Shown here: positions 1 to 64,000 of the stretch, piece by piece
Layout: the number at the start of each line of letters is the position of its first letter
Position numbering within the stretch: the first letter of the stretch is position 1
Source of the DNA: a virus
Taxonomy: Duplodnaviria > Caudoviricetes
Length of the DNA stretch: 64,000 nt
Strand: one strand, 5' to 3'
IMG/VR virus record: IMGVR_UViG_3300047469_000103
Coordinates: 160,001 to 224,000 of that record
Notes under the pieces: model-generated
Database searches by the model: none
What the model was told of the DNA's origin: nothing
What the model saw: only the letters and a program-made list of their open reading frames with translations
Program-made: the position numbers and the translations under genes

Positions 1-278
1 CCACCTTTCCCGTAGAACCGTGCAAGCTCCAGAATTTCTTTTTGACCATTTACAGCGGTCAGGTCGAAATTCAGTTTCGCGGTCACTGCGTTACTTGCAG
101 GTTTCGCGTCGGTGCGACATTCGAATGTGCCGTCGCGCTTTTCGTTGCGCGCTGCGGTTTGCATACCGAATTTATTTGTCGAACACATTTGTTGCGCCAT
201 CACCGTGTAGAAATCCGCTACGCGTTCTTCTTTGCAAGGTTGGCCAGCCAGACACACACTCAGGAAGAGAGAAATCAT
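1..278 (-). CDS. Partial hypothetical protein, runs off the window start (MISLFLSVCLAGQPC...)
   Basis: Translated by hand: ATG at 278 with AAGGAC SD, frame open to the window edge; not in the ORF track. Confidence 0.65.
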   Translation of the reverse strand, partial: MISLFLSVCLAGQPCKEERVADFYTVMAQQMCSTNKFGMQTAARNEKRDGTFECRTDAKPASNAVTAKLNFDLTAVNGQKEILELARFYGKG

Positions 279-293
279 TTGAACGTCCTTTTA

Positions 294-782
294 TTACGAA
301 AGCTCGCCAGCCAGATATTTGTTGGCGATGTGAATGTACTTGCGGAAACTCGGCACCGATTCGCAATCGTTATAATCTCGGTCGTTGTGAATAAAGAACC
401 GGTGCATGCTGCGGCGCTTCTTGTGCGACAGCCAGAATTGATGCGAAAGCGCGAGGTCATAAATTTCCGGCTCGTATGCGCGGGCGAAGTCGAAAACTAT
501 TTTGTAATCCTTGTGATACGACGGCACGGTGATTTGCCACGAATACACAATGCCGTTTTCTGGTCTGCCTTTTTTAATGTACCCGCCCAGCAGAATTGCG
601 CACTCACAAATTCGATTCATGATTGCGGTTTGCTTGGCTTGCGTTCGGGCAATGAGGTCGCCCAATTCATGCGGCGTTACGTTGCGCTCTTTGGCAGCTT
701 TCAAAAACTGGATCGAATTACGCGTTGCCGCGAAAAGACTTTCCAGTTCCGCCAATTGTCCGTCAAATGCTGCGTTCCACAT
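294..782 (-). CDS. Hypothetical protein
   Basis: 162-aa ORF packed with minus-strand neighbours. Confidence 0.65.
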   Translation of the reverse strand: MWNAAFDGQLAELESLFAATRNSIQFLKAAKERNVTPHELGDLIARTQAKQTAIMNRICECAILLGGYIKKGRPENGIVYSWQITVPSYHKDYKIVFDFARAYEPEIYDLALSHQFWLSHKKRRSMHRFFIHNDRDYNDCESVPSFRKYIHIANKYLAGELS

Positions 783-792
783 ATAGTCACCT

Positions 793-1434
793 TTACAGAT
801 AAATGAACGCGTCCAATTCAGGCAGACGTTCTTCGCTTTTGAATTTCCGCATGGCCCACAGCGCGGTCAACATGCAGCCTTGATCGTGCAGAAGGTTCGC
901 CGGGTAAATTGCAGTCGGCGCGGCATAAAGTTTACGCATCACCTGTGCCTGCAAGTCATTCGGGTTTTCGTAAATCACCTGAATTTCTTTTGTCGGCATT
1001 ACGAAACGCATAATGAAACCATGCTTGAGCATTTCGTCTTTGAACTGGTGATAGGCCGTACCATCAAACGGGAAACCGTCGATGTTCGGGTAATCGTATT
1101 TCGGAATCGGCTCGGCTTCAATTTCAGGCGCAATCATTTCTGCAATTGCGTCAAGCGTGCCGATCATTTCCGCGTGAACCGCATTTGCAGATTCGGTAGG
1201 AATGCGCAAATCAGCATCGGCTTTTCCGTCTGCCCCGAATGCGAAATCACGCACGGGCAATTGGCGTCGTTCTACGCCTTTCCAGAAACCGTTAGCGCGT
1301 CGTTCTTCGCGCCATTTAATTTGGTTGGCAGTTGCAGCCAATTGACGCGCTTTTGATTCCTTCAGACAAATGAAGGCAAGGGCCAGAAAGCCAATGCAGA
1401 TTGCAACGCCAATAATCAACAAAACATTTTCCAT
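793..1434 (-). CDS. Membrane-anchored hypothetical protein
   Basis: AGGAG SD; N-terminal hydrophobic helix VLLIIGVAICIGFLALAFICL. Confidence 0.75.
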   Translation of the reverse strand: MENVLLIIGVAICIGFLALAFICLKESKARQLAATANQIKWREERRANGFWKGVERRQLPVRDFAFGADGKADADLRIPTESANAVHAEMIGTLDAIAEMIAPEIEAEPIPKYDYPNIDGFPFDGTAYHQFKDEMLKHGFIMRFVMPTKEIQVIYENPNDLQAQVMRKLYAAPTAIYPANLLHDQGCMLTALWAMRKFKSEERLPELDAFIYL

Positions 1435-1459
1435 CGCCGTATCTCCTTTTGGCTAGACG

Positions 1460-1495
1460 AAAAATAACCCCCTTTGATTTCTCGCCGGGGGTTTA
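1460..1495 (-). terminator. Intrinsic terminator
   Basis: AACCCCC/GGGGGTT stem plus T-run after the 1510 stop. Confidence 0.65.
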
Positions 1496-1509
1496 GGGAA
1501 ACGCTCGTT

Positions 1510-2988
1510 TTACAGAGCGCGGAATTCTTCAGCAGTAAGCGGCTTGCCGGTGTAGGTCAGTTGGCCGTCGAGCGAAATGATTTGATCGAACGGCAGCGGG
1601 AAACGATTTTCGGTGATTGCGTAACGAACGTTCTCACGACGTACAACACGTTCGATTGGCACGATTACCGATTTGCTACCCTTGACTACACGCACACCAT
1701 GTTCGCGAACGTCGGTGATGGTCGGACGCGGTTCAACGCTGTGCATCTTTTTTGCTGGTGCAGCTTCAGCCTTTGCGAAATCTGCTTTTTTGTTGCCAAC
1801 GGTTTTGCGTGCATTTTCAGCAGGCTTTGCGGCGGCGACTTTTGCAGCAGGTTTAGCAGCCGGTTTTGCAGCCGGGGTTTCGTCAGCAACAAACTTGCCA
1901 CGGTTGTTTTTGCGCAGGCTGGATACCGCAACGCGGGTGCCTTCTTCGGTCACGATGTAACGTGCGCCGTCAGTGCCTTTAACAACCTTGGCGATGGTTT
2001 CCGCTTTGCGACCGTTCATGTAAACAGCGCCGCGCAAATCGTTGCCGGTGAATTCTACAGCTTCAGCTTTTGCAGCAGGTTTTACAGTGGCTTTAGCAGC
2101 CGGGGTTTTTGCAGCAGGGGCTTTTTCAGTTGCAGCCGCTTTTGCGCCGCCCTTTGCCATTTTGCCGGTCTTCACGTCACGAATGTGAGCGATGAAGAAT
2201 TTACCCGACGATTCAGCAGTTTCCAGCGCACGAGCTTCGCTCAATTTCACGCCTTCGTAATTCCAAACTGCGCCGTCTTTAAAGGTGACGATCAAAGTTT
2301 GAGTGTTGCGGTCGTATTCGGCAGAAACCAGATTCGACGACTTGCTGATTTCCAGATGGCGAATCGGGAATTTACGCACGTTCGACGATTCAGCTTCGAA
2401 TTCGTCAGCCGCTGGCTTTTTAGAAGCCGGTGCTTTTGCAGCAGGTTTAACAGTTGCTTTTGGTGCTGGTGCTACCGGCGCTTTTGCGTCGTATTTCGAA
2501 ACGGCGTCAGCCATTACGCGCAGATTGCCACGGTTGTTGCGTTCGATATCGGCCAGCAAAATGCGAGTGCCTTTATCGGTAACGGCGAAACGTTGTTCGG
2601 TTTCTTTGTCCTTCACGATGCGCGTTACGGTTTCTTTCGCACGACCGATCAAAACAACCTGATCGCGAACTTCAGTCGCTTTCAGTTCCACGACTTCAGC
2701 TTCGACCTTTTTACCGCGTGGCGTTTTTGGTTCGCCATCCAGTTTCAGGGTTGGAGCTTTTGCAGCAGGAGCTTTTGCAGCCGGTGCTTTCGGTGCAACT
2801 TCCGATTGCTTGGCTTTGAATTCTTTTGCCCACGATTTCAATTCGCGGAAAGTAACGCCGTTACCGATATCGGTGCCCAGCGAATAAAGTGCTTCACCGG
2901 TTTCCGATTTGTGCGCCTTGTTCTGAGCTTCCAGAGCGGCAACAGCAACGGACAACATAGCAGCGACGGTGTGAGTAGAAGTAGTCAT
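1510..2988 (-). CDS. KTSC-domain protein with histone H1/AlgP-like Ala-Lys-Pro linkers and repeated small beta domains
   Basis: SSNLVSAEYDRNTQTLIVTFKDGAVWNYEGV...AESSGKFFIAHIR is a KTSC pattern; KPAAKPAAK and KAPAAK repeats. Confidence 0.8.
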   Translation of the reverse strand: MTTSTHTVAAMLSVAVAALEAQNKAHKSETGEALYSLGTDIGNGVTFRELKSWAKEFKAKQSEVAPKAPAAKAPAAKAPTLKLDGEPKTPRGKKVEAEVVELKATEVRDQVVLIGRAKETVTRIVKDKETEQRFAVTDKGTRILLADIERNNRGNLRVMADAVSKYDAKAPVAPAPKATVKPAAKAPASKKPAADEFEAESSNVRKFPIRHLEISKSSNLVSAEYDRNTQTLIVTFKDGAVWNYEGVKLSEARALETAESSGKFFIAHIRDVKTGKMAKGGAKAAATEKAPAAKTPAAKATVKPAAKAEAVEFTGNDLRGAVYMNGRKAETIAKVVKGTDGARYIVTEEGTRVAVSSLRKNNRGKFVADETPAAKPAAKPAAKVAAAKPAENARKTVGNKKADFAKAEAAPAKKMHSVEPRPTITDVREHGVRVVKGSKSVIVPIERVVRRENVRYAITENRFPLPFDQIISLDGQLTYTGKPLTAEEFRAL

Positions 2989-3140
2989 GGTGTAATCCTT
3001 TTAAAATGAGTTTGGCATAATTGCCGGTCTGAAAAACGTTTTGCCTTAAAGGCGCATAGCTGGTCGAGCATTTGCAGCAGGTTCGAAACTTACCCTAATC
3101 TGTTAGTGCAGATTCGTGCGGGCATATTTGCCGAGATTCA

Positions 3141-3169
3141 ATATTGCGTGAAAGCTGTTTGAACGTCAA
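3141..3169 (-). promoter_or_regulatory. Sigma70-like early promoter
   Basis: TTGACG-N17-CAATAT upstream of the KTSC gene. Confidence 0.65.
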
Positions 3170-3221
3170 CCCCCTGTGCAAACTTTCTTTGCTGGTAGGC
3201 AGATTCGCTAGGCCAGCCCCG

Positions 3222-3251
3222 CTGCACATTCCGAAACCGGCGAATGTGCAG
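3222..3251. other. Intergenic hairpin
   Basis: CTGCACATTC/GAATGTGCAG perfect 10-bp stem just after the 3262 stop; no U tract. Confidence 0.55.
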
Positions 3252-3261
3252 GAAGGCTTAT

Positions 3262-3510
3262 CTAGATTCGCGGAAGCCAGTTAAACCGCTTCCAGCCGCA
3301 TACAACAGGCAACCAAAGGAAAACGATGGTTGCGCCCGCTTCCAGCCACGCCCGCGCCTTCAGCCAGCCGCGTAGCTCGTTATAGTGCTGGTAAGTTGTC
3401 GCGCACTGTTCGTCAGTCTCGCGCATTTCCCGAATGTACAGAATCGAAACGGCGAACATTCCCGCGCCGATTGTCAGGTAAACGAGAACCACTATCAGAA
3501 TGTAGAACAT
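3262..3510 (-). CDS. Small membrane protein
   Basis: Two hydrophobic segments; start refined to MFYILIVV. Confidence 0.65.
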   Translation of the reverse strand: MFYILIVVLVYLTIGAGMFAVSILYIREMRETDEQCATTYQHYNELRGWLKARAWLEAGATIVFLWLPVVCGWKRFNWLPRI

Positions 3511-3512
3511 GC

Positions 3513-4184
3513 TCAACCCTCGACAGTCTGCCAACCAGTGGCGTCGGCTTGTAGACGTTTCAGCGCAGACATAGAAACGTACATCGGCACCAGAACGTTA
3601 TAGGCCGATTCGAAATCAATATCCGGCGAACCCGATTCGAAAAGCTCAATTCCGCGTGCGGTGATGCTTTCCTTTTCATCGTCGAGAACCTTAGCCATTT
3701 CTTCAGCTTCAGCAATCGACCATTCCAACGAACCGCGCACGTCGGCGTAAAACGCGCCTAGAATCTTTTTCATGTCGTCTTGAAAGATTTCCGACAGAAT
3801 TAAAACGCGGGTGAATTCCAATTCCGCGATTTCGCCAATGTGAATGTCTTGCGTGCGTTGAACGCGGTCGCTTTCCGTTTTCCAGTTCGCCGGTTTCAAC
3901 AACGCCAACGAATTCAAACCTGAATGGCAGCACTGGACAGCAACGCGCAATTCGAACAGTTGATTTTCAACCATACGGAATTGCTGTTCGTTGGTGATGG
4001 CTTCGACGTGCGAACCGAATTGATTCGGCGTGCCGTCTTCCTTTGCCCAGCCTGCAATGTTGCCTTCGCCGTCGATCCACGCAAACAACGTAAGATCGTT
4101 TTCATCCGCCACGCCCTTTTCAACCGGTTGCATTTCGAACGCGGCGTTTTTGTTAGCGCAGTGGAACACATAAACTGTAGACAT
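3513..4184 (-). CDS. Hypothetical protein; N-terminal domain shared with 4188-4625
   Basis: GAGGAA SD; ORF track. Confidence 0.75.
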   Translation of the reverse strand: MSTVYVFHCANKNAAFEMQPVEKGVADENDLTLFAWIDGEGNIAGWAKEDGTPNQFGSHVEAITNEQQFRMVENQLFELRVAVQCCHSGLNSLALLKPANWKTESDRVQRTQDIHIGEIAELEFTRVLILSEIFQDDMKKILGAFYADVRGSLEWSIAEAEEMAKVLDDEKESITARGIELFESGSPDIDFESAYNVLVPMYVSMSALKRLQADATGWQTVEG

Positions 4185-4187
4185 GAT

Positions 4188-4625
4188 TTATTCCTCGATT
4201 ACAAACGTTGTAGTGATGCCGATAACCAAACCGTCGTCGGCCACGCCGGTACGAATGCGGTGTTTTAATTTCTTGCCTTCAAATGCCACGCGATAGCGAT
4301 ACATATGCGTGCGCATTAATTCCTGTGCATCTTTCAGCAATTCGCCGCCGCCGACCGACGTTAATTCGTTGTCGTCGGAAACGGTGCATTCCATTTCGAT
4401 TGCGCCAAGATATTGATGGCTGGTGAATTCGTCCGGCATACCAATTGGCATAACGAACGAACCGTCGGTGCGATTCGGAAGGCCGTCGATGCGTGCATAA
4501 CCTAAAAGGTCGCCGTCATCATTAAACCACTCATACGATTTATGCTCGCGTGGATGTGGATCGCCTTTGTTAACTTGCGTGCCGTCGAAACGTTTATCGG
4601 CACAGCGGTAAATATGCGTGTTCAT
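4188..4625 (-). CDS. Hypothetical protein; N-terminal domain shared with 3513-4184
   Basis: Coupled ORF. Confidence 0.75.
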   Translation of the reverse strand: MNTHIYRCADKRFDGTQVNKGDPHPREHKSYEWFNDDGDLLGYARIDGLPNRTDGSFVMPIGMPDEFTSHQYLGAIEMECTVSDDNELTSVGGGELLKDAQELMRTHMYRYRVAFEGKKLKHRIRTGVADDGLVIGITTTFVIEE

Positions 4626-4849
4626 TATTTGCTCTCCACGTAGGTGACGAATTCTTTACCGATGGTTGCCCATTTCTCTAAATCGAATTGCGACAGCTTG
4701 CGAACGTGGAAGGTTTTACGTTCCATGTAAATTCCGGCTTCTGCATTTGTGTAATCCAAATAGTATTGGTGCAGGCCAGCTTTACCGAGAGTCAAATGCG
4801 GGCAACCGATCGCAGCGATGATCGTGGTTTTATTAATTGCCATGTTCAA
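4625..4849 (-). CDS. Hypothetical protein
   Basis: ORF coupled to the next gene, downstream of a promoter. Confidence 0.7.
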   Translation of the reverse strand: MNMAINKTTIIAAIGCPHLTLGKAGLHQYYLDYTNAEAGIYMERKTFHVRKLSQFDLEKWATIGKEFVTYVESK

Positions 4850-4903
4850 ACTTCCCTTATCTCGTGAGTGACAAATCTGGTAGGCATATTTGCCGAGGAT
4901 TGA

Positions 4904-4933
4904 ATCGTCTCACTTTCCTTGTCCCATCGTCAA
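4904..4933 (-). promoter_or_regulatory. Probable sigma70-like promoter
   Basis: TTGACG-N18-GACGAT (TG-extended) followed by the same repeat motif as at 3121 and 8066. Confidence 0.45.
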
Positions 4934-4971
4934 GCGCCCGCGCAAAACTTTCTGCAACGGGCGCACAGGCG

Positions 4972-5364
4972 TTAGGCGGCGGCGTAGGCGCTAACCTGTT
5001 CGACGATCTTGGCGCCACGCGTTTTGGAAGCGCGGGAACTTGGTTCGCCGTTTATGTAGAAGGCAACCGGGCGATTCATCTTTGACTTGCCGCGCACGAT
5101 TGCATAACCGTGCATGACAATCCCCGATTTGAAATTGAGTACGACCTTTTCACCGTTGCTCAATTTGTACGTTCCGCGTTCGGTGATAATTACATCCGAC
5201 TCGACGGGAATAAATTCTACCGTCACATTTTCCGGTGCGCCCATTGCTTTTGCACACGCAGTTAATTGGTCGGACGTTTCTTTGCTGTCGCTGTACCAGT
5301 GAACGAAATCCTGTTGCACTTTGCCAGTCATGACAATTCGCGTGCCGTAAATTTTATTACTCAT
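4972..5364 (-). CDS. Hypothetical protein
   Basis: GAGGAA SD; 130 aa. Confidence 0.7.
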   Translation of the reverse strand: MSNKIYGTRIVMTGKVQQDFVHWYSDSKETSDQLTACAKAMGAPENVTVEFIPVESDVIITERGTYKLSNGEKVVLNFKSGIVMHGYAIVRGKSKMNRPVAFYINGEPSSRASKTRGAKIVEQVSAYAAA

Positions 5365-5569
5365 ATTGCTTTCCTCGATTTACGTGACGCTGTAGCGCCT
5401 CTACTAATTCAGCCTTCCGGTGCGACTGCTTTTCCTTCTCTGCACTTTCCAGTTCCAACGTTAACCGGTTCTCACGCATGTAAACGCCGAACGCACACAA
5501 CAGCATGACAACGTAACCTGCCATACAACCGTACATGACATATTCAGGACGCATATTTTTATTCTCCAT
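5357..5569 (-). CDS. Small protein with TM helix and coiled coil
   Basis: Hydrophobic N-terminal half, charged C-terminal half. Confidence 0.6.
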   Translation of the reverse strand: MENKNMRPEYVMYGCMAGYVVMLLCAFGVYMRENRLTLELESAEKEKQSHRKAELVEALQRHVNRGKQYE

Positions 5570-5573
5570 ACGA

Positions 5574-5599
5574 GAAAACCGGACACTAGGCCCGGTTTC
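5574..5599 (-). terminator. Intrinsic terminator
   Basis: AAACCGG/CCGGTTT stem. Confidence 0.55.
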
Positions 5600-5631
5600 T
5601 ACTTTTGAGGTTTTATTGCGTTGGTGTCACC

Positions 5632-5898
5632 TTACTGAATTCGAATTGGTTCAAGTTCGCCTTTCGGCCAGCAGACGGTGCCGTGTTCGTTAATACGTGC
5701 GCCGGGAGTGCAAAGCCATACCATCATGTCTTTGTCGATTTGCTCAGGCGGCACAATACTGTTGTAGGCACACAGCGCGTCAGATACGGTTGCGCCTTTT
5801 CCCCAGTATCCGTTTTTGTGAACCATGACGTAAGACAGCGAAGCGTCCACGGTATGGTCAGCGAGAAATTTCTCAACAACGGATTTACGTGCGGTCAT
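5632..5898 (-). CDS. Hypothetical protein
   Basis: Start refined to MTARKSVV with GGGAG SD. Confidence 0.7.
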   Translation of the reverse strand: MTARKSVVEKFLADHTVDASLSYVMVHKNGYWGKGATVSDALCAYNSIVPPEQIDKDMMVWLCTPGARINEHGTVCWPKGELEPIRIQ

Positions 5899-5944
5899 TT
5901 TATTTCTCCCACAATTTATTTTAAGGTTGGCAGAGCGACCAGCT

Positions 5945-6301
5945 TTACCACGTAGCAGGAATGACGTTGCGGTGAACCAGCGGTTTGAGAATGTCGGCCA
6001 GCGCTTCGACTGCTTTCTTTTGCGCTGGTGTTGGTTTTTCGTTTCCGAAATACGTTCCACCTTCCAATGCCTCCGCAAGAATTTCCGCGTCGGACACAGA
6101 TTGCAGAGTAACGGTCACGGCTTTTTCAGGCCGCATTAACAGAACGAATTTCGTGGCCGAGTCAACGAGACGTTTTCGTGTCTCCTTGCTGCGGTCGTCG
6201 TAAAGCTCTTCGATCAGACCATCATCGGTAAGAAGCTGCACACGATGATAAAGAACCTCTACCTGAAATTGCGTCAGATTTAATTCTTGCGGATATTGCA
6301 T
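5945..6301 (-). CDS. Hypothetical protein
   Basis: Start refined to MQYPQ with AGGGG SD. Confidence 0.7.
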   Translation of the reverse strand: MQYPQELNLTQFQVEVLYHRVQLLTDDGLIEELYDDRSKETRKRLVDSATKFVLLMRPEKAVTVTLQSVSDAEILAEALEGGTYFGNEKPTPAQKKAVEALADILKPLVHRNVIPATW

Positions 6302-6321
6302 GATAATGCCCCTTTGCTTGT

Positions 6322-6525
6322 TTATGGTTTTACGCGTTTCACTTTTACGTTGGTGCAGTGCCGACAAACCATTGTGTAGCTGCGGTGATGGATAATTCCA
6401 GCAGCAGCCATATCAGCGGCAATAATGCTGCCGTCTTGCGCTGCCGTCCATTTTACGTCTTCGATTGCGACACATTTGTAATCGTGTTCACACAGGCCCA
6501 ACAGGCGGCGCAGAAGTTTAAGCAT
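6322..6525 (-). CDS. Small Cys/His protein (CEHDY...CRHC)
   Basis: Zn-ribbon-like motif; GAGGT SD. Confidence 0.65.
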   Translation of the reverse strand: MLKLLRRLLGLCEHDYKCVAIEDVKWTAAQDGSIIAADMAAAGIIHHRSYTMVCRHCTNVKVKRVKP

Positions 6526-6533
6526 GCGTCACC

Positions 6534-6908
6534 TCAGAAATTCAATGCGCGATGTGCGCCGGAACGTGCCAGTTTGAAAATGGCGCCGTCTTTATAGTAG
6601 ACCGAAATATTCGTTTCCAGTCCTTCGCGGCTGTAGCAGTAGAAATCCAGAATGGCGCGACCGTCTTCGGTCAATTCCACGCCCTTACGAAAATCAGCCC
6701 ACGAAATTAAATCAGCGAGGTCGGTGTCTTGCCAATTTTCCGTTTTCGCAACGATGGCAATATTAGCCGAAAAGGTTTCGCTGTGATCTTGCGTGTTAAG
6801 GCGTGTGCCGAGTTCCATACGGCTCAGGTTGCGCACTTCCTGTTTTGTGTAGTCGCGAATCTTTTTGCATTCTTCAGCAGTTGGTTTCCACAGTTTCGAA
6901 ATTGCCAT
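6534..6908 (-). CDS. Hypothetical protein
   Basis: GAGGAA SD; 124 aa. Confidence 0.7.
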   Translation of the reverse strand: MAISKLWKPTAEECKKIRDYTKQEVRNLSRMELGTRLNTQDHSETFSANIAIVAKTENWQDTDLADLISWADFRKGVELTEDGRAILDFYCYSREGLETNISVYYKDGAIFKLARSGAHRALNF

Positions 6909-6947
6909 TGTCGTTTCCTCTTAGGGTCAGATTGGTTTACTACTGAC

Positions 6948-6968
6948 AAAGCCCGCACGAGGCGGGCT
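6948..6968 (-). terminator. Intrinsic terminator
   Basis: GCCCGC-CTCGT-GCGGGC-TTT; same loop as at 8340. Confidence 0.65.
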
Positions 6969-6972
6969 ATGT

Positions 6973-7482
6973 TTACTCAGGCTGATAAATCTCGACGGAT
7001 TTAATCGGGCCTTTGAATTTGAAACAGCGGGCGATGAAATCGCGCACGTCTTCTTCAGACTTGCCGTATTCCTGTTGCACTGCGCCGTTCTCGAAAGTGA
7101 TGGTGTAAAGTTGCTCGCCCATTGGAGGCTCCTTGATGGTTTTCAGATGTTGTAGAATTCGGTGATGCGCATTTATTTCGTTGCGCATTCTTTCCGCTGC
7201 TTCTGCGCCGTGTTCGTATTCGTGATCCGCGAACGGACTGTTATACGCTTCAGCTTCTTTATAGTCGCGAATGAGCGCCTGAATATCCGCTGAATCAAAC
7301 CACGACAACGCACGTTCGGCACGTTCCAGAATTGTACGCGTGCCGGTGAAGGCTTGATGATTCTCCACCTTGTTCAAAACATCGACCGTCACGCCCATAT
7401 AATGAGCAAGGTCACTGCTTTTAATGCCGAGGCGAATTCGCCAGCGTTGCAAATTGCGTCCGGTCAATTCACACGTTGCCAT
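6973..7482 (-). CDS. XRE-family helix-turn-helix protein
   Basis: LQRWRIRLGIKSSDLAHYMGVTVDVLNKVEN fits the HTH_3 pattern. Confidence 0.7.
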   Translation of the reverse strand: MATCELTGRNLQRWRIRLGIKSSDLAHYMGVTVDVLNKVENHQAFTGTRTILERAERALSWFDSADIQALIRDYKEAEAYNSPFADHEYEHGAEAAERMRNEINAHHRILQHLKTIKEPPMGEQLYTITFENGAVQQEYGKSEEDVRDFIARCFKFKGPIKSVEIYQPE

Positions 7483-7672
7483 TTTTGCGCGCTTCCTCTT
7501 CTGCTTCCTGTTCGATCTTTTCGATTTCGGCGGTCATACGTGCGTATGCTTCCGACCGACGTTTATAGTACATATGCACCTTGTACATTTTCCGGCCTTC
7601 CCACGCGAACCACGCAATGAGCGCGAGAATGATTAAAACGTACACGGTGCGGAGAACTATTTGCGGTTCCAT
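7469..7672 (-). CDS. Small membrane-anchored protein
   Basis: N-terminal TM, charged tail. Confidence 0.65.
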   Translation of the reverse strand: MEPQIVLRTVYVLIILALIAWFAWEGRKMYKVHMYYKRRSEAYARMTAEIEKIEQEAEEEARKNGNV

Positions 7673-8031
7673 TATTTCGCACTCAGCAAGTCAACAATGA
7701 ATGGATCGCAAATATCAGCGCCTTGATTTTGCAGAAACTCGACAAGCTCAACAGTCGAATTACCACGGCACAAAAGTTCGCCCGCTAAAGTGACGATGCT
7801 GAAATTCGAATTCTGATCCCACAGGTTAATTGAGAACCAGATATATTCGTGGGTGCCGTCATTCAAAATGCGACGGACATGGAAAGAACAACCGCCGACA
7901 AAATCTTCACGGCTAACACGAACCACGTTTTCGTTGAAAAGCGTTTCGACGATGGTCGGCAGAACACGCGACGGCACCATGATTGTGTTGCGCAGTTGTG
8001 CTTTCGATGCAGCTACAGATTGCAGAGTCAT
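7672..8031 (-). CDS. Hypothetical protein
   Basis: First gene after the 8090-8119 promoter. Confidence 0.7.
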   Translation of the reverse strand: MTLQSVAASKAQLRNTIMVPSRVLPTIVETLFNENVVRVSREDFVGGCSFHVRRILNDGTHEYIWFSINLWDQNSNFSIVTLAGELLCRGNSTVELVEFLQNQGADICDPFIVDLLSAK

Positions 8032-8089
8032 AGGAAACGTTCCTTATTGCGTGAGTTCAAAAGTCGGTAGGCATATTTGCCGAGACTCA

Positions 8090-8119
8090 ATATTGCACGA
8101 ATCGGCATTCAGTTGTCAA
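8090..8119 (-). promoter_or_regulatory. Sigma70-like early promoter
   Basis: TTGACA-N18-CAATAT; near-duplicate of the 3141-3169 promoter region. Confidence 0.65.
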
Positions 8120-8127
8120 TCCCCCGT

Positions 8128-8316
8128 TTACGCAAGGGACTTCCAACGGCGTACTGGTTTCTCTACATCGCGTTTCAGAAGTTTGGCCCATTGCACTTTG
8201 AACTGCGTGCGGCCATAAAGTGCTTCAAGTTCGGCAGCCGGTTTTGTATCCGCATATACGGTTATGGTGGCGCTGGTGAAATGCGCGTTTGTGATGCGGA
8301 CAGAATATTTGTTCAT
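8128..8316 (-). CDS. Hypothetical protein
   Basis: 62 aa between a terminator and a promoter. Confidence 0.6.
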   Translation of the reverse strand: MNKYSVRITNAHFTSATITVYADTKPAAELEALYGRTQFKVQWAKLLKRDVEKPVRRWKSLA

Positions 8317-8339
8317 GAAAAATCGCCGGGGGAGAAACG

Positions 8340-8365
8340 AAAAAGCCCCGCACGAGGCGAGGCTT
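8340..8365 (-). terminator. Intrinsic terminator
   Basis: AAGCCTCGC-CTCGT-GCGGGGCTTTT. Confidence 0.7.
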
Positions 8366-8378
8366 AGTCTTTTACGTT

Positions 8379-8912
8379 TTAGTCTTTCTTGCCACTGACA
8401 GGAACAATTACAGAACCATCCTCAGTGCGGCGATTACCTTTTTCTTCAGCGCGGCGAATATCTTCGTCGTGCATATCTGCGACATTACCGAAATTGCGTT
8501 TACGTTCGGCGGCTTTGTCTTCCGCATTCGCATCAATCAAATGTTGCAACGAATTGAAGTGCGTCATGCCGCGACCGGTAGCTGGCAGGAAATAAGCGTC
8601 GGCACGTTGCGCGTGTGCTTCAAGGCCGGACGGTTCCCCTTTCTTTGCCATTTCCACAAATACGCTGTACCCATCACCGAATTCCGTGAAAATCCATTCA
8701 CCGAAACGCTGGTGCGCTTCACGCGTGGTCATATAGTCGGCCAGTTCTTCGGAAAACTTACCGAGGCGCAGATTCGAGAATTTCATCAGTTCGAAGAAAT
8801 CGCGAGTCTTAACGAACGCACGGGATTTGCCTTGACGCATGGTAATGTCCAAAACGACTTTAACGCCATCGGCCATTTTCGAAACGTCAGCAGGGTTCAT
8901 GTTGATAGGCAT
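8379..8912 (-). CDS. Hypothetical protein
   Basis: GGAG SD; 177 aa. Confidence 0.75.
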   Translation of the reverse strand: MPINMNPADVSKMADGVKVVLDITMRQGKSRAFVKTRDFFELMKFSNLRLGKFSEELADYMTTREAHQRFGEWIFTEFGDGYSVFVEMAKKGEPSGLEAHAQRADAYFLPATGRGMTHFNSLQHLIDANAEDKAAERKRNFGNVADMHDEDIRRAEEKGNRRTEDGSVIVPVSGKKD

Positions 8913-9000
8913 TGCAGTAACTCCAAAATCCAGCGCGAAAGATTCACCGGGCGCCAGCGGCTGGAAAACCAGCGCCTAGTGTTTGTTGCTCAAATGTTCT

Positions 9001-9273
9001 TTACAGTTTTTCGCGTTCGGCGCGAATGTCGAGGAATTCAGGCTGAATGCCGAAATTCTCTTTGACGTAATCAATGCCGGTTCCCCGCGCCACTTCAAAG
9101 CGTGGCGTAGGGCTTTCGTTAAACGGCCAGATGCACGGCTTCAAACCTTTCGTGTGCAACTGGATAAGGTCGGGGCCGTGATCGCAATGTAGAACGACGA
9201 TTTTTTCGATTTCAAGCATCAGTCGTTTCACAGGATCATTCCCGACCGAACCAAACGGAAGTGATCGGCGCAA
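9001..9273 (-). CDS. Hypothetical protein (true start probably downstream, MLEIEK)
   Basis: ORF track; 5-prime end overlaps the upstream gene. Confidence 0.55.
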   Translation of the reverse strand: MRRSLPFGSVGNDPVKRLMLEIEKIVVLHCDHGPDLIQLHTKGLKPCIWPFNESPTPRFEVARGTGIDYVKENFGIQPEFLDIRAEREKL

Positions 9274-9605
9274 TCGAATTTCAAATCGGTTGCTTGCGTG
9301 CCAATTTGGAACGGCAACAATTTCGCATGGAAGCGATTTTGGTTGTGTTCGTTTTTGTGATCCAGATGGCGCGCTTCTTCGGTCATTGCCGCGTTAGCGT
9401 ATTCCCACGCTTTCCATTGTTCATCCGTTTGAGGCGCACGGTCGGTATTAATGAACAAACCATCAAGGGTACGAATCGCACCAATGAGGTTAATGCTCAA
9501 ACCCGAATCCGCTGGAATGAAATAGAAATCAACACCTTCAGGATTCCGTTCAAATGTGAACAGGATTGCTTCGTGTGCAGCGCTCATGATGTATGTCCTT
9601 TTCAA
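9228..9605 (-). CDS. Hypothetical protein
   Basis: First gene after the 9670-9698 promoter. Confidence 0.7.
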   Translation of the reverse strand: MKRTYIMSAAHEAILFTFERNPEGVDFYFIPADSGLSINLIGAIRTLDGLFINTDRAPQTDEQWKAWEYANAAMTEEARHLDHKNEHNQNRFHAKLLPFQIGTQATDLKFDCADHFRLVRSGMIL

Positions 9606-9669
9606 CGAGTGAGAAAACTTCCGCTAATCCGTGAGTGTCGAATCGCGACCTCTGCGGGCTAGAGCGCCC

Positions 9670-9698
9670 ATCCTACAGGGCTTGCGGGCCTGTGTCAA
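9670..9698 (-). promoter_or_regulatory. Sigma70-like promoter
   Basis: TTGACA-N17-TAGGAT. Confidence 0.7.
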
Positions 9699-9705
9699 CC
9701 CGGTG

Positions 9706-9924
9706 TCAGTCGTCGAGCCGGTCAGTGTGTTCGATGTACGCATAGACGTAATCGTCTGGCGTTGGAATATCGTTTGCGTACCATTCCGCGAGCTTTTCTT
9801 CCGCTTCGCGTAATGTCCAACATTCTTTGTAAACGTCGCGTTCTAATTCGGGTTCAAATGTGTGAGGATTGGAAACCGCAATCACAAACCAAACGACGTA
9901 GACTTCAATTCGATTGTGTCGCAT
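9706..9924 (-). CDS. Hypothetical protein
   Basis: 72 aa, coupled. Confidence 0.6.
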   Translation of the reverse strand: MRHNRIEVYVVWFVIAVSNPHTFEPELERDVYKECWTLREAEEKLAEWYANDIPTPDDYVYAYIEHTDRLDD

Positions 9925-10315
9925 CAGCGCCTTCCTTTGCGGTGAGTTCCGCTAATGCGCGATTTGCTTCGTTGGATTTTACAATGCTGCGGATTACAGG
10001 TTTTTCACGACGGGAAATAGGCGACACGTGACCGTTGTTCAAATGCACGTCATACATGCCATTCAGCGTCCGACTCATACTGACTACCGAGTCCCGGCGA
10101 ACCAGAACGCCGCGATGGCTGCGCACAAAAAGATCGCCGTAACGCTTTTCCAATTCGACCAAAGAAATGTCGAGGATCGGACGGCGTTCGTTTTTACGCA
10201 AAACCACTTCGGTATATTTCTGACTGGATTCAAACGCAACGATATCGTCGAGTTTGTATTCCATAGCAACCCGGCCATTCGTGTATGTGAATTCGGTCAC
10301 GCGTGCCTGTTCCAT
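9905..10315 (-). CDS. Stand-alone LytTR DNA-binding domain protein
   Basis: DIVAFESSQKYTEV...SLVELEKRY...FVRSHRGVLVRRDSV...ISRR is the LytTR pattern; no receiver domain. Confidence 0.8.
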   Translation of the reverse strand: MEQARVTEFTYTNGRVAMEYKLDDIVAFESSQKYTEVVLRKNERRPILDISLVELEKRYGDLFVRSHRGVLVRRDSVVSMSRTLNGMYDVHLNNGHVSPISRREKPVIRSIVKSNEANRALAELTAKEGADATQSN

Positions 10316-10324
10316 TTCTATTCC

Positions 10325-10930
10325 TTACGTTGCGAGAAGTTTCAGCAAAATTGCGAGTTCATCTTTCGAACGCTGCGCAATGCTTTCTTGCGTCTTCGTG
10401 CTACTCGATTTGAAGTAGAGCTTTACAGTATCGCCACGGTACTTCTGAACCTTGTTGATAAAGTCCGAATCGGAGCCTTTGAAGTTGGCGCCCAACGCTT
10501 TGATAATCAGCGAAGTGTTTGCACCGTACTGCACAGCAACCGAGAACACGCATTCGCGCACAGCAACGTGACGATCTTTAACAACGATGCCATTTGCCAG
10601 AAGCTTTGCCGCTTGCGGTTCGTAGTGGGTTGAAGCGATGTAAAGAAACTGATTTGTTTCGAATTCCAACGGCTTCGCGTTTGCGATTTGGTTATACACC
10701 GCTGTGAATTCTTTCGTGCCCGGTTGCAGACCTTTGAATTGCGCCTGATATGCCGTGCCGAATTTCGATGCAACGAATGCCGCCATGCTGCCGTTATTCG
10801 ATGCGAGTTGGTGAGCGCCGTAGGACACGCCGCCGTTATCACCTTTGCCTGTACTTACGGTTTTTACACCGCGACCGCCCGACTCAAAACGTGCCGAAAC
10901 ATCGCCAGTGATTTCGCGATAAGTAGACAT
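10325..10930 (-). CDS. Muramidase of the VgrG3-C-like lysozyme type; endolysin candidate
   Basis: SARFESGGRG...STGKGDNGGVSYGAHQL motif; AGGAGG SD; TAATTTA motif upstream. Confidence 0.7.
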   Translation of the reverse strand: MSTYREITGDVSARFESGGRGVKTVSTGKGDNGGVSYGAHQLASNNGSMAAFVASKFGTAYQAQFKGLQPGTKEFTAVYNQIANAKPLEFETNQFLYIASTHYEPQAAKLLANGIVVKDRHVAVRECVFSVAVQYGANTSLIIKALGANFKGSDSDFINKVQKYRGDTVKLYFKSSSTKTQESIAQRSKDELAILLKLLAT

Positions 10931-10962
10931 AACACTTCCTCCTTTTTAGTGAGTGTTATGTC

Positions 10963-10969
10963 TAAATTA
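10963..10969 (-). promoter_or_regulatory. Candidate late promoter TAATTTA
   Basis: 33 nt upstream of the lysin start; recurs before structural genes. Confidence 0.5.
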
Positions 10970-10981
10970 TCGCATTCAGTT

Positions 10982-11677
10982 TTAACGTTCCACAATCGGC
11001 CCGTCAAAGTCTGTTAGTGCATCGGGAAGCCACGGAATTGCATTCGTCATACACTCCGCGTTGCCGCAATCGCCCATGATCGAATCACCGGTGACGAAAT
11101 TCACACGCATCATCACGCGGTACGGTGTGCGCTCGCCAATCAACGGGAAATCGGCGTAAACGTAAAACCATCCGAATTCATCGACTTCACCACGGATGAA
11201 AGACGGACGCCCATGCAACTGCTTTTCCTGCACATGATTCCCGAGGAAATTTATGTACATGTTCGGCATGTGCGGACTTACGACTTCGCCGTGATGCAAC
11301 TGCGCAAAAGTTCGAACACTTTGCAGCATGAAAAGATGGTACGCATATTTCAGCAACGAGAGTCCCGAACCACGAACAGTCCAGTTATCCCACGGGCCGG
11401 AAAGCTGCGAACAGATTGCGTTCGGATGCGAGCGCATGTCTGCCATGTTGCGCTTGGACAGACCGCCGAATGCTTCCATGTCAGTTTTAAAACGTTCGTG
11501 CAATGTCGAGATTTTGTCACCCGTCATAAACGCATGCAAAACATCCTTCACGTACTTACGAACAAGTGGTTCGATCCATGCAGGATTCGCCGGGGGAACT
11601 TTGAGCGCAATCTGAATATCAGGATGGCCCATCGGCGGCATTCGTTCTTCAGAATCTGCCAGCACAACATTTAACAT
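10982..11677 (-). CDS. Hypothetical protein
   Basis: 231-aa ORF. Confidence 0.7.
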   Translation of the reverse strand: MLNVVLADSEERMPPMGHPDIQIALKVPPANPAWIEPLVRKYVKDVLHAFMTGDKISTLHERFKTDMEAFGGLSKRNMADMRSHPNAICSQLSGPWDNWTVRGSGLSLLKYAYHLFMLQSVRTFAQLHHGEVVSPHMPNMYINFLGNHVQEKQLHGRPSFIRGEVDEFGWFYVYADFPLIGERTPYRVMMRVNFVTGDSIMGDCGNAECMTNAIPWLPDALTDFDGPIVER

Positions 11678-11680
11678 TTT

Positions 11681-12235
11681 TCACCGTCCGCTTCGACCGG
11701 GCGTTCGTTTGATAGATCGCTCACTAAGAAGCAACCCGTTGTAGTTCATCCACATGGAATCTTTACCGCACTTTTTGCACTCGTAAAGAAACACATTAAT
11801 CGTCGCCTCTTCCAGCAGCAAAGGCTGTGCTGGAGGATCGGTTCGATGTTTATTACAGAACGGACAAAGTAAATCGTCAATTCCGCGTGCGTCTTTGCCG
11901 GGTAATCCGCGAATGCTTGCGCCGCAATCCCCTCTTGCCCCCTGCACACCGGGCGGGCCGGGCATACCTGTTGGCCCAGTTGGCCCCGTGAAATACTTGC
12001 GAATCTTTTCGATCAAAGTATCAGGCTTGCATACAAAACCAATGTACACGCCTTTGTTCATCGCATGGCGAATGGCACAGTCTTCAGCAGATTGGCGAGC
12101 GTCGAAATCCGAATCGTAATCATCGGAACTTTCCAATTCTTGCTCGTATTGAACGTCGAAAATTGCTCGCCATGAAAACCAGCTTTTTGCTTGTGGGATA
12201 TAACCCCCACGAGTATCAAGTACGCGAGTTTGCAT
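11681..12235 (-). CDS. Hypothetical protein with collagen-like GXY run and C-terminal CxxC...CxxC
   Basis: GPTGPTGMPGPPGVQGARGDCG; CPFC...CKKC. Confidence 0.7.
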   Translation of the reverse strand: MQTRVLDTRGGYIPQAKSWFSWRAIFDVQYEQELESSDDYDSDFDARQSAEDCAIRHAMNKGVYIGFVCKPDTLIEKIRKYFTGPTGPTGMPGPPGVQGARGDCGASIRGLPGKDARGIDDLLCPFCNKHRTDPPAQPLLLEEATINVFLYECKKCGKDSMWMNYNGLLLSERSIKRTPGRSGR

Positions 12236-12237
12236 TT

Positions 12238-12531
12238 TTACACCTGCTTTGTGGCGTCGAAAATGTGCCAGATCAAAGCGCCGCCCGCTTCTTGCACAGT
12301 GCCGAGGAATTTACCCGGACGCGACTCGACAGCATGGTTAGGGCCGGTGCCCATCAAACGGATTTTACGGTGCTGGAAATGTGTGCTGGTTTCGTCGATC
12401 AATGCCCACAGTTGCAGGTTGTCTCGATGGTTGTGATCCTTCTGGAATTGCACAGAAAGAATCTCAGCACCGAACGGCATCATGATTTCCTGTTCTTCGG
12501 TGATTTGCAGCGGGTATTTTCCTACGATCAT
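12238..12531 (-). CDS. Phage hypothetical protein
   Basis: ILSVQ...LWALID...GTG...FLGTVQ...WHIF pattern resembles common phage small proteins. Confidence 0.7.
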   Translation of the reverse strand: MIVGKYPLQITEEQEIMMPFGAEILSVQFQKDHNHRDNLQLWALIDETSTHFQHRKIRLMGTGPNHAVESRPGKFLGTVQEAGGALIWHIFDATKQV

Positions 12532-12902
12532 TTTTTGCCCCCGTGGGTATTGATGAATTTGCGAATGTGTTCCTCAAACAGCGCAGGAAGATCAGCAATT
12601 TTTCCGTTGCGGTACTGGTCAGGATAATGCTCGATGACTTCCCCGTTACGCGAGAACGCAGAGAAATCCATCAGACCAAATTCCACAACGATATACAGTT
12701 CTTCGCTGTACGCCCATTCGAACATGATGCGCTTGTTTGAATCTGGTGTTACTTCGAAAACTTTACCGCGACAAAGATCGGGAAACTTTTCAAACATATC
12801 ACGTGCGGTTTGCATCACAGCACCGGGCAACGCATCAGCGCCGTGTCCATCCCAGTCGTCAAAGCTGCAATGCGTCCAAATGAAATCAAGATCAACCATC
12901 AA
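12528..12902 (-). CDS. Hypothetical protein
   Basis: Coupled ORF. Confidence 0.7.
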   Translation of the reverse strand: MMVDLDFIWTHCSFDDWDGHGADALPGAVMQTARDMFEKFPDLCRGKVFEVTPDSNKRIMFEWAYSEELYIVVEFGLMDFSAFSRNGEVIEHYPDQYRNGKIADLPALFEEHIRKFINTHGGKK

Positions 12903-13108
12903 ATCATTCCTTCAAACCGCAGCACGATGTTGTTCCTATCAGCGCCACGCGGGTAAACTTTTGCACGCATTTTTCTGTAGGCTTTCCAGTATGCTTTGCG
13001 TGTGTGAATATCGGTATTCAGCCTGTCGCCAACATTGTCGAGAAAACCTTTGGTAATCGCGGTTGTTTGTTGGCGATAAGATTCTGCGAGTTGGTATGTC
13101 GTACTCAT
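12899..13108 (-). CDS. Small basic hypothetical protein
   Basis: ATGA overlap with the next gene. Confidence 0.65.
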   Translation of the reverse strand: MSTTYQLAESYRQQTTAITKGFLDNVGDRLNTDIHTRKAYWKAYRKMRAKVYPRGADRNNIVLRFEGMI

Positions 13109-13128
13109 TACCAGTTCCCTTTGTAGTA

Positions 13129-13144
13129 GGGCCGTCCGTGGCCC
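13129..13144 (-). promoter_or_regulatory. Leader hairpin with ACGGAC loop (Csr/Rsm-type site candidate)
   Basis: GGGCC-ACGGAC-GGCCC; identical 14-mer at 18539. Confidence 0.45.
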
Positions 13145-13150
13145 ATTCGT

Positions 13151-14173
13151 TTATTTGGTGACTGCGATTTCGTCCATCGTAATCACAGTGTATTCCGGTT
13201 CGATACCGCTTTCACCTTCGCCACTGTCGCATGCGCCTTCTTCGTCATAAATCCGCTGCGGTTTGTGCGTGATGGATTGTTGAAACCACGCCCACGCCAA
13301 CGAATCATGAATCAAAACTGTGCGGTTTTCTTCACGGACATGCGGACACAATTCGTTGAGAATCGAAGTGAACGTATCCAGAGAAAACATATGGAAATCT
13401 ACGCCGAGACGAACAGGGTGCATCGACTGTCGATCAAAGTGCGAGTACCGTGTTTTGTACGCTCGAAAAGTTTTCATCGCATCGAGAACTGTCGGCGCAG
13501 CTTTCTTCATAGTTTCAGAAACGCGCATCTGTCCGCGACCAGAACCGCTGACGGAAAATGTCGGAGAAATGTCGTCGCCGTCATCGTCGAGTTCGCCGTC
13601 TTCCCACAAGTTTTCTTTGCGGAAACGTGCTTGCAATTCGCGATTGTCAATCAACCGACCGAAGCGGCGCGTCTCACCGTAGAATGCGTAAGGGCGAATG
13701 CGTTCTTTGTAGTTTTTCCACTCTTCAAACATCGCGCCCATTGCGTATTGGCTAATGTGTTCGTCGGGGAAAAGAATGTGCGCTTCGCGGCGCGGCAGGC
13801 TGCGGCGATGGTCGATGTTGTTACCGACTTTTTCAATTACTTGTGCGAAGCGGTGGTACAGAATGTCTTTGATGTAGCCGAGTTCGGGCGTGAAAATAAT
13901 ATGCCCGGAAAAAACGATCTTGTTAAACAGCGCAACGATTTCTTCTTCGGTCGTATCGAGGCCGATGCACAGGATTTCCTGCGGCACATTGCCTTTCATG
14001 TAATTCGCTACACGGGCTTGCGCACTGCCTGCGGTGGTGCTGAAAACAATTGCGTTTGTTGTAACGCCTTCACCGATAGGGCCGTTAATGCTGTAGCCCA
14101 TGATGATTGCTTTGGTGGCAGTTTCATACAGTGCTTCATTTTCAAACGTGGTAAAACCGATTTTATGTTGCAT
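13151..14173 (-). CDS. Hypothetical protein
   Basis: Long ORF; start refined to MQHKIGF. Confidence 0.75.
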   Translation of the reverse strand: MQHKIGFTTFENEALYETATKAIIMGYSINGPIGEGVTTNAIVFSTTAGSAQARVANYMKGNVPQEILCIGLDTTEEEIVALFNKIVFSGHIIFTPELGYIKDILYHRFAQVIEKVGNNIDHRRSLPRREAHILFPDEHISQYAMGAMFEEWKNYKERIRPYAFYGETRRFGRLIDNRELQARFRKENLWEDGELDDDGDDISPTFSVSGSGRGQMRVSETMKKAAPTVLDAMKTFRAYKTRYSHFDRQSMHPVRLGVDFHMFSLDTFTSILNELCPHVREENRTVLIHDSLAWAWFQQSITHKPQRIYDEEGACDSGEGESGIEPEYTVITMDEIAVTK

Positions 14174-14253
14174 GATTCTTCCTTTGCGCTTTCCACGCAT
14201 AAGTTAGATAAGTTTCTCTGTGCTTTCCGCACACGAGTATTGCGTTTGTTACG

Positions 14254-14496
14254 TCACTGTTTCTTGTCGTCCTCCCGCTTGCGCTTTTCCTCTTCTTGGC
14301 GCTTCTGCAATTCACGCATTGCGCGGCCTTCGTTCGCTTCTCTGCGTTCGCGGATATTCGCTACGCCCGGTTGTTCAAACATCGTCGCCCACCTTATCAA
14401 ACAGTACGGAATTAAATGCGATATCAGGGAAGCCATCCAGATATAATTTGGTGTGCCAGCTATGCACGCAAGCATCGGCCACTGTGTAAATTGCAC
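14254..14496 (-). CDS. Small coiled-coil protein (true start probably MFEQPG)
   Basis: Charged C-terminus; 5-prime part overlaps the upstream gene. Confidence 0.45.
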   Translation of the reverse strand: MQFTQWPMLACIAGTPNYIWMASLISHLIPYCLIRWATMFEQPGVANIRERREANEGRAMRELQKRQEEEKRKREDDKKQ

Positions 14497-14638
14497 CGGC
14501 AGTCAAATGCGTGTTGGCACTTTCCACTTCACCGGGCCAGCCACCTTCGGCCATGTAACGAACTTCGTCGCCGGTTTCGATACGCTCTTCGTCGCCATCA
14601 AAATCATCGTCGATTTCAAATTCATTCATCTTTTTCAC
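14375..14638 (-). CDS. Hypothetical protein
   Basis: 87 aa. Confidence 0.65.
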   Translation of the reverse strand: MKKMNEFEIDDDFDGDEERIETGDEVRYMAEGGWPGEVESANTHLTAGAIYTVADACVHSWHTKLYLDGFPDIAFNSVLFDKVGDDV

Positions 14639-15065
14639 CCGCGAATTGTTGCACAGGATTGACGCAGTTTTGAACCACGTGTTCCGCTTCTGCGTAGGAG
14701 AAATTCAGGGATGGAATCATCGGGCGCTCACTTGGGATAACGGGCATCCAACGATCTTCTGGTGGATTGTTGAAATGAGCCAACATTACTTCAACCAATT
14801 TTGCAGCGTCTTCGAATTCCACACACGGCAAAGCGTACAGCATCACGTAATCGGGTTTGATATCGTGAATGCTACGGTCGGGCCAGACTAAATGACCTTT
14901 CGTATCGTAGCCCATTTGCTTGTGCAAACTTCCATGCTGTTTGAACTTTATTTCTTCGGGATCAAGGACGAAACAAACCCAAATTCGCTGGGTTAATTTC
15001 CACTTGATACATCGCGTCGCTCGTAATCCGTTGGTGGTTTTGCGGTGGCGCAGGTTCGGACGCAT
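14622..15065 (-). CDS. Hypothetical protein (start uncertain, possibly 14915)
   Basis: ORF track. Confidence 0.55.
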   Translation of the reverse strand: MRPNLRHRKTTNGLRATRCIKWKLTQRIWVCFVLDPEEIKFKQHGSLHKQMGYDTKGHLVWPDRSIHDIKPDYVMLYALPCVEFEDAAKLVEVMLAHFNNPPEDRWMPVIPSERPMIPSLNFSYAEAEHVVQNCVNPVQQFAGEKDE

Positions 15066-15366
15066 GACTCATTCCCATTGAAAAAGTTGGTTGCTTGTTA
15101 TTGGCAGCTTCGATTTCTTTCCACATCGCCGGGTGCATGAAAAGCTTGCCGTCAGTCTTGATGATTTGACGCGATGGAACTTCATACGAAATATGGTTGA
15201 AGCGTTTCGCTTTCTTCCACATTTTTCGATGCGCCCACTTGCGTTCTTGCGTGCGGTGTTTCGTTTCAGTCAGCATGGCATTCAGATGCACGCGGAAACC
15301 GTTAAGTTTCAGCAGCATGTCGCCGGGATATACGTTGCCGTTTCTGTCTGGATAAACATCATTCAT
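14962..15366 (-). CDS. Hypothetical protein
   Basis: Start refined to MNDVYPDR overlapping the upstream stop. Confidence 0.65.
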   Translation of the reverse strand: MNDVYPDRNGNVYPGDMLLKLNGFRVHLNAMLTETKHRTQERKWAHRKMWKKAKRFNHISYEVPSRQIIKTDGKLFMHPAMWKEIEAANNKQPTFSMGMSHASEPAPPQNHQRITSDAMYQVEINPANLGLFRP

Positions 15367-15544
15367 ATTCTGGAATCTCCAGTGTGGTTTCACGGCGTCC
15401 GCATGCGAAAACCAAACGACCGTTTCCGTCAACGCTCACGTCTACATCTTGCATGTCATGAAAACCCACGTTCAAATATTGCAACGCGGATTTCATTTCA
15501 TCGTAGAGTTCCTGCATGGTCATTGATTCAGGCATATTTTGCAC
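15359..15544 (-). CDS. Hypothetical protein
   Basis: 61 aa, coupled. Confidence 0.6.
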   Translation of the reverse strand: MQNMPESMTMQELYDEMKSALQYLNVGFHDMQDVDVSVDGNGRLVFACGRRETTLEIPEYE

Positions 15545-15968
15545 ACGCCTTCACAATGGATTGCCACGCGTCGAGGCCGTCCATTTCTTCGAAGCCTTCG
15601 AATGGGACTGTCGCGATTCCGGCCATGAGTTTCTTGCAGCGCTCAGGTTCGTATTGTTCCAGAATTTCCAGAACTTTATCACGCACGTTGAACCACTCAT
15701 TCAGCGAATTGCGGGCACTGTAGCTGGCGCGTAGAACCGTAGCCATGCGGGAGTGATTCTTTTTGATATCGACAATCGCAAGCAACGTCTGGTCAATCGC
15801 ACGACCGTTTTTGTACGTCTTGCAGTCTTCAACAAAGTTGACGACAAGCCGTGCAAAATTACGCGAGGCAGTCGGTTCGTCGGATTCAGCCAGCACACAG
15901 ATTTCCGCAATAACTTCAGCATCAGACAGGCGCGTATATTCTGCGAAGAAAATATCGTCCTTGTCCAT
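15528..15968 (-). CDS. Hypothetical protein
   Basis: Coupled ORF. Confidence 0.7.
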   Translation of the reverse strand: MDKDDIFFAEYTRLSDAEVIAEICVLAESDEPTASRNFARLVVNFVEDCKTYKNGRAIDQTLLAIVDIKKNHSRMATVLRASYSARNSLNEWFNVRDKVLEILEQYEPERCKKLMAGIATVPFEGFEEMDGLDAWQSIVKACAKYA

Positions 15969-16270
15969 TAGATCACCGAGCCGATGCTGCTGGTTACATG
16001 ATTGAGAACACGGCGAATATCGTCGATGTTTTTAATCAGATGTTTTTCCATCGCTTCTACGCTCATTTCCCAACCGAAGCGCGGGTCGTTGTCGCTATCC
16101 CACATGCAATGGCCGAAGAAATAAACGCCGTAGTCGCTGCCCACGTAACGGATTTCCACAAGCGGAACAAAACGCTCCAGTTCGTTAGGCAGGCCGTCGA
16201 AAACAAACTTGTTATTCACGTTGTCCACAGCCGCAAAAAGAACTTCGCGCAGAGATTGGGATTCGGTCAT
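15968..16270 (-). CDS. Hypothetical protein
   Basis: Coupled ORF. Confidence 0.7.
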   Translation of the reverse strand: MTESQSLREVLFAAVDNVNNKFVFDGLPNELERFVPLVEIRYVGSDYGVYFFGHCMWDSDNDPRFGWEMSVEAMEKHLIKNIDDIRRVLNHVTSSIGSVI

Positions 16271-16275
16271 GGCGA

Positions 16276-16722
16276 TTACTCGATGGTTTTTAATTGGTCA
16301 ATTGTGCGCCGTTTCATGCGTTTCAAAACGAGCAACGCGTTGTAATCCAGATCGTCAACTTTATCCCAATCTGGTTTGTCGTTTGCGTACTTCACAGGAT
16401 CAGTCAAAAGCAGCAGGTTATATTCCGCTTGTAAATCTTCGACTTCCATACGCAATTGTGAAAGCGTGGTGCCGTAAACAACCATGCGGGTAAACAGCGC
16501 AACCGGAGCGCCCATGAACCATTCAGAAACCGCGCTGCAACGGCCACAAGTCCAGTGCATAAAATCAGTACCTTCCTGATAATCTGCTGCACTTTTTTCC
16601 ATTTCGTAAGCGGTGTAAGAATGGCTCCAACCTTCACAGCAAACGCATTTCACGGAAGCGCTGCGGGGCGTGGGTTGTGGCTTTGTCGCGAACAAACTTT
16701 TCAGCCAGCCGAAACCTCTCAC
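16276..16722 (-). CDS. Zn-ribbon-containing hypothetical protein
   Basis: CVCC...CGRC. Confidence 0.7.
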   Translation of the reverse strand: MRGFGWLKSLFATKPQPTPRSASVKCVCCEGWSHSYTAYEMEKSAADYQEGTDFMHWTCGRCSAVSEWFMGAPVALFTRMVVYGTTLSQLRMEVEDLQAEYNLLLLTDPVKYANDKPDWDKVDDLDYNALLVLKRMKRRTIDQLKTIE

Positions 16723-17021
16723 AACGCAATCCCCAGTTTGTGGCAGAGACGGTTGATATCCGCCATCGTTCCAGTGTCCGCGCCGTCGATGATTTTTTGC
16801 GCTTGCAGGGTTTCCGTCAGCAGGCGTTCAAGTTCAACTTTTGCGCTGTACAAAGTCGGCGTGTCGGTAATCAAACTCGGTTTATTGATCGCGTTAATAT
16901 CGTCAAGCAACGCGATGCGGTGCAGCAAACGGTCGAGGTTTCCAGTGGCACGAATCACCGCCGACCGGGCGCGACTCATGTTCATATTTTCCGGGGAGAA
17001 ATCGTCGTCATCGAAATTCAT
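16719..17021 (-). CDS. Hypothetical protein
   Basis: Coupled ORF. Confidence 0.65.
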   Translation of the reverse strand: MNFDDDDFSPENMNMSRARSAVIRATGNLDRLLHRIALLDDINAINKPSLITDTPTLYSAKVELERLLTETLQAQKIIDGADTGTMADINRLCHKLGIAL

Positions 17022-17025
17022 GGTT

Positions 17026-17304
17026 TCACCATTGGTTTATTTGGATCGGTGCCAGATTGAGGGCCAGCACTTCGTTAACAATTCCTTGCAGATATTCACG
17101 CGAATAATCTTCGGTGTCTTCTTCAGGAAGTTCGTAGTTTTTACTACTCTGTGCATACGTCACACATTCACGGATCAAACCCCACGGCATATGCGGGATG
17201 CGCAAAATGACAGCATGCAATTCACCGACAGCCGTTGTGTAAGCGGGCAGCAGTCCGGCACGTTCTGCATGACTGGTCGTCTGAAACAGAACTAAATAAT
17301 TCAT
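17026..17304 (-). CDS. Hypothetical protein
   Basis: ATGA overlap. Confidence 0.65.
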   Translation of the reverse strand: MNYLVLFQTTSHAERAGLLPAYTTAVGELHAVILRIPHMPWGLIRECVTYAQSSKNYELPEEDTEDYSREYLQGIVNEVLALNLAPIQINQW

Positions 17305-18215
17305 TTGATTGGAAGCGTCACTTGCACAGTCGAGTCGAGAACTTCCGGTTGATTACGCCCGGTGTTTTTCGAGAAGTGGAATTGCGAACCGCAAACCTTG
17401 CAAGTTACTTTGCGATAATATGTATCATCATCGCGGCACCAATTGCCAGTGTCGGAGGTGCATTCTTCGGAACAGGATTCAGACGGATGGTCGCAGTGCG
17501 ATGCAATTTCTTTGATTGCAGATTTCGCACGTTCGATGATTTCTTGCTGCTTTATAATCGCCTGAGAAAGCATGCTACCGATAAGTTTTGCAGGCGCAGC
17601 GGTTGCGGCTTTTGCAGACAGCCAATGCGGCAAAACAAAATTGTACAAATCGCGACCGGGTTGGCTGTGCATAAACGCAGCGGCCATTTCCATACGATGT
17701 TTGCATTCGATCCAGACTTGCTCTTCCTTCATGTGCGTCCGTGGATGTTGCAGGAATGCAGGAAAAAGAATAATTGCATCACGCGCATAATGTACGCAGA
17801 TGCGACCGGCTGGTGTACTCCACTTACCCGTGTGGTGGAAGAAATCTTTCAGGAATTTTTTATCTACGTTGTACGACTCAGGAATTTCGTCGATCAGCGC
17901 AATTGATTCTTCCGTGCCGGGAGTCGTGCGTGCATTGGTATGGGCAATCACGTGGCAAATTGTCGCCTGCATTACGCCCATTTTCATTTCGTCGGGAATA
18001 TCTACGCGGGCGCTGCCTTTGCTAATGATCGTAGCCAGAACGTGCGCGGCTGCAATCACGGCATGGAACGTGAATTGGGAACCGGTGGCGAACCACAAAC
18101 CATACGCGAAATTTGCATTGTAATCACGTAGGAAAGATTCGCTTTCGACGATGCTCCAAGTGCGATGGCCTTCGGAGTCTTCGCCGGTGTGAACGCTTAC
18201 GCTAATGTTGCTCAT
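17301..18215 (-). CDS. Hypothetical protein with C-terminal Cys/His cluster
   Basis: CDH...C...CKVC; start refined to MSNISV. Confidence 0.7.
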   Translation of the reverse strand: MSNISVSVHTGEDSEGHRTWSIVESESFLRDYNANFAYGLWFATGSQFTFHAVIAAAHVLATIISKGSARVDIPDEMKMGVMQATICHVIAHTNARTTPGTEESIALIDEIPESYNVDKKFLKDFFHHTGKWSTPAGRICVHYARDAIILFPAFLQHPRTHMKEEQVWIECKHRMEMAAAFMHSQPGRDLYNFVLPHWLSAKAATAAPAKLIGSMLSQAIIKQQEIIERAKSAIKEIASHCDHPSESCSEECTSDTGNWCRDDDTYYRKVTCKVCGSQFHFSKNTGRNQPEVLDSTVQVTLPIK

Positions 18216-18517
18216 GCCTTTTCCCCTCGTGCGCAAAATATGCAGGTGAATGCGCGTTTGTCACCAGTGAATTCGTTTCTGCAATCGTGGCACGTGCCGA
18301 GGTAAGAACCGGGCGCGTAACCAGCGCTATGCAGTTGTGGAATTTGTGCGCCGAAACATGCAATTTCAGCAGTCACAATATCAGGAATCAAACGCTCCAT
18401 ATCTTCCGGGGTATTCGCTTTGTAAAGTGCGAGATACTTTTGTCGTGCCTCTTTGTGTGCGTCAAAGTTGTACGCAGAAGCATCCAGCCAAACGAAAAGA
18501 CGATCCCAATTTGTCAT
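18212..18517 (-). CDS. Hypothetical protein with C-terminal Zn ribbon
   Basis: GYAPGSYLGTCHDC...GDKRAFTCIFCA. Confidence 0.7.
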   Translation of the reverse strand: MTNWDRLFVWLDASAYNFDAHKEARQKYLALYKANTPEDMERLIPDIVTAEIACFGAQIPQLHSAGYAPGSYLGTCHDCRNEFTGDKRAFTCIFCARGEKA

Positions 18518-18538
18518 TTTTATTATCCGTTAAGTGGT

Positions 18539-18552
18539 GGCCGTCCGTGGCC
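18539..18552 (-). promoter_or_regulatory. Leader hairpin with ACGGAC loop (second copy)
   Basis: GGCC-ACGGAC-GGCC. Confidence 0.45.
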
Positions 18553-18562
18553 GGGAATCCTT

Positions 18563-18853
18563 TTACTCTTCGTCGTCGAAGGCGTAGATAAACGCGCCGC
18601 CGGAGAACGCGAGGTTTTCACCGAAACCGATAAACGCTTCAGTTTCTGCGTAGAAAGTTTTCAGTGCATTGCCAACGAAATAGGTACATTCGATTTGCAA
18701 CGGGCAGCCTTCGTTATCAACCAGTTTGGTTACGGTCATTGCAACGTTACCGTTACGCACAGCCGTCAACGCGCCCACATACGGGGTCATGTTTTCCAGC
18801 ACTGCGTCTTCGGCTTCGGTTGCTTCGACGTTTTGGTTTTCAACTTCAGACAT
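18563..18853 (-). CDS. Acidic hypothetical protein
   Basis: Start refined to MSEVEN with GGAG SD. Confidence 0.7.
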   Translation of the reverse strand: MSEVENQNVEATEAEDAVLENMTPYVGALTAVRNGNVAMTVTKLVDNEGCPLQIECTYFVGNALKTFYAETEAFIGFGENLAFSGGAFIYAFDDEE

Positions 18854-18866
18854 TTTCAACTCCATT

Positions 18867-19232
18867 TTAACGACGTTTTTTGGTCTTGCGGTTTTGCCGC
18901 TGCTGTTGACGAATGCGGGCACTCGCTACAGCAGAAAGCATTTCGGGAGTAAACGTAGGCGCTTGGCCTTCGCTCACTGCAATTTCGTTAAGCATTGCGC
19001 TCAGTTCAACTTTGCCAGCGTTGCGGGCCAGTGCATCCATCAAATCGTGTTTTTCCGTCAGTTCGGATTCTTCGATGGTTACGTTAGCGCTGATTTCTAC
19101 CGGCTCTTTGAGGTATGGCATTTCGTCAACGTGAATAATGTGCGGAGTCTCACCACGCAGGCGCGGGGCCGGGGCATTCTCTTCGGATTCGGCGTTGATC
19201 GCAGCCAACAGGTTCGGGTCGATTTCTTGCAT
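18867..19232 (-). CDS. Hypothetical protein
   Basis: Start refined to MQEIDP with GGAG SD. Confidence 0.7.
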   Translation of the reverse strand: MQEIDPNLLAAINAESEENAPAPRLRGETPHIIHVDEMPYLKEPVEISANVTIEESELTEKHDLMDALARNAGKVELSAMLNEIAVSEGQAPTFTPEMLSAVASARIRQQQRQNRKTKKRR

Positions 19233-19233
19233 G

Positions 19234-19611
19234 TTAATTACGCTCCAGAAAAATAGGTTTGTTTGAATTGCCTTGCAGTTGCACCACATACGAATAGCCG
19301 TCGCCGCTTTTGCTTTTCGTCGTGCGCACAACGCGCAATTTCAAATGATGTTCGAAGCTACCGAGTTCGACCAGCAGCGTTTTGCTCAGGTCGAGCGCTC
19401 GTTGATGTGAAAACAATTCCAGCACGAGTAAAAGGTTATCTTTCTTCCCGGCTTTTTCAGCACTGCGCACTTTGTACTGCACCAATTCACAGGCATGAAA
19501 TCCACGCTTGTCGATCAGGCGGATGATTGGCAGTGCGCCCTTGCCCACCTGATAGTTGCACATAAACAAAGTGGCAATCAGATATTTCAGAATTTCAGTT
19601 TCGTTTTGCAT
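19234..19611 (-). CDS. Hypothetical protein
   Basis: ORF track. Confidence 0.6.
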   Translation of the reverse strand: MQNETEILKYLIATLFMCNYQVGKGALPIIRLIDKRGFHACELVQYKVRSAEKAGKKDNLLLVLELFSHQRALDLSKTLLVELGSFEHHLKLRVVRTTKSKSGDGYSYVVQLQGNSNKPIFLERN

Positions 19612-20165
19612 TTCTGCATCACCATACGCACGGCAGCTTTTGTACCGAGCGAGTAGAAAACATGTGATAGTTTTTGACGGGATTCGAATTCTGCTTGCAC
19701 TTCCTCAAGGCTGATTGGCCCCATGTTGGTATGCTCCAGCGAAACGTTCATGTAGCGACGATCTTTTACAAGCGTGCTATGCAAATGTCCGTGTAGATTT
19801 CGTTTGCCGCGCAAGTGGTCAGGATGCAACGGGGCGTGAGTCATAATCAGACTTTTCCACCGGTACATGCTATGAACACTATTTACAGTTTTCAACTGGC
19901 TGATAAATTCCGCACTCACGTATTCGGTACAATGGTTGCCGAGAATCACAACCTTTTTACCGGGGAAACTATCGAAGCGTTCCCAACCTTCTTTCGTGAA
20001 TGCAATGTCGCCTAAAACGTAAGTCGTATCGCGCTTGTTACTGCGCACTTGTTCACGCCACCGCATTTCTACAAAATCATCGTGCGCTTCCACGGATGGA
20101 AAATTGCGGTACGTGTGAATTTGTTTGTGGCCCAAATGCAGGTCTGCACATCCGAATGCGCCCAT
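19587..20165 (-). CDS. Calcineurin-like metallophosphoesterase
   Basis: DLHLGH, GD, GNH, H and GHLH metal-binding motifs. Confidence 0.9.
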   Translation of the reverse strand: MGAFGCADLHLGHKQIHTYRNFPSVEAHDDFVEMRWREQVRSNKRDTTYVLGDIAFTKEGWERFDSFPGKKVVILGNHCTEYVSAEFISQLKTVNSVHSMYRWKSLIMTHAPLHPDHLRGKRNLHGHLHSTLVKDRRYMNVSLEHTNMGPISLEEVQAEFESRQKLSHVFYSLGTKAAVRMVMQKCKTKLKF

Positions 20166-20671
20166 TACAAGTCCTTGTTATATTTTGGATTGGCGATTTG
20201 TAGCATCAAAGTTTCGGCATGGCTGGTGTACGATTGAACTTCCCACAACAGGCCGTCGTAGAAAATGCTTTCGGTAAAAATAACGAATTTCTTCAGCATC
20301 GCCAGCAAGTCAGGATAGCTGGTGATTCGCAGATTACCGGAGCCGAGATATTCCGCCTGTGCGGTTTCAGTGCCGATTACAATATCCGTTGCCGACGTGA
20401 CCACATCATCTTTAAACGTGCGCCAGTTGTTGTGGCAGAAAATCGTCGGCTGCAATTCAGTGTTGTCGTGTTTCACGTAGAGCGTCATCGGTGAACGTTC
20501 GTATTCACCTGCAATCTTTTCGTCTTTGTTTCCGTTGCGGTCGTTTGCAGTGTTCCACAATTCCCAACCACCGGAACGCGTAGCCATCAGACGCACGGAA
20601 TACGGCAGGTTGAAAAGTTCGTACAACCGATTGTTCGCGGCGATTACAACGTCATGGTAGGAGTTGTGCAT
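20165..20671 (-). CDS. Hypothetical protein
   Basis: Coupled ORF. Confidence 0.7.
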   Translation of the reverse strand: MHNSYHDVVIAANNRLYELFNLPYSVRLMATRSGGWELWNTANDRNGNKDEKIAGEYERSPMTLYVKHDNTELQPTIFCHNNWRTFKDDVVTSATDIVIGTETAQAEYLGSGNLRITSYPDLLAMLKKFVIFTESIFYDGLLWEVQSYTSHAETLMLQIANPKYNKDL

Positions 20672-21041
20672 TTCGTTCTTCCATCAAAATGAAAAGATTT
20701 GTGATGTTTACTTCGCGGCCACTGTCTTCCAACTGCTTGCGGTATTCTTGGCCGTCGTAAATCTTGCTGACCGCGCCCCACAGTTTATCCATGCCGAACT
20801 TTTCAACAAAGAAGTCACAGCCGCGCTGATAACGACGATTCATCATTTCCAACATTTCAGTGTCGTTCCGTTTAACAGCGGAATGCAGCAGAATAAATTC
20901 CAACTGGGACAGGCGAGGGCAGTACGTCTTTTCATGTACAACTTCTGCCATCGCTTTGCCGAGTTCTTCAAACGGGTTTTTGCGGTTGTGATCTTCCAGC
21001 ACCTGTTTGATGTGGTTGCGCAGTTCGTCTTTGTTCGACAT
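20652..21041 (-). CDS. Hypothetical protein
   Basis: AAGGA SD. Confidence 0.7.
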   Translation of the reverse strand: MSNKDELRNHIKQVLEDHNRKNPFEELGKAMAEVVHEKTYCPRLSQLEFILLHSAVKRNDTEMLEMMNRRYQRGCDFFVEKFGMDKLWGAVSKIYDGQEYRKQLEDSGREVNITNLFILMEERNAQLLP

Positions 21042-21051
21042 GGATATTTCC

Positions 21052-21522
21052 TTACGCCACGAGTTTATCTGCGAGCGCTAAAACGTCAGTGAAGTGTCCG
21101 GCGTTGGCAGCTTCCATTGCGTAATCTGCCAAATCAAGACCAGTAGTATTTGCATAGGCGCGAACGGCAGCATACATCGGGTATTTCTGCCACACCGGAA
21201 CTTTCAGAACCGTCATTGCTTCGAAGAAAATCGCATCGCATTGTTCGCGAGTGATGTACACGATTACGCCGTTAACCATTACCTGTCGCGTGGTGCAAAG
21301 GTAATCGTGAATTACTGCGGCTTTTCCGTACTTGCCATTCGGCGGCAACAGCCAGCGAATCCACCACGGGGTCGATGCCAAATCGGTACGATAACCAACC
21401 GGCACGTCTACGCTGATTCCGGTTCCGAGTGCGCCAATGATGTAGGCGAACAATTGCCAAATAACGTAATGGATTCCGTCGTCTTCAAATTCCGCAACGA
21501 GGGGAGTTGTGAAACTACTCAT
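21052..21522 (-). CDS. DUF1353 family protein
   Basis: VPVGYRTDLASTP...YGKAAVIHDYLC...DAIFFEAM signature. Confidence 0.85.
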   Translation of the reverse strand: MSSFTTPLVAEFEDDGIHYVIWQLFAYIIGALGTGISVDVPVGYRTDLASTPWWIRWLLPPNGKYGKAAVIHDYLCTTRQVMVNGVIVYITREQCDAIFFEAMTVLKVPVWQKYPMYAAVRAYANTTGLDLADYAMEAANAGHFTDVLALADKLVA

Positions 21523-21862
21523 TTTTACCTTCTGGATAAAGTGTCAGGCTAATCGCCCAGCGTTCGACGCCGGGGCTAACCATAAAGTTTTCGTGAATGT
21601 CGGTTAAGTCCCAGTCGGAACGTTCCAACAAATGGAATTTTGCAGCCATTACCGGACTGAAAAGCAGCGCACGAATATATGCGTTCTTCACAAACGAAAG
21701 CTGTTCGGAACTGCCATGCACGTGCATGTCTACAGTCAGTGAGTCGCCGCTCAAAGGCAGCGTGATTTTTTCAACAGATGCAGTCATCCATTGGCCCATG
21801 AAAATGCGCACGGTGCCGCCAACGGCTTTAACTTTGGTCAAATGTTCGTAAGATTTATTCAC
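21515..21862 (-). CDS. Hypothetical protein
   Basis: GTG start directly after the upstream TAA. Confidence 0.6.
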   Translation of the reverse strand: MNKSYEHLTKVKAVGGTVRIFMGQWMTASVEKITLPLSGDSLTVDMHVHGSSEQLSFVKNAYIRALLFSPVMAAKFHLLERSDWDLTDIHENFMVSPGVERWAISLTLYPEGKNE

Positions 21863-21863
21863 T

Positions 21864-22259
21864 TTATTTCGGCACCTGATAAAAGTATTCGAGTCGGAGT
21901 TCGAAGGTAACGGCAAGCACGCCGCACACGGGTTCATAGCCCAGCATCTTGTAATCGAAACTATCGAAATAGAAGCCTTCGTAATTAAACGAGAAGTGCC
22001 AGCCTTCCATGTTGTTCTGGTAGCCTTGGCCCACGTCATATAGCAAGCGGCACATGTACTGCGGATGCAATTCAATCCGAATGCGCGTCTTCAGTACGTG
22101 CAATTGACTGGTGCCGAAATTCTCTTCGAAAGATTCAACTTCTTCGACGTTCGCCATGTAGCACGCACCGTTCCAGAACGGCAATTTCATGTCCGAGGTA
22201 GCTGCAATTTTAAAAGCAGATACAAGTTTGGTAAACTGCTTTATTGATTCGACTCGCAT
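21864..22259 (-). CDS. Hypothetical protein
   Basis: ORF track. Confidence 0.7.
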   Translation of the reverse strand: MRVESIKQFTKLVSAFKIAATSDMKLPFWNGACYMANVEEVESFEENFGTSQLHVLKTRIRIELHPQYMCRLLYDVGQGYQNNMEGWHFSFNYEGFYFDSFDYKMLGYEPVCGVLAVTFELRLEYFYQVPK

Positions 22260-22882
22260 TTTATGAATCTCCCAAATCGTTTTTGGATTTCATGTTCGTA
22301 GTGACGCAGGCGCGTGTGCTTGCCGTATTGGTAGTCAGACACCGCCGTGAATTTTATCGTGATGGTTTCGCGTGAATGTTTCGCTGTACCAAACTGTGCG
22401 TCCATGTCGGAAAGATAGAACAGCATTCCGCCAATGTTGACCGGGCGCATTTCATCACCTTTGAACACGGCTTCTGAGAGCGCTTGGTATTTAGCCCAAA
22501 TCTTTTTTTCGTCGCTGTGATACAAAGTCGTGGTAAGTACGAACGTCGGCGGGCAACCGGCGAAACTCATTGTGTGCCCCATCCACTCTACGTTAGTGAC
22601 GCTTTGTTCATGCAGGGCATTGACCGGAACGAACACGTAAGATTCGTCTTTAATATTCAGCAGAATCAGTTTCGGTTTCCGTTTCCCCGCTGGATCAAGG
22701 CAGAAATACCGCATCAATTCGCGCATGCTTTTGTGATACTGCTTGTCGTATTTGAAATACGCCAAACGCTCAGCAAGCGGCACCGGTTTATCAGCTTGTC
22801 GATATTTGATTCGACCGGGCGGCTCTGACTCATCAAAGTCTAAATCGTCTTCTTCGTGGTAATCATGATCGTCATCGCACAT
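22241..22882 (-). CDS. Hypothetical protein
   Basis: GAGGA SD; acidic N-terminus. Confidence 0.7.
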   Translation of the reverse strand: MCDDDHDYHEEDDLDFDESEPPGRIKYRQADKPVPLAERLAYFKYDKQYHKSMRELMRYFCLDPAGKRKPKLILLNIKDESYVFVPVNALHEQSVTNVEWMGHTMSFAGCPPTFVLTTTLYHSDEKKIWAKYQALSEAVFKGDEMRPVNIGGMLFYLSDMDAQFGTAKHSRETITIKFTAVSDYQYGKHTRLRHYEHEIQKRFGRFIKCESNQ

Positions 22883-22932
22883 GGCAAGTCCTCTTCAGGT
22901 ATGTCATGTATTTACAGTTTTACGCACCAACG

Positions 22933-22965
22933 AAAAAGCCCCCGAATCCGAAAGGAAACGAGGGC
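22933..22965 (-). terminator. Intrinsic terminator closing the frameshift unit
   Basis: GCCCTCG...CGGGGGC stem plus TTTTT. Confidence 0.7.
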
Positions 22966-22970
22966 CGTCG

Positions 22971-23792
22971 TTAAGCATAGATCAAATCACGCACTTCAAA
23001 ACCTTCAAACGAATGCAACAGAACAAAGTCTGAATAATTCGTCGTTGTGTAAATCGCATCCGCCGTAGCCACTGCACCGTTCGCCAAGGAAAGCGCCGGG
23101 GCATTCAGGTCGGAGAAAACAAAAGTCCACACACCGTTTTTGCAGTTGAAGAAAACAGGCGATTGATCGTCAGTTGCATAGGCAGAAACAACAACGATTT
23201 CTTTAACCGCGTCGTACCACATATCCGTCACAGTGAAACCTTCGATATTCGTAACGCCTTCGGAGACAAGTTGCCCCATGCGCCCGCTGAAAGTTTCCAG
23301 AGTGTTTGGCGTGTTAACCGTCACATGGAATTTATTGCTAAACGCCATGTTAACCACACCTTCGCCCACGGTCACAACGTCCCACAATGGGCCGTACATA
23401 ATCCGACCGTCTGCTGTGCCGAACAGTGGAATTCCATTCACGTTTAACGACGATGTGAAAACCGTTGCGTCTTCGTGAACAGTCTGCCAAGTAGTGCCAT
23501 CAAATGATCGAATACCGAAACCGTTTTCTGCGACATAGAATTTCGTGCCGGAGAAAACCACGTGACTGCACTCACCAAAAACTACATCTTCAGCATTCCA
23601 GTCTTGCTTGTCAGTAGACGTAAAAATCCCTTCGCCTACTGCGACATAAATTCCTTTGCCCGTTGCAATGTCGTTTATTTTTGCTGGAACAGATGCAGGT
23701 ACAAAACCATCAGATGTTTGAACGTAAATTCCATCTTGGTTAGTACCTGAGCCACCGACTACAAATGCTTGTCGTGGAGCAGGTTTTACGAC
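22971..23792 (-). CDS. Startless -1 frame encoding a beta-propeller-like extension (273 aa), reached by frameshift from 23786-24736
   Basis: 77 open codons upstream of the track GTG (23561) with no ATG/GTG/TTG; bounded upstream by TGA; IYVAVGEGIFTSTDKQDW-type repeats. Confidence 0.8.
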   Translation of the reverse strand, partial: VVKPAPRQAFVVGGSGTNQDGIYVQTSDGFVPASVPAKINDIATGKGIYVAVGEGIFTSTDKQDWNAEDVVFGECSHVVFSGTKFYVAENGFGIRSFDGTTWQTVHEDATVFTSSLNVNGIPLFGTADGRIMYGPLWDVVTVGEGVVNMAFSNKFHVTVNTPNTLETFSGRMGQLVSEGVTNIEGFTVTDMWYDAVKEIVVVSAYATDDQSPVFFNCKNGVWTFVFSDLNAPALSLANGAVATADAIYTTTNYSDFVLLHSFEGFEVRDLIYA

Positions 23793-23798
23793 TTTTTT
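23745..23798 (-). promoter_or_regulatory. -1 programmed ribosomal frameshift signal
   Basis: A_AAA_AAG at 23798-23792, 7-nt spacer, hairpin ACCTG/CAGGT, CCAC/GTGG, ACAA/TTGT at 23784-23745. Confidence 0.8.
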
Positions 23799-24736
23799 GT
23801 GACGAACGCCGTTGCTTCAACGAGTACAGGTTCACCACTGCCAAACTTCGGCGTAGCGACCAGAACAATCGAGAATTCACCGAGCGGAGAACCAGCTTTA
23901 TTTCGTTCAACGGTTGACGGAATGTAATCGCTGATATGACGGAACGCGTACTGCTGAATCATTTGCGTAACAGACAGGTCGCCGTTGGTTGCCGAGTCAG
24001 CCACAACACGCGAGCCGCTGTTGTACCAAACGTAGTTTTTTGCAGTGCCGTTGTACGCCAGTTGCAAATCCCACTTCAGTGCATTTTCAGTGGCGGTCGG
24101 ATCAACGTCGATCATCAAAGAAATGTCGTACATATCCGTAACGTTTGGCACGTCAGGATTCAGCGAGCCGACGCTAACTGCAAACGTCCAGTTTTCCAGC
24201 GTATCCAATTCGATATCGAACGCGCCAGCGCCGTCACCGTAATAGGTCGCATCGTTGTATTTGCGAATTGCCAAACCCATTTCGATATCGGAGTTTTTAC
24301 CGATTACGAAATCGTCAGCCGGATTACCAATACCCGAAAGCATGTATTGTTTTCCGTCGTCGCCTTCAATAACAAAAGTGATTTCACCTTTGCCTGTTGC
24401 AACAAGCGGTTCATAACCAACGTCACCCAACGCGCCACTTGGAACGAATGGGCCGACAGCAATACAAATACCGCCCAAATACATCGACATGATTTTGCCG
24501 TCGATTGCAGTGGTGATGCCTTCCAGCGTCATTGCAGTTGTTGCGCCGTAATAGTTACTGATCGAAGTACGGAATGCTTGGCTATTAAAAATCTCCAACA
24601 TTTCTTCTTCGGTTACTTGAATGCGGCGGGTCTTCGGAGGGGAACCGGCTTCGTTAATGGCGGCGATGATTTGCGCCAAGACGCCTGTATAATCCTGAAC
24701 TTCCATAAGGGTTTCCTGTGTAATTAAGGAAGACAT
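23786..24736 (-). CDS. Probable virion protein (beta-rich, acidic); short form of the frameshift pair
   Basis: 316 aa ending TKKS; late-type motif upstream. Confidence 0.8.
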   Translation of the reverse strand: MSSLITQETLMEVQDYTGVLAQIIAAINEAGSPPKTRRIQVTEEEMLEIFNSQAFRTSISNYYGATTAMTLEGITTAIDGKIMSMYLGGICIAVGPFVPSGALGDVGYEPLVATGKGEITFVIEGDDGKQYMLSGIGNPADDFVIGKNSDIEMGLAIRKYNDATYYGDGAGAFDIELDTLENWTFAVSVGSLNPDVPNVTDMYDISLMIDVDPTATENALKWDLQLAYNGTAKNYVWYNSGSRVVADSATNGDLSVTQMIQQYAFRHISDYIPSTVERNKAGSPLGEFSIVLVATPKFGSGEPVLVEATAFVTKKS

Positions 24737-24769
24737 TATCTCCCTTTATTTAAAAGGAGGACTCCCTAT

Positions 24770-24776
24770 TAAATTA
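24770..24776 (-). promoter_or_regulatory. Candidate late promoter TAATTTA
   Basis: 34 nt upstream of 24736. Confidence 0.5.
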
Positions 24777-25097
24777 GCGCTTTGCTTGATCCATAATGCG
24801 CGACCACATTTCGTTCGTGAAAACTTCTTTGTCGTCATGGAACTTTTCTACGTTATCGCCACACTGCGAACAGAAGTTTACGCGGATGATGTGGCCCGGA
24901 TGTGGCAATGCTTTTCGCGAGGTATTGAATTCGATTACCTGTTCACCGAATTCCTGAAGTTTTTCGCCCCAATCCTTTTTCGATACAGTCTTGCCTGCAA
25001 TCAAAGCGATAATGCACGCGCCCGGTTCACATGGTTTGATTATCCCGGCCTTTACTTCGTCGCGTAGCGTAGCGTTACAGCGTGCAGAAAGTTCCAT
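24774..25097 (-). CDS. Cys-containing hypothetical protein
   Basis: C...CSQC. Confidence 0.65.
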   Translation of the reverse strand: MELSARCNATLRDEVKAGIIKPCEPGACIIALIAGKTVSKKDWGEKLQEFGEQVIEFNTSRKALPHPGHIIRVNFCSQCGDNVEKFHDDKEVFTNEMWSRIMDQAKR

Positions 25098-25352
25098 TTA
25101 TAGTTCCTCGTATTTAAACAAACGATACGCATGCTTTGTCATTTTCCAGCCTTCCAGCAATGCGACAAAGCCAGCCACCAAAACCAACACGCCCAACACA
25201 CAATAGGCGATTTCATGCTTTGTCATTTCGTGTTCGGTCATCCACTCAATACGCGCGTAGGACACGTAAGCGGAGAATGCGATAAGGGCAATCACTGCCA
25301 GATTAACAGTGGTGACAAACAGCAGAAAAACAATGCTAAAGAAACGATTCAT
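25098..25352 (-). CDS. Two-TM membrane protein
   Basis: Start refined to MNRFFSIV; two hydrophobic helices. Confidence 0.7.
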   Translation of the reverse strand: MNRFFSIVFLLFVTTVNLAVIALIAFSAYVSYARIEWMTEHEMTKHEIAYCVLGVLVLVAGFVALLEGWKMTKHAYRLFKYEEL

Positions 25353-25612
25353 TAAAAGTAATCCGGGTAAACGTTCGGGTTGAATAACTTGCGCACCGTG
25401 CGAATGAGCAGACACACGGAAGCGACGATACCAACGCCGAGAAAAAAGAGGGGTAACATCACGCCAGCCGCCATCGAATAAGCGGCATGAACTGCAACGT
25501 CGTCGCGATGAAATTGCGAGTAGATAACGCTCAAAGTAATTCCGGCATAAGCCAGACCAACAGCCGCGATTGTGACGCACACCAACGAAATCACAATATG
25601 AAATAAGCGCAT
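25352..25612 (-). CDS. Two-TM membrane protein
   Basis: AAGGA SD; two hydrophobic helices. Confidence 0.7.
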   Translation of the reverse strand: MRLFHIVISLVCVTIAAVGLAYAGITLSVIYSQFHRDDVAVHAAYSMAAGVMLPLFFLGVGIVASVCLLIRTVRKLFNPNVYPDYF

Positions 25613-25644
25613 CAGGATAGTCCTTTATTGGTTGGTATACGAAA

Positions 25645-25677
25645 AACGGGATTTACCGAAAATGGCAAACCCCGCTT
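25645..25677 (-). terminator. Intrinsic terminator
   Basis: CGGGGTTTGCC/GGTAAATCCCG stem (with GU pairs) plus TTTTT. Confidence 0.6.
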
Positions 25678-25680
25678 TTG

Positions 25681-25902
25681 TTAAAACTTCGCTTCTTTTA
25701 CATTCCGATGCACTTGCAGATAAGCGATGATGTAGATCGCACCAATCCACATTGCACCGCCGAGCCACGACAACAGCACGGCTGCATATTCGAAATAGCC
25801 GCCGAGTGAATTGAGGTAGTCGCCCACATAACAAATCAACCATGTAATTAAGCACATGAGAACAACGGTTGCGAACGAAAGTATGTGAGCGAAATTTCTC
25901 AT
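25681..25902 (-). CDS. Two-TM membrane protein
   Basis: Hydrophobic; coupled to dcd. Confidence 0.65.
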   Translation of the reverse strand: MRNFAHILSFATVVLMCLITWLICYVGDYLNSLGGYFEYAAVLLSWLGGAMWIGAIYIIAYLQVHRNVKEAKF

Positions 25903-26618
25903 TAGCCGAGCATCCGTGGAAGTGTTGGGATCGCGCTTTGATTCATGTATTTACCGCCTCGTTCGGCATAGGAAGTATCGCATTCCTCATTGCCTTCCAA
26001 GAACAGAATCTGTGCGCAGCCTTCGCCCGCGTAAATCTTTGCAGGCATAGTTGTCGTGTTGCTGAATTCCAAAGTCAGCGAACCTTTCCAGTCCGGTTCT
26101 AGTGGCGTGACGTTTACAATCAGGCCGCAGCGGGCATACGTCGATTTGCCGATGCACAGAACCAAAACGTTTCGCGGAATGTGGAAGTTTTCCGGCGTGT
26201 TCGCCAGAGCAAAACTGTTCGGCGGCAGATACAGTGCTTCACCGTTTGGAATATCCTTTTCAACGAAATTGTCTTCGTTGAAATCTTTCGGATCGACACA
26301 CGAATTGTTGATGTTTGTGAACACCTTGAATTTGTTGCCGACACGAATGTCATAGCCGTAGGAACTGAGGCCATACGGAATGATTTTGCGATCACCGTCG
26401 TGCGTAACTTGCTTGGCAGAAAAAGGCGAGATAATCGGATCGTATTCATACGCCCGCAATTTCAAACCCATTTCTTCGTGCTGTGCGTCCGAGTACATCG
26501 ACCAGAACTTGCCGTCTTTTGAATCGGCCCAGCAGTTGAATTTGCCGTGGCGCATCCATGCAAATTGTGTGCGTGCGACTGCTTTGGAAGCAATCCACTT
26601 ATCTGACATGATGCTCAC
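25902..26618 (-). CDS. dcd: dCTP deaminase
   Basis: [37 protein letters not shown]...GGKYMNQ motifs. Confidence 0.93.
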
Positions 26619-26938
26619 GAAAAGTTCTCCTTTTCTTCAGCAGTTGCCTCACGGATAATGTAATCGGCTTGCGCCTGCACCATCGCGTTTTCGATGTGTT
26701 CGGAATGCCAGCAAATGAACGTGCCATTCATTGTGGACATTACCATCGTGAAAGGTTCGAAAACTTGCGGTGCGAATTGCGGTGCGAATTTCCGAAGCAC
26801 TTCCAGCGCATGTTCGTTGAGATAGTTTTGATTACCATCACCGGCAATGTAATACATGCGGTCGTAAACGCGGCGCAGGCCCAGTGCCAGTTGCTGGATA
26901 ACGTAAGCTGGTGGCAGTTGCTTTTTACCTTCAGTCAT
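26615..26938 (-). CDS. Hypothetical protein
   Basis: Coupled ORF. Confidence 0.65.
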
Positions 26939-26939
26939 T

Positions 26940-27326
26940 TTAATTCCCCCGTGTTCCTACAATTTGAGGCAAACCGTGGCCGCGCTCTTTACACAGACGC
27001 TCAGACAAACGATGCACAGTGAGACGGCCAGCCGAATCGAAAACTTCTTGCTTGTTTTCTTCGTTGTACCAGAATGCAAAGTTTCCGTTTTCGTCGTACA
27101 CAGCGAGGTACGGTTTCTCTTCGTATTTGTCGAGCAGATAAACGAGTTCTTCTGCGACGAATTCTTTGGTGATGGTCGGGTGCGTTTGACCGCCGACAAG
27201 ATAGAACGGATCGGCTGGCTTACGCTCTACGACTGCCTTCAGAGCGTTGTTAATATCCCGTACAAATTCATCACGCATTAATGCGTAAGCTTCTTTGTGC
27301 CGTTCGATCATGCCTTTGATAAACAT
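26940..27326 (-). CDS. Hypothetical protein
   Basis: Coupled ORF. Confidence 0.65.
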   Translation of the reverse strand: MFIKGMIERHKEAYALMRDEFVRDINNALKAVVERKPADPFYLVGGQTHPTITKEFVAEELVYLLDKYEEKPYLAVYDENGNFAFWYNEENKQEVFDSAGRLTVHRLSERLCKERGHGLPQIVGTRGN

Positions 27327-27508
27327 TATTCGCCCCTTACGTGAATGACTTCTAAACCTTTGTCTTCGAAGTCTTTAATGCGTGCGTCGTCATGTGTATA
27401 GACACAGGTAACATCGTCCGCGTGTTCAATCATGATGTAACGCAATTCCTTTACAGTTTTTTCAACTGCTTGCGGATCGCCTTTATTCTGGATGTATATT
27501 TCGATCAT
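27326..27508 (-). CDS. Hypothetical protein
   Basis: 60 aa, coupled. Confidence 0.6.
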   Translation of the reverse strand: MIEIYIQNKGDPQAVEKTVKELRYIMIEHADDVTCVYTHDDARIKDFEDKGLEVIHVRGE

Positions 27509-28773
27509 TGGAAGTTGCGACTGGTCTGATCTACGCCAGATGCAGAAGCATTAACCTTTGTTTTGGGTTGAGAAGAACCAGCCGGATTGCCCGCTTCAGA
27601 AAGGAACGGACGATACAGATAAAGGATTTCGGCGTACTTCTTACCGCCCTTAATCATGATCGTTTTCCCGCCGACAATGTAGCGACCGGCAACGTCGTTT
27701 GGTGCAGGCGTTCCAGAACCTTTTGCATCCGAACCTTGCTGGAAATCAATCGAGGTAAACGATTTAATATCTGTCGCGGAATCAGTGAGCGCAACGAGGC
27801 GTTCGCTAAACATGGAAAGCAAACGGACATTCTGGTAATACGCACGTTCGTAATGTTCGTGAATATTGTAACCGTCTTCAGGGCCGGTGCCGGGATCAAG
27901 TCCCGAATAACTCACACGTGCGCCACGCTCTTTTAACTGCGCCAGAATATCGGTGTTGATTGGAACGCCAGCAGCCGGAGCGCTAACATCCATCGTCTCA
28001 ATTGCCATCGCGCTTGTTTCATCTGCGAAAGCGTGACCGAACAGCTTGTGTCCGTAGTTTACAAAGTGCGTAAACAAACCGGAAACGCTCGTATCTTTTG
28101 CGGTACGAACATCAACGCTTGTGCCTGTAGCGCCTGCACCGTCTTTGTTGTGTACCAAAGTTTGTTTCGGCGTTTCTTTTAACAGGGCCATCAGGTCTTT
28201 ATAAACCAGTGTGCCGTCCATTCGCACGCAACGCGCCATGCAACTTGTATCGTCCACATATCCGCGCATTGCCAAGTCTTCAGAAAAACCTAAACGTGTC
28301 GTGTTTAAATTCATCCAAATTTGTGTATCGACAGTTGGTTTCGCCGGGCCTTCAAACAGCAGCGAGCTTCGTTCGGCCATCTGTTGCATAACGTTTGCGC
28401 TGGTGCCTTCGAAGGATTCAGCGTAAGAACCTGCACCGAATTTCGGAGCATCGTAAATGCAGACAACATGCAGAACTTTACCGCTTGCGTTTCGTGGTCG
28501 TGTCCAACCGAATACACGGAATTTATATTCCGGTGCGGTTTCAGCAGTCTTGCCGAGACGCAGCGAAATCAGTGTGCCGTTTTTCAAATTCAAATCACGC
28601 GACAAAGTTTCGTTTTCGTCACGCAGACTCAATTTCATAGCAGGTAGGCCCATACCAAACCCTTCCATGATCCAAATATTTTCGACCATGTTACCGGAAG
28701 GGGGCATAGGACTACCCGCAACATCGAGCGTGCAAAAAGCCATGCCTTCGATGTTGAGGGTAGCTTGTGCCAT
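27505..28773 (-). CDS. Putative baseplate hub protein (gp27/late-control-D-like)
   Basis: Size, position after tail lysin and wedge-like genes, beta-rich pattern. Confidence 0.55.
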   Translation of the reverse strand: MAQATLNIEGMAFCTLDVAGSPMPPSGNMVENIWIMEGFGMGLPAMKLSLRDENETLSRDLNLKNGTLISLRLGKTAETAPEYKFRVFGWTRPRNASGKVLHVVCIYDAPKFGAGSYAESFEGTSANVMQQMAERSSLLFEGPAKPTVDTQIWMNLNTTRLGFSEDLAMRGYVDDTSCMARCVRMDGTLVYKDLMALLKETPKQTLVHNKDGAGATGTSVDVRTAKDTSVSGLFTHFVNYGHKLFGHAFADETSAMAIETMDVSAPAAGVPINTDILAQLKERGARVSYSGLDPGTGPEDGYNIHEHYERAYYQNVRLLSMFSERLVALTDSATDIKSFTSIDFQQGSDAKGSGTPAPNDVAGRYIVGGKTIMIKGGKKYAEILYLYRPFLSEAGNPAGSSQPKTKVNASASGVDQTSRNFQ

Positions 28774-28786
28774 AAATGCCTCTTAA

Positions 28787-29125
28787 TTAAATGGTGACGA
28801 TACTTGATTCCGAACTACTGGCTTTCGCCCGTTGCAGTCGCGTAGTCATTTCGTTCACGTTTGGAATTTTGATTCGCATTCCCTGTGTGATTTCCCAAAT
28901 GTCGTCAAGGCCGTTGTAGACCATGATTGCGCGCCACCACTTAATGTTGCGGTACGCATTAAAGGAAATCAAACCGGGGTTGAATTGTTCCATAGCATTT
29001 ACAGTATAAGGCGTATAGGATTCAACGCCTTCAATTGCCTCGTAGGAAACATCAAGCAGCGGATCAATTCCGTAAGAATCAACCCGTACAAATTCCCGTT
29101 GGTTGTAAAGCATAGACCACCTCAA
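28787..29125 (-). CDS. Putative baseplate wedge / LysM-like (gp53-like) protein
   Basis: PGLISFNAYRNIKWWRAIMVYNGLDDIWEITQGMRIKIP pattern. Confidence 0.65.
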   Translation of the reverse strand: MRWSMLYNQREFVRVDSYGIDPLLDVSYEAIEGVESYTPYTVNAMEQFNPGLISFNAYRNIKWWRAIMVYNGLDDIWEITQGMRIKIPNVNEMTTRLQRAKASSSESSIVTI

Positions 29126-29862
29126 ATAACTGCAAAGAATTTATCCAAGTCTTCTTTGGTCGTTGTCCAGTACGCTTCAAACGTCACGTTAATCGTTGCA
29201 GCAATCGGATTACCGACAGCATCAAACTGCGAATCAAACGTACAATCCACACTGTTGATAATGCACGGAGAAAAACGAAAGAAACGACCGACGTTCAACG
29301 TGATTTCATCGCCGCCTAATTGCACAGCGTTTGTAAAATCACCCGGTAGCAAACTGGTGACGCCTTGCGTATTCAGGTTAGGGCCGGGGGCGACCAGCAT
29401 GCCCCCAATGCCTTCACTTGGCGCAACCAATTGCAAAAGCTTTTTCATTTTGTCGGTTACTTCCAAATACGCATCGTCATACGCAACGATGGCAAAAGGA
29501 ATTGTGAGAATCAACGTAGAACCCGACGACCAAACAGCACCGCTCAAATATTTGTTGATCGACGTGATACCGGTTGTCGCACGTGAGATATTTTCCGCGT
29601 ACTGCGCGCCCTGTCCTTCACCGGTTTTTTCACCGGCAGTTTCAGACAACGGCTGCGCAAATGGGCGGTCATAACTGGAGGTCAAATGGAGGCCGAAGTT
29701 TTCAGGCAACGGCGTATCCATGTTAATAATCAATTCACCGTGCCGACGCACCTCAAGCTGTGCCGTATAAATACTGGCAATATCCGGTTTAGCTTTTGCG
29801 GAACCAGACGGAACGGTTACGTTGAAAATTGAAGCAACTGCTGCGCCAAATGATGTAGACAT
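29122..29862 (-). CDS. Putative baseplate / tube-initiator protein
   Basis: Synteny; PCIINSVDCTFD...PIAATINVTF pattern. Confidence 0.5.
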   Translation of the reverse strand: MSTSFGAAVASIFNVTVPSGSAKAKPDIASIYTAQLEVRRHGELIINMDTPLPENFGLHLTSSYDRPFAQPLSETAGEKTGEGQGAQYAENISRATTGITSINKYLSGAVWSSGSTLILTIPFAIVAYDDAYLEVTDKMKKLLQLVAPSEGIGGMLVAPGPNLNTQGVTSLLPGDFTNAVQLGGDEITLNVGRFFRFSPCIINSVDCTFDSQFDAVGNPIAATINVTFEAYWTTTKEDLDKFFAVI

Positions 29863-32800
29863 TAAACATACCCTGAGTTGATAAATAAAAGCCCGAGGTC
29901 GTCAATCATTGCGGGCACATCGTCGAGTTGCGGCATGTCGTTTTTATCACCGGCTTTTCCACCGCCACCGCCACCACCGCCACCACTAGGCGCGGCACCG
30001 CCACCAGAAGGCGCAGTATCACCGCCGCTAACCATTGCAACTTTTTGCACACCGTCAAAAGAATTTCTTTCGGCAGGTGCAGCAACTGGTGTCGAAGTTA
30101 CAGCAGACATTGCAGTTGCAGGCGTTGCGGCGCTGCTAGTTTGGATTGGCGTTTCGTTTGCGTAATACGACGATGATGCAGGCGATTCGACAGGCGCTTT
30201 ACTTCCGAACATTTCCGCTGTCGATTGCATAAATCCACCGGTCGGCGTTGCTTTCATTCCCGGCGGTAAACCCGACTGTGAACCCATTACTTTTGGATGG
30301 TCTGTATTGCTGTACGTTGTTACGCCTTTTTCCGAAGGCCCACCGCCACCGAAGAAACCGGTTGCAGCATCAGCAACACCATTCACGATATTTCCGAACG
30401 ATGGCAAACCAGATGCGAGACGTGGAATATTCGGAATCGGCAAGGCACGACCGAGTTCCCGCATGTACGGGTTTTTACCGAATATTTTGTTTTTCAAACC
30501 ACCGGTTGCAGCGTCAACTTTACGCAGAGCTTTATCAACACCCGGCGCCATCGTACCGAACGAACCAATGCCTTCGATTTGTCCGATGCGTGTAATTGCA
30601 CCAGTAATTTTCCGTGTTGTTGCACTTTGCACAGGTTTTGCACTGCGACCGTAACCACCACCGCCACCCGGCGCAGGCGCTGTAGTGCCGCCACCATTTC
30701 CGAGAGCGCGCATTTTATCAGCACGTGCTTTCCAGTCAGTTCCCGATGCAGGCGCACCGCTTTTTAATTGTTGCTCATAAGCGGCTTGTTGTTCTGGTGT
30801 ACGCGTTACGGCTTTATCGCCCATCACGTCAACAGTTGCAGGAACATTTCCTTTTTCAACGCTGAAATCTTTGCTTTCGGTTTTCGTTGCATCCGCAGCG
30901 GCTTTATCATTTGCAGCAACAGCCGTAGCCACAGCAGCCGTCGCCACCGCTTCGTTTGCGGCTTCTTTTGCACCTAAAGCATTACCGGTTGCTTGCGTGG
31001 CTTTACTTTCCGATTCAGGTTTTGCAATGCCTGTACCGTCGCCAGTTGTGCCTTGCGATGGAATTGCACCTTTCGTATTTTCTTCAGCAGATTTTACTGT
31101 AACTTCTGCTGCTTTATCCATTTCTTTTGCAGCCGCAGCTTGCATCAGTTGTGGACTTTGACCACCGGAAGAAACTTCAGTACCGCCACCGCCGCCACCT
31201 TTACCACCGCCAGCACCAATTAATTCTACGTGCCAAGGTTCATTGGAAAGTGGACGGTGAAAACCATACTTTTTAAACATCCCGGTAGTTTCAAGGGACT
31301 GTGCAGATTTGCGGTCAATGTCGATTGCGAAACCGGATTCGTGACGCGACGTGCCGGGACGTGCAACACGTTTTGTATCGCGACCGTATTTAACCCACAA
31401 TTGTTCCTGTTCCATTCTGGTACGGAAAGCAGACGCAACGTTAACAACCGTGCCGCCCTGATTCGTTACCCAATCACCGACCATCGTGTACCATGCTTGT
31501 TTAAACTTTTGATTTAAACCAGCCAAGTTTACGTCGGAACCATTTGGAATTGTTGCTTTTTGTCCGGCTGCGTAAAATGCACCGTCAGCAGGGGAAAGCA
31601 TACCAGCCGCAGTACCGCCGCCAGCTTCGTCACCGCCCGCGCCACCAGTACCACCACCGCTGCCACCTTGCGGCATTGCCATAATTCCGACAGTGCCATT
31701 TGATGCACCACCACCGCCAGAACCACCAGAAGTTTTGCCGCCATATTCACCAATCATTTTCTGCGAATATTGCGCACCGATTCCCGAACCATCTTTTGCA
31801 GCAGAACCGGGGCCAGCTTTTTCTTCGTTAAGCATTGCCAGTGCGGCAGCTTTTTCTGTACCGGCGCGACGATAAATGCTGTCTTTTGTTTTCGAATCAC
31901 TGGAACGGAAACGCTCACTGACTGTAGCTGCGCGAGTATCTTGCAGACGCGAAATAACGTCGGCATCGTCCATGCCTGCTACGTCACGATTTCCCAACGC
32001 ATCAGCAATAACACGCTTACCGGTGCTAGGGCCGTACTGTGTACCGATGGAATAAACAACTTCTTTCAAAGCACGCGAGCGTTTTTCCAAATCAACATCG
32101 TATTGTTCGGTAAACCACGATGCAACAGGATCGTAATTCTGCTTTTTGTTATACGCGCCTTGGGCTTTTTCCATGCCTTCGCCGTCGCGCTTTGTAACTT
32201 CGGTGTACTTGTCGTTGAATTCTTTGGAACCGGCTTTCAGACCACGGAAATCATTGTAGTATTTCTGACCTTCTTCCGAGCGCAGAAAGTTAGTCATGCT
32301 TCCGTTATTGGTGGCGAGTTGGTGCTTGCCGTAACTCACACCGCCATTATCACCTTTACCCGTGGAAATTGTACCTACGCCTCTTCCACCAGATTCGAAC
32401 GCAGCAGAAATAGAACCTAAATCCCCGCCGCGTGCTTTCTTACCAATTTCCTGACCTTCGACTTTTGTGCTGGCAGTCATTCGGTCTAGAACTTGATCGC
32501 CCGGATCATCACTACGGAATCTGTCGCTAAGCCAATCTTTACCCGATTGATAACCGTGTGAAATTGTACCGGCTTTTTTCCGGTCGTAATCGAAGTTATC
32601 CGAAGCAGCTTCGATTACTTTGCCGCCGTAAAATGCTGTAGCCAACGCGAGCAATGGGCCGATTGCACCAGCACCCATAAGGCGCCCGCCCATACCGCCG
32701 AGTCTGCCACCTAGACCACCAATCTTTTGCATCTTTGGCGAGCCGAATTTCTTCGGCATTTTACGTTCCATTTTCTCGAAACGTCCGCGTGAATCACGGG

Positions 32801-33389
32801 GCATCTTTTTCGCACGATTACGGCGAGACTCCCGCAGTTCATCGGTGATTGCATTTCGACGGGCTTTCTTATCGTCAACGCGAGAGAATTCACCTTCGTA
32901 GGTATTCCCACCGCCGTTGAAATCCTGTGTTTTAGGAACAGGTTTCGATGCTTCTTTTTTCAGATATTCAGCCAGACGTTTTACAACATCGCTGACTTCC
33001 GAAGTCGCACGAATTTGATCTTGCATCAAACCGGTTTGCTGCGCGAGCATACCCGATTGTTTTTGTGTAGCAATTGCCTGAGTTTTCAGGACTTGCGTTT
33101 GCCCGTCGATAGCTTCGCCGGTACGCCCATCGTGTTCGGTTTTAAGCGAAGTTTTATCCGGGGCGTTGCGTCCGTCTTTACCGCCAACTTGCGAAACGTT
33201 GTTGCGATATTCCGGTTGTTGCTTTCTTTGTTTACCAGCAGTAAAACGAACTTCGTCATCCTGCTTTACGTGCGCGTGTTGCATCAGCTTCGGAGGGGAA
33301 ACATCACGAAAAGGCCGACGTTCTGGTTTCTCAGATTTCGGCTCGTACTGACCAACAATAGCGTCTAATTTTTCATGCGCCGCCATCAC
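29862..33389 (-). CDS. Tail-associated lysin / tape-measure-like protein with muramidase and M15 peptidase domains
   Basis: SAAFESGGRG...GDNGGVSYGKHQL; SAFRT...ARPGTSRHESGFAIDID...EPWHVE; Gly-rich linkers. Confidence 0.8.
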   Translation of the reverse strand: MMAAHEKLDAIVGQYEPKSEKPERRPFRDVSPPKLMQHAHVKQDDEVRFTAGKQRKQQPEYRNNVSQVGGKDGRNAPDKTSLKTEHDGRTGEAIDGQTQVLKTQAIATQKQSGMLAQQTGLMQDQIRATSEVSDVVKRLAEYLKKEASKPVPKTQDFNGGGNTYEGEFSRVDDKKARRNAITDELRESRRNRAKKMPRDSRGRFEKMERKMPKKFGSPKMQKIGGLGGRLGGMGGRLMGAGAIGPLLALATAFYGGKVIEAASDNFDYDRKKAGTISHGYQSGKDWLSDRFRSDDPGDQVLDRMTASTKVEGQEIGKKARGGDLGSISAAFESGGRGVGTISTGKGDNGGVSYGKHQLATNNGSMTNFLRSEEGQKYYNDFRGLKAGSKEFNDKYTEVTKRDGEGMEKAQGAYNKKQNYDPVASWFTEQYDVDLEKRSRALKEVVYSIGTQYGPSTGKRVIADALGNRDVAGMDDADVISRLQDTRAATVSERFRSSDSKTKDSIYRRAGTEKAAALAMLNEEKAGPGSAAKDGSGIGAQYSQKMIGEYGGKTSGGSGGGGASNGTVGIMAMPQGGSGGGTGGAGGDEAGGGTAAGMLSPADGAFYAAGQKATIPNGSDVNLAGLNQKFKQAWYTMVGDWVTNQGGTVVNVASAFRTRMEQEQLWVKYGRDTKRVARPGTSRHESGFAIDIDRKSAQSLETTGMFKKYGFHRPLSNEPWHVELIGAGGGKGGGGGGTEVSSGGQSPQLMQAAAAKEMDKAAEVTVKSAEENTKGAIPSQGTTGDGTGIAKPESESKATQATGNALGAKEAANEAVATAAVATAVAANDKAAADATKTESKDFSVEKGNVPATVDVMGDKAVTRTPEQQAAYEQQLKSGAPASGTDWKARADKMRALGNGGGTTAPAPGGGGGYGRSAKPVQSATTRKITGAITRIGQIEGIGSFGTMAPGVDKALRKVDAATGGLKNKIFGKNPYMRELGRALPIPNIPRLASGLPSFGNIVNGVADAATGFFGGGGPSEKGVTTYSNTDHPKVMGSQSGLPPGMKATPTGGFMQSTAEMFGSKAPVESPASSSYYANETPIQTSSAATPATAMSAVTSTPVAAPAERNSFDGVQKVAMVSGGDTAPSGGGAAPSGGGGGGGGGKAGDKNDMPQLDDVPAMIDDLGLLFINSGYV

Positions 33390-34339
33390 TTAAATCCTCT
33401 GCGTGTGCCCATCGTCCGGCCCGCCGCTGCTTTCGCTTTCTGTTCTGCTTCACGACGATCAGCCGCTAGGGTCGAGTGGTGATAGAGGAACATTCGCACA
33501 GGCAATTTCATATCAGGGCTTGCCCCGAATTGCGACATTAGGTTGTAGCACATGTTATAAATATCTTTGTCCGTATTGTCCGCGAAGAACGTTAACAAAC
33601 TCGGATTTGATTCGTGTGATTTTACGTGGTTGCACTGGCCGCAACGCAGCTTCACAACTTCTGTGATGCCGTGGAAATACTTCTTCATATGGCGTTCAAT
33701 TTCTTCGAACAATTTCATGTCCGGTTGCGCCAACAGATACGCCAGTTTCGCTTTGTACGTTGTGCCACGCTTTACCCAACGCGCAACACTGCCCACATAT
33801 TTCATGCGGGGATCATCGTCTACGTGTTCGTAATAATCGGTAAGAGTTTGTACGCGTGCGAAATCAATTTCTGGATGTTGAATAACGAGGTCGTCGTCTT
33901 CCAGTGTGTGGATTTTTACCTGAGTGTTTTTAACCAATTCAGATTGCACGTGTCCGCACGGTTGTAACCAGAAGCCACGTTTTGCCGCAGTCTTCGCAGT
34001 CACATCAAAACCGATTTTATTGTTTTCGTTTACATAAACCGGATTGTGGCAGGTGTATCGCGCCTGCACAGGGAATTCAGGAAACGAACTACGGCGCAGC
34101 CAAGCCATGATGTAACAGAAATCGCCATCGGTTAGCTGATTGATATCGACACTACTCGCCAATTGCACCGCACGAATAATGTGCTGGTGCGGGCGCGTTT
34201 TAGAAGTCATGCCGTGGTGCAACAAAGGCAATTCTTCCAGAATAAACTGACGCATAAAAATGCGATCAAAGTCATATGTGACGCCGCCCGTAGGCAGGTC
34301 GCCAATATCCATATAACGAGCGTCGAGTTCGTAATTCAT
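33386..34339 (-). CDS. Putative baseplate hub assembly / tail chaperone (gp26-like)
   Basis: DLPTGG, LTDGDF..I..WLR..S, CxxC; paralog of 34350-35129. Confidence 0.55.
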   Translation of the reverse strand: MNYELDARYMDIGDLPTGGVTYDFDRIFMRQFILEELPLLHHGMTSKTRPHQHIIRAVQLASSVDINQLTDGDFCYIMAWLRRSSFPEFPVQARYTCHNPVYVNENNKIGFDVTAKTAAKRGFWLQPCGHVQSELVKNTQVKIHTLEDDDLVIQHPEIDFARVQTLTDYYEHVDDDPRMKYVGSVARWVKRGTTYKAKLAYLLAQPDMKLFEEIERHMKKYFHGITEVVKLRCGQCNHVKSHESNPSLLTFFADNTDKDIYNMCYNLMSQFGASPDMKLPVRMFLYHHSTLAADRREAEQKAKAAAGRTMGTRRGFK

Positions 34340-34349
34340 TTCCAGCCCC

Positions 34350-35129
34350 TTAGATAAAGAAAGAGTGCGCGTCAATTGTCACGTCGAACGGATGTTCAAG
34401 GCCGCAGCGTACACAGGTTTTATTTACCCGTTGAATTACGCCGTGGTCATACGTGAAATGTGCGCGTGAAGCTTTGTCGAACAAATCCATATCGGTGCTT
34501 TCCAGTGCGCCGTTCAATTTCTCGTGCAGAGTACGACCGGCACGGATATAGCGGACTGGCCCGATGATTTTCTTGTTGCGCTTTTCCTGACCGAGTTCAA
34601 GGTATTCCACCAGATGCGCAACACGTGGATAATCCAACAGCGGATCAATCGGTGTTTCATCCATTTGTTTTACGGTGAAATCTTCGAACACAACATCCTG
34701 TTTGTTGTACTGGTCACAATCCATTTCTACCAGTTCGATTTTGCGTGGGTCTTCCATGTGTTGCTCAGCTTCAGTGCCTTGCGCGGCATCCCACTGCGCC
34801 CACATATTGTCGATATCTTCCATCGTCAAAATGGCGCCGTTATCTTTCCGCTCAAAAACAATTCCGCCGCAATCCCATTCAGCAAAGATTGGCAGGTCAC
34901 GCGAGTTGAAACGCAGCCATGTCAGGATGTAATAAAAATCACCATCCGTTAATTGCTTTACATCGAAGTCCATAACTTGCCCGACCGCTTCGATCAGTGG
35001 CGCGCTGTTCTCCATGAAAATTGCTTCGGAAATAAACGGCAAATGTTTGGGACGAAACGGCGAAACCTCAATGGATTTAACAGCATAAGGAATCCCGCGA
35101 GACGGCAAGTTAGAACTATCGAATTTCAT
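34350..35129 (-). CDS. Putative baseplate hub assembly / tail chaperone (gp26-like)
   Basis: LPSRG, LTDGDFYYILTWLRFNS, CVRC. Confidence 0.6.
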   Translation of the reverse strand: MKFDSSNLPSRGIPYAVKSIEVSPFRPKHLPFISEAIFMENSAPLIEAVGQVMDFDVKQLTDGDFYYILTWLRFNSRDLPIFAEWDCGGIVFERKDNGAILTMEDIDNMWAQWDAAQGTEAEQHMEDPRKIELVEMDCDQYNKQDVVFEDFTVKQMDETPIDPLLDYPRVAHLVEYLELGQEKRNKKIIGPVRYIRAGRTLHEKLNGALESTDMDLFDKASRAHFTYDHGVIQRVNKTCVRCGLEHPFDVTIDAHSFFI

Positions 35130-35629
35130 GAAAATCTCACCCTATCTAAAGCAAAGTTTTGTTGAACCTTCAGCGCTTGTCCGCCTGCGTTTGTCAGGTC
35201 GATTGGAGAAGTCGTTGTAGGCCACGTGCCTTCCAGCGTTACAGTCATGATCGGCGTGTCTGTCGTGGTTCCGTCAGTTAACGCAAATCGCATATCTCGT
35301 TTGTATTTTCCCGGCAGTGAATACGCGCCCGTTTCCGGGTCAACGATTCGGTCTTGCCACTCTTTCACCCAATGGTGACTGCGCATTCTTACGTCTTCAT
35401 AAAACGTAATGTCGAATGCACTCAGTTCCATAAAACCCGGATATTGTTCAAATCGTCCGGCCATGAAAAGTGGTTTCATGTTAATCGACGGAAACGGTAG
35501 GCTCACAGTTTCCACATAATCAGGATCGCCGTCGAAAGGTAGCTCGATGCAGTACCAATAAAAGTCCAGCATTGGCGACCTATCACCACTACGTCGCGCC
35601 ACGAATTCGTCAAATGTCAGGATCGGCAT
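35126..35629 (-). CDS. Tail tube-like protein 2
   Basis: gp19-like pattern (SLP...ITFYED...W...WPT); start refined to MPILTF. Confidence 0.6.
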   Translation of the reverse strand: MPILTFDEFVARRSGDRSPMLDFYWYCIELPFDGDPDYVETVSLPFPSINMKPLFMAGRFEQYPGFMELSAFDITFYEDVRMRSHHWVKEWQDRIVDPETGAYSLPGKYKRDMRFALTDGTTTDTPIMTVTLEGTWPTTTSPIDLTNAGGQALKVQQNFALDRVRFS

Positions 35630-35650
35630 ATTATTTATCTCGTACAAGCG

Positions 35651-35684
35651 AAAAAAGCCCGATGCAAAAATATGCACCGAGCTT
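35651..35684 (-). terminator. Intrinsic terminator
   Basis: Stem-loop plus T6 after the tube gene. Confidence 0.55.
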
Positions 35685-35697
35685 ATTTCATTTCAGC

Positions 35698-36204
35698 TTA
35701 AATACGCTCAACGTAGCCGTAGGCAAACTGTGCGTCTTGACGCAGCGCTTGACCGCCCGCACCTTCGAATTGGTATTCGGAGATTTCGGTAGGGAACATT
35801 CGGTGAATATTCCACGCAGCAGCTTCGGCACCGGTCTGATCGTAAATGGTAAGAATTGCAGTACGCATGTACGAATCGGAGAAACCACCGGTTTGCGTTT
35901 GAGTTGCACGACCGACAGCCGCCCAGTCTTTGAGGGACTGGTAAGTACGGGCGTCGTAAATTTCGTGCAGTGCAACGGTCATTGTGTGGCTGAAAGTTTT
36001 ACGGGCCGCGTAAATCAGTTTGTGGCCGAAAAGTTCAACCTCTACGGTTTGCAGAGTAGCGCCGGGGAGCGAAGCACCCAAGCACTGAATACGCATTTGA
36101 CGACCATCACCGCCACCCGGAATATCGTTGAAAACAATGTCGAAGTTATCGTTCAACATTGGATCGGGTAGGCTGTACGTTTCGTCCAACGTTACTTTAG
36201 GCAT
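35698..36204 (-). CDS. Tail tube protein
   Basis: Follows sheath; gp19-like SLPG...W...YD..G...W...FPT. Confidence 0.8.
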   Translation of the reverse strand: MPKVTLDETYSLPDPMLNDNFDIVFNDIPGGGDGRQMRIQCLGASLPGATLQTVEVELFGHKLIYAARKTFSHTMTVALHEIYDARTYQSLKDWAAVGRATQTQTGGFSDSYMRTAILTIYDQTGAEAAAWNIHRMFPTEISEYQFEGAGGQALRQDAQFAYGYVERI

Positions 36205-36223
36205 AAATCACCTCAGTTGGAAT

Positions 36224-37813
36224 TTAAATGGTTGCTACAGCGGTAGACAATTGTCCAGTCGCGGCGACAGTGGTTGTGAACAAAATGCGTTTCGAATAAC
36301 GCTCAGGCTGAATCATGTAGACCAGCGCAACGTCACCGTTTGCAACTTGTGCAGCAGGGTTTGTATCTTTGTCGCATTTAACGCTGAATGCGTACAGACC
36401 GCGAGCATTCAGAATCGGTTTCAGGATTGCGGTTACAACGCCTTCCAATTGTTGCCACAGGTATTCGTCGTTTGGATCGAACAGGCCGACCAGCACGTCG
36501 TATTTCGCAGTGGTTTCAATCGTGTTAATCAGGCGGCGAACAGGAACATCCGACAGAGCCGATTTCTCAGCTTGCAGAGTTTGTGCGCCCCACACGCAAT
36601 AACCGTAACCGGCAAATTTCTGAATCATGTTGATCTGGTTTTGATCCAGAATGTTGCGATCATTCAGCGAATACTTTTGACGGATTCCGCGAATTTCTTT
36701 AATCACACCACGAATCACACCAGCAGGCGCCCACCACTCGGCCTTCATTGCGTCAGACTGTGCGTAAACAGCAGCAACAGCACCGGAACAAGGCACGTAA
36801 ATTTCTTGGTTTTCGTCTGTCAGTTCCAGAATGTCAGAGCAGTACATCGCACCGAAACTGGTATTTGCATTGAGGATGTTACGACGGTAATCAACAGCGC
36901 GTGCAACGGTTTGCATATCCGAAGGAATGTCGAGAATTGCAAAGCAGTCCCGGCGCTCTTCAGCGAGTTGCAGCATGCGTTGTTGCACACCAGTATCGGT
37001 ATAACCGGCGTTAATCAAAACGCGAATTTCGTAATCATCTTCGTTGTCGAACAAATCCCAACCTTCGATGATATCGCCAGCGTTCGACTTGCGACCGTTG
37101 TCACCGAAAGAAAGATCAACTTGTGCGACTGCGTTAATCAGACGCGCTTTGCCTTCCGAAGAAATCCACGCAGGATTTGTTTCGTTGACCTTTGCACGAA
37201 TGCGCGAGTCATTTGCTTGCAGTTGATACTCAATGTTCAGTTGTTTATTCTGACCACTGGTTTTGTCGCGCAGAGTGCCGCGATAAGTTTCAACCGGGTT
37301 GCTGAAATTCGTTTCGAAAACTTGCAAAACAAACAGTTCGTTTTCAACATCGTTAACGTCTGGATAAACCAGAACGCGCAAGTTGTTGTTCCACGTACCG
37401 GGGTTTGCGCCGTACAGGAAAAGAATTTCATCAGGCAATTGATTGTGATCGGTTGCCGGTGCCAGATAACCGTTGGTTGCAGATTTCGGTGTGCAGAAAC
37501 CGTCAACTGTACGGAAAGAAGCAGAACCGTAATTCGCTTCAGTATCAACGCGAACAAACCACAATCGCTGTGCGGTATTCAGGAATCGTTCTGCGCAAAA
37601 ATGCGCGTAGGTGAGCGAAGCGTCACGGCGACCGAAAACTTGTCGCCATTGTGCAACACCATTCGAGATTTCAGTTGGAACGCCAACCGGGCCACGAACT
37701 GCGTCACCTACCATTGCGCCCGTGCTGGGGTACGTGGACGATGCGGAAAAGGAATTATCCTGTTCACCACCATACACGCCCGCAGACGTATTGCTGCCGT
37801 TTTGAAGGGGCAT
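36224..37813 (-). CDS. Tail sheath protein 1
   Basis: WWAPAG..RG, NQINMI, WGAQTL, VPVRRL, FDPND sheath motifs. Confidence 0.92.
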   Translation of the reverse strand: MPLQNGSNTSAGVYGGEQDNSFSASSTYPSTGAMVGDAVRGPVGVPTEISNGVAQWRQVFGRRDASLTYAHFCAERFLNTAQRLWFVRVDTEANYGSASFRTVDGFCTPKSATNGYLAPATDHNQLPDEILFLYGANPGTWNNNLRVLVYPDVNDVENELFVLQVFETNFSNPVETYRGTLRDKTSGQNKQLNIEYQLQANDSRIRAKVNETNPAWISSEGKARLINAVAQVDLSFGDNGRKSNAGDIIEGWDLFDNEDDYEIRVLINAGYTDTGVQQRMLQLAEERRDCFAILDIPSDMQTVARAVDYRRNILNANTSFGAMYCSDILELTDENQEIYVPCSGAVAAVYAQSDAMKAEWWAPAGVIRGVIKEIRGIRQKYSLNDRNILDQNQINMIQKFAGYGYCVWGAQTLQAEKSALSDVPVRRLINTIETTAKYDVLVGLFDPNDEYLWQQLEGVVTAILKPILNARGLYAFSVKCDKDTNPAAQVANGDVALVYMIQPERYSKRILFTTTVAATGQLSTAVATI

Positions 37814-37855
37814 GGTATTTTTCTCCAGTTATCTCCCACTCAATGGGATTACTTA

Positions 37856-37862
37856 TAAATTA
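37856..37862 (-). promoter_or_regulatory. Candidate late promoter TAATTTA
   Basis: 43 nt upstream of sheath 1; overlaps the upstream stop. Confidence 0.45.
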
Positions 37863-39209
37863 CGCTTTTATTAACGTGCAGCGAACTGGTTTGTCTGCGT
37901 AAAGCTTGATTGTTCCGGCAAAAGAACCATTCAGGAAAAATGAACCATTAATCTTGAATACAACCGGAGCGCTTTCTACGTTCGTATCGTCCACAATCGT
38001 TTCGCATTCCGCAGTCGGAGCCATGATTGTGTCGATGTTTTTGGTTACGATTAAACCGTTTGATTCGTAACTCAATGTGAGCGGTTGTCCGGGCAACGCA
38101 AGATTAACCAGCGTCGGAAGTGTGAGCGAAAAAAGCCCGGAATACTGATACGCCAAATCCATCGGAACGGATGTGGAAATACCAGTTGTTGCATTGGTGA
38201 ATTTCATTAACGCCGTTGCGGGCAGATTGTAATCCTGAATATTCACGGTGAACGGTTTAGCAACATCGGCAATCGCAACGGTGTCCATTACTGGCATTAC
38301 AGGCGCGGCGGCGATGGTCAGTGTTTTGGAAATATTCAGAACTTGTCCGTAAATATCTTTACCCAAAACAACCACAGTTAATTCGTCGCCTTCTTGTACG
38401 GCAAACGAATCTGGTGTGTCTTCATACGAGAGTGCAACAGGTGTAAATGTTCCGATTACTTTCGACAGGGATGTGCCTGTGCGATTGTTGGTAATCGACA
38501 GCATGGTTCCTGCTGGATTCTTTACGCGCAAATTCAACGCGGAATCGAACGGTGCAGACGTTGGCATTTCAATGCTGGTTTCTGCGAAGTCCAGCGTCAC
38601 AGTTACGTCGATGGAAATTTCACGCGACAAACCATTAGCCGCATACGCTTCTTCGTAACTGATACGCAGGGTGTCGTCTTTCTGGCAGTACATTACGCCG
38701 TCGAAATCCACACCTTTTGCATCGTTGTTTTGTGTCTGGAAAAATCCAGAATAAACGCCCTGACTTTCACGATTGAGATTTGCTGTTTCAGTCTCGCCCG
38801 TGCGCAAGTTCATAACGTCTACGGAAATTGGTGCAGCGGTGTAAACGTCTTTATCCGTAACCCGCACGGTAATAAAGCGGCCCGCTTGTGTAGCGCCTAC
38901 AGTTTCCATCGTCGCATCGAAATAGATTTGTTCGGTGCGCACTTCCGGCTCAGGGATGGAACCAAAGCTGGTAAATTCAGCAGTGATTTCATACGGACAC
39001 TGAATCGAAACGAGGTTGTGAACGTCTTTCATTGTGTAGGGATTATCTGGCCCCACGGTGATATCGGTTTGCGTCATTGATGCTTCGGTGATTTTCGTAG
39101 CAACCGAGAAATCACCCTGTCCAATGCGACGGACTTTATCGACGACAAAGTGTTTAATTTCCGTCACGACTGTTTTAGCGAGCGGTTTGTAAATGTCGCG
39201 TACTTTCAT
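37860..39209 (-). CDS. Putative virion structural protein
   Basis: Beta-rich 449 aa within the morphogenesis block. Confidence 0.6.
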   Translation of the reverse strand: MKVRDIYKPLAKTVVTEIKHFVVDKVRRIGQGDFSVATKITEASMTQTDITVGPDNPYTMKDVHNLVSIQCPYEITAEFTSFGSIPEPEVRTEQIYFDATMETVGATQAGRFITVRVTDKDVYTAAPISVDVMNLRTGETETANLNRESQGVYSGFFQTQNNDAKGVDFDGVMYCQKDDTLRISYEEAYAANGLSREISIDVTVTLDFAETSIEMPTSAPFDSALNLRVKNPAGTMLSITNNRTGTSLSKVIGTFTPVALSYEDTPDSFAVQEGDELTVVVLGKDIYGQVLNISKTLTIAAAPVMPVMDTVAIADVAKPFTVNIQDYNLPATALMKFTNATTGISTSVPMDLAYQYSGLFSLTLPTLVNLALPGQPLTLSYESNGLIVTKNIDTIMAPTAECETIVDDTNVESAPVVFKINGSFFLNGSFAGTIKLYADKPVRCTLIKA

Positions 39210-39928
39210 GAGTGATCCGCCGTCTGGATTTCGGTATATTCTTCGTCAATAATGTCGCCATCAGGTGTGACGATGATTGCGCCCATTTCGAAAGCGCCCA
39301 AGTTATTAACCTTGGCAACTTCCTTACTAACGCCCGTCCACGTATTCGACGTAAACGAAATTTGAATATCGAAACCTTCAGGATCGTTTTCAGCGTCTTT
39401 ATCAGCACGCGGAATTGCGATTTCTTTTGAGTCAGGTTTGATATCCACAAACGACGATACAGCATCACTCGTTACCCGGATGTTCATCGACTTCGCGTCA
39501 GTGAGAATCAGGGCTTGCGAAATAAAACGAATTACGTCTGTGTAATCGTTCGTCACGTAATGGAATTCGTAACGCAACGTAATGGGAAACATGAAGTGCT
39601 TTGTGATGGTGCTATTCTTTGAGGACAAAGACATACCAGCACTGTGCCGCCGCAGGTTTGGCGACAGCAAATGATTCTCTGCGTTCCCGATGGAAGTAAA
39701 ACTGATATACGCATAGGGATACGTCGGCTCAAAATGATTGCGCAGCATTTGTTTCACATCGTTGTTGTGAACAAACGGCAACTCTTTCACTTTGAAGAAA
39801 TTCTTAAACGCTTTTCGAATGCCGTGAAAGCTTGCATACAAGTGCGTTTGTTTGAACGCTTGATTGCCCAACAAATCTTTTCTGCGCATTTCCTCCCGCA
39901 TGTCTTGCGTAGCTTTCGTTTCTGACAT
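39206..39928 (-). CDS. Putative neck / tail-completion protein
   Basis: Position between capsid and sheath genes; function by synteny only. Confidence 0.45.
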   Translation of the reverse strand: MSETKATQDMREEMRRKDLLGNQAFKQTHLYASFHGIRKAFKNFFKVKELPFVHNNDVKQMLRNHFEPTYPYAYISFTSIGNAENHLLSPNLRRHSAGMSLSSKNSTITKHFMFPITLRYEFHYVTNDYTDVIRFISQALILTDAKSMNIRVTSDAVSSFVDIKPDSKEIAIPRADKDAENDPEGFDIQISFTSNTWTGVSKEVAKVNNLGAFEMGAIIVTPDGDIIDEEYTEIQTADHS

Positions 39929-39947
39929 TTTTTACGCTCCACAAACG

Positions 39948-39984
39948 AAAAAAGGCCGATGCGATTTCTCACAGCGGCCTTTTC
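39948..39984 (-). terminator. Intrinsic terminator (possibly bidirectional)
   Basis: AAAAGGCCG/CGGCCTTTT. Confidence 0.7.
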
Positions 39985-39985
39985 G

Positions 39986-40513
39986 TTAAAGCTTGATCGT
40001 TACACGGCCCGGCTGTAGCGGTACGCTTACTTCGCGGTTTTTTCTCACCAACGATTCATCATCGTAGGGTTCAAGATCGACCGAGGAAGAAATTGCCAAT
40101 AGTTGAGGATCGACAATAATGGATTCACCATCTTCCAGAAAACGTTTATGCGCATGAACCGCGCTAGCAATCGAAACAATTTGTCCGAGTGCCGATGAAT
40201 CGTTCCCGTGAAGGGAAGGACTCCATGTATTTTCTGAAGGGGATGTGCCGCCGTGATTAGCGTTCGGCATCATTACGTTAACGTCGTCAACGTATGAATT
40301 AAATCCATCCATACCGTCACCGTCCGCACCGCTAGCTTCGTTGCATCCTACTTGCGCAGGGCCACAACTCTGAAAAGCGGGTTGCAAAGAACTGTTCAAA
40401 ACATTTGAAAATTCTTCACAGTTGCAAGCCTGTTCAAGCACTTGCAAGGCGAGTTCTTTTCTTCCGTTTTTGCAGCACAATGCAGCGAGGGTAAACAGTG
40501 CCTGAATATCCAT
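39986..40513 (-). CDS. Hypothetical head-region protein
   Basis: AGGAG SD; directly after the MCP. Confidence 0.75.
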   Translation of the reverse strand: MDIQALFTLAALCCKNGRKELALQVLEQACNCEEFSNVLNSSLQPAFQSCGPAQVGCNEASGADGDGMDGFNSYVDDVNVMMPNANHGGTSPSENTWSPSLHGNDSSALGQIVSIASAVHAHKRFLEDGESIIVDPQLLAISSSVDLEPYDDESLVRKNREVSVPLQPGRVTIKL

Positions 40514-40580
40514 AACATTCTCCTAAATTCTAATCGCGGTAAAAAGGGGCGCTCCTAATTACCGCGACCGGAGGTGTTAT

Positions 40581-41666
40581 TTACACGAGGCGTTTGCCTT
40601 TGGCGATGGAACGGTTGTTCGCGAGTACAAACGAGAACATTTCGCTCAGCAACCAACCTTTCGAGGTGGAGCCTTCGTAGGCGCCGTCAACCGGAGTCGA
40701 ACGGATACCGCCACGAGTGGAGTATGCAGCGTGGTTTTGTGCATCGGAGACGATGTAAATTTCGCCTTTTTCCAGAACCTTTTGGTTCGGCTGACGGAAT
40801 GCGTCAGTTACCAGATTCAGACCGACCAGAGTACCGAGTTGACCATTCAGGGCCAGATCGTATTTGGTGATCGGATCGAGGAAAGTTGCGAAATCGTTCG
40901 AACCGATAATGTCCGACCAGTAATCGTTCGCGATGATTGCGGTGGTGGCTGGCAGGTTCCATTGAGCAACGGCTTGACGCAGTTTGCCGAGGTTTTTGGT
41001 GGTCAGTTCACCGGCGATGTATTCCAGTGGGTTCATCATGCCGACAGTGGCGTCAGCAGCTTTTTTCCACAGGCGGTCTTCTTGAACCATGATGGCTTGC
41101 AGAGCATCGTTGTAAGCATGTTCCAGCAAATCACCATTTACTTGTTCCATGTCCAGAGCCGAAACACGCACGTTGGCGATGATTTCGAATTCTGCTGGCT
41201 GGAAAGTACGGTTACGAATTTGCTGATAACCAACACCAGCAGGGCCGGTGGCGATTACAGCCATTGCGTCATGCGGAGGCATCGGAACGCGTTGAACTTC
41301 GCCGGTACGCAGCGTATTACCGACAGAAACTTTACGCAGGAAACCGTCGCGGTCTGCTTGCTCGTAAACCTGTTGGGCGATGTTTGCGCCCAGTGCTTTC
41401 CAGTTGGCATCGGACGACAGAGCGTCAGCCAGAATTTCGCGATGCGAAGCGATAACTTCTGGTTGTTTTTCTTGAACGATTTGGCCGGAAGCAAAAGCTT
41501 CCATGAACAGACCAACTTGGCGGGCCAAGTCTTTTTTGTCATGGGCGTTGAATTCGCCAGTGTTGGAACTCAGTGCAAGTTCCTGACCTTTTTTGTAGCG
41601 CAGTTCTTCGAGCGGGTTGCCGTTGGCCAGAACCATACGAGCGTTTTTGAATTGTTTAGCAGACAT
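40581..41666 (-). CDS. Major capsid protein
   Basis: 361 aa, strongly biased codons, follows scaffold and protease; HK97-like layout. Confidence 0.8.
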   Translation of the reverse strand: MSAKQFKNARMVLANGNPLEELRYKKGQELALSSNTGEFNAHDKKDLARQVGLFMEAFASGQIVQEKQPEVIASHREILADALSSDANWKALGANIAQQVYEQADRDGFLRKVSVGNTLRTGEVQRVPMPPHDAMAVIATGPAGVGYQQIRNRTFQPAEFEIIANVRVSALDMEQVNGDLLEHAYNDALQAIMVQEDRLWKKAADATVGMMNPLEYIAGELTTKNLGKLRQAVAQWNLPATTAIIANDYWSDIIGSNDFATFLDPITKYDLALNGQLGTLVGLNLVTDAFRQPNQKVLEKGEIYIVSDAQNHAAYSTRGGIRSTPVDGAYEGSTSKGWLLSEMFSFVLANNRSIAKGKRLV

Positions 41667-41712
41667 GGGTAAATCTCCAGAATTGTTCTCGATTTTTTCT
41701 TTAATCGAAAGA

Positions 41713-42450
41713 TTAGGCGTTGGTTACTTTAACAACCAGCGGGCCGTAGGAAGCAGCGTCAGCAACAGGGGTCTGCATGACGATGACGTTTTCCAGAGTG
41801 GTGCCGGTGCCCGATGCGGTCAGACGACCGTCAACACCCAGTTTCGGATGTACTACAGCGGCCCAGTCGGTGCTGGCGTCGTAGAAAGTGGTAGCCAACG
41901 ATTCGGCGCGAGTGGTAACGCCAATGCGTTCTTGTTCGGTCGAAGCCAAACCGCCGATTTGCAGATCGCCCAGTACGGTGCGAGCTTCGGAAACGGTTGG
42001 TTCGTACATGAATTGAACGAACAATTCTTTACCGTTGTCACCCGGTACAGCAGGGTTTGCGCCTTCGGCAGCGGTGCCGAGGAAGAAATACAGTTTGGTG
42101 CCGACAAGTTGCACTTTGCCTTCAACCGGAGCGTTTGCAGAAATCGACAGAGTGTCGCCGCCAACTTGAACCAGAATTTGGCCGGTGATTGGCATGCGAG
42201 CCAGATCAACAACGCCGCTTTCTGGAACAACAACGCCGGAAACGATTTTCGGCAGGAAAGCAGGTGGGGAATTTCGGTTCAGTGCGAAACCGGCGAAGAT
42301 TTCACCGTTGGCGCCAGTCGAAGGACGAACATACGAACGACCGTTGACTTTAGTCCAGACCAGAGCAACGCCTTCTTCTTGAATGACGATACCCGGCTCA
42401 ACGTCACGGAATTCAGTGTTGAAAGTGCGAGTGTATTTTTGAACGAGCAT
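41713..42450 (-). CDS. Putative head decoration / capsid-associated protein
   Basis: Between scaffold and MCP; biased codons; GGAG SD. Confidence 0.55.
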   Translation of the reverse strand: MLVQKYTRTFNTEFRDVEPGIVIQEEGVALVWTKVNGRSYVRPSTGANGEIFAGFALNRNSPPAFLPKIVSGVVVPESGVVDLARMPITGQILVQVGGDTLSISANAPVEGKVQLVGTKLYFFLGTAAEGANPAVPGDNGKELFVQFMYEPTVSEARTVLGDLQIGGLASTEQERIGVTTRAESLATTFYDASTDWAAVVHPKLGVDGRLTASGTGTTLENVIVMQTPVADAASYGPLVVKVTNA

Positions 42451-42465
42451 GGAATTTCTCCAATT

Positions 42466-44346
42466 TTAATTGAATTTCAGACCGGCGAGTTTGGTCTGGA
42501 AAGAAGAAGGTTCGGCGGCCTGTGCAGAAGATGCAGTAGCTTCAAAACCTTGTGGCTTTTGTTGCACTTGTTGCGGACGTTCAACAGGGCGGCCAACGCT
42601 CATGGAAGAAGCGGTAGCAACATTCACTGGCTCAACGTCCATAACAGCTTGGGCCAGTTGGTTTTGCACAGTCAGATCGTATTTCAGAATTTCACTGGCT
42701 TTTGCAATGAGTTGTTTGTTGTACGCGTCGGAATGTTCACCGAATGCACGTTGCAGCAAATCATCGCCGCCGACGATGCCCAGTTCTTCCATAGTGGAAG
42801 CAATGGCAACGCGAATCGGGTTTTTCAGGTCTTTGAAGAAACCACCGTTAACGCCTTGTGCGGCGGTAGCGAGAGCAGCTTCAAAACGCGAGGCGTATTC
42901 GTTACCGTCACGCGAAGCAGCTTCTGCAATATTTGCAGTTTGTTCGCTTACTTGAGTGGCGATATTTGCAGCGACAACGGCGTCAACCGAAACAACCGGT
43001 TTGATTTCTTCGAAACGCAATTGTTCGATTGCAGCAGGAATGCCTTGCTCAGCAGCAACTGCTTTAAATGCGCGACCGAAATGCGCATCAGCAAAAGTAG
43101 CTGGATTTTCAGCAGCAGAAGCGATTGCTTTTGCGAAAGGAATACCATTGTGGAATGCAAGCCACGTTGGTTCGCCTTGAATGGTGCCAGCGAAGGCAAC
43201 TTCAACGGCGTCGTCTTTCATGTCAGTCGAAGCAATGGCAACGAAAGAAGCAGTGATTTCCACTTTTTCTGGCTCCACGGCAGCGGCAGCAGTAGCCACT
43301 TCTGGTTTAACTTCTTCGCCAGTTGCTACGGCAGAAGCAGTTGCAACTTCAGGAGTTTTTGCGACTTTTTGCTTGCGGCGAACGCCACCTTTTTTGGTGT
43401 CGGAAGCGAGCGAAAGCGACAGGTCTTCATCGTCGTCTTCTTCCTCTTCTTCCTCTTCCTCTTCGGAGTCGTCTTCTTCCTCTTCCTCTTCTTCGTCTTC
43501 TTCTTCGTCTTCGGTGTCGTCTTCTTCCTCTTCTTCCTCGTCGAAATCTTCGTCGGAGAAATCATCAGAAGCAGTAGCTTTTTCCTGTTCCGACATTACG
43601 TCAGCAGGATCAATCAAACCGCTCGAAGTTGCAGGGCAGAAAATCGGAGATTGGTCGCTGCAAACAATGTGCAGTTGACCATTTTCTTCGGTCGAAGCAG
43701 CAGTGGTCAAATAGTGTGCTTTCACTTGACCATTTTCCGATGCAACAGCAATTTGCGGAACGTAGTCAGCAACTGCGGTGGCTTCGGTGCCTTTGTAAAT
43801 GTCGAAATTCAGTGGCTGGTTAGAAATAACCATCACGTCATCGCATTGTGCGGCGAAGGTTTCGCACGCGCCGGTAGCCAGTGCGCGATAGGCTTGTGCA
43901 GCACCTTTACGCGAACTTGCAACAGCGAGCAGAATTTCCTTAACCGGTTTGCTTTGATTGGTTTTCAAGTCGGTGTCTTCCATTTGTGGTAACGCGGAAG
44001 CGCAGGACGGGCAATTTTGCAGAAGCTCTTCGCTATCCGCAAACACGTGAGAACCGCAACCCGAAGCACAAGCTTGATAAAATGCGTCCAAATCGCCATC
44101 GGCGGAAGCGGTCGCAACCATTTCGTGTTTTTCGTCTTCTGGTACAGCGACCATTTCTTCCCCATTAAGAGGATTCAAAAGCTGCATGCCAACAGTTTGT
44201 GCAGTAGCAATAGCGAATTCGCCATCTTTACTTTCCAATACCTGATAGCTACCAGAAGCAACAGCACGGAAATGATCCATTGCTTGTTCTTGAGTGTCGG
44301 CTGCCACGACGATCCCACGTAGGCGCGAGGTTCGTTTAATAGACAT
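42466..44346 (-). CDS. Putative scaffold / prohead core protein with long acidic tract
   Basis: About 50-residue D/E run, C-terminal helical region, position; start refined to MSIKRT. Confidence 0.6.
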   Translation of the reverse strand: MSIKRTSRLRGIVVAADTQEQAMDHFRAVASGSYQVLESKDGEFAIATAQTVGMQLLNPLNGEEMVAVPEDEKHEMVATASADGDLDAFYQACASGCGSHVFADSEELLQNCPSCASALPQMEDTDLKTNQSKPVKEILLAVASSRKGAAQAYRALATGACETFAAQCDDVMVISNQPLNFDIYKGTEATAVADYVPQIAVASENGQVKAHYLTTAASTEENGQLHIVCSDQSPIFCPATSSGLIDPADVMSEQEKATASDDFSDEDFDEEEEEEDDTEDEEEDEEEEEEEDDSEEEEEEEEEDDDEDLSLSLASDTKKGGVRRKQKVAKTPEVATASAVATGEEVKPEVATAAAAVEPEKVEITASFVAIASTDMKDDAVEVAFAGTIQGEPTWLAFHNGIPFAKAIASAAENPATFADAHFGRAFKAVAAEQGIPAAIEQLRFEEIKPVVSVDAVVAANIATQVSEQTANIAEAASRDGNEYASRFEAALATAAQGVNGGFFKDLKNPIRVAIASTMEELGIVGGDDLLQRAFGEHSDAYNKQLIAKASEILKYDLTVQNQLAQAVMDVEPVNVATASSMSVGRPVERPQQVQQKPQGFEATASSAQAAEPSSFQTKLAGLKFN

Positions 44347-44406
44347 GGTTAGCTCCCATAAGAGGCGTGGAATCAAACCCACATTAAAAAATTAACAAAA
44401 ACAGAT

Positions 44407-44769
44407 TTAGATCAGTTTCAGGACAAAGCCGCGAACCTTTCGGCAAATGGCTTGGACGCTGGAATGAACCGTGCTGCCTTCATAGTTGATTACTTCGCCA
44501 TTAATGTTTGTTTCACCTCTATATTGCCAATCGGTTTCGCCGCGAACAAAGGCAATATATCCGGTGCCCATATCTGAAACGAAATCAATCTGTGCGCTAT
44601 GGTGAGGTTTACCCGCTCCAACGTGATCGTATTCAATCTCGTATTTAAGCATTCCCTTTCGAATCTCGGGAATGTCAGAAATATGCGACTTCAGATTGCG
44701 TAAATCAAATGATTGCGGCAGGTGCATGCTGTTTAATGGCGAGGCTGCTAGTGCAATTTGTACATCCAT
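44407..44769 (-). CDS. Hypothetical head-region protein
   Basis: AGGAG SD; TAATTTA motif upstream. Confidence 0.7.
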   Translation of the reverse strand: MDVQIALAASPLNSMHLPQSFDLRNLKSHISDIPEIRKGMLKYEIEYDHVGAGKPHHSAQIDFVSDMGTGYIAFVRGETDWQYRGETNINGEVINYEGSTVHSSVQAICRKVRGFVLKLI

Positions 44770-44796
44770 ATAGCAGACTCCTAAACGCTACAGTTA

Positions 44797-44803
44797 TAAA
44801 TTA
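44797..44803 (-). promoter_or_regulatory. Candidate late promoter TAATTTA
   Basis: Immediately after the terminator, 28 nt before 44769. Confidence 0.55.
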
Positions 44804-44824
44804 GCCCAAACAGAAATGCGGGCC

Positions 44825-44865
44825 AAAAAAAAAGCCCTAACCGGCGGGGGAACCGGAAAGGGCTT
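44825..44865 (-). terminator. Intrinsic terminator
   Basis: AAGCCCT-TT-CCGG-loop-CCGG-TT-AGGGC plus T9. Confidence 0.8.
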
Positions 44866-44998
44866 AAAGTGGTAAAACACATATGGAGCGAATCAGCCTA
44901 CCCTAGTAAGCTAATATTAAATTAAGGTCTTTTTCAAACCCTATTAAAGCGTTTGTTTCGTTTAAATGTCCGGGCGAACGTCCATTCATTTATTCCTT

Positions 44999-45814
44999 TT
45001 AAATGTGCAATCCTTTTGGATCGAGAATGGTATCGCCAATAGCGGAAACATAAGAAGGATCGCCATAACCCGAACGATAACCATCAACGCCCGAACGCCC
45101 ACCAATGTTTTCCAGCAATGACAATTCAAAGCCGGTAATGTTTTCGCAACGACGATAAGCCAAACGACCATCCAGAAGTTTGTACGTCGGTTTACGCGGG
45201 CGGGTATGGCTGCAAGGGGAACCAACGCCTTTACCTGCTTGATGCGAACAAATAGAACATTTATAAGCACTATAAAACATGCCCATAGAATAAGTGTTCA
45301 ATTCGCGTTTCAATACACGAGCAACGCGCACCGGGTCGCGGGTACGATCCATTGCTGCCAGCATTACCAGTTTTTGCACACCTTCAAACGGCGTAGGGCG
45401 CATATAAGTACCGAGGATTAATCCCCGTACCCATTCAGGTTTGTGCTGGTGTTCAACATACATCGGGGCGCCTTCCCACGTTTTATATGCCATTTGTTTT
45501 TGATCGGCATTCCAACGCAGGAATTCCGCCAATGAAACCGAATCACCGTTTGTATTCGGAATATCGGTAATCATTGCAGGAACGGGAACCAGAATATAAT
45601 CGTTAATATCCTTGGAAAGCCCGTGGTATTCAGCAGCACGCGGCAACCAAATATTCGATTGCAACGTTTGCATTTCACCAGTACCAGAAACAGTACCGTT
45701 TACGGTAACAGAACCATCACCGTTTTTTGTAATGCCATGTAATTCAGTAGGCGCTAAAGGCGTGCCCATGCTGAATGCTGTTGCTTGAAACTGGTCGTCC
45801 ATATTGATTTCCAT
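44999..45814 (-). CDS. Putative prohead maturation protease
   Basis: PNTNGD, YVEHQH, YSMG then CSIC...CSH, GFELS pattern and position upstream of scaffold/MCP. Confidence 0.6.
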   Translation of the reverse strand: MEINMDDQFQATAFSMGTPLAPTELHGITKNGDGSVTVNGTVSGTGEMQTLQSNIWLPRAAEYHGLSKDINDYILVPVPAMITDIPNTNGDSVSLAEFLRWNADQKQMAYKTWEGAPMYVEHQHKPEWVRGLILGTYMRPTPFEGVQKLVMLAAMDRTRDPVRVARVLKRELNTYSMGMFYSAYKCSICSHQAGKGVGSPCSHTRPRKPTYKLLDGRLAYRRCENITGFELSLLENIGGRSGVDGYRSGYGDPSYVSAIGDTILDPKGLHI

Positions 45815-46146
45815 TATTTGCCTCCAGTGTAGTGATCGCGCACCCATTGGCGGGCATCGGAAATCGACAATTGATTAGGGTTTTTTAGCGACAACAATCC
45901 TTCCTCACTTTGACTAACATGAACGTTCGGATTTTCTTCGTCGAATTCATGATCGTGTAAGAATGGATCGAATTGTTTATGGTGGAGTTTCGCAGTCCAC
46001 ATCGCCGTGGTTTGAGAGCGATCAACGCTTTCGTCATCCACGGCGGATATGGTGGCAATGCGTTTCTCCCCGTCGCAAACCCAAACATTTGTCCGTTCGT
46101 GCATTGGCAAATGTCTTTCTTCCGGGTCAGCAAGAAAAGTCAGCAT
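45814..46146 (-). CDS. Hypothetical protein
   Basis: Start refined to MLTFLA with TGAGGT SD. Confidence 0.65.
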   Translation of the reverse strand: MLTFLADPEERHLPMHERTNVWVCDGEKRIATISAVDDESVDRSQTTAMWTAKLHHKQFDPFLHDHEFDEENPNVHVSQSEEGLLSLKNPNQLSISDARQWVRDHYTGGK

Positions 46147-46153
46147 AAATACC

Positions 46154-47620
46154 TCAGTCAGTGCTGTAATCGAAATCGCCGTCGTAACGAATGTAATAAC
46201 GATTGTCCACAGCGCCGATGCTGGCTTGCGCATTATCAGTTTCGAAGTGATAAACAGTGCGCTCGCCATCAGAGGTAGTGCTAGGCATAAATTCCATGCC
46301 AGTGAACAGCTTTTGCAACGCGGTAATTCCGCCGTGGCAATCGAACACAACGCCGTCACCACATTTTTCGTAGTTTTCGCACTGTGCAAGATTCAGCAGA
46401 TAGCGCAGAGATTCCAGCGCATTATCGGAAGCAGACGCAAACATTTCGTCACGACTTACTTGGAAATCACGTGCGGAATGATACTGCAAAATATCCGACA
46501 CTTGATCTACAATTAAATTAATGGTATCCGAATGATCGTCGTCACCATCGAACGAGGATGCAGCAGCTTTGTATCCCGATTTTCTGTGCATTTCAGCAGC
46601 GTGCCGCATTTTGCTATCGCGCCCGTTTACATCTTTAAGGAAGTCTTTATCTTCCGGCGTGATATTTTTGTCGCCATTGGCAATACGCTGTTTGATATCG
46701 GTGTGACGTTTACGCTCGGCAGAAGAGACACGGAATTTACCGGATTTCGCATCGTCCATAAACGAATCGTGATCGTCGCCGTCTTCGTCCAAATCTTCCG
46801 GTTTAACGCCCGCTGCTGCGGCTGCTTCTTTGCGTTCCCGTAGACGTTTCTTCTCACGCGCTTGACGCAATTCGTCAATGTCATCACGCAAGTTTTTACC
46901 GTGCTTAGAACCGGCCCACATATCGAACATTACTTTGCCGACAAGTACACCCAACGGCGCAGCGGCCATGCTGCAAGCCATAATCCCGGCACCAAACAAT
47001 GCCATTGTCGCCACACCGGCCAGCACCTTTTGCATTGCGTGCTTTTCAGTGGTCTTCATTTCATCAGGTTTTTTATCGCCGTTCATGAGGCTTTTAACAG
47101 CGTCCAAACCTTTGCGATACATAACCGGTTGTTTCGTCGCCTGCTGTTGCACGACAGTAGCGATTTCGGTTTTGTTCTTTTTAATCGTGTCGCTGGCTTC
47201 GCGCAGATGATCGTCTTTTACCTGATTCAACGCCGACAGACTTTGCGGATTAATTACCGCAACGTTTGCTTTATTGTAATCGGCAATATCACGACGCACC
47301 TTTGCAACTTCCATGCGTTTTGCGTGAACTTCTTTTGTGGACGGGAAGCGGTCGCCGCCATGCACCACAACTTCGTTCTTTTTGTTCGGCATTTTCGGTA
47401 CAAATGCACCGTTGAAATCATCCGCTTTTTCTTTCGAATCGCCACCCATAAGAAAGCGGTGGCTGGAATGCGGATAAAGTTTAATGTAGCGCTCACGTGC
47501 CGGTTTTGCCAGCTTCAGAAATTCGCCTTTACTCAGGCGTTTCCGCCATTGCGACATATCTTTAACTGGCGCACTGCCGGAGTCGTCATCTTTGAACGCC
47601 CACGCTAGAGAGATATACAT
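46154..47620 (-). CDS. Hypothetical protein with hydrophobic hairpin; possible internal head / ejection protein
   Basis: Start refined to MYISLAW with AGGAAG SD; VLAGVATMALFGAGIMACSMAAAPLGVLV segment. Confidence 0.6.
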   Translation of the reverse strand: MYISLAWAFKDDDSGSAPVKDMSQWRKRLSKGEFLKLAKPARERYIKLYPHSSHRFLMGGDSKEKADDFNGAFVPKMPNKKNEVVVHGGDRFPSTKEVHAKRMEVAKVRRDIADYNKANVAVINPQSLSALNQVKDDHLREASDTIKKNKTEIATVVQQQATKQPVMYRKGLDAVKSLMNGDKKPDEMKTTEKHAMQKVLAGVATMALFGAGIMACSMAAAPLGVLVGKVMFDMWAGSKHGKNLRDDIDELRQAREKKRLRERKEAAAAAGVKPEDLDEDGDDHDSFMDDAKSGKFRVSSAERKRHTDIKQRIANGDKNITPEDKDFLKDVNGRDSKMRHAAEMHRKSGYKAAASSFDGDDDHSDTINLIVDQVSDILQYHSARDFQVSRDEMFASASDNALESLRYLLNLAQCENYEKCGDGVVFDCHGGITALQKLFTGMEFMPSTTSDGERTVYHFETDNAQASIGAVDNRYYIRYDGDFDYSTD

Positions 47621-48689
47621 AGAGAGCTTCCTGTACCGCCCGGTCGAGAATGGCGATATCGTTTGCAATGTTTTGAGGAATATTCCCGTCGTGCATTCGG
47701 ATCAAAATGTCTTTTTGTTCCTGTGCTGCGCGAAGGTTGCCCGTCTGCTGATAGCAAGCCATCAACATATGATTGCACCATGAACCGTGGTAAAACTTAT
47801 CCGAATAAATCATGTCGTATGTCGGGCGCTCTACCAACATGGCCGAACGCACATACGCAATGCAGTGTTCATACTGTTTGTGGTAGAAATAAAAGTCTGC
47901 CAATTCACAATATGGTTCACGAATATTGTTGCAGTATTGAACGGCCTGTCGGAACCACCATTCAGCCACTTCGTAATCGCTCGCCATTTGTGCAACACGG
48001 CGCGCACTTTCAGAACGAAATGGTGCGTATGTTTCCAATTCCATGTGTTGCTTGTACAGCATGTCGGCCATTGCAAAGTTCTTCAGCGCGAAATATTCCC
48101 GCGCCAAATACTGCACAGTACGCGCATCCTCGGGTTTTTCTTCGTAGCCCAACTTCAGCAAGTCGAGATAATGACCGGCTTGTTTTGGCGTCCCGTAATG
48201 CACGCAAAAGAACGGCAGAGTTACCGCTTTTTGTTCGACGTAGGGAACGCAGAGTTCATGCACAGGGTATTGCCATGCAGCGCTATCGCGGCGGTGTACG
48301 GCCAGACGTGGATAGGAAACGCGAACATTTCCGGCATCGTCGAAATCGTAAACCAGCGTGTAATTTGCGGCATCCATTTCATCGGTGAAATTCTCTTCGA
48401 TTGCAGCGCGCCAATCAGGTGACAGGCGTTCGTCGAAATCCAGAGAAACACACACGTCGAAATCATCAGGCACATAAGACAGTGCCTCATTACGTGCGCG
48501 GTCGAAACGGAATGTTTTAGAAGTGTGCATTTGATTTACATTTGCACCACCTTCCAAAAGCAGGCGAACAGTGTCGTCCTTGCTGCCGGTATCCAGAACA
48601 AAGATACCGTCTGCATCCTTAACGTTTTCCAACCAATCAGCAACGTTGGCTTGTTCGCTTTTCGCAATAGCGTACACGGCAATTTTCAT
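47586..48689 (-). CDS. GT2-family glycosyltransferase with C-terminal TPR-like region
   Basis: IAVYAIAKSE, VLDTGSKDDT, FDRARNEAL, SLDFDE (DxD), HE; helical C-terminus. Confidence 0.88.
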   Translation of the reverse strand: MKIAVYAIAKSEQANVADWLENVKDADGIFVLDTGSKDDTVRLLLEGGANVNQMHTSKTFRFDRARNEALSYVPDDFDVCVSLDFDERLSPDWRAAIEENFTDEMDAANYTLVYDFDDAGNVRVSYPRLAVHRRDSAAWQYPVHELCVPYVEQKAVTLPFFCVHYGTPKQAGHYLDLLKLGYEEKPEDARTVQYLAREYFALKNFAMADMLYKQHMELETYAPFRSESARRVAQMASDYEVAEWWFRQAVQYCNNIREPYCELADFYFYHKQYEHCIAYVRSAMLVERPTYDMIYSDKFYHGSWCNHMLMACYQQTGNLRAAQEQKDILIRMHDGNIPQNIANDIAILDRAVQEALYVYLSSVGVQR

Positions 48690-48694
48690 GTGAA

Positions 48695-49018
48695 TTAAGC
48701 TCGCTTTTCTTCGTCAAGTACAACAACAGATTTGAGTACGCTGTCGATCAATTCCAGCGCCCCGTCGTCAGTAGCAGCAGCGGTCAATTGACGCGGCCAC
48801 TGCACTTTTTGGTAATGGCTGTCCGATTTAACATCGGAGATTCGCCACACGTCAGTTCGTTCAAGTGTTACAACTGCCAAACCTACGCGGCCACCGTAAA
48901 CCATAACGGAAACACGCGAGGGACAATCTTGTTTTTCGTGATGCTCCACGATCTTTACGTCTTGTTTCAGGCGACGCTGGTGAATTAAGTCGTGTACAAG
49001 TGTTGTGATATTTGGCAT
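48695..49018 (-). CDS. Hypothetical protein
   Basis: 107 aa, coupled. Confidence 0.65.
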   Translation of the reverse strand: MPNITTLVHDLIHQRRLKQDVKIVEHHEKQDCPSRVSVMVYGGRVGLAVVTLERTDVWRISDVKSDSHYQKVQWPRQLTAAATDDGALELIDSVLKSVVVLDEEKRA

Positions 49019-49021
49019 GAG

Positions 49022-50962
49022 TTATATTCCATACTTCTTACGAAAACGGGCTAATGAGAGAACTGGTTTGTCAAGGGATTTCGCCTCTTTAGTCTTTTCG
49101 TTGGAAGCATTGTCGTCTTTCACGATCAGCAGAGTTGCCTGCTTAACCGTAGAGGCAATCTTCCCGCCGTTCGCGATAATCCATTCTTGCAATTGCTTGT
49201 CCCTTACGGACGTAAACAGAACAACTTGGCCATTCATTTTAGAACCGGTTACTTCCGCTTTTTCTGCTTGCGTCAGTTTGATTCCGTTGCGTTTGCAGAA
49301 CTTCAAAAACACACTGAAGTTTTCGGCAATTTGATGGGCCAGTTTATTGAATCCTTTGACCTTCGCGATACGGTCGGTCAATTCCGCTATCGACCAATCG
49401 CGGTCGAGTAAGTCAGGAATATCATCGACGATATATTGCAAACGTTTTTCCCCAATTCCTTCGCCAAAGGCAGCGGAACCCTGAGCCACGTTTTGGAAAG
49501 TCATTCGTGAGCGTGCATCGCGCAAAGCTTTGTAGAGTTTTGCCGCACTGGTATCTGCGCTGCGTGGCAACTGCTGCAAATCTTGCATCGTCATTTTCAT
49601 GATTTTCTTCACGGTGTCATAACCAGCATCAACGAGTTTTGTAACAACCCCTTGTTTAACGCCGTCAACTTCTAGCACCGTGAAAAAGTAAGACAGTTCC
49701 TTAATGGTTCGCAGATTCGATTTCTCGTCATGCACCACGCGGAAATGCACACCGTCAGCTTCCCGCTCAAACGGGCCGGGCGGCATGCTAGCTTTCTTCG
49801 CACCTTTAACGACTTCCATAATGTACGGAATTACATCGCCGGAACGAACAGCTTTAATAACTGTGCCCTTGTTAATTGGGCGTGCTGCATATGGAGCTTT
49901 TTCTTTCGGCTTTGGTTTGAGATAACCATGCTCGATGTAATACGCGTTATGTCCGGTAAACCACGAGACTTCAACGCCGCCGATAATGGTCGGTTCGATT
50001 GTAATTCGCGGGAACCATTTTCCGTAACGAGTTTCTTCCCACACAACATCCTTGACGACCAATTCAATTGCGTTCGCCAGACTGTTGATTTTAAATGCGT
50101 AGGCATGGGTCGGATAACCCGCCGTCACTTTGTAGGATTTGTTCTGCGTTACCACAACGCCGTCAATATCCCGGCCAGCTTCTTTCTTCCGCTGATCGTG
50201 ATACTTTTCTAGAATTTCTGGCGTGATTTTCTTCACGACAATGTACGGCACAACGTCGAAACCGTATTGTTCAAGTTTCAGCAGTTGGTTTTCCAGTGGG
50301 CCACCAGCGGTAATGCCCTTCAGGATTTCGTAGCAAACAACACGGAACTTTTTCATGTTCACGTGTGCTTCATTTCGGTTCAACAAACCACCGGCCATGT
50401 TACGGCTGGTTTTGAAATCGGCTGCAAAGTGTTTGAGGAACACGGCTTTATCAGCAGTGAATTCCGCACGCACAATAAAGCGACCTTTGTACGCAATCTT
50501 TTTCGGAATGCGCAGATACGGAATGGACTTCGAAACATCCTTACCGACCGTACCTTCTTTGCCGCGAGTTGTCACGAGAACAGGCACGCCCCCGTCATAT
50601 GTAATCGACAGGGAAATACCGTCTTCTTTATCCGACAAAACATACGACGTTGCTTTCATGAAAGACAACTGGCGTGCCGGGGAAATAGTGCGGAATTTAT
50701 CCAGACTAGCCATCGGCACTTCCAGTTTAATGTCGGCGTTTTTCACACCACCGACACTTTTAGCAGTCTTCTTTTTCTTGGAAATCGACCAACGATAATC
50801 GTCCATGATATCGTAGGTTTCATCACCAACAACTTCCACGCCGTCACGGTAGCGGTCGTCGAGTTCCTGCAATACGGCATTCAACTGAGTAAGCGTTAAT
50901 CCTTTCGCAAAATCTAGAGGGTTGCGGCGCATTGCCCGCTTCTGTTCCAGCGTGAATTTCAT
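49022..50962 (-). CDS. ligA: NAD-dependent DNA ligase
   Basis: KEDG adenylation motif, MASLDK, DIDGVV, AYAFK, RSGDVIP, HhH and BRCT. Confidence 0.93.
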   Translation of the reverse strand: MKFTLEQKRAMRRNPLDFAKGLTLTQLNAVLQELDDRYRDGVEVVGDETYDIMDDYRWSISKKKKTAKSVGGVKNADIKLEVPMASLDKFRTISPARQLSFMKATSYVLSDKEDGISLSITYDGGVPVLVTTRGKEGTVGKDVSKSIPYLRIPKKIAYKGRFIVRAEFTADKAVFLKHFAADFKTSRNMAGGLLNRNEAHVNMKKFRVVCYEILKGITAGGPLENQLLKLEQYGFDVVPYIVVKKITPEILEKYHDQRKKEAGRDIDGVVVTQNKSYKVTAGYPTHAYAFKINSLANAIELVVKDVVWEETRYGKWFPRITIEPTIIGGVEVSWFTGHNAYYIEHGYLKPKPKEKAPYAARPINKGTVIKAVRSGDVIPYIMEVVKGAKKASMPPGPFEREADGVHFRVVHDEKSNLRTIKELSYFFTVLEVDGVKQGVVTKLVDAGYDTVKKIMKMTMQDLQQLPRSADTSAAKLYKALRDARSRMTFQNVAQGSAAFGEGIGEKRLQYIVDDIPDLLDRDWSIAELTDRIAKVKGFNKLAHQIAENFSVFLKFCKRNGIKLTQAEKAEVTGSKMNGQVVLFTSVRDKQLQEWIIANGGKIASTVKQATLLIVKDDNASNEKTKEAKSLDKPVLSLARFRKKYGI

Positions 50963-52272
50963 AGACGTTTTCCAGCAGTCATGTCGTGGTCAGCGGCCTG
51001 TTCCATAACCTTGTCGAGAGCCTTCCCGCTAATGGTCTTGACGTAAGTTACAGATTTCATATTCCGCAAGTCTTCACCGGCAGGGATTTTGTAATGACGC
51101 AGAGATTTTTTATCAGCATTAAACAGTGCGAGAATATCCGTCATGCCCGCTGGTTCGATGGAAACAACTGTCCATTCCACGCCGTCTTTTGCCGCGAGAA
51201 CAACACCTTCTTCTGCAAGAATTGCATCAGGTTCGGGAAGCTCTTCGCCAGTCTCTTCGTCGATATCATGATCTTGGTGGAAGTCCATTTCTGGATCGTC
51301 TTCTTCATCAAAATCATCCTCTTCTTCCAGAGGTGTAATCGCCGGTTTACCTGTTGTATTTACAGTATCCAAATCTTCCATTTCGAAATCATCGTCTGGA
51401 GGATTCATCAGATTTTCTTCTTCGTCCTCGTCGAAATCCATTTCCTCTTCCAAATCTTTGTAGTGGAAATCCGAAACAAGTGGTTTTGTTCGGTCTACAA
51501 ATTTGTCTGGATCGTGCTGCGATTCGCGTACCTTCGGAATCTTTACTTTGCCCGGAACCAGCGGCTTCGGAATACGAATCTGCGGACGGCGCGCACGCTT
51601 TGGAAGTGTTGCCAGCAAGTCTTTCAAATCCACAAGGCCGCGCTGCTGTTGCGCACTCGGGAGAATGTCAGAATTGAGTGTGATTTTTTCGTATGTATCG
51701 TGGTCGATGTTTACACGTTCGCCATCCGGCATCAGCACATAACCGCCGTGCGATTTACGCAGATAACGAATGCCAATTGTGTCGTCTTCACGCAGCGATG
51801 CACGCGTAGTACCGTGGAGTTTTGTGGTCACGTTTACAACACGCACCATTTTCCGCCATTGGTAATTCGCACGATCATACGACGACGCTTCGTTAATATT
51901 TCCACGAGCGACGAAATATTGCGCGGTTTGTTTGTCGCCAGTTTCCAAATGCTGCTTACGCAATTGGCCCTGACGTTGACCAGTCTTTGCAGGCTTTTCG
52001 GGAATCCCTTGGAAGGGTTTCAAATGCTTGATAAACTCGTCGATTTTTTCCTGCTTGATCGAACGGAAAATCTTCTGCGGGTATTTCGCCAATACCACTT
52101 GATATGCACCAGCGGTTGGCCCCCGTGTAGCTTTCCGCAAACCGATCAAATCATCCGTCTCAACTTTGAGCGGCAAATCAGCATCGAGTTTCAGTTCAAA
52201 CATCGGCCCTTTATTTGACATCCATTCAAATTGTTTGAAGTCTGCCTGTACTGCGGCGAGGGCGATAATCAT
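50959..52272 (-). CDS. Hypothetical protein with acidic segment
   Basis: 437 aa, coupled on both sides. Confidence 0.7.
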   Translation of the reverse strand: MIIALAAVQADFKQFEWMSNKGPMFELKLDADLPLKVETDDLIGLRKATRGPTAGAYQVVLAKYPQKIFRSIKQEKIDEFIKHLKPFQGIPEKPAKTGQRQGQLRKQHLETGDKQTAQYFVARGNINEASSYDRANYQWRKMVRVVNVTTKLHGTTRASLREDDTIGIRYLRKSHGGYVLMPDGERVNIDHDTYEKITLNSDILPSAQQQRGLVDLKDLLATLPKRARRPQIRIPKPLVPGKVKIPKVRESQHDPDKFVDRTKPLVSDFHYKDLEEEMDFDEDEEENLMNPPDDDFEMEDLDTVNTTGKPAITPLEEEDDFDEEDDPEMDFHQDHDIDEETGEELPEPDAILAEEGVVLAAKDGVEWTVVSIEPAGMTDILALFNADKKSLRHYKIPAGEDLRNMKSVTYVKTISGKALDKVMEQAADHDMTAGKRL

Positions 52273-53936
52273 AACGCGATAATCTCTTTCGTTGTGGTGA
52301 CGGTTTCGTGTTGCAGCGTATAGGAAACACTCACGTTATAAGTGCCCGGTACGTTTGCATTCACGTTACCAAAACTCACGCTTGCCAATTCATCCGAGCA
52401 GTACCACAGCGGCGAAACAACTCGTTCACTTCCATCGCTAAATGTTGCAACAGCGGTAAAAGAATTCGGGGTATTTGCACGAATAGATTCTGGCCCTTCA
52501 ATGCGAATCGAAAGCGGGAAAGTTTTATTGTCGATCAAGGTTACAGGCAACTCGGTGTGCAGCGTGACTCCGCTAATGCTGGTCGATGCGCTGATTACCA
52601 GTTCTGCCGTTTCATGAACTTGCACAGCATGCAGAATGCCGCTGTTAGAAACATTTGCGATATATTCGTTCGAAACTTTCCAAGTTGCAGGCAATACAAT
52701 GTCGGCGCCGTCTTCGTAAACCACGTGGAATTTGAGAGACTGATATTCGCCTACGTGCATTGGGCTGCGCAATTCTATGTAGCAGCTAACCGGCAGGAAG
52801 AGTGCAGGAACAACTTCGATATTTCGCGTCACTTGTAATCCCTCATAAACCGCCATGAGGTTTACCGAAGTTTCTGTCTCAACTTTCGATGCTGCATAGA
52901 ATTGATTCCCGTCATCAATCACGCCAGCAATTGTGTTCGTGTGAATTCGGGATTGCACTGCTTTTTTCGTGCCGTCAGTGAAATGCACAGTCGTATAATA
53001 CTGCACGACCAGACCTTCACGCACACGAGCAGGGCCGTCAATCGACAGATACTCAGGACGCACAGTAATATCCAACACGCTCAATTCAATTGACGCGCTA
53101 GTCACGGTGCCTTCGAAATCGTAAGAAGCAATAATGGTCGTATTTTCTACGCCATCTACTGCGGCTGCACAGAATGTTCCGTCACAGGAAATTTCCCCGG
53201 CTTTCGGATTCGTGCTAAACCACTGTGCAATTACTTGCTGGTTTTTTCCGTTATCAAACAGGACTTCGAAACCAAAGTTTGCGCGGCCTAGTTCGGTGAT
53301 AATGGAAGGGCCAAAAATAAAACCTTTGACCGGGTAAATTGCGGAGTCTACAACGAGAACATCAAGAATTGCAGAGCGGGTAATTCCAGCGACAACGTAA
53401 GTCGCAGTGAACCGCACTAATGCACTGCCACGAATCTTTTGGAAATGGGCAATACCGGTTGTGTCGATTGTGGCAATACTTGGCCGACTTGAGGTAAAAG
53501 TTGTAGGTACAATTTCAACGGTGGAACTATCGTCGTAACGAGCGGTAACGACATACGATTCAACCGTGTTTTTCTCGACTTCGCCTTTGCCGCTAATGAT
53601 GATGGAAACAAGTGCGGGCGGGGTGTCGATATCGCGAACAGTCACAATCGCTGTGCTGGTCAGCGTGGAATCAGAACCTGCGTGATAATACTGGCAGGAA
53701 ACTTGTACAGAACGCGTGCCGGTCGGAACCGTGCCACCGGTAAATAAACCCGATGGAGAAATGCTACCAAAGGGCGATGCAACAGCCGCCCACGTGGCAA
53801 CAACTTCGTGTTGTGAATTGTCTTCAAATGTCACGATTGCGCGCATTTGAAAAGTTGATCTTTCTGCGACAGGAACGGTGGGGCCGATGATATCTATTTG
53901 AACCGGCCACAGTTCCTCTAAGCTAGTATCGGCCAT
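52269..53936 (-). CDS. Virion protein with tandem Ig-like repeats
   Basis: Repeated I.GP..V.E...F...A.F.DG...V...W...S...A.I...G units. Confidence 0.8.
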   Translation of the reverse strand: MADTSLEELWPVQIDIIGPTVPVAERSTFQMRAIVTFEDNSQHEVVATWAAVASPFGSISPSGLFTGGTVPTGTRSVQVSCQYYHAGSDSTLTSTAIVTVRDIDTPPALVSIIISGKGEVEKNTVESYVVTARYDDSSTVEIVPTTFTSSRPSIATIDTTGIAHFQKIRGSALVRFTATYVVAGITRSAILDVLVVDSAIYPVKGFIFGPSIITELGRANFGFEVLFDNGKNQQVIAQWFSTNPKAGEISCDGTFCAAAVDGVENTTIIASYDFEGTVTSASIELSVLDITVRPEYLSIDGPARVREGLVVQYYTTVHFTDGTKKAVQSRIHTNTIAGVIDDGNQFYAASKVETETSVNLMAVYEGLQVTRNIEVVPALFLPVSCYIELRSPMHVGEYQSLKFHVVYEDGADIVLPATWKVSNEYIANVSNSGILHAVQVHETAELVISASTSISGVTLHTELPVTLIDNKTFPLSIRIEGPESIRANTPNSFTAVATFSDGSERVVSPLWYCSDELASVSFGNVNANVPGTYNVSVSYTLQHETVTTTKEIIAL

Positions 53937-53966
53937 GAATTATTTATTCTCCGAAGTCTGCAACTG

Positions 53967-53998
53967 AAAAAAGCCAGCCACCCGAAGATGGCTAGCTT
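53967..53998 (-). terminator. Intrinsic terminator
   Basis: AAGCTAGCCATC/GGTGGCTGGCTT plus T-run. Confidence 0.7.
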
Positions 53999-54008
53999 AC
54001 TTTTCCAA

Positions 54009-56333
54009 TTACACGTATTTAATGGAGTAATTATCTGTACGCGGCGAGAACTGCGGCAACGTGGTTGCCTCACTGCGAACGACAATCCACGGACGCACAC
54101 CAGTTCCGTCGTCGAATTGCACGGTCATAGTTTTCGGCAAGTTCGCATCGTAACCCGGCAAGCCTTCTTCGTTACCAATTACATCGTTGCGGTAATTGAT
54201 ACCGTCGAAAGTAACGTTGAAAGAGTTCGCCAAATCGACGATGAAAGTGCTGCCAGCGCGAGCATCCCACATCAGGTAAACGTATTCGTCTACAGTGATT
54301 GTAGTGGTGATGTTTTTCGCAATGCCATCCGTTGCAATATCCAACGTATTTGTCATTACATCCGAAACGAAATCGGTGAAGCCTGTCCAGTGGGTGTACT
54401 GCTTACCGGACGCCGAAGTTTCGTCGGTCACACCGTAGTCGCGTTCGTCTTGAGTGATTTCGCTGACGATTGGGCCACCAGTGAAATTCACGTTGGAGAA
54501 CATTGCTACGCCGTAACGCAGTGGCGGAATTACAACAGAAGCAGTTTGAATAACAATTGCTTTTGTTGCGTTCAATACCACGCCGTCTTCGGTGTAGTTT
54601 GCGCGAATGCTTACGTTGCCATTCTGCACGCCGGTAGCTTCACCCGCTGCGTCGATTGTGGCTTTCGTTACATCCGAGGTACTCCAAGTGGTCGGAGCTT
54701 TATCGACGTGCGAGCCGTCAGCGTAAGTCACGGTGTAAACATAAATCGCTTTGCCCAAAGGAGCGAGCGTAGCAACACCGGAAATTGCAGCGGAAACAGG
54801 CCAGTTTTTCGTGTCAGCAATTGCGATAGTTTTCTTCGCAGTAACAGTCACGCCGTTTTGAGTAAACGAAACGTTCACTTCAACGGTTTTGCTACCCGGC
54901 ACAGTCAGCGGCTTCGCAGTCAGCAAACCATTTTGGTCAATTGTTGCGTAGGTGCTGGAAGTTACCGACCAAACACCAGCCACGTTACCGTTTGTGGAAT
55001 CCGAGAAAGAAACCGCAGCGTTCAAGTCGATGGCAGCATTTTGATCGACGGAATTAGCGCCGATAATTGCAACGCTATTCGGATAAACCAGCGGGTCTTT
55101 AATCGTCACGGCAACGGTTGCTTGGCGAGTCACGCCGCCTGTTGCATAAGTTGCAGTCAGGCTGGTATTAACGTCGCGAACCTGATTCACTTTCGGAGTC
55201 AGCACGCCAGCGGTGAAAGAACCCGCATTTGTGTTGCTCGAAACAAAAGCGTTCGGCGTAACAACGTTTGTCGAACCGTCAGTGAAATGCGCAACCACGG
55301 TGTAAATGCCGGTTTCCGATTTCAGGAACTGAGTCGGGCCAACAATTTCGATATGGTCGAGAATTACCAACGTCGGATCACCAATAATGGTAATCACAAA
55401 ATCCTGATAAACAGTAACGCCAGAATCAGGATGTGTCCACGATGCGCGAACAGTTACCGGAGTATCGACGGCAACCAAACCAGCTTTAAACACACCGGTA
55501 TTTGCACCGATTTCTGCGTGGTCTTGATTATCGCGAAGTGTCCACGTTGCTTTAACGCTGAAAAACTTCGTGCCATCGTCCATCGTTACATCGGCACGCA
55601 GAACGTGATTCGATGCACCGGGAACATGAACAGCAGGGCCGACAACAGCAATGCCAGTTGGCAGCGGGCCGACGTATGCAAATTCGGTTGTCGCGGGCAT
55701 CCACTGTGCAATCCAGTTTCCGTTTTCATCGGCGCCGGTAACAAACAGCAATTCACCGTTTTTCGGATCACTACCGATTACGCTCACGAATTTATCGGAG
55801 CCGTCACCAGCAGCCAACATCGTGCGCGGAATATCAGGGTGCGAATGCGGACGCGGGGCACGTGGATTCGACATGCGAATATCGTTATCACCAACGACAA
55901 CGCGATCACCCGGAGGCAGCAGCGAATCGAAAGAGGTTTCGAAACCGCCGTAACGATTTACCGAAGCGAGGCCCGGCAAAAAGTCCTGAATTTCACCCAA
56001 GATCGGATCGGATTCTTTTTTGAAGTATTGAACTTCTTCAAAGATTTCGTCGATGGACGAAAGCACCGACCACGAACCGCGATAGTCTTTATCGTCGTAT
56101 TTTTCAGCATCAACACGACGCATCAAAACTTTGTAGTCTTCGTGTTCTGGATTTGCGTTAATCCAAGTCACGTTGTAAGGAACGGTGAGGGTATCCGGTT
56201 CAAGAAGTGAAACGAGGACAACGAATTGTTTTCCGTTGCCCTCGATCAGAATCTCAACCGGGTTAAAGCGAGACAGACCGCGATACTGCAAAGCAATCGC
56301 AATTTTCTCGTCGATAAACTCGGTCAAAGTCAT
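54009..56333 (-). CDS. Fibre-like virion protein with HxH motif and tandem Ig-like repeats
   Basis: PHSHP motif; BIg-like repeats (WSTSDVTKATIDAAG). Confidence 0.75.
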   Translation of the reverse strand: MTLTEFIDEKIAIALQYRGLSRFNPVEILIEGNGKQFVVLVSLLEPDTLTVPYNVTWINANPEHEDYKVLMRRVDAEKYDDKDYRGSWSVLSSIDEIFEEVQYFKKESDPILGEIQDFLPGLASVNRYGGFETSFDSLLPPGDRVVVGDNDIRMSNPRAPRPHSHPDIPRTMLAAGDGSDKFVSVIGSDPKNGELLFVTGADENGNWIAQWMPATTEFAYVGPLPTGIAVVGPAVHVPGASNHVLRADVTMDDGTKFFSVKATWTLRDNQDHAEIGANTGVFKAGLVAVDTPVTVRASWTHPDSGVTVYQDFVITIIGDPTLVILDHIEIVGPTQFLKSETGIYTVVAHFTDGSTNVVTPNAFVSSNTNAGSFTAGVLTPKVNQVRDVNTSLTATYATGGVTRQATVAVTIKDPLVYPNSVAIIGANSVDQNAAIDLNAAVSFSDSTNGNVAGVWSVTSSTYATIDQNGLLTAKPLTVPGSKTVEVNVSFTQNGVTVTAKKTIAIADTKNWPVSAAISGVATLAPLGKAIYVYTVTYADGSHVDKAPTTWSTSDVTKATIDAAGEATGVQNGNVSIRANYTEDGVVLNATKAIVIQTASVVIPPLRYGVAMFSNVNFTGGPIVSEITQDERDYGVTDETSASGKQYTHWTGFTDFVSDVMTNTLDIATDGIAKNITTTITVDEYVYLMWDARAGSTFIVDLANSFNVTFDGINYRNDVIGNEEGLPGYDANLPKTMTVQFDDGTGVRPWIVVRSEATTLPQFSPRTDNYSIKYV

Positions 56334-56342
56334 GACGATTCC

Positions 56343-56987
56343 TTATTTCTGAATGTCGGTGGAAGACAGTTGACGCCATACAGCGGTGCCATTGCCGGTT
56401 GCAACCAGAGTCGCGCCAATTACAGGCGACGGGCTATCACCGATGGTTACTGTAGAGCTTTTTGTTTTCAACTGATTTGCAGGTTTTTCTGCGTGCGTGT
56501 GTTCGGTAGGAACACGATCATCAGTCAGACGCGAATCGCCTTCGCCTACAGCAATTGGTTTTGCGCCGTCTTTTGGAGCAACGGACAAGCGCGCAATGCC
56601 GAGAACGGAAGTGCTGGCCGGTGGAATCGGATTCGTTTGATTCAGAAGCGCGGCGTCTTCGTCATCGTAGAATTGATCCTCGTTAAATTGCAGCATTGTG
56701 TCGATTACTTCCCACGTGTGATTCGTACCGGCGCTAACATCCGGGTCTTTCGAAACACGACGGCGAGCGGCTTTGTAATAAGCGCTCAGCGGATTGAAAT
56801 CGAACCAAACAACATTGAGTGGCAGAATTTCGCTGAATGGTTCACGCAGCGCGCAAACCACGGTTTGAACCCGGCGCACGGTGCTGTTCGAAATGCGCGT
56901 GGTAATCGGGTTGGTTTCGTCCATGTTCTGAATGTCCGACAGGACAAGCAGAGAATCACGGATATTTTCGAGTTGTTTCTCAGCCAT
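56343..56987 (-). CDS. Short fibre-like protein; paralog of the N-terminus of 54009-56333
   Basis: ASTSVLGIARLS, GDSRLTDDRVPTEHTH. Confidence 0.7.
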   Translation of the reverse strand: MAEKQLENIRDSLLVLSDIQNMDETNPITTRISNSTVRRVQTVVCALREPFSEILPLNVVWFDFNPLSAYYKAARRRVSKDPDVSAGTNHTWEVIDTMLQFNEDQFYDDEDAALLNQTNPIPPASTSVLGIARLSVAPKDGAKPIAVGEGDSRLTDDRVPTEHTHAEKPANQLKTKSSTVTIGDSPSPVIGATLVATGNGTAVWRQLSSTDIQK

Positions 56988-56992
56988 TTTAA

Positions 56993-58633
56993 TTAAGCCT
57001 CGGTAAAGGTCATGGAAGAACCGAAATTGCGAATGTCAGCAGTCAGGGAAGCACGGCTGGCTGGAATTTCCGGGTCGATTACGAAATCAATCGCCATATC
57101 GTTATTCGCGATTACTTCGGCGGTGTTGTTTCGTTCGTCACAGATGGTTTCCCAATCGTTGATACCGCGACCACGTTTCACTTTCGCCGCTTCAGCGTCT
57201 ACGATGCTTTTCAGTTGATCCCGTTCGTATTTATCGTTCGGGTTGAAAACAGACGGCAGGAACGCTTTACGAATCAGCGTTTTCACACCGTTAACCAGAC
57301 GACGCACGTTGACGTATTGGAAACCGGATTCGAAGTTTTGCAGTGTGAGTTGTTCGAAAATCACAAAGCCACGTTTCGGAATACGGCGGATGTAGTTAAT
57401 CTGCGATTGTTGCAGCGCGTTACGCTCTTGCAGATTGTATTTCCGGTTCAGGTTGGTGACTTTCAACTGACCACGGTTAATACCAGCCGGTGCCCAGTAG
57501 TACGCCTTCACGCGGTCGGTGTACGCATAAGCTGCGGCAACCAAACCAGACGGCGGACACATGAATTTACGACCGGAAACGTCATCGGTGATTTCCACAA
57601 ACGGGCCATACAGCGCGCCGTAAGAATTGGAAATGTTCAGAATGTTTCGGCGGTAATTAACAGCCTTCGAAACTTCTTCGAATTCTGTAGGCAGGTCAAC
57701 AATTGCCATTGCGTCACCGCGCTTTTCAGCGACGGAAACCATGTGCTGCTGAATATACGGCGAAGTGTAACCACCGTTAATCAGAATTTGCACCGCGTAA
57801 TCGTCGGTATTGTCGATGCCATCCCACGAGGAAATGATATCGGAATCTACGCAACGATTGCCATCCGCGCCACCGTCGAGGGTTTCGAAAGTAGAAGTGC
57901 GAATATCAATCAGCGGGCAAAGTGGGTTGTTTTTCACTTTGATGAATTTCGAGTTGCCGTTAATGCGCGACTCGACAAACATTTGCTGTTGCATGCCATC
58001 GAGTTCTGCGGTTCGGCTGCACAGATAGGATTCCAGCGGAATCGAACCGTTGCCTTTGTAATCTTTGAAAACTTCGACGTAGAAATGTTTCGGGTTGCTG
58101 AATTCCCCGACAGATGTACCTTGCTGGTTTGCTGGACGCACGCGAACAGAAATGCTGCTCGACCATGCACCCGGCGAAGTGGCACAGAAAAACATCAGAA
58201 CGTTTTCAACGCCCGGTGTGCCAACGGTAAAACCGATTTCGTTAATTGGATTGCCGAGAACACCTTTTGGAGTGTTATCGCCATTGTCGAAATTCACCAG
58301 TTTCAAAACCGGCTCCATTGCCGCATTATCGTCCACGGACAAATAAGCGCCAGCGGTCAATGCAGTTTTTACGTCAACTGCACGTTTGATGTACATGCGT
58401 GATTCGGTGAGAAACTGCTCAGCACAGTGCATGCCGAAGCCGAATTTCGCAAAGTTTTTAATACCGAATTTGGTTTTCAAGTCCTGTTTATCAGTGACCA
58501 GTGTCCATTCTTCGGTGCTACCCATTTGCGATTCGACCACCATTGCACCAATGGAGCTAATCACCGTACCGCCGCGCTGGCTCAGGTCGTTATCCTGATC
58601 GTAAACGCCAGCACTCGTATTAGGAAATGCCAT
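56993..58633 (-). CDS. Tail sheath protein 2
   Basis: YWAPAGINRG, SQINYI, VNVRRL, FNPND; start refined to MAFPNTSAGVY. Confidence 0.88.
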   Translation of the reverse strand: MAFPNTSAGVYDQDNDLSQRGGTVISSIGAMVVESQMGSTEEWTLVTDKQDLKTKFGIKNFAKFGFGMHCAEQFLTESRMYIKRAVDVKTALTAGAYLSVDDNAAMEPVLKLVNFDNGDNTPKGVLGNPINEIGFTVGTPGVENVLMFFCATSPGAWSSSISVRVRPANQQGTSVGEFSNPKHFYVEVFKDYKGNGSIPLESYLCSRTAELDGMQQQMFVESRINGNSKFIKVKNNPLCPLIDIRTSTFETLDGGADGNRCVDSDIISSWDGIDNTDDYAVQILINGGYTSPYIQQHMVSVAEKRGDAMAIVDLPTEFEEVSKAVNYRRNILNISNSYGALYGPFVEITDDVSGRKFMCPPSGLVAAAYAYTDRVKAYYWAPAGINRGQLKVTNLNRKYNLQERNALQQSQINYIRRIPKRGFVIFEQLTLQNFESGFQYVNVRRLVNGVKTLIRKAFLPSVFNPNDKYERDQLKSIVDAEAAKVKRGRGINDWETICDERNNTAEVIANNDMAIDFVIDPEIPASRASLTADIRNFGSSMTFTEA

Positions 58634-58710
58634 GAAAAGAACCCCTTGTATGGTTGGTATACGGGAATATGAGAGAGCAAATCCCAAAAGAAATGCCATT
58701 CCACTATATT

Positions 58711-58717
58711 TAAATTA
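58711..58717 (-). promoter_or_regulatory. Candidate late promoter TAATTTA
   Basis: Just after the terminator, upstream of sheath 2. Confidence 0.55.
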
Positions 58718-58749
58718 CGCAAAGGGGTTTTAAGCTTTTTTCAGGCAAT

Positions 58750-58774
58750 AAAAAAGGGGCCGCAATGGCCCCTT
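58750..58774 (-). terminator. Intrinsic terminator
   Basis: GGGGCC/GGCCCC plus T-run. Confidence 0.8.
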
Positions 58775-58790
58775 CTATTTGACACTTTTA

Positions 58791-59543
58791 TTAATCGTCA
58801 AAGCAATCCGAATCATCATTGTCAGGATGAATCGTGCTTAGGTAATACTTGAATGCGCGGATTGCCAATTCGGTATCGCCCCGTTTCCAAGCTTTAATCG
58901 CGGGCATATACGGACGCGCATTCAAATAGCGCATGTGATGTTTGATTTGATTGTGCCGTTCGCTAACGAATTTCCACAACCAATAAGTAATCCTTTTCGG
59001 TTCACCGCGAATCAGGAATACACGAACGAAACAGAAAACTAATGCTTCCATGTTTTCGTCTTCCATGTGTTCCGTTGATTCATGGAAACATTCGAGAATT
59101 TGTTTCTTTTGTTCGGCAGAGAAACGCATAATCTTGTCAGGGTGTGAAGCCTGTTTAATCATGCGGTAAAGAGTTTTGATTGGGATTTCATCTTCCTTTT
59201 CATCACTCTTTTTCGATTCAACCCCATCAAAGGTAATCGTATCGTCGTCGCCTGTGAATTCATCCTCGATACCGGGGAAAGAAGTATCAACGTCGTATTC
59301 GTCCGCGATTGCCAAAGGTTGGTCAACGACCATTAAACCTTTTGCAATTCTATTCACGGCTTTCATGTCGCGAGTTTCTTCGTCGTCCGCGTCAACGTCT
59401 TCGTGTTCGCCGGTATGTCCGCCCATTGCATAATTGCATTCAGCGGAAAGCCAGCTATAACCCGTTTCAATTGTCACGATCAATTGTTTCAACGTTTTAT
59501 CATCACGCCGAATTTCTTCGATATCGTCGAGGGTGATATTCAT
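58791..59543 (-). CDS. J-domain-like (HPD) protein
   Basis: IKTLYRMIKQASHPDK...CFHE helix-HPD-helix. Confidence 0.65.
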   Translation of the reverse strand: MNITLDDIEEIRRDDKTLKQLIVTIETGYSWLSAECNYAMGGHTGEHEDVDADDEETRDMKAVNRIAKGLMVVDQPLAIADEYDVDTSFPGIEDEFTGDDDTITFDGVESKKSDEKEDEIPIKTLYRMIKQASHPDKIMRFSAEQKKQILECFHESTEHMEDENMEALVFCFVRVFLIRGEPKRITYWLWKFVSERHNQIKHHMRYLNARPYMPAIKAWKRGDTELAIRAFKYYLSTIHPDNDDSDCFDD

Positions 59544-60313
59544 AGAATACTCATTAAGTCCTGTTTGTCACTGCGCTTGCTGTTTAAGAACAAAGCAAAC
59601 TGCATAGTCATTCGAATCTTTTCCGCGAAGAACGTAACCGGGTCAGCCCCGTTAACTACAACGATGCGCGGAATGTGGTCATACTTCTCCAATAAGTCTC
59701 TGACTTTTTCAATCTTTTGCGGAGTGGAATCTGGCCCGACATTCGCAATGATTAACATGGAGATATTTCGTCTTACTTTTTCGTCACGCAAATCATCCTG
59801 ATAACCGCCCATGACTCGGTGCCAAACCGGCAGCAGTCGGCCTTTGTGTGAACCACTGCGCTGCTGTTCAATTGCCGAATCCATGAAACTCATTGCCAGA
59901 AACTTTGCGCGATCATCCGTTGCCATTGAACCGATTCCAATAATAGGCGAACCGTGCAAAGGATTTGTCAGCATTCGGTGACAAGTATCAATCTGCCTTT
60001 TCACACTTGTTTTCGGCAAGTGATAATCTTCAGGCAACCATTTCGGAACAAATGGCGTAATGGAAACCAGTGCATCGTCAAGCAGAAACGGACTGCGCAT
60101 GACTTGCAAAGCGCTACCATCAACGCCTTGGTTTTTTAATGTCTTTACGCGATCCGAATCAAAGCGGAATTTCAAGTGAGGTGCTGGAATGCGAAGGACA
60201 GGTGCAAATGTCTTCTTCGATTTTTTCATCCCGGCGACAGGTTCCACTTTCTTTTTAGTGCCCTTGAGTTTTGTCACCGGTTCCGTTTTCTTTATCGTCT
60301 TTAACTCTTTCAA
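59540..60313 (-). CDS. DnaC/IstB-like protein with degenerate P-loop (start uncertain)
   Basis: Alternating alpha/beta core, MLIIANVG strand, near the helicase; Walker A not recognisable. Confidence 0.4.
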   Translation of the reverse strand: MKELKTIKKTEPVTKLKGTKKKVEPVAGMKKSKKTFAPVLRIPAPHLKFRFDSDRVKTLKNQGVDGSALQVMRSPFLLDDALVSITPFVPKWLPEDYHLPKTSVKRQIDTCHRMLTNPLHGSPIIGIGSMATDDRAKFLAMSFMDSAIEQQRSGSHKGRLLPVWHRVMGGYQDDLRDEKVRRNISMLIIANVGPDSTPQKIEKVRDLLEKYDHIPRIVVVNGADPVTFFAEKIRMTMQFALFLNSKRSDKQDLMSIL

Positions 60314-60974
60314 GGTCTGGACTCTCGGAAGGGTGGGTTTGATACTTCTTTACAGTATTCGAAGTGCCGAATATACGTTCGTTGCATTGCTCGTAATACA
60401 ACGCCGTCTCTGCGGGCGTCAGGCTTTCCAACGTGACGACTTCACCGGTAACAGGGTGATGGATATTAGGCAAGAAAAACTCTTGTGTTTCCTGCTTCGA
60501 CAATTGCTCAAGAAGCATGCGCCCGTAGGGATTATCCGGCATATCAATAATCTGCTGCGAAAGCGTTTTCACTCGGTTTTCAATGTACGCCGTGATTTCA
60601 TGTTCGGGTCGCAGGAACAGCGGAAGTATGTGCGCTTCGTCAATCATTTCCTGATCGAAAAAACCACCGGGCGGCATAGAGCAACCACGACTGAATTTAG
60701 GTGGCATCATTTCTTCAGTGATTTTCCAGTCGTGCCCAATCGGTGGGCGTTTACGCACGAATTCTTCTTCGTCGTTTTCTGCACACACTTCCACGCCCGG
60801 TTCGAAATAGGCACGGTTGTAAAGTTTGCGCCCGGTATTAAAAATGACTTCACGTTCGTATTCAAGGGGAGCGCCAATCACAATAGCCTGTCCCATGAAT
60901 TCGTAATTAACGTGCGTGACGTATTCGCCGGGAACCATCGGGTGGCCGAGGTCAAATGGTTTATCGGAAGACAT
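60255..60974 (-). CDS. Hypothetical protein
   Basis: 239 aa. Confidence 0.7.
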   Translation of the reverse strand: MSSDKPFDLGHPMVPGEYVTHVNYEFMGQAIVIGAPLEYEREVIFNTGRKLYNRAYFEPGVEVCAENDEEEFVRKRPPIGHDWKITEEMMPPKFSRGCSMPPGGFFDQEMIDEAHILPLFLRPEHEITAYIENRVKTLSQQIIDMPDNPYGRMLLEQLSKQETQEFFLPNIHHPVTGEVVTLESLTPAETALYYEQCNERIFGTSNTVKKYQTHPSESPDLERVKDDKENGTGDKTQGH

Positions 60975-61323
60975 TTAGCAATTCCTTTTCCGCTTCGAAT
61001 TCTTCACGCGTAGGCATTTGCGCCACTTGCGTTTCGTAAGACGTGCCGTCCGAATATTCCACAATGCGCATGATTAATTGGCCGTCGTAATCGTATCGCA
61101 GGCCAGTGACAATTCGTCCGTAATCATGCGTGACGATAACGTGGCATTCACCATTTGAACACCAGCGGATTTCTTCGCCCGCTTTCAGCTTTGGAACTGA
61201 GGTTAGGCCGGACGCGTGAATGCCGACTTTCTTGGACGTTGCAGCGCATTGCAAATAATCCACTTCGCGCATTTCAACGCCGTTCGAAGTGCGGACTGCC
61301 ATAGTGCGAGGAAACTGATTCAT
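60961..61323 (-). CDS. Hypothetical protein
   Basis: AAGGA SD. Confidence 0.7.
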   Translation of the reverse strand: MNQFPRTMAVRTSNGVEMREVDYLQCAATSKKVGIHASGLTSVPKLKAGEEIRWCSNGECHVIVTHDYGRIVTGLRYDYDGQLIMRIVEYSDGTSYETQVAQMPTREEFEAEKELLNVFR

Positions 61324-61454
61324 TTGAATTCCTTTTTGTGGCGCAGCGCTCGACGTTGGGCGCGATTCAAGACGGGCGGCGGATTATCAGTGTCGTCGCA
61401 TACGCAGCCGAATTCATACCATCCGCATTTTGTGCATTTCTTTTCAGTACCCAT
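61320..61454 (-). CDS. 44-aa Cys-rich protein (MGTEKKCTKC...CVC...NRAQRR)
   Basis: Hand-translated; overlaps both neighbours (ATGA coupling); below the track length cut-off. Confidence 0.65.
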   Translation of the reverse strand: MGTEKKCTKCGWYEFGCVCDDTDNPPPVLNRAQRRALRHKKEFK

Positions 61455-61677
61455 CTGGAGTATCCAGCGGATGTGGAATTTTCAACTCAAGCAAACGGTC
61501 ACGCATTCCCCTGTCGAAATCGCCGTAGTCAATTGCAGGATCGCACAAGTGCCACAGTTCTTTCATGCGGATTTTATCCTCACCGAAATTCGCGTAGGAT
61601 TTGTCCACGTAATCACGCCCAGCCTGTCGAACTTCAGCCGGGGTTTTAATGCCAAGGAGATTGCGTAACCATTGCAT
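61444..61677 (-). CDS. Hypothetical protein
   Basis: 77 aa. Confidence 0.65.
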   Translation of the reverse strand: MQWLRNLLGIKTPAEVRQAGRDYVDKSYANFGEDKIRMKELWHLCDPAIDYGDFDRGMRDRLLELKIPHPLDTPDGY

Positions 61678-61680
61678 GAG

Positions 61681-63375
61681 TTATTTTCCAATACGTTTTT
61701 GTTTACCCTTCTCGAAACTCATTTTCTTTTTCGAGTAACGGTCTTCTTTTGCGTCATTGCGCTTGTTGTGAATCGAAGCAGCGATACCGCCGAACAAGCC
61801 ACCGGTAGGCATACGCGCAATTGCGCTCGTTTCTGTTTCAGCATCGACTTCTTCGTAACTTATGTCACGCTTTACATTTTTCAGCCATTTGCCCATCCGC
61901 TCCAATGCAACCGGCGTCGGCGTGTGGTTAAATTCAACTGCCTGATTCCACGTGTTCGAACAATACTTCAAAGAGGCGTTCGCTTTAGTGTCTACAAAGA
62001 ATCGAATAATCGGCTGACGTTTTGCAGGATCAGGTGTGAGAATACGCGAGCTTTCCTGTTTCCAGTTCGGTTCGTTATTCATCGGCATGACGTAGTAAAG
62101 ACACGACCACGGTTTGATGTTGATACCGCGCTGCAACAGACGACGAATCCCGACAACCACGCGGATTTTACGCTCGCCCGCTTGCTGCTTAATCCAGTCG
62201 CGACGTTCTTTGTTTTTCTTCGGATTGCTACCGCCAGTAAATGCTGCGGCAACCTCATAACCGACACGATCATTAATCCGTTTTACCAGTTCTTCGATGT
62301 GGTCTTTGAAGTGGCACGGAATAACGATGGAATGTCCGGCTTCCAAATCTTTCATAACCCAATCAATAATCAGGTCATTTCGTTTCTTGTGCTTCGCGAG
62401 CATTTTGCCGAGGAACACAAAGCCCGGTTTCCCTTTGAACGCACCTTTCGATTTCACACCCGTATCAACGGCTAGCAATTTCGCTACCATTTGACCACGT
62501 TTGATTTTCGACTTCACTTCACCAATTACAAGCGCGGTGATGATGTGCTTTCCGTCCTTCCGGGTTTCCGTACCAGTGCAACCCATACGCACGCGCATTT
62601 TCATGCTGTTCATTACGTCAGCGAATTCAGGCGCACCGGTGGCCTGTACTTCGTCCACAATTACGGTGCCGAAAACTTTGTTCACCTTCGCCAAGAATTT
62701 CCGACCTTTCGGACTCAGAAAAGACTGGTAGGTGATGATCCCGATTTGAATGTCTTCGAGGTCTTTTGCTGTCTTGATAAATCCGAAAAGTTTCTTCCCG
62801 GTTTTCTTCTCAAGTGCAGGTAGGTTCGTGCTTTCGCGAATGTCCCCAAGGAACTGATTCAGGAAGTCATATTGGTCAGCGATCAACAGGACTTTGTAGC
62901 CCAGTTCGATTGCGATTTTTAACGCGGTCAAAGATTTACCAGAACGCGGCGGAAGCACGAAAAGGCCGTACTTGGCCTTTTTCATTTTCTCCACGGTTTT
63001 CAATTGGTACGAATACCAGTCGCGGTCTTCGCCCAAACTGATTTTAATCTTGTAGTCAAATGGAACGCGGGTTCGCTTATCCACGACGGTGTAATCATCG
63101 AAGTCGATTTTCATCTTTTCTTCGATGTTGTTTCGGTCGCCCATCGGCAGACCGATATATTCGATGTTCCCAAAAACACGCTTGTTAGCAAGTTGGTAAG
63201 AGCCGTTGAAATTCTCACAGCCCTTACACTCAGGCACGGGACGTTTCGGGCGGAAGTCACAGGACTTGCAGCCGAAGTCCGAAAAGAAGTTTTTAAAATA
63301 TTCCTTCTTTACCCGCTTCTCGCTAAGATCAATGCTCGGCACATAGAACTTATCCGATACGATTATTTTTCCCAT
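61681..63375 (-). CDS. SF2 DNA helicase (UvsW-like)
   Basis: PPRSGKS Walker A, DEVQ, TGT, RGINIK motifs; N-terminal Cys cluster. Confidence 0.88.
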   Translation of the reverse strand: MGKIIVSDKFYVPSIDLSEKRVKKEYFKNFFSDFGCKSCDFRPKRPVPECKGCENFNGSYQLANKRVFGNIEYIGLPMGDRNNIEEKMKIDFDDYTVVDKRTRVPFDYKIKISLGEDRDWYSYQLKTVEKMKKAKYGLFVLPPRSGKSLTALKIAIELGYKVLLIADQYDFLNQFLGDIRESTNLPALEKKTGKKLFGFIKTAKDLEDIQIGIITYQSFLSPKGRKFLAKVNKVFGTVIVDEVQATGAPEFADVMNSMKMRVRMGCTGTETRKDGKHIITALVIGEVKSKIKRGQMVAKLLAVDTGVKSKGAFKGKPGFVFLGKMLAKHKKRNDLIIDWVMKDLEAGHSIVIPCHFKDHIEELVKRINDRVGYEVAAAFTGGSNPKKNKERRDWIKQQAGERKIRVVVGIRRLLQRGINIKPWSCLYYVMPMNNEPNWKQESSRILTPDPAKRQPIIRFFVDTKANASLKYCSNTWNQAVEFNHTPTPVALERMGKWLKNVKRDISYEEVDAETETSAIARMPTGGLFGGIAASIHNKRNDAKEDRYSKKKMSFEKGKQKRIGK

Positions 63376-63869
63376 TTTTTCCTGAAGGGCGCTTCCCCGT
63401 AGGTGCTATTGACGTTCGCAATATCCCGTTTGTATTCGATGTTGTACGGTTCAACCACTGGAAAGAATTTCTGGCGATGTTCTGCACACATGCTTTCCGG
63501 TCGGCTCACGTCAATCTGAAGTGGCATCTGCGATTCGACAATGTAATCCAGATATTGATTGGTCAGTTCTGGCGTCCAGTCAATCGGGAAAACCGTCTGC
63601 CAATGGTTCGGCTTGTAGTCGAGCAAGTAACGGAACGTCGCACGTTTCAAACCTTCCAAATCTGCCACGGTAAATACGCAAATCATTCCTACGCGAAACA
63701 GCAAATGGTGTGCGAGAATTCCGATGTGTGATTTGCGATCCGGGTTTGTTTCCAGCCACTGTTGCATGCTCGTGTAATACGTGAAATTTTCCACGTCACC
63801 CAAGACAGCAATAATCGGGATTGGAGGTGTAAACTGGAACGTCGGCAGTGTCTGGTCTACAGGTTCCAT
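63363..63869 (-). CDS. Hypothetical protein
   Basis: 168 aa, coupled. Confidence 0.7.
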   Translation of the reverse strand: MEPVDQTLPTFQFTPPIPIIAVLGDVENFTYYTSMQQWLETNPDRKSHIGILAHHLLFRVGMICVFTVADLEGLKRATFRYLLDYKPNHWQTVFPIDWTPELTNQYLDYIVESQMPLQIDVSRPESMCAEHRQKFFPVVEPYNIEYKRDIANVNSTYGEAPFRKKWEK

Positions 63870-63875
63870 TTACAG

Positions 63876-64000
63876 TTACCCTCTATCCTTGTCGTACCAA
63901 TAGTGGGAGCCAACTTGCGGCGCTGGCGGATTTGCACGTGGCTGACTTTCAGGATAAAGCAACAGGATATTTCGCACGTCGTAAACGTGTTTGTAAATGG
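63876..64000 (-). CDS. 3-prime end of a gene entering from beyond the window
   Basis: Open frame ...YWYDKDRG-TAA ending at 63876. Confidence 0.4.
   Translation of the reverse strand, partial: IYKHVYDVRNILLLYPESQPRANPPAPQVGSHYWYDKDRG

Follow-up and report, generated by a model that had tools for sequence, protein, structure and literature searches.

A gene on the minus strand of a phage genome fragment ends one codon after a heptamer of six adenines and a G, and the -1 frame continues past its stop for 273 codons. The question is how this second stretch is translated, and whether the locus holds one gene with two products or two genes. The window, meaning the whole stretch of DNA analysed (64,000 nucleotides), comes from a jumbo phage related to the Pseudomonas phages Lu11 and HRDY3. 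The features needed are the following.

23786..24736, minus strand: zero-frame gene of the short product, 316 aa from the ATG at 24736 or 306 aa from the ATG at 24706.
23792..23798, minus strand: slippery heptamer A_AAA_AAG, zero-frame codons ACA AAA AAG.
23786..23788, minus strand: zero-frame stop TAA, one codon past the heptamer, terminating the short product.
23745..23784, minus strand: candidate frameshift-stimulating hairpin, 40 nt, located 7 nt 3' of the heptamer.
22971..23795, minus strand: ORF of the -1 frame extension; past the slip it encodes 273 residues (23792..22974) and ends with the stop codon at 22973-22971.
24766..24777, minus strand: motif resembling a promoter, (C/G)TAATTTAATAG, lying about 60 nt 5' of the start codon that relatives share.
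22933..22965, minus strand: intrinsic terminator, GGCCCUCG...CGGGGGC then UUUUU, ending the unit.

By direct reading, the 3' end of the 316-aa ORF is ...GTC ACA AAA AAG TCG TAA, and the spacer UCGUAAA (23791-23785) lies between heptamer and hairpin. A TGA at 23819-23817 closes the -1 frame on its upstream side; beyond it no stop interrupts the frame before the one at 22973-22971. Its earliest ATG, GTG or TTG is a GTG at 23561, 77 codons after the slip. The first-pass annotation had described this gene end, heptamer, spacer, hairpin, -1 ORF and start-less run of 77 codons, and every one of its sequence statements was verified to the base. The predicted products are a short form of 316 aa (34.0 kDa) and a long form of 588 aa (63.3 kDa), whose junction reads ...AFVTKKVVKPAPRQAF; the junction peptide expected of Lu11 or HRDY3 contains ...VTKKVVKPAPRQAF.... 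Recomputation gave the same two products and junction at the level of sequence. The ORF behind the proposed lengths stands, with one correction to the start: relatives share the second ATG, at 24706 (MEVQDYTG...), from which the products would measure 306 and 578 aa. The 10 additional codons that begin at the ATG at 24736 occur only in the window and its closest relative, and database orthologues of the short protein are called at 306-312 aa.

Both strands of the window were scanned for a classical slippery heptamer that has a long ORF before it, a zero-frame stop close by and a long ORF in the -1 frame. The configuration is beyond chance: only this one sense-oriented site was returned. A second match, TTTTTTC at 63375 on the plus strand, is antisense to genes of 564 aa and 168 aa and was rejected as an artefact.

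The unit has its own boundaries, as had been proposed, and both are conserved in relatives. Upstream, the motif TAATTTAAT is read directly at 24776-24768; its exact copies in the window number three, all on the minus strand. In 10 relatives, Lu11, HRDY3 and locus L014 among them, the orthologous gene is preceded at an equal offset by the form (G)TAATTTAA/T; L014 has it without having the extension. This motif is a putative promoter. Downstream, the terminator scan gives a match at 22954-22939, and every one of the 14 loci has the same GC-rich hairpin with a T-run just past the extension stop; among loci with the extension, a conserved terminator is found only after it. A plus-strand 'terminator' at 23771-23792 was discarded: it is simply the spacer and hairpin read on the opposite strand, and its T-run is the heptamer's complement. 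Nearby lie dCTP deaminase, small hypothetical genes and DUF1353, so that the surroundings consist of nucleotide-metabolism and small hypothetical genes, outside the head or tail cluster.

Conservation was assessed in 14 independent genomes or contigs with the two-ORF layout, comprising two isolates (whose sequences come from separate research groups) and IMG/VR, ENA and Logan assemblies. The short protein of the window itself was found on 4 contigs. AAAAAAG is exact in all 14 loci that bear the extension, which answers the conservation check proposed for the heptamer, while the 60 nt upstream of it have a mean nucleotide identity of only 54%. The zero-frame stop follows after 0 codons in Lu11 and after 1 codon in the 13 other loci, and the -1 ORF is 263-280 codons long. 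The codon before AAA AAG is ACA, GCA, GTA or TCA (T/A/V/S) across the 14 loci, with the wobble A fixed; since the residue varies and the A does not, selection acts on the nucleotide and not on the residue. Position 7 of the heptamer is likewise G throughout (14/14), though AAA also encodes Lys.

The hairpin (ACCUG..CCAC-GAC...GUC-G-GUGG..CAGGU) has an MFE of -15.3 kcal/mol, z = -2.1 against shuffles. Equivalent hairpins in relatives reach -16.5 to -25.2 kcal/mol, with a modest stability overall (z about -1.3 to -2.7), and the 7-nt spacing is constant in 13 of 14 loci. In L021, the most divergent of them, the hairpin is absent and the structure is a different, weak one (z = +0.5). In the alignment of the 13 sequences 95% of cells are paired, compared with 23-46% when the partner is slid, and the pair 24-48 occurs as A-U, G-U and G-C. 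Synonymous codon entropy drops to 0.60 bits across the hairpin from 1.42 bits elsewhere in the ORF (p = 5e-6). Covariation, the check proposed earlier, was not shown statistically, although synonymous change is suppressed: no double-sided compensatory changes were scored in the 13 sequences, and the count was not above that of shuffles. The conserved peptide that the hairpin encodes could account for much of its conservation. No conserved Shine-Dalgarno-like (SD-like) enhancer motif was seen 10-14 nt upstream of the heptamer in alignments of the relatives, and by-eye inspection found nothing conserved that resembled a pseudoknot between loop and downstream sequence.

The same long protein would be made if RNA polymerase added one A within the A6 run in some transcripts. 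Insertion of an A gives the identical junction (TKKVVK...), the computed evidence is alike for the RNA and the ribosomal route, and some jumbo phages possess non-canonical RNA polymerases. Productive transcriptional slippage in bacteria typically takes place on runs of about 9 or more, against which six A is a short run. The invariant G at position 7, kept although an A would preserve the Lys and lengthen the run, fits the need for an AAG codon in the A site and not a need for run length. The conserved hairpin at 7-nt spacing and the suppression of synonymous change suit a ribosomal stimulator. Slippage of the polymerase is considered very unlikely, and from these comparisons we infer that the slip is ribosomal.

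Translation of the two ORFs as separate genes, with the heptamer incidental and the downstream protein made from an internal or non-canonical start or by termination-reinitiation, is the reading of the existing records. GenBank gives two CDSs each for Lu11 (Lu11_0042/0041) and HRDY3 (XDJ15261/15262), all gene callers do likewise, and the zero-frame stop adjoins the point where the conserved -1 sequence begins, an arrangement seen in coupled genes. This reading is very improbable. The 14 loci have no conserved ATG, GTG or TTG in the -1 frame; the first in-frame start shifts between codon 13 and codon 91 from locus to locus, with no conserved SD among the loci compared. Conservation of the extension protein reaches all the way to the heptamer (KKVVKPxPR..VVGGSGT), and the annotated downstream starts remove 32-90 conserved residues, including the first strands of the predicted propeller. 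Homologues with an independent start and without the heptamer, named earlier as the finding that would speak against a frameshift, were not encountered among the 14 extension loci, in which the heptamer and the preceding wobble A are invariant.

The heptamer is also missing whenever the extension is missing. The three orthologues without the extension (L014, L015 and PA5oct) are all without the heptamer, and their short-gene C-termini are ...ITKAS*, ...IKRAV* and ...VTKDF*; in these orthologues, L014 among them, a terminator lies directly 3' of the short gene. A natural single-ORF fusion is present in an uncultured metagenomic relative (P0025, locus L018, Logan ERR3200795), in which both modules form one protein of 582 aa with the same module order as the 578 or 588 aa predicted for the window. 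Its residues 1-305 match the short protein (41% identity, E 8e-72) and residues 308-582 match the extension (37% identity, E 1.2e-42). The modules meet at the homologous point through KEPTPTPKK, the junction is non-slippery and without heptamer, and the synteny is that of the window (DCD ... T4_Y16D ... gene ... DUF1353). Because this protein is fused in frame and lacks the heptamer, only the long form is possible there. The joint absence of heptamer and extension, and a natural fusion that shares the junction, both favour the -1 frameshift over two genes.

The AF2 model of the extension is a 7-bladed beta-propeller (pLDDT 91.6, pTM 0.88, 28 strands), which upholds the earlier description as propeller-like by structure prediction. 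It is preceded by a Pro-rich linker, VVKPAPRQAF. Foldseek against the PDB gives TM 0.71 to 7-bladed propellers, YCF48 being matched as well; the top AFDB clusters are Ycf48-like and exo-alpha-sialidase; and HMMER repeat matches are to proteins with DUF6242, BNR or Sortilin-type propeller domains. Two Asp-box-like motifs occur, STDKQDW and SFDGTTW (reference motif S-x-D-x-G-x-T-W; BNR/Asp-box propellers have 6-8 blades). Pfam and PHROGs searches with both parts of the protein returned nothing above threshold, the sole Pfam match being PF23366 at E 0.005, short of the cut-off. As modelled, the extension is an autonomous domain on a linker; it would face outward on the virion and is probably a ligand- or glycan-binding module.

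A homopolymer error hiding a true A7, or a recently broken gene, would reduce the locus to one fused gene or a pseudogene. A-runs are error-prone on some platforms and a truly fused relative exists, but the same A6G stands in all 14 assemblies, which are independent and differ in laboratory, platform and sample, so that the invariant heptamer is not an A6/A7 sequencing error. Counting independent assemblies thereby answers a concern voiced in the first-pass annotation. In the fused relative the junction sequence is another one and is not slippery. Purifying selection acts on the extension, and its confident fold (pLDDT 91.6) indicates a functional domain and not decaying sequence. Error or decay is highly improbable.

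The short product is modelled by AF2 (pLDDT 84.7) as an N-terminal alpha/beta part and an Ig-like beta-sandwich, the C-terminal strand being modelled confidently as far as the junction. In BFVD it matches Lu11 I1TQ43, gp9 of Sphingomonas phage PAU (H9NBN6; E 5.6e-15, rmsd 3.6 A over 218 columns) and a protein of Yersinia phage fHe-Yen9-04 labelled 'possible surface protein'. By BLASTP, window residues 126-313 match residues 103-282 of PAU gp9 (28% identity, E 2e-12), and tblastn matches EST35_0383 of PA5oct, annotated 'structural protein, ESI-MS/MS'. Identity to these two proteins is 28-30%, a distant relationship, and their roles are those annotated by the depositors. Foldseek searches of the PDB and VIA-wide searches with the N-terminal model yielded no specific solved relative and only generic Ig-like sandwiches (Z <= 7.3, TM about 0.2). 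The N-terminal body is a probable member of a jumbo-phage family of virion surface or capsid-decoration proteins, and the designation 'probable virion protein' given earlier is supported indirectly, by the homology to PAU gp9 and the PA5oct virion protein.

The G and GT proteins of lambda-type tail-assembly chaperones are absent from virions. Such a chaperone frameshift, in place of a virion display protein, is suggested by the annotation of a downstream Lu11 gene as 'putative tail assembly protein', but it is as good as dismissed by a gene not placed between tail tube and tape-measure genes, by sizes (306 plus 273 aa) far larger than G/GT, by unrelated folds (Ig-like sandwich and beta-propeller), and by homologues that are the PAU protein with its capsid decoration annotation and the PA5oct virion protein. 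In its favour, the -1 frameshift of G/GT is called the most widespread programmed frameshift in tailed phages (Xu et al. 2004, as cited in PMC6316719).

The comparisons make it very probable that this Lu11-like jumbo phage has, in a self-contained transcription unit of late type, a conserved -1 programmed ribosomal frameshift. The central proposal of the first-pass annotation, a -1 frameshift at A_AAA_AAG with two products, is supported on comparative grounds. The majority of ribosomes would read ACA AAA AAG TCG, then stop, and release the short form (306 or 316 aa, about 33-34 kDa). On A_AAA_AAG a fraction would move back by one base, so that tRNA-Lys, paired with AAA-AAG before the slip, pairs with AAA-AAA after it; the slip would be aided by the hairpin 7 nt downstream and probably also by the adjacent stop codon. 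Slipped ribosomes would translate 273 further codons and yield a protein of about 62-63 kDa (578 or 588 aa), with the same N-terminal body, the short Pro-rich linker and the 7-bladed beta-propeller. The likely outcome in the virion is a fixed minority of subunits displaying the propeller. We infer the frameshift efficiency, the fixed ratio, the virion or capsid location and the binding function, which the first-pass annotation had given as that of an adhesin or lectin.

A_AAA_AAG with a 3' structure is the -1 signal of Escherichia coli dnaX and of IS elements. What the site in the window has in common with dnaX and IS3/IS911 is the heptamer, a stop in its vicinity and a stem-loop on its 3' side, set off by a short spacer of 7 nt in the window; dnaX has in addition an upstream SD-like enhancer, whereas none was detected at the window site. 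An Rfam cmscan of 23600-23900 with all families (E <= 10) gave only two unrelated, chance-level matches. The element works like the dnaX signal and is not its homologue or a member of its family. The outcome differs too, being the addition of a large domain here, truncation in dnaX and a transposase fusion in IS elements.

In T7 gene 10 (10A/10B) and in the major head and tail proteins of Lactobacillus phage A2, a -1 slip near the gene end produces a co-assembling minor long form. These long forms share the whole short-form body, in a ratio set by translation. Both phages use the device in major structural proteins, whereas the window protein would be an accessory, decoration-type protein of a jumbo myophage, for which co-assembly is presumed. 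Its extension is a complete 273-aa 7-bladed propeller, compared with a short tail or Ig-like domain in T7 and A2, and its signal, a dnaX-type A_AAA_AAG with hairpin, is unlike theirs. References for the A2 frameshifts are cited in PMC4759559. In SPP1 (gp17.1/gp17.1*) and the lactococcal 936-group (MTP-TpeX), a programmed frameshift at the stop of a virion gene adds a display or carbohydrate-binding domain to part of the subunits, at 3:1 in SPP1 (PMC6316719, PMC4759559). Those are +1 shifts at the 'shifty stops' CCC.UAA or CCC.UAG, in tail tube proteins of Gram-positive siphophages; the window has a -1 tandem slip in a Gram-negative jumbo phage.

PAU gp9 (768 aa), annotated 'capsid decoration protein (banana)', has a core domain homologous to the short product, followed by a long C-terminal region with the same boundary as in the window protein. 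Unlike the window protein, it is encoded by a single uninterrupted ORF and involves no frameshift. The 486 residues at its C-terminus were considered as a counterpart of the propeller and rejected, having no similarity to the extension. A peri-pentonal arch has been observed in PAU by cryo-EM (PMC5646251), and the 'banana' gp9 may be that arch. The literature searched contained no earlier description of this frameshift and none of recoding of a structural accessory protein in jumbo phages. The window site is very probably a real, conserved and unannotated -1 programmed frameshift, a trick known from smaller phages.

A tentative extension of this reading, possible but less likely than not to hold in full, is that the slip is a stoichiometry device of a giant capsid: the products would be decoration subunits, the slip rate would set the share that carries the propeller, the propeller would be a glycan-binding adhesin, and the relatives would represent steps in the tuning of adhesiveness. 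If so, the short form would occupy defined lattice positions, like the peri-pentonal 'arch' of PAU, and the propeller would bind host polysaccharide or environmental matrices in reversible attachment. The short-only form, the frameshift mixture and the all-long fusion would then be tuning steps of surface adhesiveness.

At least two published jumbo-phage genomes have their annotation corrected by the finding: Lu11_0042/0041 and HRDY3 XDJ15261/15262 are entered as separate genes, the downstream CDS being truncated, and the same misannotation affects a dozen metagenomic relatives. A well-supported case of recoding is added for jumbo phages. The relatives form a natural three-state series (short form only, frameshift mixture, in-frame fusion), and why a frameshift is used in place of a fusion can therefore be put to direct test in a cultivable system, Lu11 or HRDY3 with Pseudomonas as host. 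As a candidate module for surface binding, the propeller bears on the adsorption of very large virions and is a possible display site for engineering.

The frameshift site lies on the minus strand, at the end of a zero-frame ORF for a short protein, and is followed by a -1 frame ORF for an extension. On re-check of the sequence all coordinates of the first-pass annotation are correct.

24736..23786, minus strand: zero-frame ORF of the short protein, 316 aa, 3' end GTC ACA AAA AAG TCG TAA
23819-23817, minus strand: TGA closing the -1 frame upstream
23798-23792, minus strand: slippery heptamer A_AAA_AAG
23788-23786, minus strand: zero-frame stop of the short protein
22973-22971, minus strand: -1 frame stop ending the extension, the frame being open from the TGA to this point

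The first codon read after a tandem -1 slip is GTC (23792-23790). The slip is predicted to add 273 residues (junction ...EATAFVTKKVVKPAPRQAFVVGGSGT...), with products of 316 aa (34.0 kDa) and 588 aa (63.3 kDa). The earliest ATG, GTG or TTG of the -1 frame is a GTG at 23561, 77 codons past the slip. The 316-aa ORF proposed at first pass is present; its start is not the general one, the orthologues beginning at the second ATG (24706, MEVQ...). The 10 additional N-terminal codons (MSSLITQETL, 24707-24736, minus strand) lie behind a strong SD, AAAGGGAGATAATG, and are confined to the window and its closest relative (L003/L007); the remaining orthologues all begin at the MEVQ/MNVQ ATG. The database gene call for the short protein (P0001) is 306 aa long and is present on 4 contigs, the longest of 300 kb. 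Two alternative starts are possible in the window. A second frameshift candidate, TTTTTTC at 63375 (plus strand), combines a long ORF upstream with a -1 ORF of 118 codons, yet is antisense to a 564-aa gene (61681..63375, minus strand) and a 168-aa gene (63363..63869, minus strand), and is therefore an artefact.

Distinct two-ORF loci, gathered from IMG/VR, protein collections and exact-protein look-ups, number 14: the window, HRDY3, Lu11, and loci L003, L004, L005, L009, L010, L016, L019, L020, L021, L022 and L023 of other relatives. AAAAAAG is kept in identical frame in all 14, in agreement with the -1 frameshift claimed at first pass. The zero-frame stop follows in 14/14, directly 3' of the heptamer in Lu11 and one codon on in the 13 others; a -1 ORF of 263-280 codons is likewise always present. 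Mean pairwise nucleotide identity is 54% over the 60 nt 5' of the heptamer vs 76% over the 57 nt that begin with the heptamer. The codon preceding AAA AAG is ACA, GCA, GTA or TCA; the residue varies (T, A, V, S) while heptamer position 1 is constant. An independent start is not conserved: the earliest potential one falls between codons 13 and 91, depending on the locus, and the extension peptide (KKVVKPxPR..VVGGSGT..) is conserved from its first codon.

Orthologues without a propeller ORF are more distant: L014 (46% identity, 280-kb contig), L015 (40% identity) and EST35_0383 of phage PA5oct. Their genes end ACG AAA GCG TCG TGA, AAG CGG GCC GTG TAA and ACA AAA GAT TTT TAA, respectively, without a heptamer and with a terminator directly 3'. 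The heptamer is thus present in 14/14 loci with a separate extension ORF vs 0/3 without extension. A natural fusion, the 582-aa database protein P0025, is recovered by exhaustive HMMER search with the extension as query. P0025 aligns to the short protein over residues 1-305 (41% identity, E 8e-72) and to the extension over residues 308-582 (37% identity, E 1.2e-42). The two parts meet at the homologous point (...ATAKITYKEPTPTPKKTFIIGGNG...), where the DNA carries no slippery heptamer. The locus of P0025 (L018) is syntenic with the frameshift loci (DCD ... T4_Y16D ... gene ... DUF1353). P0025 shows the two modules working as a single polypeptide in this lineage, exactly the product expected from the frameshift.

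By blastn and tblastn against GenBank phages, the window has only two clear relatives, the jumbo Pseudomonas phages Lu11 (280 kb) and HRDY3 (314 kb), at ~68% nucleotide identity and, for the two parts, 54% and 44-48% protein identity. Both records split the region into two hypothetical CDSs and call the downstream one with a late start:

L002 (Lu11 locus, record JQ768459), locus positions 3646-5372: Lu11_0041 called from locus position 4683
L001 (HRDY3 locus, record PQ015379), locus positions 3644-5373: XDJ15262 called from locus position 4837

These internal starts cut 32-90 conserved residues and leave 'intergenic' gaps of 117-264 nt. As stop-to-stop ORFs, both -1 frames reach back without a stop to where the upstream gene ends, and code for conserved sequence there. 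The start errors arise because the frameshift went unrecognised.

A dCTP deaminase/dUTPase-family gene (DCD; 25902-26618, minus strand) lies upstream of the frameshift gene, with several small ORFs between (to 24736); in relatives the downstream side carries a DUF1353 gene. DCD / small ORF / DUF1353 synteny is retained across all relatives, which places the frameshift gene in a conserved non-structural neighbourhood, not in the head or tail cluster. As proposed at first pass, the unit appears self-contained, with a putative promoter motif upstream, a terminator after the extension and none between the two ORFs. In the window and 9-10 relatives, among them Lu11, HRDY3 and L014 (which has no extension), the putative promoter motif, (G/C)TAATTTAAT, precedes the gene start by about 55-65 nt. 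A GC-rich hairpin with T-run is present 3' of the extension stop in 14/14 loci and is followed in nearly all relatives by ACTGTAAAT, which corresponds to a feature that the Lu11 authors labelled 'putative middle/late promoter'. Exact copies in the window:

24768-24776, 44916-44924, 46512-46520, all minus strand: TAATTTAAT, three copies
22910-22918, also 19881, 28997, 51358, 63868, all minus strand: ACTGTAAAT, five copies, that at 22910 between the extension terminator and the next gene (22882..22241)

Counted with one mismatch, TAATTTAAT is not above chance overall in the window. It appears to form a second class of promoter-like motif, separate from ACTGTAAAT.

The extension, 'propeller-like' at first pass, is by model a 7-bladed beta-propeller: all-beta, 28 strands (13-sequence alignment; pLDDT 91.6, pTM 0.88). 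Foldseek matches are 7-bladed designer and WD propellers (TM 0.71) and YCF48; in AFDB the top-ranking clusters are Ycf48-like and exo-alpha-sialidase-like. Two Asp-box-like motifs are present (STDKQDW, SFDGTTW). Blades match multi-repeat proteins bearing DUF6242, BNR or Sortilin-type domains.

In the model of the short protein (pLDDT 84.7) an alpha/beta part at the N-terminus precedes an Ig-like beta-sandwich (residues about 140-304). PDB matches are generic only. Matching predicted viral structures are the Lu11 orthologue, a protein of the Yersinia jumbo phage fHe-Yen9-04 annotated 'possible surface protein', and PAU gp9 (E 5.6e-15, rmsd 3.6 A over 218 columns). At the sequence level, residues 126-313 align to gp9 residues 103-282 (E 2e-12); the alignment stops at the C-terminus of the short protein, and gp9 runs on in frame for 486 residues. 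PAU gp9 is annotated in GenBank as 'capsid decoration protein (banana)', and cryo-EM of PAU reveals arch-shaped extra density on peri-pentonal hexamers (PMC5646251); we infer that the two correspond. The homologue in PA5oct carries the annotation of a structural protein, with detection by ESI-MS/MS. Location of the short protein in the virion, probably on the capsid surface, is plausible on this indirect evidence.

A candidate RNA stimulator begins 7 nt 3' of the heptamer:

23784-23745, minus strand: predicted hairpin, 40 nt, ACCUG..CCAC-GAC...GUC-G-GUGG..CAGGU

Its energy is -15.3 kcal/mol (z = -2.1 vs dinucleotide shuffles). Equivalent hairpins at 7-nt spacing are predicted in 13/14 loci (-15.3 to -25.2 kcal/mol, z -1.3 to -2.7). 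In the 13-sequence alignment standard pairs occupy 95% of cells vs 23-46% with the 3' partner slid. Pair 24-48 occurs as A-U, G-U and G-C; two outer pairs vary (U-A to U-G, A-U to G-U). Classical covariation, for which the first pass looked to homologues, is not demonstrated: no double-sided changes are scored among the 13 sequences and shuffle controls are not exceeded. Codon entropy at conserved residues with at least four-fold degeneracy is lower across codons 3-19 past the heptamer (0.60 bits, n=11) than in the rest of the extension (1.42 bits, n=65; Mann-Whitney p = 5e-6). Gly of GSGT is GGT in 13/13 and Pro of KP is CCT in 13/14. Reduced synonymous variation is a putative signal independent of the covariation count. 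No Rfam family matches the element. The most divergent frameshift locus, L021 (2791-2860; 38-41% identity), keeps A_AAA_AAG and the adjoining stop without the conserved hairpin, having only a 7-bp AU-rich stem 15 nt downstream (z = +0.5). Either the stimulator is replaced there, or heptamer and stop suffice; the candidate hairpin would thus be a replaceable enhancer, not the signal core.

The mechanism with the best support is a tandem -1 slip of tRNA-Lys on A_AAA_AAG; stimulation would come from the 3' hairpin, perhaps also from the nearby stop, and the expected products are a short form as the major one and a long form as the minor one. A_AAA_AAG followed by a stem-loop is the well-known signal of dnaX and IS elements; the window has the heptamer and a predicted hairpin. 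No dnaX-like SD is seen upstream. Transcriptional slippage, which would produce an identical protein, is unlikely: the A run is short, position 7 is always G, and the predicted hairpin lies at 7-nt spacing. Translation of the propeller on its own is very unlikely in view of the invariant heptamer, absent where the extension is absent, the lack of a conserved start, the peptide conserved from its first codon and the in-frame fusion P0025. An A6/A7 homopolymer error is ruled out by the A6 run in 14 independent assemblies (isolates and unrelated metagenomes), and sequencing error or a pseudogene is extremely improbable. A tail-chaperone G/GT frameshift is hardly credible, with context, size, fold and homologues all against it.

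Frameshift-extended virion proteins are well known, with -1 examples in T7 10A/10B and the head and tail proteins of phage A2. Examples of +1 type are SPP1 gp17.1* and lactococcal MTP-TpeX (PMC6316719, PMC4759559). The frameshift described here is unannotated in published genomes, with no description in the literature searched. New, on sequence evidence, is a clade-wide conserved site in Lu11-like jumbo phages; new also is its position on a decoration-family accessory protein, to which an entire predicted 7-bladed propeller is appended. The relatives make up a natural series: short form only, frameshift, fusion.
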